Positions 1 through 64,000 are shown, counted from the stretch's first letter. The stretch is DNA of 64,000 nt from Macrostomum lignano (GCA_002269645.1 NIVC01002005.1:130050-194049), one strand, 5' to 3'. The notes: generated by a model from the letters alone, not told the origin. A program made the numbers and translations.

Positions 1-257
1 GACTAATTCGCACTAAATATAATCGAGAGTACGTAGGTAAGATTATATTGCAAGAATCGCATTGACCTGCTCAGCAAGTGTACACAGATTGGATCCGATT
101 AATAATCTTCTGTTTTGAAGGTAAGCTGTGTTGAATCCAATGCTGTGTTTAGCTGTTGTCTATAAATAAATGTGTAGCAGCGCTGTATTCCTTTTTAAGG
201 TCAAAACCGTGTATGCATGTACGAGCGTATAGTATAGGATGGGAAACGTGTAGCCTT

Positions 258-1170
258 TATCTCCCTTACCACTTCCCAATCTCCCTCATCTCCCTCATCA
301 CTCCCAATCTCCCTCATCTCCCTCACAACCTCCCTCATCCCTTTCCGAATCTCCCTCATCACTCCTAATCTCCCTCAATCTCCCTCATCTCTTTCCGAAT
401 CTCCCTCACTTTCCCAATCTCTCTCATCACTCCTAATCTCCCTCATCTCCCTCACAATCTCCCTCATCCCTTTTCAAATCTCCCTCACTTTCCCTATCTC
501 CCTCATCACTCCCAATCTCCCTCATCACTCCCAATCTCCCTCATCACTCCCAATCTCCCTCACTCTCCCAATCTCCCTCATCACTCCCAATCTCCCTCAC
601 TCTCCCAATCTCCCTCATCACTCCCAATCTCCCTCACTCTCCCAATCTCCCTCATCACTCCCAATCTCCCTCATCACTCTCCCAATCTCCCTCACTCTCC
701 CAATCTCCCTCATCACTCCCAATCTCCATCACTCTCCCAATACCCCTCATCACTCCCAATCTCCCTCATCACTCTCCGAATCTCCCTCACTTTCCCTATC
801 TCCCTCATCACTCCCAATCTCCCTCATCACTCCCAATCTCCCTCATCACTCCCAATCTCCCTCATCACTCCCAATCTCCCTCATCACTCCCAATCTCCCT
901 CACTCTCCCAATCTCCCTCATCACTCCCAATCTCCCTCACTCTCCCAATCTCCCTCACTTTCCATATCTCCCTCATCACTCCCAATCTCCCTCACTCTCC
1001 CAATCTCCCTCATCACTCCCAATCTCCCTCATCACTCTCCCAATCTCCCTCACTCTCCCAATCTCCCTCATCACTCCCAATCTCCATCACTCTCCCAATA
1101 CCCCTCATCACTCCCAATCTCCCTCATCACTCTCCGAATCTCCCTCATCACTCTCCGAATCTCCCTCACT
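258..1170. repeat. Minisatellite, ~18-19 bp unit (CTCCCTCATCACTCCCAAT variants)
   Basis: Tandem units visible directly; internal higher-order duplication (about 560-780 recurs at about 900-1140). Confidence 0.95.
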
Positions 1171-1919
1171 GTCCCATCCCTACCCCTCTAAAATCTACAC
1201 CCATTAGCCAGTTCCCTATTAATCTTTCCACTACTCTCAGCCCAGCCGCCCCCCTCGAGCATGGACTGTTGTCAAACCTTAGCGATGCATGTACTATTGC
1301 AGAAACAACGCAACGCTCATATACTCACACAAGCCTTGTACAATTTGATACAACAGTTTTAGATAATTCACAAATCCGTCTGGGAGGGCCCACGCGCAGA
1401 TATTACAATATGCTAATTCGCTAGCGATTCTGTTAGTCTTTGACTTCCCGACTGCTATTCGCATACTGCCGCTTACAACATCTATAAATATTTATAATGG
1501 ATTGGGGATAGACAGATCAAAAATATTACAGCACTGCTCCTAATAGACGGCCGGTGGGGGGGGGGAATATTTTTTGGACTGCTCGGTGCTTGTAGTGCGA
1601 CAGATTTATTAGGCCTAACCGCATAGCACAGCGCCATCCCATTACCAGTCTCAATTGGAGCATATAGGGGCCTATTATTAAGTACACTGCTGTCTAAGTG
1701 GTGTAGCCCGGCTACTATAAGACTCGCATAACTACGAGCTACTTGATATAGCTGAGAAAATCGGTCAGATATGTAGAAAAAGCAAACAGAGGGGAAACAT
1801 CGCCTGCCTGCCTGTTTTACTTAGGCTGCAATTATCCTTAAAATTTTTATAGATTTTGTGTTCTCTATCAGATTATTATATCATTCTTGTGTTGCCAGCT
1901 GCGTGTAAACTTACTTCTA

Positions 1920-2090
1920 GCCCCCTGACACCAGGGTTTGGCTCCCTCTCTGACACCAGGGTTTGGCCCCATCTCTGACACCAGGGTTTAGCCCCCTCTC
2001 TGACACCAGGGTTTAGCCCCCTCTCTGACACCAGGGTTTGGCGCCCCTCTTTGACAGCAGGGTTTGGCGCCCCCCCCCCCTGACACCAGG
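1920..2090. repeat. Minisatellite, ~25 bp unit (CCCCTCTCTGACACCAGGGTTTGG)
   Basis: About 6-7 degenerate tandem copies. Confidence 0.9.
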
Positions 2091-2654
2091 ACAAATTTCT
2101 GGCATCAGTTTTAGTTACTTAAGCACGAACTTAAACTTGGTGCATAATAAACTTTTTAGATTTTAGAGTGATCCGAGCAATGCTTTTTAATAGCCATTTG
2201 ATTGTCTGATCTGTCAGCTTACTGTCTGTCCATTTCCTGGTGTTTATTATCAAATTTCTTGGTCATAAAAAAAACAAATATTTATTTTATATTCGTGAGC
2301 AAAATCGATGACGTTAACCGAAATAGACATTTTTTATTTTGCGTGAATAATAATATAATATTATTTTGCTCGAGTTTATATTGGTTATATTGGTTCATGT
2401 AAATACTACACTTCTGCCAGTCTGGCTCTAAGGACTCACTCTTATCTGTATATTCGCTTTAGCCATCTATAGTCTTTATACATGTATACACAGTTTTGGG
2501 ACTCAATCTCAACCCGGGCATTGCTGCGCTTTGAATTGCGAGGCGTCTTTATCGGTTTTATTGCCTGTCAGTCAAAATCGTGTCCGTATATTGATAGGTA
2601 TGGAATTTTCTGCTCCTGCTGCCGCATGCCTTTTATGTGCAACTCGCGGGCTAA

Positions 2655-3104
2655 GCTGGGGACTGGGGAGACGGGACTGAGCAGATGGGACTGGGCAGAT
2701 GGGACTGGGCAGATGGGACTGGGCAGATGAGACTGGGGAGACGGGACTGGGCAGATGGGACTGGGGAGACGGGACTGGGCAAATGGGACTGGGCAGATGG
2801 GACTGGGCAGATGGGACTCGGCAGATGGGACTGGGCAGATGGGACTGGGCAGATGGGACTGGGCAGATGGGACTGGGCAGATGGGACTGGGGAGACGGGA
2901 CTGGGGAGACGGGACTGGGGAGACGGGACTGGGGAGACGGGACTGGGCAGATGGGACTGGGCAGATAGGACTGGGGAGACGGGACTGGGCAGATGGGACT
3001 GGGGAGACGGGACTGGGTAAATGAGACTGGGGAGACGGGACTGGGCAGATGGGACTGGGGAGACGGGACTGGGCAGATGGGACTGGGGAGACTGGACTGT
3101 GGAG
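2655..3104. repeat. Minisatellite, 14 bp unit (GGGACTGGGCAGAT / GGGACTGGGGAGAC)
   Basis: About 30 tandem copies of two variant types. Confidence 0.95.
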
Positions 3105-4146
3105 AATGGGGACTAAGGAGAAGGGACTGATAAGACGGGAATAAGGAGAAGGGACTGATAAGACGGGACTAAGGAGAAGGGACTGATAAGACGGGACTAA
3201 GGAGAAGGGACTGATAAGCCGGGGACTAAGGAGAAGGGACTGATAAGACGGGACTAAGGAGAAGGGACTGATCAGACGGGGACTAAGGAGAAGGGACTGA
3301 TAAGACGGAAACAAGGAGAAGGGACTGATAAGACTGAGACTAAGGAGAAGGGACTGATAAGACGGAAATAAGGAGAAGGGACTGATAAGACAGGAATAAG
3401 GAGAAGGGACTGATAAGACGGGAATAAGGAGAAGGGACTGATAAGCCGGGAATAAGGAGAAGGGACTGATAAGCCGGGGACTAAGGAGAAGGGACTGATA
3501 AGCCGGGAATAAGGAGAAGGGACTGATAAGACGGGACTAAGGAGAAGGGACTGATAAGACGGAAACAAGGAGAAGGGACTGATAAGACGAGACTAAGGAG
3601 AAGGGACTGATAAGACGGAAACAAGGAGAAGGGACTGATAAGACGGGACTAAGGAGAGGGGACTGATAAGCCGGGACTAAGGAGAAGGGACTGATAAGCT
3701 GGGACTAAGGAGAAGGGACTGATAAGCCGGGACTAAGGAGAAGGGACTGATAAGCCGGGGACTAAGGAGAAGGGACTGATAAGACGGGAATAAGGAGAAG
3801 GGACTGATAAGACGGAAACAAGGAGAAGGGACTGATAAGCCGGGACTAAGGAGAGGGGACTGATAAGCCAGGACTAAGGAGAAGGGACTGATAAGCCGAG
3901 ACTAAGGAGAAGGGACTGATAAGCCGGGACTAAGGAGAAGGGACTGATAAGCTGGGACTAAGGAGAAGGGACTGATAAGCCGGGACTAAGGAGAAGGGAC
4001 TGATAAGCCGGGGACTAAGGAGAAGGGACTGATAAGACGGGAATAAGGAGAAGGGACTGATAAGCCGGGGACTAAGGAGAAGGGGCTGATAAGCCGGGAA
4101 TAAGGAGAAGGGACTGATAAGACGGAAACAAGGAGAAGGGACTGAG
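3105..4146. repeat. Minisatellite, ~28-29 bp unit (GGGACTAAGGAGAAGGGACTGATAAGAC)
   Basis: About 36 tandem copies, directly fused to the 14-bp array and sharing GGGACT. Confidence 0.95.
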
Positions 4147-5185
4147 AATACTAAGTGGATATAGTAGTAACTGATTTCAAATGGCATCCTTGGCTCTAAA
4201 AATTTCATAGATTTTAGAAAGGTTCTAAAAGACAAACCTATATTGAGCATAGATTGACCATCCGTGATTTCACCGATGGACAGCTGCAATAGTCGTGCAC
4301 CCGATCTGGTTTGAAGAAAGCGTCTAAATTAAACAACAAGTTAGACTTGAACTTGGAGTATAAGGGGCAGAATCGAGAAGACCCGGGACACAGGAGCAGC
4401 AACTCTGGAGATGAGACACTGATCAGGGAGAGGAGGGGTGAAATTTTCTGTCTGTCTGTCTGGTCTCTGCTTTTTCTTCTGCTTGAGAATCTGCGGCAAG
4501 CTGCATAGCATGTCCTTGAGTTTATACAGCAGACGGCTTTTTGAATTGACTTCTGTCAGCTCCTGCAGCTTGGGGTCTCTTAAAAGTCTCAACACCACCC
4601 GACCGACTCCAGCAGCTCCTGCATGGCAGGGGATTATCGTCTCAGACTGCCGGCTTTTCCTCTCCCCTCGCTCCTGAAAAAATCCCTATTGAAACAAGCT
4701 GCTCCTAGTAGAATTTTTGCAGAAGACAATTCTGACTTTTGCTAAGCCAGGAAACTTAAGAGAGAACAGCTTCTAGTTTCTGGGCTCTTGTCACACTGGG
4801 GGGGGGGGCTTAGCCTGTCTTCCTACAGTTTCTGATTACTTTTTTATCTGTCTTAATCCATTTTGAATTGCTTCTTTAGTCTTGAAAACTTTTCTGTCCT
4901 TTTGTACGAGTTGAAAATCTTTTTTAAAGGGCGTTGACAAGTAATGTTCGAAAATTGAATATGATGGATCTTAATTTGATGCCCGAAGTGTCAAAGTGTT
5001 AACTAGAAATGCTGTCTTTCATTTTAGTCTTTAGCGACCTTTTCATTCAGATTAGGCTTTTGTTTCTTTTACTAGCATACATTGGGTTTCAATAGTTGTC
5101 AACTTAGAGAACGTTGGATTTAAATCTGATAAAAATTCATGCATCGAATCTGTCAAATTTTGGACAATCAATCAAATCACAATCA

Positions 5186-5807
<622 letters not shown>

Positions 5808-6096
5808 TGACATAGCTTATAGTCTTCGAATTCACTAAGCGTGTTTTCAGAGAAACTGAATCCCGTTTCCAAGTAAAATCCAGACTAATGTCAGCACTAT
5901 AAGTGAAACACTGTGCCGTGTAAGTTGGCAGTAGCGGTGCTCTCACAGAAGCCCTCAAGTCTGTCCGCGACCCTCCACCGCAGCTGTTGCCATGCAGGCG
6001 TGAAAATCTTTTTTTAACCGAGAAAATTATTCAGAACTTCAGTTACTTTCTACAGCGTTGCTTCACACTCACGCCATTGTCAACAGGCGCTGCCCG

Positions 6097-6570
6097 ATGA
6101 CCGACTCCGATCGAGAGACACTTTTGCGAGCCCTGGACACCGGAGCCCAAGCCGGAGGCGATGTCGCACATCCCAATGCCAGCTCTGGCAACCAGATGTA
6201 CTTCTACGCTACAGCAAGCAGTGGTCTCAATGCCAGCTTGTTCAACGCTAACAGGTCGTCTGGTTTAGGGTCAACTGCGGCTGGAGCTTCTGCCACATCG
6301 CTGGTGTACAACGCAACCTCCTCGTTCAACGGTGCGGTTTGGGCTAACGCGTCAACAAGCCCACCACCGGCTCTAGAGGAGGAGTACCATTTCTGGGTTC
6401 TGGTGATGCTGCTGGTGCCAGCTTTGACCATATTTGGCAACATCCTGGTCGTGTTGGCAGTCTGTAGAGAGCGGAGTCTGCAGAGTGCCACAAATTATTT
6501 CATTGTATCATTGGCGTTTGCGGATATCCTGGTGGCATCCATTGTTATGCCCGTGTCCGTTATTGTTGAG
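6097..6570 (+). CDS. DRD2: D2-like dopamine receptor (class A aminergic GPCR), exon 1: N-terminus with several N-glycosylation sequons, TM1-TM2
   Basis: ATG at 6097 ([10 protein letters not shown]); [39 protein letters not shown]; phase-0 donor GAG|gtgagc at 6570/6571. Symbol means DRD2/Dop2R-like; an upstream exon via acceptor 6055 cannot be excluded. Confidence 0.9.
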
Positions 6571-6631
6571 GTGAGCGACTGGGTGCGACTGGGGTCCGAT
6601 CTGAGCGCTGTCGGGCATTTGCTCGTAGCAC

Positions 6632-7222
6632 TGACACTTGGGTTTTAGCCCTGACACTTTGGGTTTTAGTCCTGACAGTTTCCGGTGTTTAGCCCCGACA
6701 CTTTGGGTTTTAGTCTTGACACTTTCCGGTGTTTAGCCCTGACACTTTGGGTTTTAGCTCTGACACTTAGGTTTTTAGCCCTGACACTTAGGTTTTAGCC
6801 CTGACACGTGGGTTTTAGTCCTGACACTTTCCGGTGTTTAGCCCTGACACTTGGGTTTTAGTCCTGACACTTTCCGGTGTTTAGCCCTGACACTTTGGGT
6901 TTTAGCCCTGACACTTAGGTTTTTAGCCCTGACACTTAGGTTTTAGCCCTGACACTAGGGTTTTAGTCCTGACACTTTTCGGTGTTTAAGCCCTGACACT
7001 TGGGTTTTAGTCCTGACACTTTCCGGTGTTTAGCCCTGACACTTTGGGTTTTAGCCCTGACACTTAGGTTTTTAGCCCTGACACTTAGGTTTTAGCCCTG
7101 ACACTTGGGTTTTAGTCCTGACACTTTTCGGTGTTTAAGCCCTGACACTTGGGCTTTAGTCCTGACACTTTTGGGTTTTCAGCCCTGACACTTTTGGGTT
7201 TTTAGCCCTGACTTTCTGGGTT
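6632..7222. repeat. Minisatellite, ~19-21 bp unit (CCCTGACACTTGGGTTTTAG)
   Basis: About 28 copies starting ~60 nt after the exon 1 donor. Confidence 0.95.
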
Positions 7223-7659
7223 TCTGGGTTGTGATGACAGTCCCAAAGATTTGTCAAGAAAAACAATAATATTATATAAGCGTTGAACTTCAAATTGACT
7301 GTCAAAATTCGCTCAGAACGCTTCACACAGCGACTCAATGGTGGCTGCACACCACACAAAAGCTTCGTACAGATTGGTTGATTGCCAACTCGTGGTTTGA
7401 AATAGTATAGAAGTTTTTTGAAATTAATCGATACTCATTTCCTTGCCAAAATACTCACAATTATAAAAAGCAGTATTGCGCTCTTTAAAATTAGTGAATT
7501 ATAAGCTTCAATGACAGGCAGGAACAATTCTGCTGGTTTAAATATTCTTGTCTGTGATCTGCCCTGCCAGTCAGTATTGAAATATTGATTTATTGCACTT
7601 TTTGGCAGCCATTTCCACTGATAAACCCGTATCTATAATACACTTCCTGCGAGTGCCTT

Positions 7660-7701
7660 TAGCTCTCTCCTCAACCTCTCCTTCTCACCCCTTGTCCCTC
7701 T

Positions 7702-7740
<39 letters not shown>

Positions 7741-7741
7741 C

Positions 7742-7788
<47 letters not shown>

Positions 7789-8050
7789 TCTTAATTTCTC
7801 TTATCCTTCTCCCTCTCACCCTCCTATCCTTCTCCCTCTCACCCTCCTCCCTCTCACCCTCTCTCCCTCTCTCCCTCTCTCCCTCTCCTTCTCCCTCTCA
7901 CCCTCTCTCCCTCTCCCTCTCTACCTCTCCCTCTCTACCTCTCCTCCTCTCAGCCTCTCCCCTCTCACCCTCCTCCCTCTCTCCCTCTCACCTCACCCCT
8001 CCCTCTCCCCTCTCTTCTCTCTCCCTCTCTCCCTAGTTCTCCCTCTCACC
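7660..8050. repeat. CT-rich low complexity / (CT)n
   Basis: Direct inspection. Confidence 0.9.
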
Positions 8051-8801
8051 ATCCCATCTCCGATTTCTCATTTCTCATTCTCCTCACTCACTATCCCTGG
8101 ACCATCCCCATCTTAAGCTATGCTACCCTTAAAAAATCTTTAAAAATCGATACGTTCGCTAGATTAGCAATCCACACCATAAATACTCAGCTTACTCCTC
8201 TTCCTCCCTTCGAGATTCGAAGCGATTCAACTCGGAGTAATATTCGTTTTATCCGGTCATATCGCAACCCTCCTTCCTCCCCTCCCTCTCCCTCTGTGGC
8301 GATCGCTATTCCCCGGCTCCTCCCTGTAATTGACTTTGGCTACCGCAACTAGTGGCCAGCAACCCATTGGCACCGTTGGTAGCTCTGCTCGCTGGATTTT
8401 TTAGCTTCCAAGCTATAACTGTTTATAAATATAAGTTGTACGCACGCACACACACACCATACAAGCCTTGCTTGCTCTGTGCACCCAACCCCACCAACCT
8501 CGCCATACTCTGCCCTAAAATCAATTTTGTTCCATAAAAAGCCCAGTCCTCTATGCGGCTACCGTATCCTCCCCCTACGGTCCTTAATAACTCCCCAAGC
8601 TGCACCGGCACCCCCACAAGTAGACTCAAAAATATATGCCGCCTGCGAACTCGAAGAGGGGGGCGTTGCTACCGGATTGCCGCTAACAAAACTCGTTTCC
8701 AGGACTTCTTAGCCTTGACATATTTTAGTACCTCGTACGTGTGCACGCTGTTGCTAGGTAGCCACGGGGTTTGGGGTCATTTCGAAACGGTATGCATTCG
8801 T

Positions 8802-9300
8802 AGTCTCTCCTCTCTATCCTACCATCTCTATTCTCTCCTCTCTATCCTACCTACCATCTCTAGTCTCACCTGTCTACCCTACCATCTCTTGTCTCTCCTC
8901 TCTATCCTACTTACCATCTCTAGTCTCACCTGTCTACCCTACCATCTCTTGTCTCTCCTCTCTACCCTACCTACCATCTCTAGTCTCACCTGTCTACCCT
9001 ACCACATCTAGTCTCTACTCTCTACCCTACCACCTCTAGTCTCTCCTCTCTATCCTACCACCTCTAGTCTCACCTGTCTACCCTACCATCTCTAGTCTAC
9101 TCTCTAATCTACCATCTCTAGTCTCTCCTCTCTACCCTACCATCTCTAGTATCTCCTCTGTACCCTACCACATCTAGTCTCTCCTCTCTACCCTACCACC
9201 TCTAGTCTCTCCTCTATCCTACTATCTATAGTCTCTCCTCTCTACCCTACCATCTCTAGTATCTCATCTCTATCCTACCATATCTAGTCTCTCCTCTCTA
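8802..9300. repeat. Degenerate ~27-31 bp minisatellite (TCTAGTCTCTCCTCTCTACCCTACCAT)
   Basis: Tandem copies visible. Confidence 0.9.
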
Positions 9301-9989
9301 ACCCCTCTCATTTCAAGTGCGCCAGTTTCTTCCCAAGTGCTTCTCTTCTCCCCCTTAAGTCTGCAACAGCGAGTAGAAAAAGTATTTTACCCCGTCTCCC
9401 ACCCTCCCAAGAAAATTAGTAGCATTCTAAGTTTAGAAATCTGCTCTTCTCCCATCCCGGGCGAATCCTCCCATGCCGGAAGATGAATGATGTGGCCATC
9501 AGAATAGCAACTGGTTGGATTGGCTCAGCTTGAGCAAGGGAGAAGCATTCCCTCCTGATCTTCCTTTCCCCTTAGCTGTTTCTTCCCCAAGCCCATATTC
9601 TCCCAAAATGTTGGTATTGGACGCGGCGAGCTAAAGATGAGAGAGCATTTTTAAAACTAGTATAGTCATGCTAGCTGGACATGAGCACAATTAAGTAGGT
9701 ATAAGCTAGGAATTCTGGAGTCGGAGCCTTCCTAGTGCCAAGTCCATGCTAAAATGTATGCATACATCTATATATATCTGTATATATAAAGTCAAACACT
9801 CTGCTCAAGAATAGTCTCTTAGAGTGTCGCTTGATTTGTTGCTATATATCAATCAATAATTTGCAACAGCTATTTTTTTAGTATTTTATAATACTCCTAG
9901 GGTGCACATTTATGCAATTCTTTTAGTGATTCTAAATAATCTTACTGTCACTCATTCATATGACTGAAAACTGGCGTCTTGAGTCCACA

Positions 9990-10432
9990 TCGTGACCAGT
10001 AAACAGAACTCTACGACCAGTTAACAGAACTCTATGAGCAGAAAGCAGAACTCTATGACCAGTAAACAGAACGCTATGACCAGTAAACAGAACGCTATGA
10101 TCAGTAAACAAAACGCTATGATCAGTAAACAGAACTCTTTGATCAGTAAACAGAACGCTATGATCAGTAAACAAAACGCTATGATCAGTAAACAGAACTC
10201 TTTGATCAGTAAACAGAACGCTATGATCAGTAAACAGAACGCTATGATCAGTAAACAGAACTCTATGATCAGTAAACAGAACTCTATGATCAGTAAAAAG
10301 AACTCTATGATCAGTAAACAGAACGCTATGATCAGTAAACAGAACTCTATGACTAGAAACAGAACTCTATGACTAGAAACAGAACTCTATGACTAGAAAC
10401 AGAACTCTATGACTAGAAACAGAACTCTATGA
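9990..10432. repeat. Minisatellite, 21 bp unit (ATGATCAGTAAACAGAACGCT)
   Basis: About 20 copies. Confidence 0.95.
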
Positions 10433-11362
10433 TTTCGCATTGCAGATAAGAAATTAAAACGAACAGATAGCATGCTGAACTCTCTTCTTTCCATCTCCCC
10501 TCTACCCCTCTCCCTTCTCCTTCCCTCCCATCTCCCTTATCCCCTCTCTCCTTTCTCCTCTCTACCCCTTCCTCTCCATCTTGAGCTTCTTATCTTCCGC
10601 CATACTCCTCTTTCTACTTGCCCTCTCCTCTCCCTCCCCAATCTCCTAGTTATTTATCGTCACCAATTTCTAACTTTTAAGACTCCAGTCTCTTTATTCT
10701 CATTTATACTCAAATTACGAGTTTGCTCTCCTCACCTCATCCTTGCCCCTCACACCAGCGGCTTCCTGCCTCCAGCTTTCGCCACGCGAGAAGGCAAATG
10801 AAGCAATACGAGTATTAAGCAGGCAGATTTATGCCTGGCAGTTACAGAAGTTAATTTACAGTGAAATATAGCCCATTAAAGTACGAGTATTAATATAATG
10901 AGTCGCCTAAGTTTTTTTTCACCGATTCTTATCTGGGCCAGTCACGCGAAAGGATACAATTTGATTTATATATTTCTAATACTTTTCTTCAGCTAGCGAT
11001 TGCTCTAGTTTTCCGTGCTTAAAAGTACAAGCAAGTCAAGAATAGGTACCGTTTTTCTCTAAGCTGTTTATTTAGAATTTGAAAATACGCACATTTACCC
11101 TAAGCGAGTGGTTTTAAACAAACCGGTTTTTCACTTCCTGTCAGCGAGATGAGGAAAATCTGCAGTAGCCGCGCCTTTCAGCAAAGTCTTTGACTAGAAA
11201 AGAAAGTTTAACAATTCACGTTGCGGGGCTGGATGACGTTCGGGGAAAGTTGAAGGGGCTGGTGTCGTCACAGCCATGGTTGTCTTTGACTTCTGCAAGT
11301 AGCATTCTTTGCTCTTGTCACTCTGTGCGTGAGTTGCCTTCTCACTCAATGACAAATACTTT

Positions 11363-12785
11363 TCAATAAAGTTTGATACTTTCCTGTCACTCCCAAATTC
11401 ATATTTTTTGTCAATCTAATTTGATACTTTCTTGTCACTCCAGTTGGATACTTTCTTGTCACTCCAGTTGGATACTTTCTTTTCACTCCAGTTGGATAAT
11501 TTCTTGTCACTCCAGTTGGATACTTTCTTGTCACTCCAGTTGGATACTTTCTTGTCACTCCAGTTGGATACTTTCTTGTCACTCCAGTTGGATACTTTCT
11601 TGTCACTCCAGTTGGATAATTTCTTGTCACTCCAGTTGGATACTTTCTTGCCACTCCAGTTGGATACTTTCTTGTCACTCCAGTTGGATAATTTCTTGTC
11701 ACTCCAGTTGGATAATTTCTTGTCACTCCAGTTGGATACTTTCTTGTCACTCCAGTTGGATACTTTCTTGCCACTCCAGTTTGATAATTTATTGTCACTC
11801 CAGTTGGATACTTTCTTGTCACTCCAGTTGAATACTTTCTTGTCACTCCAGTTGGATACTTTTTTTCACTCCAGTTTGATAATTTCTTGTCACTCCAGTT
11901 GGATAATTTATTGTCACTCCAGTTTGATAATTTCTTGTCACTCCAGTTGGATACTTTCTTGTCACTCCAGTTTGATAATTTCTTGTCACTCCAGTTGGAT
12001 ACTTTCTTGTCACTCCAGTTTGATAATTTCTTGTCACTCCAGTTGGATACTTTCTTGTCACTCCAGTTGGATAGTTTCTTGTCACTCCAGTTAGATAATT
12101 TCTTGTCACTCCAGTTGGATAATTTCTTGTCACTCCAGTTTGATAATTTCTTGTCACTCCAGTTGGATAATTTCTTGTCACTCCAGTTTGATAATTTCTT
12201 GTCACTCCAGTTGGATACTTTCTTGTCACTCCAGTTGGATACTTTCTTGTCACTCCAGTTGGATACTTTTTTTCACTCCAGTTTGATAATTTCTTGTCAC
12301 TCCAGTTGGATAATTTATTGTCACTCCAGTTTGATAATTTCTTGTCACTCCAGTTGGATACTTTCTTGTCACTCCAGTTTGATAATTTCTTGTCACTCCA
12401 GTTGGATACTTTCTTGTCACTCCAGTTTGATAATTTCTTGTCACTCCAGTTGGATACTTTCTTGTCACTCCAGTTGGATAGTTTCTTGTCACTCCAGTTA
12501 GATAATTTCTTGTCACTCCAGTTGGATAATTTATTGTCACTCCAGTTTGATAATTTCTTGTCACTCCAGTTGGATACTTTCTTGTCACTCCAGTTTGATA
12601 ATTTCTTGTCACTCCAGTTTGATAATTTCTTGTCACTCCAGTTGGATACTTTCTTGTCACTCCAGTTGGATACTTTCTTGTCACTCCAGTTTGATAATTT
12701 CTTGTCACTCCAGTTTGATAATTTCTTGTCACTCCAGTTGGATACTTTCTTGTCACTCCAGTTGGATACTTTCTTGTCACTCCAG
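11363..12785. repeat. Minisatellite, 24 bp unit (TTCTTGTCACTCCAGTTGGATACT) with a ~407 bp higher-order duplication
   Basis: About 58 copies; ORFs at 11887 and 12294 begin with identical variant order. Confidence 0.97.
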
Positions 12786-13055
12786 CTTTCTCCTTGGCAA
12801 GCTTTGATATTTTCTGTCACTTCGGATTCCAAGAGTATCTCTTACTTTATTCTAATAAGAATACCCTTGTCACTATCTAGAATCGTCTTGGCACTTCAGT
12901 CTGAGATGGATGGGTGAATCCATCACAAAAAATATTATATTTACACTTAAAACATTAAGCAGATTCTATCTAAGTGGCCACATAAATTCCCCCATTTTTC
13001 TGTCGTTTAAAATCCCAATAAAATCTGCCGCTTCCCCACCCCCTTGCAAACTCAG

Positions 13056-13168
13056 GTGCGCAACGGCCACTGGGATTTCTCTGACCTTCTGTGCGACCTG
13101 TGGATCATGTGTGACGCATTGTTCAGCACCGCCTCCATTCTTAACCTGGTCGCCATCAGCATCGACAG
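13056..13168 (+). CDS. DRD2: D2-like dopamine receptor exon 2 (ECL1-TM3)
   Basis: ctcag|VRNGHWDFSDLLCDLWIMCDALFSTASILNLVAISIDR|gtgagt; 113 nt, phase 0 to 2; contains D3.32. Not in the supplied ORF track in this frame. Confidence 0.92.
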
Positions 13169-13199
13169 GTGAGTGGTCGGGCCATTGCGTCTGATTTGT

Positions 13200-13510
13200 T
13201 TTTGTAGTTTTAGAAATCCTTAGGGTGAGATTTTGTAGTTTTATAAATCCTTAAGGTGAGATTTTGTAGTTTTCTAAATCATTAGGGTGAGATTTTGTAG
13301 TTTTGGAAATCCTTAAGGTGAGATTTTGTAGTTTTCTAAATCATTAGGGTGAGATTTTGTAGTTTTGGAAATCCTTAGGGTGAGATTTTGTAGTTTTCTA
13401 AATCCTTAGGGTGGGATTTTGTAGTTTTAAAAGTCCTTAGGGTGAGTAGTTTTATAAACCATTAGGGTGAGGTTTTGTAGGTTTCTAAATGCTCAGGGTG
13501 AGATTTTGTC
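13200..13510. repeat. Minisatellite, ~31 bp unit (TAGGGTGAGATTTTGTAGTTTTCTAAATCCT)
   Basis: About 10 copies starting ~30 nt after the exon 2 donor. Confidence 0.9.
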
Positions 13511-14732
13511 TTAAAATGAGATTCCTCCTGTGATGAGATTATATTGTACTTGTAGTTTTCGTTTCTTTATCCGGACTGCAAAATTGTGATTTGTTTTACT
13601 TTTCCAAGAATACCGGAATGATTTTGTTGTGCCGTCCCGTCTAGCAATTTACAAGCTTCATTTTTCCCATTGAATTCCCACAGTCCCGCATTCATGATTG
13701 ACTTCCTCTCAGAAGGGAATCATTTCTGAAAACAATAAATATTAAATTTCATGTCGTCAAAACATTCTAAATAATCCTATGGGTCGGTGACCTGGTTTCC
13801 CTCTCGGGGTCTCTTTTAGAATTTTCCCCTTCGACCGGATTCTAAAAAGCTGCGCACTGAAAGAAATCGCCTTCTAACTTTTTTATTTTGCTTTTCTAAA
13901 GTTACTTTTTTATTCCCTCAAGAGTCGAGGCGCCTCTCGATCTGCGGGTCCATAGTCTGCTTTCCAGAACTCTCTCCCCCCTTATCCCACTCTCCTTTCC
14001 CGTTAATTTGGCATTCATGAGATACTGGAGGCCATCCATTCCCCCCGAAACTCTTCGAAATCGAATATTCCTGGGATCTTGTCGCTTCTTAGAAGCCGAA
14101 CTTCCTTGGCAGTTTGTTTTAACTGTCCGGGTCAATTATCTGTCAACGAATATTTGTGCCTGTGTTTTTTTTTTAAAGTTTTCAAAAAAGACACAATCTC
14201 AAATCTGAATATGATTTGTTATGAGATTCGGATTAGCAGAAATCCCAGTTGCTATGGGCATCTCTCTGGGGAACTCGCTGCAGTTCCCGCTCTGCACTGG
14301 GGTGATGGGGTGGCAGCTGCCGAAACTCAATCAACTCGAGCTTGCATCATCCCGTTGCTAGCCAGATATAATGAGAAAAAAATAATTTTTTCTTATAATT
14401 AAAGTCGACAGACAGAATACTGCTGAAGGGTCCTAATCCACTGCGTTGAAAAGTTTTACTGTCTCAAAAAATTGAATGTTTTTTTAATAACGAGAATTCT
14501 ACCGCTTTCAACTGTCTACCGGTAGAGTTGCTATAGCCATGGACAAGAACTCAGGCATCAAGGTGCGACAGCTGAGCAATTGTTGGCACCTAGTGTCGTG
14601 GGGGCCCGAAGCACTACTCAACTTACTTTTATTGATAAGAAGAGATTAAAATGCCCCAAATCATTCTTTTTTTAATGAGCCTGAGTCATTGTTCACTGGG
14701 AATCGATTCATTGTGGGGGTGCGTCTTTGGCG

Positions 14733-14991
14733 TGGCGCCAGCACCAGGGGCGCCAGCACCAGGGGCGCCAGCACCAGGGGCGCCAGCACCAGGGGCGCCA
14801 GCACCAGGGGCGCCAGCACCAGGGGCGCCAGCACCAGGGGCGCCAGCACCAGGGGCGCCAGCACCAGGGGCGCCAGCACCAGGGGCGCCAGCACCAGGGG
14901 CGCCAGCACCAGGGGCGCCAGCACCAGGGGCGCCAGCACCAGGGGCGCCAGCGCTAGGAGCGCCAGCACCAGGGGCGCCAGCACCAGGGGC
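14733..14991. repeat. GC-rich 15 bp minisatellite (GGCGCCAGCACCAGG), nearly perfect
   Basis: About 17 near-identical copies inside receptor intron 2. Confidence 0.95.
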
Positions 14992-15404
14992 GGGATTTCG
15001 CACTCTAGACGGGGCCCAGACAAACTTTTGATGTGAAACTTGAACTTTCTACTCCCACATACTTTGGAGTCGCGAAATTATCAATCCAATTGTTGCTGGG
15101 GTGCTTGCCACTGGTGAGCCAGCTATTTTAAACTTATTTATTCGGGGAGATGTTCTTTTACGCACCAGCTAGCAACTTTGCCTGCTCAGTAAAGGTCAGT
15201 ATCGGTGCAATGCTAACTTGAGTTGATATTTTGTGTTTCATTGTATAAATTTATTCTTTCTGTATTTTTTTCACACATCTCTGAGAGTTAATACACTTTT
15301 CGTCAATAATTCTTTAAGACATTCCAAAGTTCTCCGGAAGACAACTTTCTGTCTTTCTCTAATCACAATAACTAATCCCATACTCGATATTGCAGTCCAT
15401 TATC

Positions 15405-17006
15405 TAAGACAGTCCCATAATCTTTCCCTAAGACAGTCCCCTAATGCTTCCCTAAGACAGTCCCCTAATAAGACAGTCCCCTAATGCTTCCCTAAGACAG
15501 TCCCCTAATGCTTCCCTAAGACAGTCCCCTAATGCTTCCCTAAGACAGTCCCCTAATGCTTCCCTAAGACAGTCCCCTAATGCTTCCCTAAGACAGTCCC
15601 CTAATGCTTCCCTAAGACAGTTCCCTAATGCTTCCCTAAGACAGTCCCCAATCTTTCCCTAAGACAGTTCCCTAATGCTTCCCTAAGACAGTCCCCTAAT
15701 GCTTCCCTAGGACAGTCCCCTAATGCTTCCCTAAGACAGTCCCCTAATGCTTCCCTAAGACAGTCCCCTAATGCTTCCCTAAGACAGTCCTTTAATGCTT
15801 CCCTAAGACAGTTCCCTAATGCTTCCCTAAGACAGTCCCCTAATGCTTCCCTTAGACAGTCCCCTAATGCTTCCCTAAGAAAGTCCCCTAATGCTTCCCT
15901 AAGACAGTCCCCTAATTCTTTCCTAAGACAGTCCCCTAATGCTTCCCTAAGACAGTCCCCTAATGCTTTCCTAAGACAGTCCCCTAATGCTTCCCAAAGA
16001 CAGTTCACTAATGCTTCCCTAAGACAGTTCCCTAATGCTTCCCTAAGACAGTTCCCTAATGCTTCTCTAAGACAGTTCCCTAATGCTTCCCTAAGACAGT
16101 TCACTAATGCTTCCCTGAGACAGTTCCCTAATGCTTCCCTAAGACAGTTCCCTAATGCTTCCCTAAGACAGTTCCCTAATGCTTTCCTTAGACAGTTTCT
16201 AATGCTTCCCTAAGACAATTCCTAATGCTTCCCTAAGACAGTTCCTAATGCTTCCCTAAGACAGTTCCCTAATGCTTCCCTAAGACAGTTCCCTAATGCT
16301 TCCCTAAGACAGTTCACTAATGCTTCCCTAAGACAGTTCCCTAATGCTTCCCTAAGACAGTTCCCTAATGCTTCCCTAAGACAGTTCCCTAATGCTTCCC
16401 TAAGACAGTTCCCTAATGCTTTCCTTAGACAGTTTCTAATGCTTCCCTAAGACAATTCCTAATGCTTCCCTAAGACAGTTCCTAATGCTTCCCTAAGACA
16501 GTCCCCTAATGATTCCCTAAGACAGTTCCTAATGCTTCCCTAAGACAGTCCCCTAATGCTTTCCTAAGACAGTCCCCTAATGCTTCCCTAAGACAGTCCC
16601 CTAATGATTCCCTAAGACAGTTCCCTAATGCTTCCCTAAGACAGTTCCCTAATGCTTCCCTAAGACAGTTCCCTAATGCTTCCCTAAGACAGTTCACTAA
16701 TGCTTCCCTAAGACAGTTCCCTAATGCTTCCCTAAGACAGTTCACTAATGCTTTCCTAAGACAGTCCCCTAATGCTTCCCTAAGACAGTCCCCTAATGCT
16801 TCCCTAAGACAGTTCACTAATGCTTCCCTAAGACAGTTCCCTAATGCTTCCCTAAGACAGTTCCCTAATGCTTCCCTAAGACAGTTCCCTAATGCTTTCC
16901 TTAGACAGTTTCTAATGCTTCCCTAAGACAATTCCTAATGCTTCCCTAAGACAGTTCCTAATGCTTCCCTAAGACAGTTCCCTAATGCTTCCCTAAGACA
17001 GTCCCT
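15405..17006. repeat. Minisatellite, 24 bp unit (CCCTAATGCTTCCCTAAGACAGTC)
   Basis: About 66 copies; a variant block (TTTCCTTAGACAGTTTCTAATG...) recurs three times; ends ~40 nt before the exon 3 acceptor. Confidence 0.97.
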
Positions 17007-17048
17007 AATCCCAACAACAGTCGGCCTCCAACCCTCCCAAACCCGCAG

Positions 17049-17827
17049 GTTCATCGCGGTCACCCAGCCCATTAAGTACGCCAAGCACAGGAACTCCAAG
17101 CGAGCTCACGTGACCATCGCGGCCACCTGGCTGCTCTCTATCGGCATCGCCCTGCCGATCGGCTGCGGCCTGCAGAATCTGCAGGGCCTCCGCTATCACG
17201 AGAAGTTCCGTCACGTTTGCACATTTTTCAATGGCGATTTTCTGATCTACTCCAGCCTGGGCAGCTTCTACATCCCCTGCCTGGTGATGCTGGTGCTGTA
17301 CTACCGCATCTTCACCGTGATCCGCAGTCGGGCTAAGAAAGTCAGCAAAGCCAACGACAAGAAGCTTCGGACTCTGTCTAACCAGCAGCAGCAGCAACCG
17401 AAAGAATGTGTCAACAATGCCAAGTCTAAAAAAATTCAAAGACCCCAGACTCTTGCCGCTCCATCAATGGCGAATGCGGCTGGCGACTGCGCCGCTTGTC
17501 AGGTGGACGGAATTTACACCGGCGAGGAGGCTGCCCCGCACACCTGCCGGCTGCCGAGCATCGACTCGCCGCAGCTGCTCACGGAGAGCCAGACCCTGGC
17601 CGGCCCGTCCAACTCCGACAACAGCGGACCTCAGAGCGGCGACAGCGGCGGCGGAGGCGGAACCAGCAACAACAAGAAGCAGCAGCCGAATCATCAGAAG
17701 CAGCAGAAGAAGCAGCCGCTGTTTCAGCAGCTCAAGTTGCGCAAGAAACCGACAGGCAGCAGCAAGGCGGAGAGGTCGGCCGCCAAAAGGGAGAAGAAGG
17801 CCACCAAGACTTTGGCGATTGTGCTGG
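17049..17827 (+). CDS. DRD2: D2-like dopamine receptor exon 3 (ICL2, TM4, TM5, long Q/K-rich ICL3, start of TM6)
   Basis: cgcag|(R)FIAVTQPIKYAKHRNSKR...FLIYSSLGSFYIPC...KREKKATKTLAIVLG|gtgagc; TM5 serines 5.42/5.43/5.46 of catecholamine receptors. Confidence 0.93.
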
Positions 17828-17974
17828 GTGAGCTGGGGAGGGGTGGGTCGAGTCTTACCTAATCACCGGCTGTCATAGGTGCTTTCAAGACCTGTTTTCA
17901 CCCATGACTCTCATGTCCTGACCGTCTCATCCTCACTGCCGACTGTGAGAATGTATTTTAACCATTTATTGTGA

Positions 17975-18556
17975 CATCACCTGACCCCTCTGACCCTCCT
18001 GACCACCCTGACCCCTTTGACCCCTCTGACCCTCGTGACCACAATGACCCCTCTGACCCTCGTGACCACAATGACCCCTCTGACCCTCCTGACCACCCTG
18101 ACCCCTTTGACCCCTCTGACCCTCGTGACCACAATGACCCCTCTGACCCTCCTGACCACAATGACCCCTCTGACCCTCCTGACCACAATGACCCTTTTTA
18201 CGCGTCTGAGTCTCCTGACCACCCTGACTCCTATGAACCCTCTGACCCCTATGACCCCTGTGATTCCTCTGAGCCTTATGACCACTATGACCCCTTTGAC
18301 CCCTCTGACCCTTCTGACTACCCTGACCCCTTTGAACCCTTTAACCCCTTTGACACTGAAGCGACTTCTGCCCTCCTTCCGTTCACTAGCCTTCTCTCTC
18401 ACCCTCTCTTCACTCTGATTGGTCCTCACCTCGTCCCTCCTCAGCCTCCCGTTCTCACTCCACCCTCCTTTTATTATTCTGGACTCAACCCCCTTAAGTT
18501 GATGTCTTTACCAGACACCTCTGACCCCATGACCCCTCTGACCCCTTTGACCCCCC
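17975..18556. repeat. 9-bp-based minisatellite (TGACCCCTC variants) in intron 3, running into the exon 4 acceptor
   Basis: Direct inspection; interrupted by a pyrimidine-rich stretch at about 18365-18510. Confidence 0.85.
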
Positions 18557-18560
18557 GCAG

Positions 18561-18793
18561 GAGTTTTTCTACTATGCTGGCTTCCATTCTTCATCACCAA
18601 CCTGATGTGGGCCGCCTGCTTAAAGAATTTCGACCATCAGGAGTCGCTGGGCATCATCTGCCAATACGACAGGCGCATCAACGTGTTCATAGTGTGGCTG
18701 GGCTACGTGAACAGCTTCCTTAATCCGGTAATTTACACCATATTCAATAACGAATTTCGAAAAGCTTTCAAGAAGCTGCTGCACATTCAGTGA
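18561..18793 (+). CDS. DRD2: D2-like dopamine receptor exon 4 (TM6, TM7, helix 8, stop); spliced product ~532 aa
   Basis: cgcag|(G)VFLLCWLPFFITNL...WLGYVNSFLNPVIYTIFNNEFRKAFKKLLHIQ*; exon sum 474+113+779+233=1599 nt. Confidence 0.93.
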
Positions 18794-18945
18794 CTGCCCG
18801 TGAGGGGCGACACCCGACATGACTTGAACAGCATCAGCCATGGAGGTATTGTAGTATATATTTTAGTGTACTTTATACTGCTGTTATGCACCTTTATACA
18901 ATACCAAATTGTACCTTACAGTGAGCATATCCGCCTATGTTATTA

Positions 18946-18951
18946 AATAAA
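18946..18951 (+). terminator. Candidate polyadenylation signal of the D2-like receptor
   Basis: AATAAA ~150 nt after the stop codon. Confidence 0.5.
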
Positions 18952-18967
18952 TCAATATTTGGTCTCA

Positions 18968-20500
18968 TTCTGACTGTCTCACCCCCTGACTGTCTCACCC
19001 CCTGACTACCTCACCCCCTGACTATCTCACCCCCTGACTGTCTCACCCCCTGACTGTCTCACCCCCTGACTATCTCACCCCTGACTGTCTCACCCCCTGA
19101 CTGTCTCACCCACTGACTATCTCACCCCCTGACTGTCTCACCCCCTGACTATCTCACCCCCTGACTATCTCACCCCCTGACTATCTCACCCCCTGACAGT
19201 CTTACCCCCTGACTGTCTCACCCCCTGACTGTCTCACCCCCTGAATGTCTCACCCCCTGACTGTCTCACCCCCTGACTGTCTCACCCCCTGACTGTCTCA
19301 CCCCCTGACTGTCTCACCCCCTGACTGTCTCACCCTGACTATCTCACCCCCTGACTGTCTCACCCCCTGACTGTCTTACCCCTGACTGTCTCACCCCCTG
19401 ACTGTCTTACCCCTGACTATCTCACCCCCTGACCGTCTCACCCCTGACTGTCTCACCCCCTGACTGTCTCACCTCCTGACTGTCTTACCCCCTGAATGTC
19501 TCACCCCCTGACCGTCTCACCCCCTGACTATCTCACCCCGTGACTGTCTAACCCCATGACTGTCTCACCACCTGACTGTCTCACCCCCTGACTGTTTCAC
19601 CCCCTGACTGTCTCACCCCCTGACTATCTCACCCCCTGAATGTCTCACCCCCTGAATGTCTCACCCCCTGAATGTCTCACCCCCTGACTGTCTCACCCCC
19701 TGACTGTCTCACCCCCTGACTGTCTCACCCCCTGACTGTCTCACCCCGTGGCTGTCTAACCCCATGACTGTCTCACCACCTGACTGTCTCACCCCCTGAC
19801 TGTTTCACCCCCTGACTGTCTCACCCCCTGACTATCTCACCCCCTGACTATCTCACCCCCTGACTATCTCACCCCTGACTGTCTTACCCCTGACTGTCTC
19901 ACCCCCTGACTGTCTTACCCCTGACTGTCTCACCCCCTGACTATCTCACCCCTGACTATCTCACCCCCTGACTGTCTCACCCCCTGACTGTCTCACTCCC
20001 TGACTGTCTTACCCCCTGACTGTCTCACTCCCTGACTGTCTCACCCCCTGACTGTCTCACCCCCTGACTTTCTTACCCCTGACTATCTCACCCCCTGACT
20101 GTCTCACCCCCTGACTATCTCACCCCCTGACCGTCTCACCCCCTGACTGTCTCACCCCCTGACTGTCTCACCCCCTGACTGTCTCACTCCCTGACTATCT
20201 CACCCCCTGACTGTCTCACCCCCTGACTATCTCACCCCCTGAATGTCTCACCCCCTGAATGTCTCAACCCCTGAATGTCTCAACCCCTGGATGTCTCAAC
20301 CCCTGGATGTCTCACCCCCTGAATGTCTCAACCCCTGAATGTCTCAACCCCTGGATGTCTCAACCCCTGACTGTCTCACCCCCTGAATGCCTCACCCCCT
20401 GAATGTCTCAACCCCTGAATGTCTCAACCCCTGGATGTCTCACCCCCTGAATGCCTAACCCCCTGAATGCCTCACCCCCTGACTGTCTCACCACCTGACC
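18968..20500. repeat. Minisatellite, 16 bp unit (CTGACTGTCTCACCCC)
   Basis: About 95 copies. Confidence 0.97.
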
Positions 20501-20931
20501 GTCTTGTACTCTATACCGTTATGCATCTTTATTGAATTCGCAGATTAATGAGCATATCTATCTAAGATAAGAAATATTAGTTTAAAAAATCTCCTGATTT
20601 TTCCCATATTTATGCAAAGCCTACAAGCTGTGTAAATATTATTATTATTAGCTGCATGAATTATTGTTATTGATAATCCATAAATGGAAACCCAATGCAA
20701 TATTTTGTTATTGTTTTGCTTCTAAAATAATCAACTTTACATAATACATGTTTTGTTTGTTCCGATGTCAAACAGCAAGGTTATATATTGATATAATGTA
20801 ACTAATTGTAATTGGCTTTGCTTCAGCACCGATTTATGATTGCAAATTTTTATGATTTCAGTAGCGTCTTAGCCACATGTTTGTGACAGTCTTTTTCTTT
20901 TGAATTTTCTAGAGCAGCAAAGCTCATGATG

Positions 20932-22030
20932 CTCAAATACGAGTCTGTCAGCTGCTCAAATATGAGTCTGTCAGCTGCTCAAATATTAGCCTGTCAGCTG
21001 CTCAAATATGAGTCTGTAGCTGCTCAAATATGAGTCTGTAGCTGCTCAAATACGAGTCTGTAGCTGCTCAAATATGAGTCTGTAGCTACCCAAATACGAG
21101 TCTGTAGCTGCTCAAATATGAGTCTGTAGCTACCCAAATACGAGTCTGTAGCTGCTCAAATATGAGTCTGTAGCTACCCAAATACGAGTCTGTAGCTGCT
21201 CAAATACGAGTCTGTAGCTGCTCAAATACGAGTCTGTAGCTACCCAAATACGAGTCTGTAGCTGCTCAAATACGAGTCTGTAGCTGCTCAAATACGAGTC
21301 TGTAGCTGCTCAAATACGAGTCTGTAGCTGCTCAAATACGAGTCTGTAGCTGCTCAAATACGAGTCTGTAGCTGCTCAAATACGAGTCTGTAGCTGCTCA
21401 AATACGAGTCTGTAGCTGCTCAAATACGAGTCTGTAGCTGCTCAAATACGAGTCTGTAGCTGCTCAAATACGAGTCTGTAGCTGCTCAAATACGAGTCTG
21501 TAGCTGCTCAAATACGAGTCTGTAGCTGCTCAAATACGAGTCTGTAGCTGCTCAAATACGAGTCTGTAGCTGCTCAAATACGAGTCTGTAGCTACCCAAA
21601 TACGAGTCTGTAGCTGCTCAAATACGAGTCTGTAGCTGCTCAAATACGAGTCTGTAGCTGCTCAAATACGAGTCTGTAGCTGCTCAAATACGAGTCTGTA
21701 GCTGCTCAAATACGAGTCTGTCAGATGCTCAAATACGAGTCTGTAGCTGCTCAAATATGAGTCTGTAGCTGCTCAAATACGAGTCTGTAGCTGCTCAAAT
21801 ATGAGTCTGTAGCTACCCAAATACGAGTCTGTAGCTGCTCAAATACGAGTCTGTAGCTGCTCAAATAAGACTCTGTCAGATGCTCAAATAAGACTCTGTC
21901 AGATGCTCAAATACGAGTCTGTCAGATGCTCAAATACGACTCTGTCGATGCTCAAATACGAGTCTAGCTGCTCAAATACGAGTCTGTAGCTGCTCAAATA
22001 CGAGTCTGTTAGATGCTCAAATACGCAGTC
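20932..22030. repeat. Minisatellite, 22 bp unit (GCTGCTCAAATACGAGTCTGTA)
   Basis: About 49 copies. Confidence 0.97.
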
Positions 22031-22477
22031 TGTGTGAGTCTATTTTGCATGTAAACCTCAAATTAGACATTTTAAGGACTAGTTGTCGTCTTGTATTTAT
22101 TGCGTGGGACAGCGGGAGGGCAGAGGGGCGGTTGTATCAGTTAAGGTCGAACAGGATAAAATTGATAAAAATTTCGAATAGCGCCTGGAGCACGTGACTT
22201 GGATTAAATCGGAAAAAAATTTTTTGCGAACACGCGGATATTGTTTCCGTGACAATTAATTTATCCAACTTTCTAATTTCTTCTGACAGCTCTGACTCGA
22301 TAATTAGTTCGAACTGATGAGGATTGGAGCTGAGATAGAAATATCTTGCTTGACTATGATTTTACTGAAAACTAGCTTACTAAATATGACATTGGCTCTA
22401 AGTTTGGAAAATTGGGATCAGTAACAACTTTATAAATATGAAATTTAAATGACGTTGACTAGCTCCACTTATAAGGA

Positions 22478-23310
22478 AGTGGCAATGATTGATAAGGAAG
22501 TGACAATGATTGATAAGGAAATGACAATGATTGATAAGGGACTGGCAATGATTGATAAGAACTGGCAATGATTGATAAGGAAATGACAATGATTGATAAG
22601 GAACTGGCAATGATTGATAAGGGACTGGCAATGATTGATAAGAACTGGCAATGATTGATAAGGAAGTGGCAATGATTGATAAGGGACTGGCAATGATTGA
22701 TAAGGAAATGACAATGATTGATAAGGAACTGGCAATGATTGATAAGGGACTGGCAATGATTGATAAGAACTGGCAATGATTGATAAGGAAGTGGCAATGA
22801 TTGATAAGGGACTGGCAATGATTGATAAGGAAATGACAATGATTGATAAGGAAATGACAATGATTGATAAGGAACTGGCAATGATTGATAAGGGACTGGC
22901 AATGATTGATAAGGAACTGGCAATGATTGATAAGGAAATGACAATGATTGATAAGGAACTGGCAATGATTGATAAGGGACTGGCAATGATTGATAAGAAC
23001 TGGCAATGATTGATAAGGAAGTGGCAATGATTGATAAGGGACTGGCAATGATTGATAAGGAAATGACAATGATTGATAACGAAGTGGCAATGATTGATAA
23101 GGAAGTGAACATGATTGATAAGGAAGTGAACATGATTGATAAGTATCTGACAATGATTGATAAGGAAGTGGCAATGATTTATAAGAAAATGACAATGATT
23201 GATAAGGAAATGACAATGATTGATAAGGAAATGACAATGATTGATAAGGAAATGACAATGATTGATAAGGAAATGACAATGATTGATAAGGAAGTGGCGA
23301 TGATTGATCG
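22478..23310. repeat. Minisatellite, 21 bp unit (ATGATTGATAAGGAAATGACA variants)
   Basis: About 39 copies with recurring higher-order variant order. Confidence 0.97.
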
Positions 23311-24140
23311 GTAAATGGCCCTGATTGTAAAATATTTTTACAGTTTAGTCGGATTCCAACAGAAAACCGAGCTCATCATTTCAATTTGAAAGAAGAAATT
23401 ATTTTTTTCTTTAAATAATTTAGACCCATCTACTGTTAGTAGACAGTTTAGCTAATTTACTCTTTTTCCGTTCCATTTTAGTTTATCAACGTGTCCACAA
23501 AATATTGCAAAATTAATAACTTGTCTTTTTATTGTGTTGCACCCTTGGGCGGCCATGGAAAATGAGAAACATTGGATACAGACTATTCAATAAAATTAAG
23601 CTCCCAGTAACCAGCATCTTCCATTGTCCCCAGCAAGATGTTTAGATAAAGTGGATATTCAGTTTAAGCCAGCTTGTTTACCCATTCGAAAACTGTACTG
23701 CACAAACTCTATCCTCTACAGAGAGGTTCTTCGAATTATAGAAATCGCTACATTAATATTGTAGCTGTTTTCCTACGTAGTAGCTAAATTGAACTTTAAT
23801 TTAAAATGGCTCTTTTTTCTTAATTTACTATGGCGTAAGTTTTTCATATATTTGTAAATCTTTCACAGTTTTATAATTTTTGTTATTGAGATTCTTGGGA
23901 TTTCAAGAACTTCTCTATCGATTGTCCAACTTTGTGTAATACGTCAAAAATTGCAATGTTTTGTAAACCTGAACGCTATGTGCGTCCATTGGTCCAGGAG
24001 GCTGATTGGCTATGGGATGTGCCTTGCCTCTTGTTATGAATATGATGAATGCAGTTCACTGCTGTAGCAACTGGGTATTTCAGTTTTCTACTTATAACTG
24101 CATGCGTCAGTTAGCAACATCGGTTCAAAACGCAAACCGG

Positions 24141-24265
24141 ATGGAGCAGCATTTGAATCAGGTGGGATCAGCTGGTCACCAGGAGGTGCCGCAATTATTG
24201 CCACAGAACACCATTGGATCTCTGGCAGGTTTGCCGGCGAAGCAGCTCAGCTTTCAGGATGTCTT
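24141..24265 (+). CDS. C2H2 zinc-finger gene, probable first coding exon (MEQHLNQVGSAG...SFQDVL)
   Basis: Phase-2 donor TT|gtaagt at 24265/24266 matches the phase of the next exon. ATG 24141 follows an acceptor-like cag at 24110; the start is uncertain. Confidence 0.55.
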
Positions 24266-24399
24266 GTAAGTTGTGACCGTTTTAATTTTAATTTTGTTTT
24301 GTGTTGGGAGTTTCAATATGTAAATGTGCATCTGGAATCAACAGAACATAATTTTTAAAAGGCAGCGAATCGATCTGTGAACCAAAAATTAATCAAATA

Positions 24400-24772
24400 T
24401 TCAATCAATAATTCAATACATCAACCAATCAGCAAATCAATCAATCAGTCAGTTAATTAATTAATCCATCAATCAATCGATCAATCAATCAATCCATCAA
24501 TCAATCAGTCAGTTAATCAATCAATCAATCAATCAGTCAATCAATCAATCCATCCAGCAATCAATCTATCAATCTATTATTCTATCAATCTATCAATCCA
24601 TCAATCTATCAATCTATCAATCTATCAATCCACCAATCTATCAATCTATCAATCCATCAATCTATCAATCTATCAATCTATCAATCCACCAATCTATCAA
24701 TCTATCAATCTATCAATCCACCAATCTATCAATATATCAATCTATCAACCTATCAACCTATCAATCGATCAA
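24400..24772. repeat. (ATCA)n / (TCAATCTA)n microsatellite
   Basis: Ends ~12 nt before the zinc-finger exon acceptor. Confidence 0.92.
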
Positions 24773-24786
24773 TAAATAAATTCCAG

Positions 24787-25028
24787 ATTTGACCCAGACC
24801 AGCCGCCCCCACCGGGAGCAGCCCAGACCAGCAACCCTCAGCAGCAGCTCCAGTGCCGCCTGTGCAACCGGGACTTCCGATTCCAGAGAAACCATGGGCG
24901 TCACGTGACCCAGCGGAATTCAATTGGCCAGGCGAGGCCACCAGCGGACACAGTGCTGCAGTGCAAGCTGTGTCCGTACACCACCAGACACTACAGCAAC
25001 ATGTACGTGCACATAAGGACCCACACAG
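24787..25028 (+). CDS. C2H2 zinc-finger gene exon: one degenerate finger and one canonical finger
   Basis: ttccag|FDPDQ...CRLCNRDFRFQRNHGRHVTQR...CKLCPYTTRHYSNMYVHIRTHT G|gtaagc; not in the ORF track in this frame. Confidence 0.88.
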
Positions 25029-25366
25029 GTAAGCAACCCAAATGAACTGCAGTCCTGCAGGATACTGAAATGAAAATTTGCTGTGGAATTAAATTTCAAA
25101 ACTAGAACTGTGGATCTTATGTGCATACGGATGCGAAATATCGGATTTGTGGCTGATGAAAAGAGTCACGGGGATGCGTGCGGATAGCGGGAATAAAATG
25201 TTAGCGAAGTATCGATGCGAATTTTGCTGAGCAGTTTTGCTACAATAACTCATATGATGTGGCTGCTGCAGTTCGCGTTTGTGGCCTGAGGAAACTGCGC
25301 AACTGCCTGCATGAACTGGCATGGAAATTTTCCTCTGCGATTGAGGGAATTTATGAATTTGCAGGG

Positions 25367-26003
<637 letters not shown>

Positions 26004-26019
26004 CCGCTCTCCCCATCAG

Positions 26020-26543
26020 GTGACAAGCCCTACAGGTGCAGCTGCTGCGGTGCCGCCTTCACCCAGGGCAGCTCTCTCAAGCTGCACATACGCAGCCGTC
26101 ACCATGGCAACATGTCCTACTTCTCGCTGAGCAAGAAGCTGGTCAAGAGCAACCTCACCAGACTGTGGCACCGAGTTTCGGCCGGAGCTCAGCCTTGCGC
26201 TGCTGCCGGCACCTCGGCCATCCTGACGGAGCTCCGGACGGCGGTCAAAGCGGAGCCTCTGCAGCCATTCCAGGCGGAGACTGCAGTGCGCCACCGAGCC
26301 ACCATGACGGAGCCTCATCATCTCGAGGCCTGCAGCGCCACCGCCTCGGCCGCAGCTGCATCGCAGGCAGTCGAGGAGAATCGAAGACTTCGACTGGAGC
26401 TGCGAGCCGCCAGGCAGACGGTGGAGCGGCTGCTTGCTTTCGGGCTGTTGCACCTGCCCGGAGGCGCTGGCGGCGTTGTTGAAGGCGTTGGCCAATTCTT
26501 AGAACTGTTGATGCGGCCGCAGGGATGGGGGGCGCTGGATTAA
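26020..26543 (+). CDS. C2H2 zinc-finger gene terminal exon (TGDKPY linker, finger CSCCGAAFTQGSSLKLHIRSRH, A-rich tail); ~296 aa total; candidate flatworm ZFP-1 family
   Basis: atcag|GT GAC AAG CCC TAC completes HTGDKPY across the intron; open frame to TAA at 26543. Confidence 0.88.
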
Positions 26544-26654
26544 CGTCATTTCGGAATTTGGAGTCTAGAGCTGAATCTGATAATTTATTTATTGCATCGA
26601 AAATTTTTATTTGAGTATAAATTAATCATTACACGGATAACCTGTTCTTAGGTA

Positions 26655-27225
26655 AGCAGATCTGTCACTCCATCAATTACAGATCTGTCACTCCATCAAT
26701 TACAGATCTGTCACTCCATCAATTACAGATCTGTCACTCCATCAATTACAGATCTGTCACTCAATCAATTACAGATCTGTCACTCAATCAATTACAGATC
26801 TGTCACTCAATCAATTACAGATCTGTCACTCAATCAATTACAGATCTGTCACTCCATCAATTACAAATCTGTCACTCCATCAATTACAAATTTGTCACTC
26901 CATCAATTACAGATCTGTCACTCAATCAATTACAGATCTGTCACTCAATCAATTACAGATCTGTCACTCCATCAATTACAGATCTGTCACTCCATCAATT
27001 ACAGATCTGTCACTCAATCAATTACAGATCTGTCACTCCATCAATTACAGATCTGTCACTCAATCAATTACAGTTCTGTCACTCCATCAATTACAAATTT
27101 GTCACTCCATCAATTACAGATCTGTCACTCCATCAATTACAGATCTGTCACTCCATCAATTACAAATCTGTCACTCCATCAATTACAGATCTGTCACTCC
27201 ATCAATTACAGATCTGTCACTCCAA
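26655..27225. repeat. Minisatellite, 23 bp unit (ACAGATCTGTCACTCCATCAATT)
   Basis: About 25 copies. Confidence 0.97.
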
Positions 27226-27989
27226 TTAGAGATGTCGCTGCATTACTTATAGATCTGTCATCACATCTTCAAAATCGCATTCGTACGTGCATGGAATTGA
27301 CAATAGTTAGAACAATAAAGTAGTGCCGAGTACATTTGCACATGTACAATAAAAGCTATTGTCACTACACAATAATATAAAGTAAATTGGCCTGCTAATT
27401 AGATCAATGGTGTACACATAATTATAATATTTGTAAAGCTTTCGACCAGGGCAGGACTTGGCTGCTTACAATTATCTAGATATGCATCTAATTTAGCTAA
27501 ACAAAACGCCGAAAGTGAAACCAGCCAGCTTACATGTATAACATATACATACACATTGATACACATGCAGTATATGCATGAATAATCAATATCCAACGCG
27601 GTCACTTCCACATGTGAGAATGCTAAGGGAGAGGCATCTGCAGTATAAAGGAAGCATGGAAGATGGATTTACGATTTTCTGGGCCCCATTTGTGATTCAT
27701 ACTGTATATATACTTCGTATCAAGCCACAGCGATACTATAATGATGCATAAATAATTCGTACATATGCATATTTGACTGGCTGCATTATACAGATCGGCG
27801 CAAATTTGCATACATGCTTTATGTATGCAAGGACCAGTATAAATATTACTTGGCTCTGGTGGCCTACTTAAATCATGCATATGCATGTACTCTATATGCA
27901 TTCTCCATATTCTGAAATATTTACCTACTCGACTCCCGACTAGCCTCAGTTCTCAGGAAAATGAAAGCAAAGGCGAACATTCGCATTTT

Positions 27990-29240
27990 ATTTGTAGAGA
28001 TAATACGAAATTACGAAATTACAATTTATTAATCAATCTTCGCGCGACATGTTTCGCCGAACAATCGGCATCTTCAGGCAAAGCAATAATATAGTTTCAG
28101 AGAGACGGTAATTTTTTTAAAGTCTAGTAGGCCAAAAAGATTGTAAGAATGGGTAACCGAGTTAGATGGCCCTAAATAAGAGGCAAGCGCATGGGGTCAG
28201 AACACCCTTAGATGGAAACTCGCCCCTCTACCACCAAGCTGGATGTTCATGGTGGGCTTAAGCTGTTTAATGTACAACGCCTCAAGAGTAGACAACTTCA
28301 AACTCTGGCGATTACGATCGATAATTTAAAATTTCTAAGCATTTCTAACTTTAGCACATTGATTGCACATTAGGAGGTGGTCGTACACAGCGCTAGCTCT
28401 TGTACGATGCTCCTTTACCCTTTACCTATGTAAAACCGGCGTTGGTCAGCAACGCACGAGAATTTGTAGATAACTCCCGCACACAAGGTTTTCGGTACAC
28501 TGCACTTGAGTGTTTGCACGCATTGCGACACCTTCGTAGTATAGAACACAGGGAAGACCTTAGTGTTCATGTGGGTTATGACAGATGGCCGTTATTTTAC
28601 GGCAGAACCTAAGCTAGGCAGCCCAATGTGTGGCACTTGAATGATATTGGAACGGGAAACTCTGTCGTTCTTAACATTTTCCATGGTTTCGCGAATAAAA
28701 CCAACCTTCCAAGAGTTGGGGCAAATAACACGGTAGTTGAGCATGAGCCCAGTAAACGTTTTCTTGCGGTAAACAGACGTTTCGAGGTTGCGGCCATTGT
28801 GGCGAGCAGTGACATCGAGAAAGTTAAAAATTTTATCACCAATCTCAGCAGTGAATTTAATGTTAGGATGGGTGTTGTTAATGACGTTCAGGACTTCCGT
28901 GTATGGGCTCCCTTTGGTGTTGAAGATAGTGAACGTGTCGTCCACATAGCGGTGGTACACCAGTGGGGCACATGGGCACTTCAGCCATTCAGCTTCCCAG
29001 TGGGCAAGGCAGAGGTTGGCAAGCGTTGGCGCAAGGGGACTACCCATAGCACAACCGTCTATCTGCCGGTAGAGGTGCTCACGGTACATGAACAGGCCAT
29101 TGGTACTAAACTTGAGCAGCTTACGGAAAATATCCTCACTAAAAGGAGCTTGTATAGAACAGTCCTCACTGCCTGTAGATACGTTTTCAGTGAGCACTGT
29201 CCTATACAAGTCTTGTATAGAAGTCTTGTTGAACTGATAA
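27990..29240 (-). mobile_element. 5'-truncated, decayed Penelope-like retroelement (RT + GIY-YIG endonuclease + 3' hammerhead)
   Basis: RT: YRQIDGCAMGSPLAPTLANL...YHRYVDDTF...HPNIKFT...FLDV...YRKKTFTG (about 28700-29190). GIY-YIG read by hand across stops and frameshifts at 28197-28590: GVIYKFSC...FYIGK...SAVYDHL...LEALYIKQLKPTMNIQ. Confidence 0.9.
28038..28084 (-). ncRNA. Minimal type I hammerhead ribozyme of a Penelope-like element
   Basis: Minus strand GCUUUGC-CUGAAGA-U-GCCGA(UUGU)UCGGC-GAAAC-AU-GUC/GCGCGAAG: intact core, 5-bp helix II, palindromic ACAUGU in place of helix III. Confidence 0.85.
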
Positions 29241-29251
29241 ACGACACAGCG

Positions 29252-29575
29252 CAGTCTACTCTTCTACTCTACTCTACCCAGTCTACTCTTCTACTCTACT
29301 CTACCCAGTCTACCCTTCTATCTCTACTCTACCCAGTCTATTCTACTACTCCACTCTACCCAGTATACTTTTCTACTTTACTCTACACAGTCTACTCTTC
29401 TACTCTACTCTACCCAGTCTATTCTTCTACTCCACTCTACCCAGTATACTTTTCTACTTTACTCTACACAGTCTACTCTACTCTTCTATCTCTACTCTAC
29501 CTAGTCTACTTTTTAATTCTATGTCTACTTCTAGCTTTACCCGATCTACTCTACTTATCTAAATCTACTATCTAC
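29252..29575. repeat. Degenerate ~27 bp (CTACT)-based minisatellite
   Basis: Direct inspection. Confidence 0.9.
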
Positions 29576-30171
29576 TCTAGTAAGCCCACACAGAGAAACA
29601 AATAAAGACAGCAATATACTTGAGCAGCGATAATGTTACTCAGCGGCTTAAGCATCATCAATATTAGCAAAAGAACGCACAGCAGCGAACGCTGTCATAT
29701 TTCATGTTTTCTTATTCATATTCTGTATATTAATGAGATAAGACAGCATAATAATTAGTCTACGAATCAAACATGAAAGTGCGAGAAAAAAACGTTATTT
29801 CAATTATATATAAATTTCTATTAACAATTAGATGGATTTTAAATAGGCGCAACCAAGTACTGAATACATCAGGTTTAAACAATTATACTAATTACTATAT
29901 AGAACAGAGATAAGAGCAGTGGGCATAAATGGGCGGGTCATGCATTGAGAAGATGGGGTTACAAGCTAAAGGGATTCAGATATTAAATGCGATACTGACT
30001 GCCTGTCTGCAGCGCTAGGCAAACTTTAATAATGCAGACAGATTAACTCTTACTCGATAAGTTGTGCTTTGCAAAACTTGCAGTTGATAATTTTTTGGGA
30101 GCAATAGTAATTATATGACCAAATTAGATTTACTTAAAAACTGTTTAAATGGGGCTGCAGTGAAAATTAAA

Positions 30172-31112
30172 GTGACGATAGAGTGATCAGAGAGTGATAA
30201 TAGAGTGATCAGAAAGAGTCATATTAGAGTGATCAGCAGTGATTAGAGTGATCAGAGGGTGATAAAAGAGTGATCAGAAAGACTGATATTGGAGTGACCA
30301 GAGAGTGATATTAGAGTGATCAGAGAGTGATAATAGAGTAATAATAGAGTGATCAGAAAGAGTCATATTAGAGTGATCAGCAGTGATTAGAGTGATCAGA
30401 GAATGATAAGAGAGTGATAATAGGGTGATCAGACAGTGATAAGAGAGTGATAATAGGGTGATCAGAGAGTGATAATAAAGTGATCGAAAAGAGTGATATT
30501 AGAGTGACCAGAGAGTGATATTAGAGTGACCAGAGAGTGATATTAGAGTGATCGGAAAGAGTGATATTAGAGTGACCAGAGAGTGATATTATAGTGATCG
30601 GAAAGAGTGATATTAGAGTGACCAGAGAGTGATATTAGAGTGATCGGAAAGAGTGATATTAGAGTGACCAGAGAGTGATAATAGAGTGATAATATAGTGA
30701 TCGGAAAGAGTAATATTAGAGTGACCAGAGAGTGATATTAGAGTGATCGGAAAGAGTGATTAATTAGAGTGATAATAGAGTGATCGGAAAGAGTGATTAA
30801 TTAGAGTGATAATAGAGTGATCGAAAAGAGTGATATTAGAGTGACCAGAGAGTGATATTAGAGTGATCGGAAAGAGTGATATTAGAGTGACCAGAGAGTG
30901 ATAATAGAGTGATAATATAGTGATCGGAAAGAGTAATATTAGAGTGACCAGAGAGTGATATTAGAGCGATCGGAAAGAGTGATTAATTAGAGTGATAATA
31001 GAGTGATCGGAAAGAGTGATTAATTAGAGTGATAATAGAGTGATCGAAAATAGTGATATTAGAGTGACCAGAGGATGATAATAGAGTGACCAGAAAGAGT
31101 GATTAGAGAGTG
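30172..31112. repeat. Compound GAGTGAT/GAGTGAC minisatellite (11-24 bp sub-units)
   Basis: Direct inspection. Confidence 0.93.
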
Positions 31113-31505
31113 AAGAAGCCATAAATGAATATTTACGCAAGCAAAGCAAGAAAGACAATTTGATTTACTAACTATGCAACTAATTACGATGTACTTTTAC
31201 TATTATAATAATAAAAATCACAAGCCTTGGGCAAATCTTTAATTTTGAACAACAAATGACACACAGCACAGAATTAACAGGCAGCATAATACATATATTT
31301 TACCATCCATAACACTAAAAGGCACCAAAACACACATTATTAGTAAGCAAGGTTTCGAAGCCAGGTGCATATTTCCGAAACACACATTTGCCATAATTAT
31401 TGAGTAGAAAAATAAACGAGGCATACAGATTGCCCTAGTCGAAGATGGACTGACATTTACAACTACAAAAGTATTCGGTTTATATAATCTGTTAGCTTTT
31501 AGAAA

Positions 31506-31649
31506 TCATTTGAGCAGACACTTCTCAAAGTACTCTTCGCCAACGTAGCCGCCTCGCATAGATCTGAGCACATTCTGCTCAAACAGTCGCCTATTTGACT
31601 TCAACACCTCGGCCGCCTCTCGATTTAGTGGGTCGTCAGGATTTGGCTC
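31506..31649 (-). CDS. UBE2M: NEDD8-conjugating enzyme Ubc12, exon 3
   Basis: ctacag|[47 protein letters not shown]; matches the Ubc12 C-terminus; not in the ORF track. Confidence 0.95.
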
Positions 31650-31859
31650 CTGTAGGAGACATTGAATTGTTGCATACTAAACTATTTCTGCTGAATTTGT
31701 CTACTTAAAGTAGTCTGACGTGAAGGTTTTTATATATTTCTATTTTTTAGAATTTCAGGAAGCCTGTTAAATAGGGAATTTGATGTGAGCCTCTCACGGT
31801 GGGGATCTTAACTAAGGGGATCTAATATAAGGGATTTGAAATTTGGAACCTGACGCATG

Positions 31860-32375
31860 GCATTTGAAATATGGGATCCAACCATGGGATAATGGGATCT
31901 AGAATCAGGGATCTGAACATGGGATATAAAATGGGATTTAAAGTCCAGGATTTGAACGTGTGATCTAAAAAGGGATCCAAAGTGAGAACTAAATGGGATT
32001 TTAAATTGGATCTAATCATGAAATCTAAAATGGGATCTAGAATCAGGGATTTGAACATGGGATCAAAATCAGGGATCTGAACATAGGATCTAAAATCAGG
32101 AATCTGAACATGGGATCAAAATCAGGGATCTGAACATAGGATCTAAAATCAGGAATCTGAACATAGGATCTAAAATCAGGAATCTAAACATGGGATCAAA
32201 ATCTGGGATCTGAAATGGGATCAAAATCTGGGATCTGAAATAGGAAAAAAATCAGGGATCTGAAATGGGATCAAAATCAGGGATCTGAAATAGGATCAAA
32301 ATCTGGGATCTGAAATGGGATCTTAAACCAGGGGTCTGAAACATGGATCTAAAAATTAAGGAACTGAAATATGAT
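31860..32375. repeat. ~25 bp GGGATC(T/A)AAA minisatellite in UBE2M intron 2
   Basis: Begins ~40 nt after the exon 2 donor (minus strand). Confidence 0.9.
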
Positions 32376-32416
32376 ATTTAAAACTGGGGATCTGGAACAG
32401 GCCGACAAAAAGTCAC

Positions 32417-32721
32417 CTGGAACAGCAGTTGCAGGCCGTAGATGACAGAGTTGATTGACAGCACTGGTTTCCAGTCTTCGCGCAGCACATTGAGACACAC
32501 ATTGCCCTCCAAGTCGATATTGGGATGATAGACTTTAGTTTCGCATTTCACTTTGGGCGCCTCGTGAGGATACTGATCGGTGACGTGAAAGTTAAAGATA
32601 AACAAACCGCCTTTGTAGAAGCCTTCGTCTGGTGCGATGGCCAATTTGAAGTTCATGAGGTCATTTGGATTTGGATAGGTCAGGCGGGTGCAGTGGTTCT
32701 TGGTGTCAATGTCCGACAGGT
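32417..32721 (-). CDS. UBE2M: NEDD8-conjugating enzyme Ubc12, exon 2 (UBC core, catalytic Cys)
   Basis: [19 protein letters not shown]...[38 protein letters not shown]|gtgact; 305 nt, phase 1 to 0. Confidence 0.97.
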
Positions 32722-32914
32722 CTTGAGGGTGAGGTGAAATATTATTTACAATCAAATGAGTACATCATATAGTGCCGTATTATAGAATAGTTTTTAATTT
32801 TGATCAACTTTCGTAAATGGTCAGAAGTCTGTCAAATAAAATTCAGGGTTCCACACAAACTTATCTTTAGACACTTGGTGGTTCCACAGACATTTCTTTT
32901 CAGAAACTTCATGG

Positions 32915-33045
32915 CAGGGTTTTGCTGGCACTTATCTCCAGGAACTTCAGGTTCCACTGGCACTTATCTTCACGAACTTCAGGTTCCACTGCCACTTATC
33001 TTCAGGAATATCAGGGTAGAGTTCCACTGCTACTCATCTTAAGAC
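32915..33045. repeat. 33 bp tandem repeat (GGCACTTATCTTCAGGAACTTCAGGTTCCACT), 3-4 copies
   Basis: In UBE2M intron 1. Confidence 0.8.
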
Positions 33046-33135
33046 ATTTGGATATCCATTGCTACCTCTTTTAAAGCTTTATTGGTTTACTGCTATTTTT
33101 AGCAAGATTTGGTGTATGATTGTCTTTATTATTAC

Positions 33136-33226
33136 CTTTTTGCACTCGCAAATAAGCTGGGGAACTTTTTGATGTAGATTTGTTAGAATTTTTGTTCTCC
33201 TGTGACTTTTTGTGCAAATTCAACAT
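33136..33226 (-). CDS. UBE2M: NEDD8-conjugating enzyme Ubc12, exon 1; total 179 aa
   Basis: MLNLHKKSQENKNSNKSTSKSSPAYLRVQK G|gtaata, aligning to ...SAAQLRIQKD of UBE2M; phase 1 joins exon 2. Confidence 0.88.
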
Positions 33227-36200
33227 GATTTCTGGAACTGAGAGCATTGCTTGTAATAAATAATTTTTTAAGAAATTTTATTATTTTTTGTTACATTATG
33301 AGGTACAAAGGCAAGGGAAAAACTAAATACAATAATCAATAAAAGAAAATAAAGCAACATATGTATCCATGGGTACAGATCTCTGACAATACTATATATC
33401 TTGTGTACAGCATGTTGCAGCATTTGGCATTTGAAAAAAAGATTAAAAGTATATCCCACATATTACATACTTAGAACTATTTAATTTTTATCAAAAAGTT
33501 CCAACTCAACATCTCATTATTCTCATTAAAGTCTAGACTTTTATTGCTTGTCTATTGTTTTGTATATAATGTATTATTTCTATATTTTCCTATTGCTGTT
33601 GTATATTTTGGCATTTTTCTTATTGCTATAGCTTGTCTATAGTGAAGTTTGAAAATTGTAGACTACAATAAGTGAACAAGAGCTTGAGCAATAAATAAGC
33701 TCTAAACTTAAGGTTAAGCCATAATAATTCAAATTTTCTTTTTAATTTTTATAATTTTTGTATTTTTAGTATATTCTAATGTCAATAATAAGCAGACCAC
33801 TGAAAGTAAACTAATGCAAGTAGAAATGCATGCAAAAATATCTGCATTATATATTGACAGATTTTTTTATCTTGAAGAAAGGTGGGATAGCTATAATGGC
33901 TCTTATTACAATAAGAGCACCTTTTAGTGTCTTAGTATTGTCAAAACACAACACGCGGCCAACTTTAAGACCTGGCTCACTGACTGTTACAAAGAAAAAT
34001 GACTCCATTATCAAGGTTGCACTAAATGAAGTGGCTGCCCTTAAGTCTTTTTATACCAATACATATATGTATTGTATTGTAACATTAGACAATTGACTTG
34101 TGCTTTGCTTGACTATATGCTTAATCATAGTAGTATTAATAAGAATTTTTCTTTGAGAAGATAATTTAAATCAATGAAGCCTAGATTCAAGATAGACTTC
34201 CCTAATGTTTTAGGGAACTACTATTAGGAACTACTAATAAGAACTAATAGGAAACTACTCAAGTTTTAGAATGCATACCAAATAATTCTAGTTTAGGCCT
34301 ATGCCTATATAGCATTTTCTAAAGTATAGATTAATATCAATGCAAATGCTTTTGAATAAGAATGCCTTTGAAGAGTGACTTTATTTTAATCTATAGTGCA
34401 AGATGGGTATATAAAAAAAGTTTCTTTTGTAGAATATACTAAGGCTAGCCATTGTAAATGTTATACATAATTCATTTTTGCAAGGGTCTTTTCATTGAAC
34501 ATGTTGCATCATTAGCGATCCTACAGTTTTCCACTTTTAATTATTTTTGGCTTTTTTTCTACATTTTAGCTAAGCTGCAACGGCTAGTCCTGCACCTGCA
34601 CCAAAGACAGTCATCCCACCTGCAGAAATTGAACCTGCCAATGCATTGGCTGCCTTAGATGTCAGTCTTTGGGAGCTGGTATTGGAGATATTAATATACC
34701 TCCAAGAGTTTTTATGGCGCCGGCTATTCCAAGAGTGTCAATTCAGGAACATGTTGTATTGGATATGCCATTATTATCCATGTAAACTGTTGTGACCATC
34801 ATGAGTGACTATTATATAAGTTTATCATCATTTCTTATTCCTGCTATGCCGTTATTTTTTGAAAAAGCTAAAAAAAAATTAAAAGCGGAAAACTGTAGAA
34901 TTGCCATATCATCATATATGTTGGCCTCACTATTGTATAGGCGGTATAGCAATAGCCTATTATATGCATTTACAAGTTCATAACAAGACCTTGTGAATTT
35001 ATAAATGGTTAAATTATTAATGTTTACATTAGGCCTATTTGTAGAGCTATCAGCTATTGTAATATTTTTGCATAATACATTGTATAGTACTTAATTACAT
35101 AAAAATTATTATTTTAAAAAATTATATTAAATCTTTGTTATATTTTTTCTACAGTTTAACTTAAGTAGGCCCTATAAAAATTGCACAATTGGCTATTAAG
35201 TATAAAAATTGCCAAGTAAAAATTAAGTAGAATGTATGTAGAAACTTTGTAAAGAAGATTACTGCAAATAGGCTCCTTCCTACTAGCCTTCTTCAAAATT
35301 CATTTTACGAACTAGAACTATTAGGTAAAAAATTTTGAGGTCGGGGGGGGTTTGAAAACTATTCTCTGACTGGGCTTCTTGAAATTCGTTCGTTCTCGTC
35401 CGTTCGAATCGGTGCGCTTTGTCGTTTCAAACAAACTTAACGAAGATTTCGGCTTGTAGATGACGGGGAGCTCCGCTGCTGAGTTACTCTCAGGCTCAGG
35501 GGGAGGGTAGCTGTGGTCGCGGCTGAGCGGTCTAGTATGCCGACGTTGAGGAGGCCGAATGCAGAGATTTGTAGCCGATGAGGGGCACTTCAAAATAAAC
35601 TAAAGTTTCTCGAGAGTGTTACTAATAGTAGTAGGTCGCTGCCACCACCGCGATTTTACGCGGGAAAAGCTCTAAAGCTGGAAACTAGCTCGAGTTTGCT
35701 CTAGCGCTTCTCGATAGACCTCTAAGGGTCAAAATAAAGTGCTTCCGAGGTCACGAAGTTAAGATACCGTTTCACACACAGAACTAAATGGGCCGGTATA
35801 AATATTTGGCCGAAAACTAGGTAATTATTATTATTAGGCGGCACTAAGTTAAGTAGCAAGATTAAGTATAACAAAACTAGCTTAATTATTAGACTTAAAT
35901 TGGTGGACGAGGAGCTGGTCGGGTCGGGATACTGGGCTTACAAGATAGGGCCTCTCGTAGTGGTCTGAGTCGGGTCGGCGGGATTCCTTGGAGTTCGGGC
36001 AAAGGACACGAGAGTCTGGCTGGAAAGGCGGGGCGCAGACTCTTAAATTAGGTTCTTAGGAACCACCGGGCGGAAGCGGGTTACCCCGGGTGGGACCAAA
36101 GAGACACACGGTGGGGAGAGGGGAGGGTACACCGGGTGGTGACGACTAAACACCGGGTGGACCCTATGGAAAACGCAGTAAAACAAAAATTAGCCAGGGG

Positions 36201-37549
36201 GTGGGAAGAAAATTACATTTGCGTAAAACGCTTTCCGCGCAGGGAAAGTGACGTCAATGTTCGGAAACCACTGAGTAAAATCATCCACCCCGTGGAAAAT
36301 GAGGTTACATTCAGTGGGAGGTAGTGGGAGGCCTCGCCTACCACAATTTAATTCGCTGGGTATTCTAGGAAAAAATTGCAGTACTAACTTAAACAATTTT
36401 TATGATATTTGAAAAAAGGATTTTTGCTTGTGTTCAAAAATGTGTAATTTTGTTTTTGAAAAACAAAAAGTAAAATTAATTTATTCTTTACTATGGCACC
36501 TATGGCTTAGAAAAAATGGAGACCAAAGTTAAGACGTACGCGTATGCATGTTGTTGTTGCATGTTGACTTCGTACGTACAGCTTCCAAGGACTACTCAAG
36601 TAACATATATATAGGACGCTACACTTGAAATCTATAATAAATGTTTTCAAGGCAACTTTTCGCTGAAAAGTACACTACAAAGATAGGTTGTAATTTTTTC
36701 TGCACAAAAATTGTTATTGCTTTTGATAGCTGGAGGCAGATCCAGTGTTCATCTTTTAATATGTTGTGCCTTTCTTATTGCTCCGTATTATTGCTTCTTA
36801 TTGAACGAATATAAATAAAGCTTTTCGTTCAGAAATAGTTTTAAAGGCAGGTTTCACCGAAAAATTCACTGCGGAGATAGGAAACTTCACGATTTTCAAC
36901 ACTAAAACATGATCATGACAGTGATTGAGTCCTCTTACAGTGTCAGAGAAAGTTCTAATGCCACTATTTTGTGTCTCACATGCTGCTCTAACGACGCATT
37001 TATCGATTTTTCATGTTATATTCGTCTTGTAATTATTTTAAACGTTTTTTTTCAAGTGACAGACAAGGACCACTAGAAGTGGTAACAGCTAGTGGTCCTT
37101 GAATTGGTGACAGACTAACTGTCCGACCGCCTATATATACTAACACTGGAAATGCATAAAGCTTTTTTATAGATTGATGTCCGTATAACATAGTCTCATC
37201 CGAAGATGTTATATGTACACCACAAAACCTATATACATGTAGCTATCGTAACGAGTACAAGGATCATTTACCACCCAACAGAAATTACATGCACAGCTGT
37301 AAAGTCCCAATAAAGAATATATATACATGTAGATAGCTAGTACATAGATAGAAATGATGAGGACGCACATGATTTTTCCCAAATCCCGCGCTAGCACATG
37401 GGCTCTAAACTTACTTGCCTACTAACAGTGGGCAATGGGCATTTTTATCCTTTTTCTGCGAATTTTCATAGAATACATAGTATAATCTATACTAGATATA
37501 ATGTCTGGTCATACTAGTAGTCATAATAACATAGGCTAATAACATATGA

Positions 37550-40330
37550 TTGATTTATGGCCGCACCTGTCATCTTTTTACGACCCTGTGGGAACTGATA
37601 GGATCTCTCGGTCACGTGATTCTGGGTAGCAACAAGCTTAGCCAATCAGAAAATTCGGCGCTCATTTTAACAAAACGGCTCAGCCAATCAGAATCGACGT
37701 GTTCCATTATAACAAACTGCGGTCCAGTTGGCGGCTATTTAAACCGGAGTTTTTGGCCCGCTCGGACTCAACTTTGGCTCGGGCCCAGCGCGCAACTTCT
37801 GGTTTCCGGAGCACGACCGTCGTTTCTTGATCCCCGGATTGCGACTTCCCCCCATCATCATCAAGGACGAGTCCCCCGGTCATCAGCAGCGAACATCAAG
37901 TTAAGAGCATCACCTGCTAGCTAACAGCGAAGATTGTGACAGCATCATCCCGAGTCTACAGCTGCAGAGCATCGAGCCGATTCGATCACTGTGGATTACC
38001 TGGTCTCCGGCTGTTGAGTTTCTGATTGGTTGGGTGAGAGGCTACCTAGACTTGCTTGATTGGGTGATCCCTTTTCTGTCCCCTGTTGCAGTAGCTGAAT
38101 TAGGCGCACACTTTTGCTCATTTTGTTCAGTAGTGCTGTTGCTGAGGCAGAAATCATTCAATAATACTGCTAGTAGTCTAAGACTCCAATTCAATCTGAA
38201 GTGTGAAGTGAACTAAGGGGAAGGTTAAATCTAACAGTTATTTTTATCGGTTTTATTTCTTTGTTCGCCGATGGCTCAGATGAGTAGCTAAGCTAGTAGG
38301 CGCCGGTCGCAGTGGACCAATGGCAAGGCAATTCTCAGTCGACCAATCTATCAAATCAGTGAGCAAAACTGCCAGAAGTGCAGAATCGGCGCCAGAGATG
38401 TACTTTGTGCACTCTAGGGTAGCCATTAGCCAAGCGGCTCGGGTAAATGGATCATGCGGTCTCTGAAGTTCGAGTTAGTCTATCATCAGCGCTATGAGAG
38501 GCTAGTTGGCGCGTTGAAGGCCAAAAGTACATATCTTCGTATTTAGCAATGTAATAGTACATGTAGCTACCCCATAGACTCGCCACCGCAAGAATCCCCT
38601 GCACAAGTCCCCTCTGTACCTGCATGGCCAACGCGATCTAGTCCCAGCAGTGTCCCTTATCATCGGCTATGACTTCGAGATTGACAGCAAAAAGACACTA
38701 GTTGGCAGGTAAGTGCAAAGCCCCTTCTAGTCGGAAGCCCGATTTCGAGAGTCCCGGTGTGGTGAGCCAGGGCGCACGGGCTGGTGGCAGCAAGTTAGTT
38801 GATCTGCGGATTAGCTAATTTCTACTTTCAAAATTCTCCCTGCTCGTCTCTCGCTGTCCCTCTCTTAGCTATAGGACCTAGACTGCTCGCCACACGATCA
38901 AGCTACCATGGGGCTGACCATCTGACAGGAGTGGGGGGCCAGGTCTCTAATTGATTTATTTCTGAGCCTGAGGCCCGAAGGCTTTCCTAACAAGGAGCCC
39001 GAAGGTCGAAACCCATCAGAAAGATGCTGTAGAAAGACTTTTAGCGCTTATCTGAAAAAGCTCAGAGAGGGGCAGGAAGTGGCCTCAAGCGGGCGAGGTG
39101 GATTCTAAGGTCTAGCAAAGGGTCTTTAGAAGCGTCTCAGTGCGCGCCTGTCAGAGACGATATGGGTCGCATGGCGGATTTAATCCAGAGTCCAATTTGT
39201 CTTGGCTAAACTATTATCATATCAACATACAATAAGCAATTCTGAGCAGCCAACGGAGAGTCTCTCGTACTCTGCCTCTCCGATGTCTCTATTTGCTTTC
39301 GTTCAACAGTGTACAACTTCATCTGCAGGTGAAGAGTTTAAAAATAGTGATCACTCACTCGAAAGCTCCTACTTCTAGACACTGTAGAACAAGTGCCTAT
39401 AGGTACATGTATGTGCAAAATCAAATATCTCACTGTAGCGGATCCTATTGTGGTTTCAGACGTCTGAACCTTGTAGTTTGGAGGGTAGCTGGCTTTGTTG
39501 AGCGCTAGCGGCGGCCGGCTCCGGTGAACGGTTGCTTCCGTGAGTTCTTAACTTTATCTGTGAGTCGACCAAAAACGATAGGGAATGAGAAGTCTTGACG
39601 TCCTCAAGCTCGGAATTAACAATAGAACGTGCGTCCAAATGAGCAATTTAATTCTCAGAGTTTCTGTAATAGGTCCTCTTGAAGGGCGTCTTCTTCGTGG
39701 GGTCCGAAACGCAACGGGTAACTCAAATTAATCAATATTATCCTAGGATATAACAAGGTCTTTCTCAGATGTGTCGACAACAGCGGCTCTCGTAAAGCAG
39801 CGCAAATCAATAAACTTATTAACGCTAGCAACAGAGAACTTAATCTGTTAAACACTTACCAATTGAACAAGTTTCGACCCTCGGAGACTGGTCTCCTTCT
39901 ATTCTTCTTCAAAGTCTTCTTTGAGACCGTTCCAAGCAGGCTTTAACCTTTGCAACTCGTGCTATACGTCGATCTTCACGAAATTGATTTGTCGTTCGAC
40001 CAATTATCAACCGGTCTGGATATGGAGCCAGTTCAAAATGTAACAAGAGTTAAAAGCGATGACACACCTAGGAGACCGCTTGATAATAATACTGATGGCT
40101 GAAGATCTACGACAACTGGACATCTGAAAGGCATCTCGTTCGCAGAGTCGAGTTATGGCTGAGACTCCTCAGTGATGGCACTGCCCCTAGAACTAATTAG
40201 TCTCTGGCTGTCTCGAGCTCTCAACAGATTGACATTCGCGTAGAACCTCTTGGATCGACAGGTCAGGATACTGCATCACCTGCTGAGAAAAAACAAACGT
40301 TCTGTCGACAAGGTGGAGATTGACGGGGTG
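37550..40330. mobile_element. Unclassified decayed GC-rich element; promoter-like left end (two AGCCAATCAGAA boxes, TATTTAAA) suggests an LTR/retroelement remnant
   Basis: CCAAT boxes near 37640 and 37682, TATA-like box near 37736; broken reading frames on both strands; no RT or integrase motif recognised. Confidence 0.35.
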
Positions 40331-40713
40331 AGAGGGTTGTGGTGTTGTTTAAGTGATTGTAGTAAACATTTTAATGAACTTTGATTGAAGCCAATTGATG
40401 AAACTGTTATTTGCTATTGTCTTGTTTATTTGCTTTTTTGTAATTATTATATGATTGCTTTCGTGAAGACACTTTTATTTTACATTTCCTACGGCCCATT
40501 GTATATATGCCAACAAGCCCATTATCTATACAATGGTACTGACAAAAATCCCATTTTCTAGATAGCGGTCCATTCTATTCGAATAGATAATGGAAAATAG
40601 TTCTTTCTAGATAATGGATACTTGAATTTCTCGGTACCCCAAGTGCACAACCTGACTGGCATTCTCCACATGCTGCGGATGGAAACGAAGGAGGAGCTTT
40701 CCTGAAGCTATTT

Positions 40714-41870
40714 TTGTCCATCAACTGTTTGAAGATATTAGCCATCGTAAAAGCTTGTAAGATCTTTCAGGAGGCAGAGACCCGGGATGCTGTACCGAAG
40801 CTGGTGTTAAACTGGCGTGATTGCTCAACTGATGAAGCTCGAAAGTTGGTGGGTATTGCGATGCTCATGGGAGTCGACAAGGAGACAGAAAGCCAGCTAA
40901 TGGTCCACCGACCTGATCACTGGCCTGACCTGTTTCTTTTCAAGCATTTCTCTCTATCAAGAGACAGATTTAAGCAGCCCCTGTCTTGCCTCCGTTTCTA
41001 AGTCTTTGCAGCAAGACTACATGCCCCGGCAGCGACTTACAATTGATGAGACGCTGGTGCTTTACAAAGGGAGAGTTGCCTTCAAGCAATCCCGTCTAAG
41101 CGAAGTATGGCATAAATCTGTACTGCCTCTGCAAGACTGAGAGTTCATATTTATGGAACTTCGTCATACTCACGTCTCCTGAGGTTAATCAACAGTTTGG
41201 TGAAGAATTCGGATGTCAAGGCTTGAGTATGAGCGAGAGAGTTGTTGCAGAGCTGTGCTGCAAGCAGTCTCCTCCATCTTGGACATCATGCATTCACTGA
41301 TGGTTGGTTCACATCTCGCCAGCTGGCCGATTGGTTGCTGCAACACTATACGCTACTGACTGGGACGGTGCAGAAGGATCGCGGCATTTGCAGGCTGTCA
41401 CCAAACATCCAATTTCATCTTCATTCGCACATTCAGGTGACCTCCTGGCGTATAAAAAACGTCTCAATGCACCCGTACCTCGCGAACCGAAAGAGTATGA
41501 GCTGGTTCCACACGCTGGGATTTCATCTTCTTGTGATGACTGCGCGGAACTCATGGGTGATCTACCGACAGTCAGGTGGCACAAAGACTTTTCTGCATTT
41601 TGAGGCTGCATGGCAATAAAGAGTCTTGTGAAGGACAAGGACACTGGGGCTGCCAGAAGACGCGGCCCTGCACCAGGTGATGCTGGTGCTCTTGCTATTG
41701 GTGGAGGAGATGGTGCCGACGCCCATTCACCAAGCAAGGCTCCAAGAATCGGAGACCAGGTCCGACCAGGCGAAAGATGTCGTGTGTGCCATGCAGCTGG
41801 CCAGGTCAAGAAGACCGTTTTTGTTTGCAAAGCCTGCCCGGGAGTCCCAGCAATTTGCCTAGCTATTAGA
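40714..41870 (+). pseudogene. piggyBac (PGBD4-like) transposase remnant with frameshifts and an internal deletion
   Basis: LSRDRFKQPLSCLRF; RLTIDETLVLYKGRVAFKQ; HHAFTDGWFTS...LTGTVQKDRG; RKSMSWFHTLGFHLL; C-terminal RCRVC...VCKACPGVPAIC Cys-rich domain. Confidence 0.9.
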
Positions 41871-42096
41871 TTTTTTACCTTTAAACCATTAGACGAATCA
41901 AAAACGTCATTACGTAATCGGATATTTGTTGATGTTAAGGTCTATTCGTTATTTGCTGTTTATTATGCATTACATTCGTGTATGAATTTTTTTCGGCTTA
42001 AATACAGTCGTTCAAGTACATCTAACACAGTTCTGAGTCTCCTAATCAGGCAAATCCCTTAACTGGCCGTTCATTTCATCCTCTACCCGCATGTAC

Positions 42097-42170
42097 CTAC
42101 CTACCTACCTACCTACCTTCCTATCTACCTACCTACCTACCTAAATACCTACCTAAATACCTACCCATTG
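42097..42170. repeat. (TACC)n microsatellite; inverted counterpart (TAGG)n at 61420-61500
   Basis: Direct inspection. Confidence 0.9.
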
Positions 42171-43651
42171 TACCAGCCTGCTTACTCGTATCTTGCAGAT
42201 GCTTCAGTCTGTAAATCATTTCCCTCTTTAAAACTGTCCCTAATAAGTCATGTAATTAGACTATTCCGGCTTCATTGGGAACAAGCTTACTTCGTAAAAG
42301 CAATTTTTACAGTTTTGTTGAAAACTGCCGCAGTATTTTTATTATAAACGAGTTATTATAATTACAGGTATGACATCTCTAAGCTAATAATATTTTTTGC
42401 GTAATCTACTCTTTGCAACATTGTTAGACGCTGACCCGAAATCGGGCCATTCCCGTCGGGAACGGGTGTGCTGAGATGATGGTTGATTTGCTATGGACTT
42501 TTGCAAACGCGCAGCCGTTTGCTTCGGGGCTGGCGGGATGACCCGAAATCGGATCATCTATGTAGCTCGTTCAAAGACAGTGCAGATCGGTGAGCGCGTC
42601 CACAGCATCTCCAGCTCCCGATCAGGGATCCGAGCCTCAGCAGCTGCTCTCAAATTGCGCCCCGTGGCTGCGCCCCGACATCACTGGCAGCTGAATCAAA
42701 TTCTCGATACGTCTCAGAGCTTTCCCGTATTCTTAGTCCGTCAGAGCCGCCATTTTGGTGGCCCTCTGACTCAGTGGAGGTTCGCCACCGCCTGCAGCGT
42801 TTTTTTGCAAGACTGGAATCTTCAGCTTCTCTACGCGATCGCTCCGACGTGGTGGAGCGACGTTTGCTCTCAATGCTGGGAGATGGGCGCAGCTCGGCGA
42901 TTACGCGGGTACATCTCTGATGACAGTGCCGTTAACCTAGCAGCTCTTCGGTCTATGTCTGCTTGCCTTTACTCGTACCGTTCTTCTCTTGCTCCTTCTT
43001 TCTTTTGATTCGCCTGCTTTCTTAGAGTTTGGATTGCTCCTTGCTCATTAAATTTATACATGTATTCTCCGTCATCCACGTTCTGCTGTTTCTGTCTTCA
43101 TCAAATTGCCTAAACCCATAGAAAACTTTTTAGCAATCGGCATAAACTTCTACGATTCTGTGTCAGCCCTTAATGATGAGTCTAGTGAATGAAGCTTATT
43201 AATTTATTAACGAATAGTAACAGTTATACAAATTATACAGGTTGTTATACAGAAATCATAATATTTTTACCGAAATATATCAACTGATATGTTTAACTGT
43301 ATGGCTTTTTAAAACGTTCAGATTCTGCAATTTTATCAAACAAAACTTTGCCCAATCTTTATCATGAGAAAGAAAAGCTGCAGTTCAAGGAAACACCAGG
43401 GCTTATAAACTTCAAATATAGGCAGGAAATTGTACCTGACACCCAGCATTCGAATTCGCTTAAAGGCTAAAGCACTATAAATACATTTACTGCACCGGAA
43501 GTGGTCGTCCAGTGGTCTAGCGCGGCGCTCTGATGTGCCACGGCCAGGCGACTGCTACTGCCATCTTCACGATGCATGAAATTGCATAAAAATTCGCTTT
43601 TCAATCAATCATACGAATACTGTATTCAAAAGTACATTTTCTGTTTCTTAG

Positions 43652-43790
43652 AATCAACGGATATATTGCGACAGCGTAGCGGTGTTCGAACCAGCCATTC
43701 TGGGTTTTCAAGCCAATATTATCCAGCCAATTACAAAATTACTTGGAGCTTCGATATCCCAGAAGGCTACATTTTAACAATAAAATGTTG
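43652..43790 (+). pseudogene. Orphan partial CUB exon (paralog of the CUB2 exon)
   Basis: ttag|STDILRQRSGVRTSHSGFSSQYYPANYKITWSFDIPEGYILTIK versus ATEIIRQRSGVRRSHPDVGSYRNNYKKAWSIYVP; similarity ends mid-domain. Confidence 0.7.
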
Positions 43791-45228
43791 GCTGAAGACC
43801 ATTGATAATGTGAGCACTCCTGCGTCCCCGATTAAACGGTTGAGTTGGTGAAACACATTCAAGGATCTCTAGAAGTTTCAGTTGTGCGACAGTAACTTTT
43901 AGTGATCCTTGATTGCATTATAGACGATGCAAAATATAGCTTACTGCAAAATACATTTGAAACTCACCCGCAGGTGATGGAAAACACGAGCACCAACTCA
44001 AATTGCGTTGGCACAGTGATTTCACAGTTCTCGGTGTTGCTCAGCTATCGCTCATTGGACGATCGGTCATTGAATGCTCACTGCTAAATAGCAGTACTTC
44101 TGTGCTACAGCTGCACCTGCCGAATCTTGGTTAGTTAGTTTGTTCAGTAGAAATTATTGTACCGAGATTTCAACCCTTCTTTAAAAAAACGCCTAAATAA
44201 AAATGCCTAAATAATGCCTAAATAAACAAATGACACTATACATGCATCAGTTGTTATTCGTAACTTTTTGCAATTAAAAGTTTACACTGCGAATGACGTG
44301 GTAGTCTAGCATAAAGTCGCCGAGAGGCTACAAACTTCTTGGAAAAAATTATACACCATAAGTTGGTGGCTGAGTGTACAGGCTGCAGGCTTCAGGCAAC
44401 AAGAATGGAATGGAAAGTTAAACGAAGAAAGATAAACAGACGATGCTGTTAAATGTCATACATGCATAATTTTTGCATCCAAACGGTTTTTATTAAAGAG
44501 AGAATTCCCGTAAAGACATCTGTACAATCATAAAACTTAAAAATTCGTAAGGTTCGGAATTGTGAGTAAACTCTTTCCTACTCAGAGCTTAAAAAACCTT
44601 GCGCTTGTATGAGTGAGCCTTAAGTTATATTCCAAAGAATGATTTGTTTGTCTGTAGGTAGCTCTTAGATAAATATGTAATTGGTTTTGGAAAAAAACGG
44701 CTCAAACAATTTTTACGAAATTTGAACCGTTCGTCCGTTCAAAATTTAGATTAACACCAGTTAATTACCAGTTAATTACCAGTTGATTAGATAAGCGCAA
44801 CAGTCCACATCGATTACAACTCAAAATTCTTTGATAGCAAAAATATCATATCTTCATCATAGAAACACCAGAAACTGTTTCAATGGGTTTTGTTTCTGAG
44901 ATGCAGTGTTGTGAAACAGCAAAATTTCACCTTGATAGTATTCTGTGATTTCAAGATTTGCAATTCAAATTAAATTTAAATTTAAATTTATAAACTATAG
45001 CAACCAAATAAGCGAAAATTGGGAGTCTTGAGTCAAAATTAGCATATGGAATTCAGATCTGGTTTTATTTACTCCAATTAGAATCAAGCTAAAGTTAATG
45101 TCCTGTTTACTGGAACTTGCTTTACTTCAGTAGAAAGAAGATTTTGGCGCTTAAATATGAAAAGGAACATCGAAACCGCAGTTTTCAGGTTACTCTGCTG
45201 AGCCCTTCAGCTCTACCAGCAGCCTGCG

Positions 45229-48200
45229 ATGAAAACAGACACCAGATTTTTCCATTACATTCAACTCTCTGTCTTTGGCTTGCTATGTTGGTTTCCATTT
45301 TCAGGTAGGTTTTATTCTTTTTTAATCAGAGTCAAAATATGTCGCTCTTGTTATAACGGCGCTCGGTTACTAAACAGAATGCTGCTCCGGTGGGACGCTT
45401 TCCGCGTCATCTGGAACGATCGCATGCCCCTCCTCTGGAGGCCAGTATTCAAACAATTTGGACGTTTCCTGGTCTATTCGACCACGTGGTGTCAGCCGAA
45501 TCCGATTCAGCAAGCTGGATGTGGAGCCATGCTGCGACAAAGTGCTCATTTATGAAAGTGCAACCTCAGCCTCAAACAGCTCAGAGAGGTTTCGACTTGT
45601 GCATGCGAACGCGACTGAGTCTGAGTTCTGGCTGAATGCGCCCTTTGTTGTGAGGTTTCGAAGTGACGGGTCTGTCACGAAATCCGGATTTCGGCTTTCT
45701 TACGAACGCCAGTCAGAGTCGATTCCAGGTGAATTTTATGCTCAACGGAATTATTATAGCTAACACTCTTGTTGACTTTTACTGATTGATTTTGATCTCG
45801 GATGACAAATGGAATTTCAGCTGCTACTGAGATAATTCGGCAGAGAAGCGGTGTCAGACGGAGCCATCCAGATGTCGGGTCCTACCGCAATAACTACAAA
45901 AAAGCTTGGAGTATTTATGTGCCCAGAAATTCCCGTGTTTTCATTCGATTCACAAAGTTCAACACGGAATCTGGCTGCGATTATCTTAGGATATATTCAG
46001 GACTTGTTCCGGGATATCAGCACACGGCTCTGCAAGCGATTTCAGGCAATCATAGAATTCTTCATCCGTCATACACGTTTTCGCATAGCGTTACCCTAAT
46101 TTTCACTACTGACGGCTCTGTTGTCCGTGAAGGGTTCGAATTTGAGTTCAATGTCCGTGAGTGATACAAGACGTCAACAGTATCTGGCAGTTTTTTTTTC
46201 AGTTTTATTTAATTCAGAAGTTAAACTGTTCAGTGCAGAAAATATAAGTTAAAAGTTATGCAATCATATGTTTATAATTTCTTTTCTCGGCCAGATACGG
46301 ACAGAGAAGCAACATAGTTTCCATAGTTACTCGTAGTTACATAAATCTGAATAAGTCTCAACATTGTTTATGTTGAGGCAGCTGATTTGTACTACGGATT
46401 ATGCGCCATCGGACTATCGATTATAATGGATAATTAGTTTTAAGCAATGAGAAGAGAACTCTTATAAATTCTCTTTAGATTACATAAATATTATCAACTT
46501 CCACAAAAAATCTTAACGCTGCTACATTTACTCAGTTTGATACTCTTTACAGATGATCATGAATTACTGTGGATCTTTTCAAAATGGACCGGAATGGCCA
46601 TAGGTGGCTCGAAATTCAGTTTTTCACTGCTTTCTATGGATCGAAATGTATCAGCTAGGTGTTACCTAGATCTTGAATGTGGAAGGCAAACTTCGGAGAT
46701 CGCAATGAATTCCGTAAGCCGTGCATTTTTCTGCATTAAATTTTCGAAAAAAGTTATATTACTGGTTGAAGTTATTTGCATAATCTTGCACAGTAAAAGT
46801 AATAGCTTTTGACCTTTCACCGTTTTTTATTTGAAATCGAAGCCAAGTTTACAGAGGTCTCAAATTATTTGAATTGTTTGCAATTCCCTCAGACGATATA
46901 CTCACAGCGAAGATCAGCTGAAAAATTGTACTTATTTTCTGGAATCGTCTCAGATACTGCTGTCTGCATTCGAAACATCACGTGCAGACTCCGTGGCAGC
47001 GGTATGAATGAACTGGTTGAATCGACACCAGCACCTGATGGTAAAACGTATTTAATCATTTTCTGAGACTGTAGATCTGCAAAAAATTTTTGAATAGGTG
47101 AAAGTGTCTGAATTCGACAATTAGCAAAGCCATACAATAACTGTATCAGATTAATGATTATCCTGCTCTAGTTTCCTTCATACATATAAATAACTTTCAG
47201 TTGAGCCAGTTTCACTTGAAATCAGCCTGATAAAGCCTGAGCTGTGGAGCCTCTCAGATGGTTTGATTCGGTTTCGAGCTGTGTCTCAAGCCGAGTGTCG
47301 GCGAGTGAGGCATCGCTGCGAGCTGAGGCTTTTCAATGGAAGCGCAGTCACTGCTGCGCAAGTGAAGCGGGTAAGAATAATGTAATAATGCGTAGTTTAA
47401 ATATTTAGCAAAATATAATATACTTAGAGTAATTGCTATGATAGGCGTGTACAACTAAACGATGTACTGTAGGCCCGTACTGATATGCAGATATACGCAA
47501 TTGTATTTTCCTTCAATTTACAATACCCAGCTAGCGTATTTTCATTCTGATACAATTGCTACGTCAAAACTTCAGCAAGCATCACAGCCACGTATTTCTC
47601 AGTGTGTGAGCAGAGTTCAGACAGACTTTGCTGTGGTGGCTGAGCTCATCGACACAGTCAATTCCACGATACTTTGTTACAAGCAAGCCGGAACAGTCAA
47701 CTATTCTCTGCCGGTTATGCAACTGCGTGAGTTGAGTTAAGATTATGAAATCAATGCATAGATGAATACAAATAATAGGAATTTAGTATATAGAACTTCA
47801 TTAGAACAAGAAGTATATATATTCGCATAACGTCACTTGAATCGAAATTGAACGAAAAATAGCAATCTGACATGCTATTACTTTCTTCATCGTAAAGTTG
47901 ATTCTAAAATAACAATTACTTTATTCGAATATTAGGCGTTTCTGACTCTGTTTTCAAATAAACATGTGAAATTGGCGGCAATTTTGAGAGTTCTAATCAG
48001 GTGAAAAAATGTGTCTTATGTACAGCTGATTTATTCAATGCTAAAAATTGAAAATAAAAGAAAAGATTCTCAGCTCCTTGCAATAATCATTCTCTTATCC
48101 CAGCTGTTCGAGAAATTCAATGGAGATTCCCAGATTCTGCTGGAATCACTGCGGGTGCTCCAGTGCGCATTTTGTTTACAACAGCTGCAAGCATCCGAGG

Positions 48201-50987
48201 CCTGTCAGCGAAATGCCGGCTGCACCAGGAGTGTGGGACTGGAACCATCGAAATCCCAATGCGTGTTGTAAGATAAATCCAAAGTATTTGCCATTTTGCA
48301 CAGTTTTATCAGATGAATGACTATTAAAGTTGATACTTTTTTTCATAATATTTTTGTTCTAGTCATATTGCTCACGTTATTCACACACCATCATTTATGA
48401 AGTTTAGTCGTCGTTTTTCCTGCTACCACAGGATCGAATTGTCTCGACGTCTTTGGGCAAAGTATTCCACTTCTTTGGACGATGGCAGCGTCAAGTGTGC
48501 AGCCGCAACGTATCTTGCGCATTCTCTGTGCCAGGAATGCTCGATTCGGGTGAATTCAGCGAATTACCTCCAGGTATCGCTTTTGAACCAAGGACCTTAG
48601 TGGTCCTGGTATTGAACTCTCTGGATATTACTCGCAGTTTTTTTCATAACGGCTCAAAAAACAAGCGCTATTAATACATTTTGCAACTAAATAGAAATTT
48701 TAATTAATTTCAGTTCAACCAACTGACTTACAGCTTGAGTTGATTAATTCTGAGCTGTGGCTACTCAACGGAGCGATTCAGTTCCGTGCGGTTTCCGAAC
48801 ACGCCTGTCACAGTCTGAGGCACCGCTGTGAGCTGAGGCTTTTAAATGGAAGCGCAGTCACTGCTGTGCAAGTGAAGCGGGTAAGATTAATGTAATAATG
48901 CGTGGATAAAACATTTTACTTGGAATAATATACGGGTTAGTATAATTTCTATAATGCGCTTGTATACTAAAACGAAAAATTTCGTACTAATGCACATATA
49001 TATGCAATTGTATTTCACTTGAATAAATATATCCAGCTAGCGTATTTTTTCGGTTACAATTGCTAAATCAAAACTTCAGCAAGGATCACAGCCACGTACA
49101 TCTCAGTGTGTGAGCAGAGTTCAGACAGACTTTGCTGTGGTGGCTGAGCTCATCGACACAGTCAATTCCACGATACTTTGTTACAAGCAAGCCGGAACAG
49201 TCAACTATTCTCTGCCGGTTATGAAACTGCGTGAGTTGAGTTACAAATATCAAAGTAAAATTTATTTATATGAATATTATAGAGATTTAGTATTTATCAA
49301 TGGATAGCTTGATTAAAACAGGAAGTATGAATTTGCATAACGTAACTACGCCAGAATATAAAAAAAACTATAGAATCTTGCGAGAATCGTGATTAGTTTA
49401 AATCGAAATTCAGCGAAAAATACTACAAAATAATGTGAGTTGTGATTTTATTCGAAATTAAATCGATTTTAGGATAAGAATTCATTTTTCTTCATGCCTT
49501 ATCTATTTGAGTCTTTTAATATACATACAAGTGAAATTTATGGATATAGTGTTTTTATCAATTAAAAAAATGCGTGTCTTATGTACAACTGATTTATTCA
49601 ATGCTAAAAATTGAAAATAAAAGAAAAGATTCTTGCAATGATCATTCCTCTATCCTAGCTGTTCGAGAAATTCAATGGAGATTCCCAGATTCTGCTGGAA
49701 TCACTGCGGGTGCTCCAGTGCGCATTTTGTTTACAACAGCTGCAAGCATCCGAGGCCTGTCAGCGAAATGCCGGCTGCACCAGGAGTGCGGAACTGGAAC
49801 CATCGAAATCCCGATGCGTGTTGTAAGATGAAAAATCAAAGTATTTGACACCCAACGCAGGCAAATAAAAAAATATATTTAGACTAAGCTAAACATTAGT
49901 TTGCATCAGATGAAAGCCTATTAAGGTTGATACTTTTTCGTACACTATTCTTGTAGTAGCCATATTGCCCACGTTATTTATACACCATCACTTATGAAGT
50001 TCACTCGTCATTTTTCCTGCTACCACAGGATCGAATCGTCTCGACATCTTTGGGCAAAGTATTCCACTTCTTTGGACGATGGCAGCGTCAAGTGTGCAGC
50101 CGCAATGTGTCTTGCGCATTCTCTGTGCCAGGAATGCTCGGTTCGATTGAATTCAGCCAATTACCTCCAGGTATTGCTGTTGACCTCTCTTGTGATTCAT
50201 TTATTTCATAACAGCTCATAAAAACATGCGTTCTTAATGCATTTACAACCGTTTCTCCGTTTTATTGATTTCAGTTGAACCAAATGACTTACAGCTTAAG
50301 TTGATTGATCCTGAGCTGTGGCTACTCAACGGAGCAATTCAGTTCCGTGCGGTTTCCGAACACGCCTGTCCCAGTGTGAGGCACCGCTGTGAGCTGAGGA
50401 CGGCTACTAACTATTCGATTCCCGCGACGCTAATAAAGAAGGTTGTTTTTGGCTGTTGGCAGCATTATGTAGCTCGCTATTTGTGCAAGATAGTATGCTT
50501 TGCTTAACTTCAGGATGTCTCGAAGCCCACCGGGTCGCGGTGCTTCAGCTCGTCGCAGTTCTTAGCGTTCGCTCAGCCATCAGACGTAGCGGGTTCCACT
50601 GTGAGATGCCGCCTGCTCAACGGCAGCTCTGCGCTGCTCGTGCTGCCCGAACTGGGTTTTGGTGAGTGTCGCGGCTGATTTCAGATGTTATTCCACGAAG
50701 AAGCAGCCCTGCTTTAAATATCGCCTCCATCAACAGGAGAGACGAGACTGGCGGGAGTCTGGGAGCGGCCACTGCTAGCAGCTTCATCAACAACGGCTGT
50801 TCTCGCCATCATTGCATTGGTAGCAGTGGTGGCCTGCTTTGTGCTGATGAGATCTGGTCAGTGGCCACCTTGGAAAGAATCGCCGGATGCGGCAGTAGTG
50901 AATGAGTCGGTGAAAATGCAACCGACAGTCAGTAACCAATACTATGGCGAATCAGCAGGCATTGTAAGCAGCTTTAATGTGATTTGA
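45229..50987 (+). CDS. Type-I membrane protein, ~962 aa: signal peptide, CUB, CUB, six ~100-aa 4-Cys repeats, TM, 45-aa tail (16 exons)
   Basis: Exons 45229-45304, 45378-45728, 45821-46156, 46553-46713, 46893-47040, 47201-47370, 47576-47726, 48104-48267, 48432-48573, 48714-48880, 49080-49230, 49659-49822, 50029-50170, 50275-50441, 50514-50661, 50737-50987. All GT-AG and phase-compatible, 2889 nt, no internal stop. CUB motifs YSNNLDVSWSI/FRSDGSVTKSGF and FTTDGSVVREGF; TM VLAIIALVAVVACFVLM. Confidence 0.85.
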
Positions 50988-51283
50988 GGCACCAGACTTC
51001 ATCATATTTTCAGCAATGTCAAATTATTAATCATGCTTGCATCCGACTTTCAGCCTGATGACTCAACCGGAGTTTACGTCACGTGAAAAAGCCACCAAAA
51101 ATGACTAATTACTACATACAGAAGACGATCGATACGAGCTAAAAAACCTAAAAATCTAGGGCAGTAGCTTTTTCTAAAATTTTTAACCTAGGTCTATTGC
51201 TGCTATAGTTTTACTTTGCTTAAAAGTCAGTAATTACTTTCAACATTAGGTGTATATGTATCTGATTAATTCGGCAACTTTTG

Positions 51284-51907
51284 ACTCAGCAACAGTCAAA
51301 AGTTCTACCCTCCAAATTGCGAAAACTTCACACTCACAATTCAACCCTCAAGTTACGCAACTAAGCCGCCGCGAGGAAGGGAAAGTTGATTGAATATCAA
51401 TACTCGTAGTAAAATCATAATTTTTAATGCAATATTTAGTTAGAATCGCGATGCGTGTGAGATCCCCTCGCACGCAGTAAGTGCGACGACTCTGCGGGGC
51501 ATCCCAATGATGAGGCGGCGCAGAAAGTCCTGGGGAAGCCGCTCCGAAGCGTTTTCAATGGCATGACGCAGAGCTCTCCGCAACATTCTGTGGTGGATTC
51601 TCTTTTCGAATGCTACGTTTTAGGAAGTCCCAGACATGCTCGATGGGATTCATGTCTGGGGACCGGGAAGGCCAGCGCAGAGTGCGCAGCTGTAGCTGTT
51701 CCTTCAGTTGACTAACAGCATCGGCTTGGTGTGGCGGGGCGTTGTTCCTGAGCTAGGTCTGCTTAATGTCCAGGCCTGGACCATTAAGCAGACCCAAGCC
51801 ACCCCCAAGCGGCAATAAGCTTTGCGCGTGCCGTAGGTTGCGTCACTCGCAATAAGTTAAAAAAATCATCACGCTTAGTGGGGTGGAACTTTTGACTGTT
51901 GCTGAGT
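51284..51907. mobile_element. MITE-like element with 27 bp inverted termini (ACTCAGCAACAGTCAAAAGTTC(T/C)ACCC)
   Basis: 51284-51310 and 51881-51907 are reverse complements with one mismatch; no TSD seen. Confidence 0.75.
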
Positions 51908-52943
51908 ATATCAATATTAACCCGATGTAATAGCCTCTCCTGTACTCCTGATGGTCCTGATGCTTTATATAGTATAAAGTAAAACCAATTATCTTGTCAT
52001 TTACTCAAGGTAGGTAATGCTCAACTGTAGAGCACTAATTAAAACAACATTGATCATCAATAAATAACTTTGCAATCCAATAGATAAAATGATTGATTAA
52101 ATTCTGTGTTTTTGACCTTGATGAAAATTTGAAATTGCGAATCGACGGTTTTAAAATATTTGATAAGAAGTATAATCACGCCAATTTATTTCTACTGAAG
52201 TTTTTCGTCTGTTTGGTTTGGTGTTTAAAGTTATTGCGAGATTATTGCAATTGAAATTTAGATTTAAAATTAATAAGTCTGTAAATTTCATCAATCTTTA
52301 GCATCAAGTCTTTAGCAACATGTATATCCGTTTGCTATTATAAGTTATTTTATTTATAGATGTTTCTTGTCCTTACAGAAGTGACAGCCTACTAGAAGAT
52401 AGTATAGTAGCTCTAGCTTAGAAAAAGTATTAGCTTAGTTCGCTTGGACTCGGGTATTCATTAAAACCGCATGAAATTCTAAGATTCGGTGTCAGCGTTT
52501 GGGTGGAGTCTAGTGACGAAGTTTATTAATATATTATATAATATATTCAATACCGAATAGAAACGCTGTAACAATTATACAGACTGTACTATAAGAGTTA
52601 TACTACAAGCTATTAAAGTTCTTTACTGAAATACATCAACCGATTAATTTATTGATAATATGGCTTTCTAAAACGTTTAGGCTCTGCAGTTTATTCGCAA
52701 ACAGTCTAGCTGTACATGAACGCCAAAGCTTATGCATAAAAATGCTGCGCATCTCATTGTTGCCAACAGAATTTTGGCCAATTTTTATCATGTGAAACAT
52801 TAAATTCTTCCTTGCCGCAGTGCAAGGGGTGCAAGGGCTTATAAACTTCAAATATAAACCGGAAAATGTAATGTACGCTCGTACCTGACACTAGGCATTC
52901 GCATTTCGCTTGATGGCTCAAGCAATAAAAATTTAATTACACC

Positions 52944-53335
52944 GGGCCGTAGCCCAGTGATCTATAGTGAGGTAGTGTCTGCGGCCCAGGCTCGAGTCAA
53001 AGTGCAGTCACATTTATTTAAGTCCTAATTGGAATCTCAGCTTGGCTCTGCTCATGCAATTAGCAGCCTTGAGGGCCAATCACAAGGCGCAGTGAAGTGT
53101 GCATTCTAGACGATAATTAAATAAAGTTAGGGTTGCTGTACACTCCTGTGTGAGAGGATAATTAAATAAAGTTAGGGCTGCTGTACACTCCTGTGTGAGA
53201 GGATAATTAAATAAAGTTAGGGATGCTGTACACTCCTGTGTGAGAGTATGCCTGTGCGTATGACTGCGTACGTATCCGTGCGATTGTGCTCAAGGGAGTC
53301 GTGGGAATGGGCAGTAATGTCTCTCGCTGGTTTTG
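52944..53335 (+). mobile_element. tRNA-derived SINE copy with an internal 3x45 bp tandem duplication, 3' truncated
   Basis: A-box-like TAGCCCAGTGA and B-box-like GGCTCGAGTC; body homologous to 58980-59343. Confidence 0.75.
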
Positions 53336-54003
53336 TGACGAAACTTTTTTCTTACTTTTTTATCTTACCCGTATTGCACACATGTATTAGTAGCTGATCT
53401 CTGTTAGCATACCATTTGTACAAGCTTACTATAAAAAAACAGAAACGACAGCGAGACAGCTTGCTTATCAGGGCATACCTGCAGATATCTCAGATCCTGT
53501 AAGCGTCCAAGTTAAATTGCAACCATGGGAGGTTATGTATACGACGAACATTCAAATGAAAAAGTGCTCCAATGGTGGCAAAAACTTTCATTGGCAGTAG
53601 ATTTTGGCACGCTGAAGACACAGGCCGAGTAAAAAACTTGGCTAAGAATAAAGCATACTCAAGCTATCAAGCCTAAAGCCCTGATAAAATGAAGTACGAT
53701 CGTAGATGTGTCGTCGGATTGTCAGATCCACCGCGAGATTATTTTATCTTTCGATCAAATTAGTTTTTTTACAGTTACTTGTTCTTTAGTTTGTGCAATT
53801 TCACTCTTGGACGTTTTTGACTCACTAAGTAATTGTTCTTGGTCACGCACCAACCCATATAATGGCTGTGCACGCTACTCTCTAGTCGTATGCACTTCAG
53901 CTAAGCCGACCACTAAGCAGCTAAAGGGCACGCTCTACTGTCTTATAAACTTGCAATCAACTTCCCTCGGTCTCCGAACCCATAAGTTCGCAATGCTATT
54001 TGC

Positions 54004-54279
54004 ACTCAGCAACATTGAAAAGTCGCCACTCTTTGCTCCAATGAGCAATTTCTCTTGAACTTCTAGTAATTCTGAAAAAAATTACTAGAAAACTGATCGG
54101 GTAGCTTTAATCCGTCCAACCCTCGCACACCGCTCCCCCCACTTCATTCATCAACTCAAGTCTGTCGTGGCGTAGCTAAGTTGCGTCACTCGCAAAGATT
54201 CAGAGACTTTACCTGCACTCTCAAAAGTGGCGACCTCGAAGGAATCTTCGGTGATGGAGAATTTTCGGTGTTACTGAGT
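54004..54279. mobile_element. Second, shorter member of the ACTCAGCAACA MITE-like family
   Basis: Left ACTCAGCAACATTGAAAAGTCGCCACT; right AAAAGTGGCGAC...TGTTACTGAGT; shares subterminal GTTGCGTCACTCGCAA with 51284-51907. Confidence 0.6.
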
Positions 54280-55934
54280 ATATAGGGCCCGATATATACG
54301 ATAAGATCGTTTTTAACTCCTATCTCCACAGTGTAAAAGTTCCTACGTACGATCAAACTTACGCTACGACAGCTTTAGAGTACGACCCCATAGTTTTTAA
54401 ATGCGTTCTCGTCAGGACGATCAGATCGATGAAGCGGTGGGAAGCCAAGGCAGCTGACGCATTGAAATTGAACCTTACCCCGATTGTCAAGGCAACTTCG
54501 TGAGTTTTAACAAACATTAAAATTACTCCGCGAATGAATACATTTTTTACGATAATGAAATTTGAACATACCCACGCGCTTATTGTTGATCGTAATCTAG
54601 TCTCTAAAATTTAGATCTAAAAAGACACTAAAGTTTCTTGACTAACAGCGCGGTTTTAACTGATATTCATCCATCCATAGATCTTCGTTCATGCATAGAA
54701 GAAATGAAGTTTTTTCTGTTTGCAGAACAATTAACCTCAAAAGTCATCAGTTAATGAATGAACGAATATGAACAGATTGTCAACACAAAATACCATAAAA
54801 TATTGATTTTTGCAAAATTCATGATATTAATTTCGAGTGATGTGCAAAGCTTTTTATTGCATATTAACAAAATTGTATGAGTCTGTGAAATTCCAACAGA
54901 AATTCAAATTTATCATTCTGAATTCTCCTATTTAAGTTTCTATTCATCCTTAGATACATACAGATTGTCAATTATGGTTTCTAGGTAAATTGCTCGCAAA
55001 AATAAATTAAACTGTCAATAAACTTAACTCGATCAAGAACGGTTGTTCTTTTGAAAGCAGGATCATTAAGAGCCACTCAAAATAGGCCTTCTGATGACAA
55101 AGCGAACTGAACTTATTCGGGGAGCGTTTGATCAACATGATTTACTTTGCCAACAACGGATCCCCGGGCACTCGGATCAACCCAACAACGAGATGACCAA
55201 TCACCAATTAGCCCTTTCTTTGACCCCCTGCCTGTGGCCTCCATCCCACTGCTATTGTAACCACTTGTGGGGGTGCAACGAAGCACAAGGAGAGATAACC
55301 GCCGATAGTTCAGCTCTGCCGGCAGGATCCCCTCTTCCTCCTGCCCTCCGCAGGCCTTGCTTGGAATCAACCGCAGTCTGGCACCAAGGCGGTGACCACG
55401 GCTATCTCAGGTCATGGCTGGTCAGTTCAAGGAAGCATTTAATTTTAGAATGCCTCCTCTTTATTTAGGACAGGCTCACCGCGGCGCAAATCTGGATTTT
55501 TTCGACAGTTTCAAGCACGGGAATTTCTGCCACCTCGTCCATGCCTAAGGGCTACCGGGCGACCGATCACTCACCTCCTGGAGGGGGACAGAACTGAGAA
55601 CACCGGCACCACGGGATCTCCCTGCGCGACACAGTAGCACCAGCTGCCCGTGATCGCAGGGGTCTGCGGAATGGACGGCAACACCTCCCTTCTGCACCCA
55701 TATTCTGGGAAGCCTTGCAGCTAATTCTAGCGGCAAGTGTGCAGTGTCCGTCATACAAAAGCTCGCAGTTGATAAATCAATCGTTTTTACAAGCCCGTAC
55801 TCATGGACAAAGAAGACAAACGCTATAATATCCCTCTCGCAATACAGTTCGAAATAAACTGATACATACTTCCCCACCAACACACTGCGCGCTTTTTGCT
55901 AAAAGTAGTTGGTGAAGTCTCTTGCTAAAGTTTT

Positions 55935-56090
55935 CGAATTCGATGTTGTGAAATTTTGACCTTGTGAAGTTTCGACCTTGTGAAAGTGGTTGCTATTTGA
56001 GTTCTCGATGTTATGAAATTTCGACCTTGTGAAATTTCGATCGTGTGAAAGAAGGTGCTTTCGACGTTGTGAAATTTCGAGTTTGTGAAA
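55935..56090. repeat. Degenerate 16 bp repeat (TTGTGAAATTTCGACC)
   Basis: About 8 interspersed copies. Confidence 0.75.
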
Positions 56091-57024
56091 CCCCCCTTCA
56101 ATGAATGGCTTCGAAAAGGAACATATTTGGCCCAGCCAGAAATTTGAATCCCTTGGGGAGTGGAGGGAGTGGGCCTGTACAATATCGAAAATATACGATT
56201 CCCCATTCCCTTGCATTTTCTGTATCCCCTGTCACCCTTTTTCTGCGCTAACACCACTGAATAGAGGCCAGCTAAATTCCCAAAAGACACCACAGATCCG
56301 AACCACCAAGAGCGCTTTCTTCTGAAAATAAAGTTCGTTCATTTCTTGGCATTGAGTTGGGTGTGTCAATAATTTCAGCATTAACGACAGTTAAATTGAT
56401 CAAATTTGAGTGTTGAGAACTATATGTTCGAATAATTGAACTAAATTTTTATCAATGTGTTTCATTAACTGGTTACTAACTCTTTTAAGGCTTATTAAGC
56501 CGTTATTACCCATGTGAATGTTACAGTTATTATATTTTTTACATTTTAATTACAAAGTTTAGCCTTTCAACAACGACGCCTAATCTGTTTTGCATACTTG
56601 TCCTGTCTTACATTTACTACAATGAACAACAGTATCTGCTTGTAACTATCTATACTTCGAGATTTGTGTGTCATCTGAAACGAAAGGGTTGGTATTTTTA
56701 GCAAATATATACTTTCACAATCACATTACAGTGTGAGTTACAAACGTACAAATATTACAAACTCCATAAAAATTTACAACCGAAACAAATTCACGGGGCG
56801 CTTTCATTAGGCAAAAATTTCACTTTGCCGAAAAGCACTCTCTTTCACTAGGCCGAACCTTATGGAAGAGCATACTCGGCAATGTGAAGTTTCGGCTTAG
56901 TAACCCCCCCCCAAATTCACTAAGGTGGCTTTAAGCTACCTCAAATTTCCGAATTTCAAATCTTCAAACCCAAAAAGCAAAAAACTAAGACAGTTTTTCA
57001 CTCAATCCCCCATAGCATTGCTCC

Positions 57025-57245
57025 ACTCCTCTCTACCCTCTCTCCCCTCTACCCTCTCCCTCTCTCTACCCTCTCTCCTCTCTAGCCTCTCTCCCTCTCT
57101 ACCCTCTCTCCTCTCTACCCTCTCTCCTCTCTACCCTCTCTCCTCTCTACCCTCTCTCCTCTCTACCCTCTCTCCTCTCTACCCTCTCTCCTCTCTACCC
57201 TCTCTCCTCTCTACCCTCTCTCCTCTCTACCCTCTCTCCTCTCCC
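57025..57245. repeat. 16 bp CT-rich minisatellite (CTCTCTCCTCTCTACC)
   Basis: Direct inspection. Confidence 0.9.
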
Positions 57246-57829
57246 TACTTCTTTTCTAAAAGCCCGCTTTCTAAAAGCGCAAATATTTACAGGTGTAAAT
57301 TTATCGTCAATTTGATGCTTTTAATCTTCTTTCGACTGCAAACAAAAAGTTGTTCTCGGGGGCTCTTAGCTCTACGCTACTAAAAGTAGTCTGATGCGCA
57401 TTTAAATTTTATGAAACTTCACACATCTTTCCGAAAAAAATTATTTCACAATGTTGGCACTAGGCAACAGCAAATATAGCCCTAACGTTTATTGTAAAGA
57501 GTAACCACCTATTATTGTGATAAAAAACGGTTCTCCCGCTAGGCTGAAAGGGCAGTGCTATTAAATAAAGCTGCCTTGAACATGAAACACGCCAAACTTA
57601 GGTTGCCGCCTCATAGGCCGCCGGGCGATCACCGGGCGGCTTCGATTAGGATTAAAAAAATCGTCCATATTAAGGCTATATAAAGTATTACGAGTAAAAA
57701 ATCACCATTTCTCATTGAAAAATCAGATCATATTTCATTGTAAAGTGTAAATAAAAATATTTACCGACTGCCCTCACAGGCGGCCGCGAGGGCGCACACC
57801 GCCCACTGTACGCCCCACTTAGTTGTCCC

Positions 57830-58245
57830 ACTGGTCCCAGTGTCCTTCACCAGACTCTTTATTGCCAGCCTCAAAATGCAGAAAAGTCTTTGTGTCACCG
57901 GACTGTCGGTAGATCACCCACGAGTTCCGCACAAGCATCGCAAGAAGATGAAATCCTAGCGTGTGGAACCAGCGCATGCTCTTTCGGTTTGCGAGATACG
58001 GGTGCATTGAGACGTCCAAATGGTTAATCCCGGCCATGCTGGAAGAGTAGGCAAGCACGCTGGCAGGCTTTTGCACCACCTGCTTTGCAACACCGCGAAC
58101 CTGAACGCATTCTGCCTTGCCCGCCGTGTCCAGCAAATGCAGAGTCTTGATGCTGCTTAGCTTCTTGTCGACAAATTTACACGCCAGGAGGTCACTTGAA
58201 TGTGCGAATGCAGATGAAGTTTGAAGTTTGGTGACAGCCTGCAAA
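57830..58245 (-). pseudogene. Second piggyBac transposase fragment
   Basis: DLLACKFVDKK...KPASVLAYSSSMAGINHLDVSMHPYLANRKSMRWFHTLGFHLL; close nucleotide match to 41385-41610. Confidence 0.88.
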
Positions 58246-58784
58246 TAAGCTGAAGCTGTTGTATTGTTACTCGTATATAAGTGTCTTCACAGAAACTCTC
58301 CGTTTAAAAAAAGTTAGGATGGAAAATTTATGCATGCATGACATATGATAGCATCGTCTGTTTATTCTTCTCGTCTACCTTTTTATTCCATTTTTGTTGC
58401 CTTCAAACTTCAGCCTGTACACTCAGCAATCAAGGTGATAGCGTAAAAAAAGTCAAATAATTTTCTGCCTCGACTCTCGGTGACTGTACGCTAGAATACC
58501 ATTTTTCATACTGGATATTTGTACTTGCGAAAAGTTACGAATGACAACTTAGTTTCCTAATGCAGCAGCTCTGTGTTGCAACAGTTAGTTTTTTAATTTT
58601 AATTTCGTTGCTAACGGAACAACAGGTACCGTCGAAAAGCTTGCGATAAGATGAAATGTCCGTTTTACTTTATTTGCATGTTTCCTTTGCAAAACTGCAG
58701 ACGTGTACGATACGTGCACACGCATCGTTTTCTGTCGTCTAGAAGCAACAATTTACCATACGGTAATTTAAAGGCTGCGTGCAT

Positions 58785-58895
58785 CCAACCCTGGCGCACT
58801 TTGGGCGTTTAAGCGACATTGTCACTTAAGCGACTCCCCTGGGCAGGCATACACACGAGCAGACCCCCACACAGGAGTGTACAGCGGCTTTGACT
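58785..58895 (-). mobile_element. Partial inverted copy of the SINE 3' body
   Basis: Reverse complement contains GCCGCTGTACACTCCTGTGTG...GGGGAGTCG...TGTCGCTTAAA...AAAGTGCGCCAGGG. Confidence 0.65.
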
Positions 58896-58979
58896 GTATT
58901 TATTTCTTTATAAAATTCGAAAAATTAGTTTTCAGGTAAATTTTCCTGTTTATAATCGAAGTTTATAAGCCGTGATGTT

Positions 58980-59343
58980 AGGGGGGGGGGGGCGTAGTCC
59001 AGCGGTCTAGCGCAGGCTCTGGTGTGAGAGCAACCCAGGCTCGATTCCAAGTGCAGTCACATTAATTTGGGGCTGAATTGGAATTTCGGCTTGGCTCGCT
59101 TGTGCAATTAACGGCCTTGAGAGCCAACCCCCCAAGGCGCAGTGAAGTGTACATGCCTAACAATTGATAAAGTTAGGGCCGCTGTACAGTCCTGTGTGAG
59201 TGTGTGCCTGCGTAACGTATCCGCGCGCTTGTATGCCTGCTCAGGGGAGTCGGCGGAATGGGCAGTAATGCCTCTCGCCGGTTGTGTGCCTATGTCGCTT
59301 AAAGTGCGCCAGGGTGCACACAACCCCCCTGTTTCTAATAAAA
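58980..59343 (+). mobile_element. Full-length tRNA-derived SINE (~364 bp) with a 13 bp target-site duplication
   Basis: Head GGGGCGTAGTCCAGCGGTCTAGCG...GGCTCGATTCC (A/B boxes); A-rich tail; TSD AAGCCGTGATGTT at 58967-58979 and 59344-59356. Confidence 0.85.
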
Positions 59344-61499
59344 AAGCCGTGATGTTCCCTTTTTTTCAAATAATATAGATGAACCAAAGTTTTGCTGGAA
59401 AAACAAAAGACACGCAGAATTTTTATGCACTAGTTTGGTGTTAATTTGTAACTAGATTGTTTTAGCTGCAGAACCTGAAGTTTTTAAAAGGCCATACATG
59501 TATTGTCGGTTAAACTAATCAGCTGATGCATTTCACTAAAAAATAATATTACGATTTCTGTATAACAATCTAAATAACTGTTACAGTGTATCTATTCGTT
59601 AACGAAATTTATAAACTCAATTTACTAGACTCATCCTAAACGCTGACTTCGAATAGTAGAAGTTATTTAGGGTTAGGCGAAGTGACGAAGACTGTTATTA
59701 TAGCATAACGTGAAAGACAGCGAGTATAAATGAACGAGGCCAGCAGACATAGACCGAAGAGCCGCTAGGTTCTGACCTTCGCTAGGTTACCGGCACTGCC
59801 ATCAGAGATGTACCCGCGAAATCGCCGAGCTGCGCCAATCTCCGAGCATTGAAAGCAGATGTCGCTCCACCACGGCGGAGCGAGTGCGTAGAGAAGCTGA
59901 AAGTTTCTGATGTGTCCCTTATTACCCGACTTATGGTAATCAAAGAACACTCACTTCTAGCTCAATAGCTAGGCAGCCCAGTAAGTCAATTAAAGGTACT
60001 TCTTACGTTGACGTCGCTTGGAGATATCTCTTCTGTAGTCTTCGAGTAGATCTCGCTTGTCTCTATGTGATCTCGTAGATCAGGCGCCTTGATTCTTCAG
60101 TTGCTCTGGTCCTGGTTCCTCTTGTACTTCCGATAAGTTCCTCCGGCCGGTATCTTCAGTCAGGACCAATCAGAGGCCTCGTATCAACAATGGGTACCCT
60201 GCGCCGAACAGCGGTTTGAATTAAGCCTCCTTCTTCTAGCAGTGCCTTTATGCACTCTAGGTATGGCTCCGGAAACCACTGATAGTCCTCTAAGATCTAT
60301 CAGGGGCAGTCCTTCTGGAGACTGCAACCAATGGAGTCTAAACAGACTCAAGAGTCTCAACAGACTCAAATAGACTCAAGTCTCAATAGACTTGAGCGAG
60401 ACGTCTCTAACACAACGGGCGCAAATAAGGAAGGCTTACCGCAACAACTCGACCGAGTCTCGATTGACTTGGTGATCAGGAAGTCCTCCTAAGGCTTCCT
60501 CTTCGGAGCTTCTCCTCTCGTCGGGAGTTGGCTCCTGGTCCGCTTCGGACCGCTTGTATTTATAGGCAACTTTTTGATCCAAAATAGCATCATTACAAAC
60601 CACGTGTTGCGCTAAAAGGGGAAAATGGCTCATGGCGTATCATTTTGGTAACATCTTTTCCTGGTAGCGTGATTCATTCAAAGCTTAGGCGCACATGCGT
60701 GTACTTACTTACTTATAGTAGCATTATACGATTATCTTCTTTTAACCTTTTTTAACGGGAGGTAGAACACTCTACATTTCCATTCCGGTCTTGCGAAACA
60801 AACGCTGCAGGCGGTGGCGAACCTCCACTGAGTCAGAAGGCCACCAAAATGGCGGCTCTGACGGACTAAGAATACGGGAAAGCTCTGAGACGTATCGAGA
60901 ATTAGATTCAGCTGCCAGAGATGTCGGGGCGCAATTTGAGAGCGGCTGCTGAGCTCGGACCCATGACCGGGAGCTGGAGCTGGTGTGGATGCGCTCACCG
61001 ATCAGCACTGTCTTTGAACGAGCTACATAGATGGCCCGATTTCGGGTCATCCCGCCAGCCCGAAGCGAACGGCCCGCGTTTGCAAAAGTCTATGGCAAAT
61101 CAACCATCATCTCAGCACACCCGTTGCCGACGGGAATGGCCCGATTTCGGGTCAGCGTCTAACAATGTTGCAAAGAGTAGATTACGCAAAAAAATATTAT
61201 TAGCTTAGAGATGTCATACCTGTAATTATAATAACTCGTTTATAATAAAAATACTGCGGCAGTTTTCAACAAAACTGTAAAAATTGCTTTTACGAAGTAA
61301 GCTTGTTCCCAATGAAGCCGGAATAGTCTAATTACATGATTTATTAGGGACATTTTTAAAGAGGGAAATGATTTACAGACTGGAGCATCTGCAAGATACG
61401 AAAAAGTAAGCTGGTACAATGGGTAGGTATTTAGGTAGGTAGGTAGGTAGGTAGGTAGGTAGGTAGGTAGGTAGGTAGGTAGGTAGGTAGGTAGGTAGG

Positions 61500-61527
61500 T
61501 TAGGTTAGGGTTAGGGTTAGGGTTAGG
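61500..61527 (+). repeat. Short interstitial telomere-type repeat TTAGG-(TTAGGG)3-TTAGG
   Basis: Direct inspection; fused to the (TAGG)n array. Confidence 0.8.
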
Positions 61528-62543
61528 CTGAAAATTATTTGGCTTTTTTTACGCTATCACCTTGATTGCTGAGTGTACAGGCTGAAGTTTGAAGGCAACG
61601 AAAATGGAATAAAAAGGTAGACGAGAAGAATAAACAGACGATGCTGTCATATGTCATGCATGCATAAATTTTCCATCCTAACTTTTTTATGCGTAGCGTT
61701 TCTGTGAAGACACTTATATACGAGTAACAATACAACAGCTTCAGCTTATAGGTTCAAATTTGTAAATTCTGTCCTACTCAAAGCTAAAAAACACGTATGA
61801 TCATTGTATGAGCATTATGTCGTGTTCCATTTTAATTAACTAAAAATAAGTTGTTTTGCAGTTGGAAGACATGTGATGTGTTTTAGGAAAAAACGACTCC
61901 ACAGATTCATTAAACATTCTATCTGTTCTAAAATTAGCAAAGCATTCGACTTAAGCGACAGAAGTCCTCGTACACTGTCTTAACAAGTTTTCATTGCTTT
62001 CCATAAAGCACCATCCAACCCAGTCAATAGTTTTATTTTCACCTGAGATTTCTTGTAAGACCATTATAGTTTAAATGTACTACACTTCGCTATGCTTTGA
62101 TAGCAAATTATGAAGATATGAAATCAATTCTCTATATTGATATGACCAAAACACCAGAAATACTTCAGGGGGTGATTTCTGAAATGAAGTGTTGAGATAC
62201 GGCACACTTTTACCTTCAAGGCATTCTGTATTACAATATTTATGATTTATTACGTTCTATATGGATAAACTCGAAACCAAAATCAGCGAAAATTGGAAGT
62301 CTTGTGTCAAAATTAGCCTCGAAATTAGTGGAAGAGTTGCCTAGATATTGCCAGATTTGGTTTTATATACTTTAATTAAAAGCTGTCTAAATTTGATGTT
62401 CGGCCTGTTTACTGGAAGTTGATTTAATTTAGTGGAAAGAAGATTAACGGGCATAAATACGAACAGGAACACTGAAACAGCAGTTTTCCGCTTACTAGCT
62501 CGTATGCCATGCCCGCAGCGCCCTGCAGCTGAACCAGACTGCG

Positions 62544-64000
62544 ATGAAAACATGCACCAGATTTTTTCGTTACTTTCAACTCATTGTGTTTGGCTTGTTA
62601 TTTTGGTTTTCTCCATCCGGTACGTTTATTCTGTTTTGATTAGAGTCAGAAAAAACCAGTTTGCTCTTGCTAAAACGTGGGTTACTAAAAACGCAGAGTG
62701 CTGTTCCGGTAGGACGCTTTACTCGTCATCTGGAACGATCGCGTGCCCCTCCTCTGGAGGCCAGTATTCAAACAATTTGGATGTTTCCTGGTCTATTCGA
62801 CCACGTGGTGTCAGCCGAATCCGATTCAGCAAGCTGGATGTGGATTCGTGCTGCGACAAAGTTTTAATTTATGAAAGCGCAATCTACGCATCAAGCAGCT
62901 CAGAGAAGTTTCGACTTGTGCATGCAAACGCGACTGAGTCTGAGTTCTGGGTGAATTCGCCCTTTGTTGTGCGGTTTCGAAGTGACGGGTTTCACACGAG
63001 ATCCGGATTTCGGCTTTCTTACGAACGCCAGTGGGAATCGATTCCAGGTGAATTTTATGCCTTACGTTTATAACAGCACTCTGGTTGACTTTTGCTGATT
63101 TATTTGATCTCGGATGAAAATGGAATTTCAGCTGCTACTGAGGTCATTCGGCAGAGAAGCGGTGTCAGACGGAGCCATCCAGATGTCGGGTCCTACCGCA
63201 ATAACTACAAAAAGCTTGGAGTATTTACGTGCCCAGAAATTCCCGTGTTTTCATTCGATTCACAAAGTTCAACACGGAATCTGGCCGCGACTATCTTAGG
63301 ATATATTCAGGACTTGTTCCGCGATATCAACACACGGCTCTGCAAGCGATTTCAGGCAATCATAGAATTCTTCATCCGTCATACACGTTTTCGCATAGCG
63401 TTACCCTAATTTTCACTACTGACGGCTCTGTTGTGTGAAGGGTTCGAATTTGAGTTCAATGTCCGTGAGTGATACAAGACGTCAACAGTATCTGGCAGTT
63501 TTTTCAGTTTTTTTCAGAAGTTAAACTGTTCAGTGCAGAAATATAAGTTAAAAGTTATGCAATCTTATGTTTATAGTTTCTTTTCTCGGCCAGATACGGA
63601 CAGAGAAGCAACATAGTTTCCATAGTTACTCGTAGTTACATAATCTGAATAAGTCTCAACATTGTTTATGTTGATGCAGGTTATTTGTACTACGGATTAT
63701 GCGCCATCGCCTATCGATTATAATGGATAATTAGTTTTAAGCAATGAGAAGAGAACTCTTATAAATTCTCTTTAGATTACATAAATATTATCAACTTCCA
63801 CAAAAAATCTTAACGCTGCTACATTTACTCAGTTTGATACTCTTTACAGATGATCATGAATTACTGTGGATCTTTTCAAAATGGACCAGAATGGCCATAG
63901 GTGGCTCGAAATTCAGTTTTTCACTGCTTTCTATGGATCGAAATGTATCAGCTAGGTGTTACTTAGATCTTGAATGTGGAAGGCAAACTTCGGAGATCGC
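62544..64000 (+). pseudogene. Paralog of the CUB/4-Cys-repeat receptor with a frameshifted CUB2 exon; continues beyond the window
   Basis: Signal exon 62544-62619 and CUB1 exon 62697-63047 are intact. The CUB2 exon from 63132 has A6>A5 (about 63209-63213), a TAA at 63407-63409 and a 2-bp deletion near 63435. The next exon starts at about 63850. Confidence 0.8.

What the first reader, a model, noticed from the sequence alone, without database searches (positions are those of the whole stretch)
45229..50987. Unrecognised single-pass receptor: CUB-CUB plus six alternating 4-Cys domains, each built from two exons
Seen: 16 phase-compatible exons splice to ~962 aa, most of it invisible in the ORF track. 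After two CUB domains come six ~100-aa modules of two alternating types. Type X has W.F...G...SA.C.L..ECG..EI.M | ...K.F.F.G...VC.RN..C. Type Y has PELW...G.I.FRAVS...C...RHRCELR | ...S.C.S...F.......ST..C. Each module has 4 Cys, phase-1 borders and an internal phase-0 intron, and many N-glycosylation sequons are present. A TM helix and a 45-aa tail with SNQYY follow. Established: phase 1-1 symmetry is typical of shuffled extracellular modules. Inference: types X and Y are a lineage-specific beta-rich fold forming a stalk for the CUB head, giving a duplicating, length-variable surface receptor family (recognition, immunity or adhesion).
Basis: partly seen in the sequence, partly recalled or inferred. 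Interest (0 to 1): 0.85.

Follow-up and report, generated by a model that had tools for sequence, protein, structure and literature searches.

The report
Flatworm CUB plus Ig-like surface receptor
This is a real, already annotated but uncharacterised Macrostomum lignano gene for a single-pass membrane glycoprotein with two CUB domains on a stalk of six repeat modules; the modules match no known sequence family but are predicted to be ordinary immunoglobulin-like beta-sandwiches.

Summary
Sixteen GT-AG exons with the stated phases splice into one ORF.

The organism is the flatworm Macrostomum lignano. A 759-aa copy derived from transcripts (BOX15_Mlig014562g1) joins the CUB and repeat exons in one mRNA.

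Pfam sees only the two CUB domains. Exhaustive HMMER searches find the X and Y modules only in about 10 M. lignano protein clusters. The minimal family plan is signal peptide, 2-4 CUB, one X-Y pair, a TM helix, and a tail ending in VY(V/L)(T/N).

AlphaFold2 on an 8-paralog alignment gives two all-beta domains (pLDDT 80). Foldseek matches them to tandem Ig-domain chains (E about 1e-6), not to ZP modules. So X and Y are lineage-restricted sequence families but not a new fold.

Module number varies (2, 4 or 6). Y2 is a Y3/Y1 chimera, the footprint of an unequal crossover. Exons of the duplicated units are 94-98% identical against 72-82% for their introns, so both are under constraint.

Function is inferred only: a CUB-headed receptor or co-receptor with tyrosine motifs in its tail. 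Interest is moderate.

The parts
45229..45304 (+). Exon 1: start codon and signal peptide (aa 1-25), ends in phase 1
   Evidence: GT donor. The hydrophobic N-terminus is identical in P0001 and P0002.
45378..45728 (+). Exon 2: CUB domain 1 (aa 26-142), phase 1-1
   Evidence: Pfam CUB. Aligns to cubilin CUB5-8 (3KQ4) and PCPE-1 with the acidic E/D/D positions kept.
45821..46156 (+). Exon 3: CUB domain 2 (aa 143-254), phase 1-1
   Evidence: Pfam CUB best stretch at aa 162-252. Alignment to cubilin.
46553..47040 (+). Exons 4-5 (46553-46713, 46893-47040): module X1 (aa 255-357), 4 Cys, internal phase-0 intron
47201..47726 (+). Exons 6-7 (47201-47370, 47576-47726): module Y1 (aa 358-464), 4 Cys
48104..48573 (+). 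Exons 8-9 (48104-48267, 48432-48573): module X2 (aa 465-566)
   Evidence: The duplicate partner is X3.
48714..49230 (+). Exons 10-11 (48714-48880, 49080-49230): module Y2 (aa 567-672). It is a chimera: Y3-like 5' of about 48830 and Y1-like 3' of about 48845.
   Evidence: Sliding identity switches from 90-97% to Y3 to 90-97% to Y1 inside the RHRCELR coding stretch.
49659..50170 (+). Exons 12-13 (49659-49822, 50029-50170): module X3 (aa 673-774), duplicate of X2
   Evidence: exons 94-98% identical, introns 72-82%
50275..50661 (+). Exons 14-15 (50275-50441, 50514-50661): module Y3 (aa 775-879), the membrane-proximal Y. It is the counterpart of the single Y in paralogs P0028 and P0030.
   Evidence: Modelled together with X3.
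50737..50963 (+). Exon 16: conserved juxtamembrane motif VWERPL, TM helix (about aa 897-917), and the tail with SNQYY. It ends at donor 50963|GT in phase 0.
51054..51086 (+). It carries the family-invariant V-Y.
47201..50274 (+). Two tandem copies of a Y-X unit of about 1.5 kb, introns included (about 47201-48713 and 48714-50274)
   Evidence: The unit is absent from the collinear locus L001.

Best explanation
The locus encodes a type I single-pass, heavily N-glycosylated cell-surface protein of Macrostomum lignano.

Shown:
- Domain order: signal peptide; two CUB domains at the membrane-distal end; six Ig-like beta-sandwich domains arranged as three X-Y pairs; a conserved juxtamembrane motif (VWERPL); one TM helix; a 48-aa cytoplasmic tail.
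- X and Y are two unrelated-looking sequence families, each with four invariant cysteines.
- The ancestral family plan has a single X-Y pair next to the membrane.
- In this gene the stalk was lengthened by unequal homologous crossover between Y modules. This left a Y3/Y1 chimeric module (Y2) and a second copy of X.
- Both duplicate units are under purifying selection.

Inferred mechanism:
- The CUB pair is the ligand-binding head. Both CUBs keep the Glu/Asp/Asp positions that coordinate Ca2+ and clamp a basic ligand side chain in cubilin-type CUBs.
- The disulfide-stapled, glycosylated Ig-like stalk sets how far the head projects. It may add lateral or homophilic contacts.
- The two conserved tail tyrosines are an NxxY-like site (SNQYY here, NPVY in a paralog) and the invariant terminal VY(V/L)(T/N). 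They would dock PTB/SH2-type or endocytic adaptors.
- On this reading the protein acts as a signalling or endocytic receptor, or as a co-receptor.
For: - Gene model and phases. The 17-exon correction and identity to an independent call.
- RNA-derived sister models joining CUB and X/Y: P0002, P0028 and P0030 come from GenBank Mlig_3_7. That annotation is built from a genome-guided RNA-seq assembly (PMC5730564).
- The exon plan is conserved in L001 and in the divergent paralog at L002.
- CUB: Pfam E 5.5e-17. Alignment to cubilin 3KQ4 (E 2.7e-11) and PCPE-1 keeps the acidic positions.
- All 8 Cys of the X-Y unit are invariant across four paralog groups.
- AF2 model: pLDDT 80.3, pTM 0.65, all-beta.
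- Foldseek: top 50 PDB hits are all tandem Ig-domain chains, E 2e-6 to 4e-5, probability 1.0.
- TM segment and sequons.
- Tail: V-Y is invariant and an NxxY-like motif is visible.
- Chimeric Y2.
- Duplicate units: exons 94-98% identical, introns 72-82%.
- The 4-module copy lies at a collinear locus.
Against: - There are no expression, localisation or binding data for this gene. The gene ID is absent from the searchable literature.
- The Ig-like assignment rests on a predicted structure built from only 8 paralogous sequences. A first model from 5 sequences was poor (pLDDT 44.7).
- Foldseek TM-scores are low (0.33-0.43), because the relative orientation of the two domains differs from the targets. 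The PDB is also saturated with antibodies.
- No Ig family profile matches, even at E<=10.
- The CUBs lack most canonical CUB cysteines: CUB1 has 5 at unusual positions and CUB2 has 1.
- Ca2+ binding is inferred from alignment alone.
- The tail motifs are short and could be fortuitous.
Confidence: 0.6

Rival explanations
1. It is an auxiliary subunit or co-receptor rather than an autonomous receptor. Like NETO/SOL-1/LEV-10 or neuropilin, the CUB pair would bind another membrane protein (an ion channel or a signalling receptor) in cis. The protein would then tune or cluster that partner.
For: Single-pass CUB-CUB proteins with short tails typically work this way (established knowledge of NETO1/2, C. 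elegans SOL-1 and LEV-10, and neuropilins). The tail is only 48 aa and has no catalytic domain. The acidic CUB triad is kept.
Against: None of those families has an Ig-like stalk. None of their extra domains (LDLa, FA58C, MAM) is present. No partner is known. The rapid change in module number is unusual for a channel auxiliary subunit.
Confidence: 0.25
2. It is a fast-evolving recognition or adhesion molecule, for example in mating, gamete or self/non-self recognition. Specificity would lie in the lineage-specific Ig-like modules, and copy and module number would be under diversifying pressure.
For: The family is restricted to M. lignano in all searches. There is a tandem paralog in the same window. 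Module number varies as 2, 4 or 6. Precedent exists for cryptic Ig-like families in invertebrate recognition loci: Hydractinia Alr (PMC9546547).
Against: The duplicated units show purifying, not diversifying, change: 7 synonymous against 6 non-synonymous codon differences in 152 codons, with exons far more conserved than introns. No polymorphism or expression data are available. The databases hold no other Macrostomum proteomes, so 'lineage-specific' may simply mean 'genus-wide'.
Confidence: 0.12
3. The X-Y unit is a degenerate zona pellucida (ZP-N + ZP-C) module. The protein would then be a CUZD1-like CUB-CUB-ZP-TM precursor that is cleaved and polymerises into extracellular filaments.
For: The architecture is superficially the same as CUZD1: two CUBs, then a module of about 210 aa with 8 invariant Cys immediately before the TM helix.
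Against: No Zona_pellucida Pfam hit appears, even at E<=10. No ZP structure is among the top 50 Foldseek hits, which are all canonical Ig pairs. There is no R-x-K/R-R furin site between Y3 and the TM (sequence). The cysteine spacing within X (C-6-C...C-6-C) is unlike the ZP-N pattern, where C1 is at the start and C4 at the end of the domain. That ZP-N pattern is from my own knowledge.
Confidence: 0.03
4. It is a decaying or mis-assembled copy: a pseudogene, or an assembly artefact that inflates the repeat number.
For: The M. lignano genome is highly duplicated (PMC5730564). The neighbouring tandem copy does carry frameshifts. The 6-module form is so far supported only by genomic gene calls (P0001; the fragmentary P0017 also contains Y2).
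Against: The 965-codon ORF is intact across 17 exons with all splice sites canonical. The two units differ at many intron positions, so they are not an assembly stutter. Exons are conserved well above introns. An older assembly's model (P0017) contains the same chimeric Y2 sequence.
Confidence: 0.05

Closest known systems
CUZD1 (CUB and zona pellucida-like domains 1) and related CUB-ZP membrane proteins
   Same: Signal peptide, two N-terminal CUB domains, a cysteine-rich module of about 200-260 aa directly before a single TM helix, a short tail, and heavy glycosylation.
   Different: The membrane-proximal module here is predicted as two Ig-like sandwiches that match antibody-type pairs, not ZP-N/ZP-C. 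There is no ZP Pfam hit and no furin site. The unit is repeated three times.
Neuropilins; NETO1/2; C. elegans SOL-1, LEV-10 and M02D8.5 (single-pass CUB co-receptors)
   Same: Type I topology with a membrane-distal CUB-CUB head and a short non-catalytic tail. The Ca2+-type acidic triad is kept. A second Pfam hit is to the M02D8_5-like CUB model (PF23062, E 4.9e-9).
   Different: There are no FA58C, MAM or LDLa domains. The stalk is built from six Ig-like domains of two novel sequence families.
Hydractinia Alr family: 'unusual IgSF genes' recognised only by structure prediction (PMC9546547)
   Same: Lineage-restricted single-pass proteins whose extracellular domains escape Ig sequence profiles but fold as Ig-like domains in AlphaFold. 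The paralogs sit in tandem clusters and the tails carry tyrosine motifs.
   Different: Alr proteins have no CUB head. Their role in allorecognition is demonstrated genetically. Nothing comparable is known here, and there is no sequence similarity.
Classical IgSF adhesion molecules such as NCAM (gene structure)
   Same: Phase-1 introns flank each Ig-like domain, and each domain is split into two exons by an internal intron. This is established knowledge of IgSF gene structure.
   Different: No I-set, C2 or V-set profile matches. Each domain has four cysteines instead of the canonical B-F pair. Neither the canonical Trp nor the Y-x-C motif is evident.
CDCP1 (CUB domain-containing protein 1)
   Same: A single-pass glycoprotein with a CUB-type ectodomain and a short tail whose tyrosines are the signalling output. 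This comparison is from my own knowledge.
   Different: There is no detectable sequence relation beyond CUB. CDCP1 has no X/Y-type modules.

Membership tests
CUB domain (Pfam PF00431) | Profile match above the curated gathering score | tested here: met
   62.5 bits against a 21.4-bit cut-off, E 5.5e-17, two stretches. phmmer hits cubilin 3KQ4 at E 2.7e-11 and PCPE-1.
CUB domain (Pfam PF00431) | Four canonical cysteines forming C1-C2 and C3-C4 disulfides | tested here: not met
   CUB1 has Cys at aa 27, 28, 42, 77 and 78. The canonical C2 position reads S (dvsWsi against nCtWhi) and C4 is absent. CUB2 has a single Cys, at 195. Cys-poor CUBs are known, so this does not exclude membership.
Ca2+-binding CUB subset (cubilin, C1r/s, MASP, PCPE type) | Conserved Glu / Asp / Asp triad that coordinates Ca2+ | tested here: inconclusive
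   In the HMMER alignment to cubilin and PCPE-1 the acidic positions are occupied in both CUBs: ldvE, ccD and rsD in CUB1; ntE, cDy and ttD in CUB2. This comes from alignment only. No structure or binding was tested.
Immunoglobulin-like beta-sandwich fold | Two-sheet Greek-key sandwich of 7-9 strands, detectable by structure comparison | tested here: met
   AF2 model at pLDDT 80.3, with about 8 strands per module. Foldseek gives 796 PDB hits at E<=1e-3, and the top 50 are all tandem Ig chains at probability 1.0. This is a predicted structure, not an experimental one.
Immunoglobulin superfamily (sequence-defined: V, C1, C2 and I sets) | Match to an Ig family profile | tested here: not met
   No Pfam Ig family matches at E<=10 for any of 8 X-Y units or for the full protein. 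No PDB sequence hit. UniProt labels the fragment P0026 'Ig-like domain-containing', but that label could not be reproduced with the libraries available here.
Immunoglobulin superfamily (sequence-defined: V, C1, C2 and I sets) | Canonical B-strand to F-strand disulfide with a core Trp in strand C | not testable with these tools
   Model coordinates are not exposed, so the disulfide partners could not be read. In X the spacing is C38-6-C44 ... C78-6-C84. That spacing is compatible with either a 38-84/44-78 or a 38-78/44-84 pairing (arithmetic).
Zona pellucida module (CUZD1-like) | ZP-N/ZP-C profile or fold match | tested here: not met
   No Zona_pellucida hit. No ZP structure in the Foldseek top 50.
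Zona pellucida module (CUZD1-like) | Consensus furin cleavage site between the module and the TM helix | tested here: not met
   The linker reads ...LPELGFGETRLAGVWERPLLAASS... and has no R-x-K/R-R.
Neuropilin / NETO / LEV-10 co-receptors | CUB-CUB followed by FA58C+MAM (neuropilin) or LDLa (NETO, LEV-10) | tested here: not met
   Pfam reports only CUB models.
M. lignano CUB-X-Y-TM family (defined here) | Signal peptide, at least 2 CUBs, at least one X-Y unit with 8 invariant Cys, a WE(R/L)PL juxtamembrane motif, a TM helix, and a last mini-exon encoding VY(V/L)(T/N) | tested here: met
   Alignments A2 and A3. Exon maps of L001 and L002. Members are P0002, P0028, P0030 and their relatives.

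The most novel reading that the evidence does not exclude
X and Y are two previously undescribed, Macrostomum-restricted families of four-cysteine Ig-like domains. Together with a CUB head they define a new receptor family. Its ectodomain length evolves by unequal crossover, and it serves a rapidly evolving recognition task such as mating, gamete or self/non-self recognition, or pathogen binding. It would be a flatworm counterpart of the cryptic IgSF recognition families of cnidarians and tunicates.
Probability: 0.12. Interest if true: 0.6.

Novelty: new variant of a known kind. Interest (0 to 1): 0.35.

Why it matters
If the reading is right, it adds two orphan sequence families to the set of 'hidden' Ig-like domains that only structure prediction reveals. 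It also adds a new CUB plus Ig-like single-pass architecture in a genetically tractable regenerative flatworm. The locus gives an unusually clean example of how an extracellular stalk gains or loses domain pairs: a crossover inside a conserved coding stretch leaves a chimeric module. It does not reveal a new fold or a new mechanism, and no function is known yet.

Tried and rejected
1. ZP-module / CUZD1 idea. It was suggested by the CUB-CUB, 8-Cys, TM layout. I rejected it on Pfam, Foldseek and the absence of a furin site.

2. X and Y as diverged copies of one domain. hhalign of the X profile against the Y profile gave probability 0.7% and then 0.4% with the deeper alignment. There is no sequence evidence. 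Only the shared fold class and the equivalent phase-0 intron position hint at common origin.

3. First AF2 run on a 5-sequence alignment. pLDDT was 44.7, the Y part was unfolded, and no Foldseek hit reached E<=1e-3. I discarded it in favour of the 8-sequence run.

4. PDB sequence searches with the X-Y profiles returned nothing meaningful.

5. The only non-Macrostomum hit of the exhaustive search was a bacterial Big_13 repeat protein (P0027, E 3.4e-5, summed over 5 repeats of 'DGTYQFRAVVADAAGN'). I treat it as a short-motif coincidence, because it aligns to the N-terminal strand of Y rather than to the equivalent F-G region.

6. Literature and supplement searches for the gene IDs returned nothing.

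7. Rfam and tRNA scans of the window found no hits.

8. My first exact splice-mapper script failed. I replaced it with exact-match chaining.


Full report
**Observation**

I read 44.8-51.4 kb, translated all frames and assembled the exons by hand. Sixteen exons with AG/GT borders give a continuous 962-codon ORF.

A protein search returned P0001, a 965-aa gene call from this very sequence, identical except at the C-terminus. It also returned P0002, GenBank BOX15_Mlig014562g1 of Macrostomum lignano (759 aa, 86% identity).

Both end in ...GESAGI-PDDSTGVYVT. A 17th mini-exon (51054-51086) supplies the true C-terminus. The gene therefore spans 45229-51086 and encodes 965 aa.

**Is it one gene?**

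The GenBank annotation of assembly Mlig_3_7 is derived from a genome-guided RNA-seq transcriptome, not from ab initio prediction (PMC5730564). P0002, P0028 and P0030 come from that annotation. All three join the CUB exons to X/Y exons, the TM helix and the tail.

Exact-match mapping shows the same exon plan in the P0002 locus (L001, 13 exons) and in the divergent paralog P0030 (L002, 9 exons). The plan is:
- one exon per CUB domain;
- two exons per X and per Y module, with phases 1, 0 and 1;
- a terminal mini-exon.

It still has to be checked for this 6-module copy.

**Domain content**

Pfam recognises only two CUB domains (E 5.5e-17). They align to cubilin CUB5-8 (3KQ4, E 2.7e-11) and to PCPE-1. 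In those alignments the Glu/Asp/Asp positions used for Ca2+ coordination are occupied in both CUBs. Most canonical CUB cysteines are missing.

The six modules are X1 255-357, Y1 358-464, X2 465-566, Y2 567-672, X3 673-774 and Y3 775-879. Each has four Cys. There are 15 extracellular sequons, a TM segment at about 897-917 and a 48-aa tail.

**How widespread are X and Y?**

I ran three word-indexed searches and one exhaustive HMMER search of 1.84 billion representatives with an X-Y profile. They found only M. lignano proteins, plus one bacterial Big_13 repeat protein that I regard as a short-motif coincidence.

The cluster look-up and the sequences define at least four paralog groups. The minimal plan is signal peptide, CUB x2 (P0030) or x4 (P0028), one X, one Y, a TM helix and a tail.

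All eight cysteines of the X-Y unit are invariant across these groups. So are a juxtamembrane WE(R/L)PL motif and a terminal V-Y. An NxxY-like tyrosine lies 10-15 residues upstream of that V-Y: NPVY in P0026, NNSY in P0030 and SNQYY here.

No other Macrostomum proteomes appear to be in these databases. 'Species-specific' therefore cannot be distinguished from 'genus-wide'.

**Fold**

A 5-sequence alignment gave a poor model (pLDDT 44.7), and no Foldseek hit reached E<=1e-3. Adding the divergent paralogs (alignment A2) raised the model of X3-Y3 to pLDDT 80.3 and pTM 0.65. The five models ranged from 69 to 80. The result is two all-beta domains of about eight strands each.

Foldseek against the PDB gave 796 hits at E<=1e-3. 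The top 50 are all two-domain immunoglobulin chains: Fab light chains, TCR, Fc and butyrophilin. Their E-values run from 2e-6 to 4e-5 at probability 1.0, aligned over 210-240 columns. TM-scores are low (0.33-0.43), as expected when the angle between the two domains differs.

No ZP structure appears. That removes my working idea that CUB-CUB, 8-Cys module, TM is a CUZD1-like ZP protein. The absent furin site and the absent Pfam ZP match point the same way.

X and Y are therefore best described as Ig-like sandwiches that escape every Ig sequence profile. They also show no detectable similarity to each other. The gene structure, with phase-1 borders and each domain split by one intron, is the classical IgSF pattern. 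That is established knowledge, NCAM being the standard example. In the model the phase-0 intron falls in the same central strand of both X and Y. This is my inference.

**Origin of the six-module form**

Repeats of about 1.5 kb, introns included, link 47.2-48.6 kb with 48.7-50.2 kb. A sliding comparison shows that Y2 is 90-97% identical to Y3 up to about 48830. It then switches to 90-97% identity with Y1 from about 48845. The switch lies inside the conserved RHRCELR coding stretch. This is the junction expected from an unequal crossover between Y3 and Y1, which adds one Y-X unit.

Between the two units, exons are 94-98% identical and introns only 72-82%, with many indels. There are 7 synonymous and 6 non-synonymous codon differences in 152 codons. 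So the units are not an assembly stutter, the event is not very recent, and both copies are constrained.

The Mlig_3_7 locus L001 is collinear with window 32.1-51.3 kb at 93-98% identity but lacks the unit. Its product has four modules. I could not decide whether L001 never gained the unit or lost it by the reciprocal event.

**Mechanism (inferred)**

The CUB pair would act as a Ca2+-dependent ligand-binding head. The glycosylated, disulfide-stapled Ig-like stalk would set its reach. The two conserved tail tyrosines would serve as docking sites for adaptors or for endocytosis.

The main functional rival is a cis-acting co-receptor or auxiliary subunit, as with NETO, SOL-1, LEV-10 and neuropilin. 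A fast-evolving recognition role is possible but is not favoured by the substitution pattern.

**Novelty**

The gene is already annotated as hypothetical. The CUB part is ordinary and the fold of X and Y is ordinary. What is new:
- two orphan Ig-like sequence families;
- their pairing with a CUB head in a single-pass protein;
- the clearly readable crossover that changes stalk length.

I rate it a new variant of a known kind, of moderate interest.

Noticed in passing
window 62149-64000 (+), running off the window end: A second, tandem family member starts about 11 kb downstream (ATG at 62544). Its promoter-proximal 370 bp, exons and introns align to copy 1 at 87% overall. Its CUB2 exon has a 1-nt deletion (at 63208) and a 2-nt deletion (at 63434), which put a stop codon in frame between them. 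The single CUB2 Cys has also become Arg. Older gene models of this copy (P0018, P0019) skip CUB2 and X1. Identity to copy 1 is mosaic: exons 1-2 differ at 16/76 and 31/351 positions, exons 3-4 at only 7/336 and 2/151. That suggests gene conversion.
   Followed up: partly
window 43594-43785 (+): An isolated fragment encodes the first 44 or so residues of a CUB2-type domain (STDILRQRSGVRTSHSGFSSQYYPANYKITWSFDIPEGYILTIK). It lies 1.4 kb upstream of the start codon, then leaves the CUB pattern and hits a stop. It is conserved at 98.9% in L001. It is probably a relic exon.
   Followed up: partly
window 288-32370: The first half of the window is a patchwork of more than 25 different minisatellite arrays. 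Periods run from 4 to about 250 nt, many arrays are 0.5-1.6 kb long, and GC skew is strong. These arrays account for all the long 'ORFs' listed there.
   Followed up: no
window 35874-39020: A stretch of about 3.1 kb is present in the window but absent from the otherwise collinear Mlig_3_7 locus L001. It is a possible transposon insertion or deletion polymorphism between genome copies.
   Followed up: no
window 44249-44518, 58282-58549 (-), 61562-61690, 57841-58015, 60782-61465: Dispersed repeat copies at 74-93% identity flank both family members. They also occur upstream in L001 and are probably a mobile element.
   Followed up: no
database entries P0017, P0023, P0026: UniProt auto-names for fragmentary older models of this family are misleading: 'CST complex subunit CTC1', 'Glyco_hydro_38C domain-containing' and 'Ig-like domain-containing'. 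Several of those models contain out-of-frame exon translations.
   Followed up: partly
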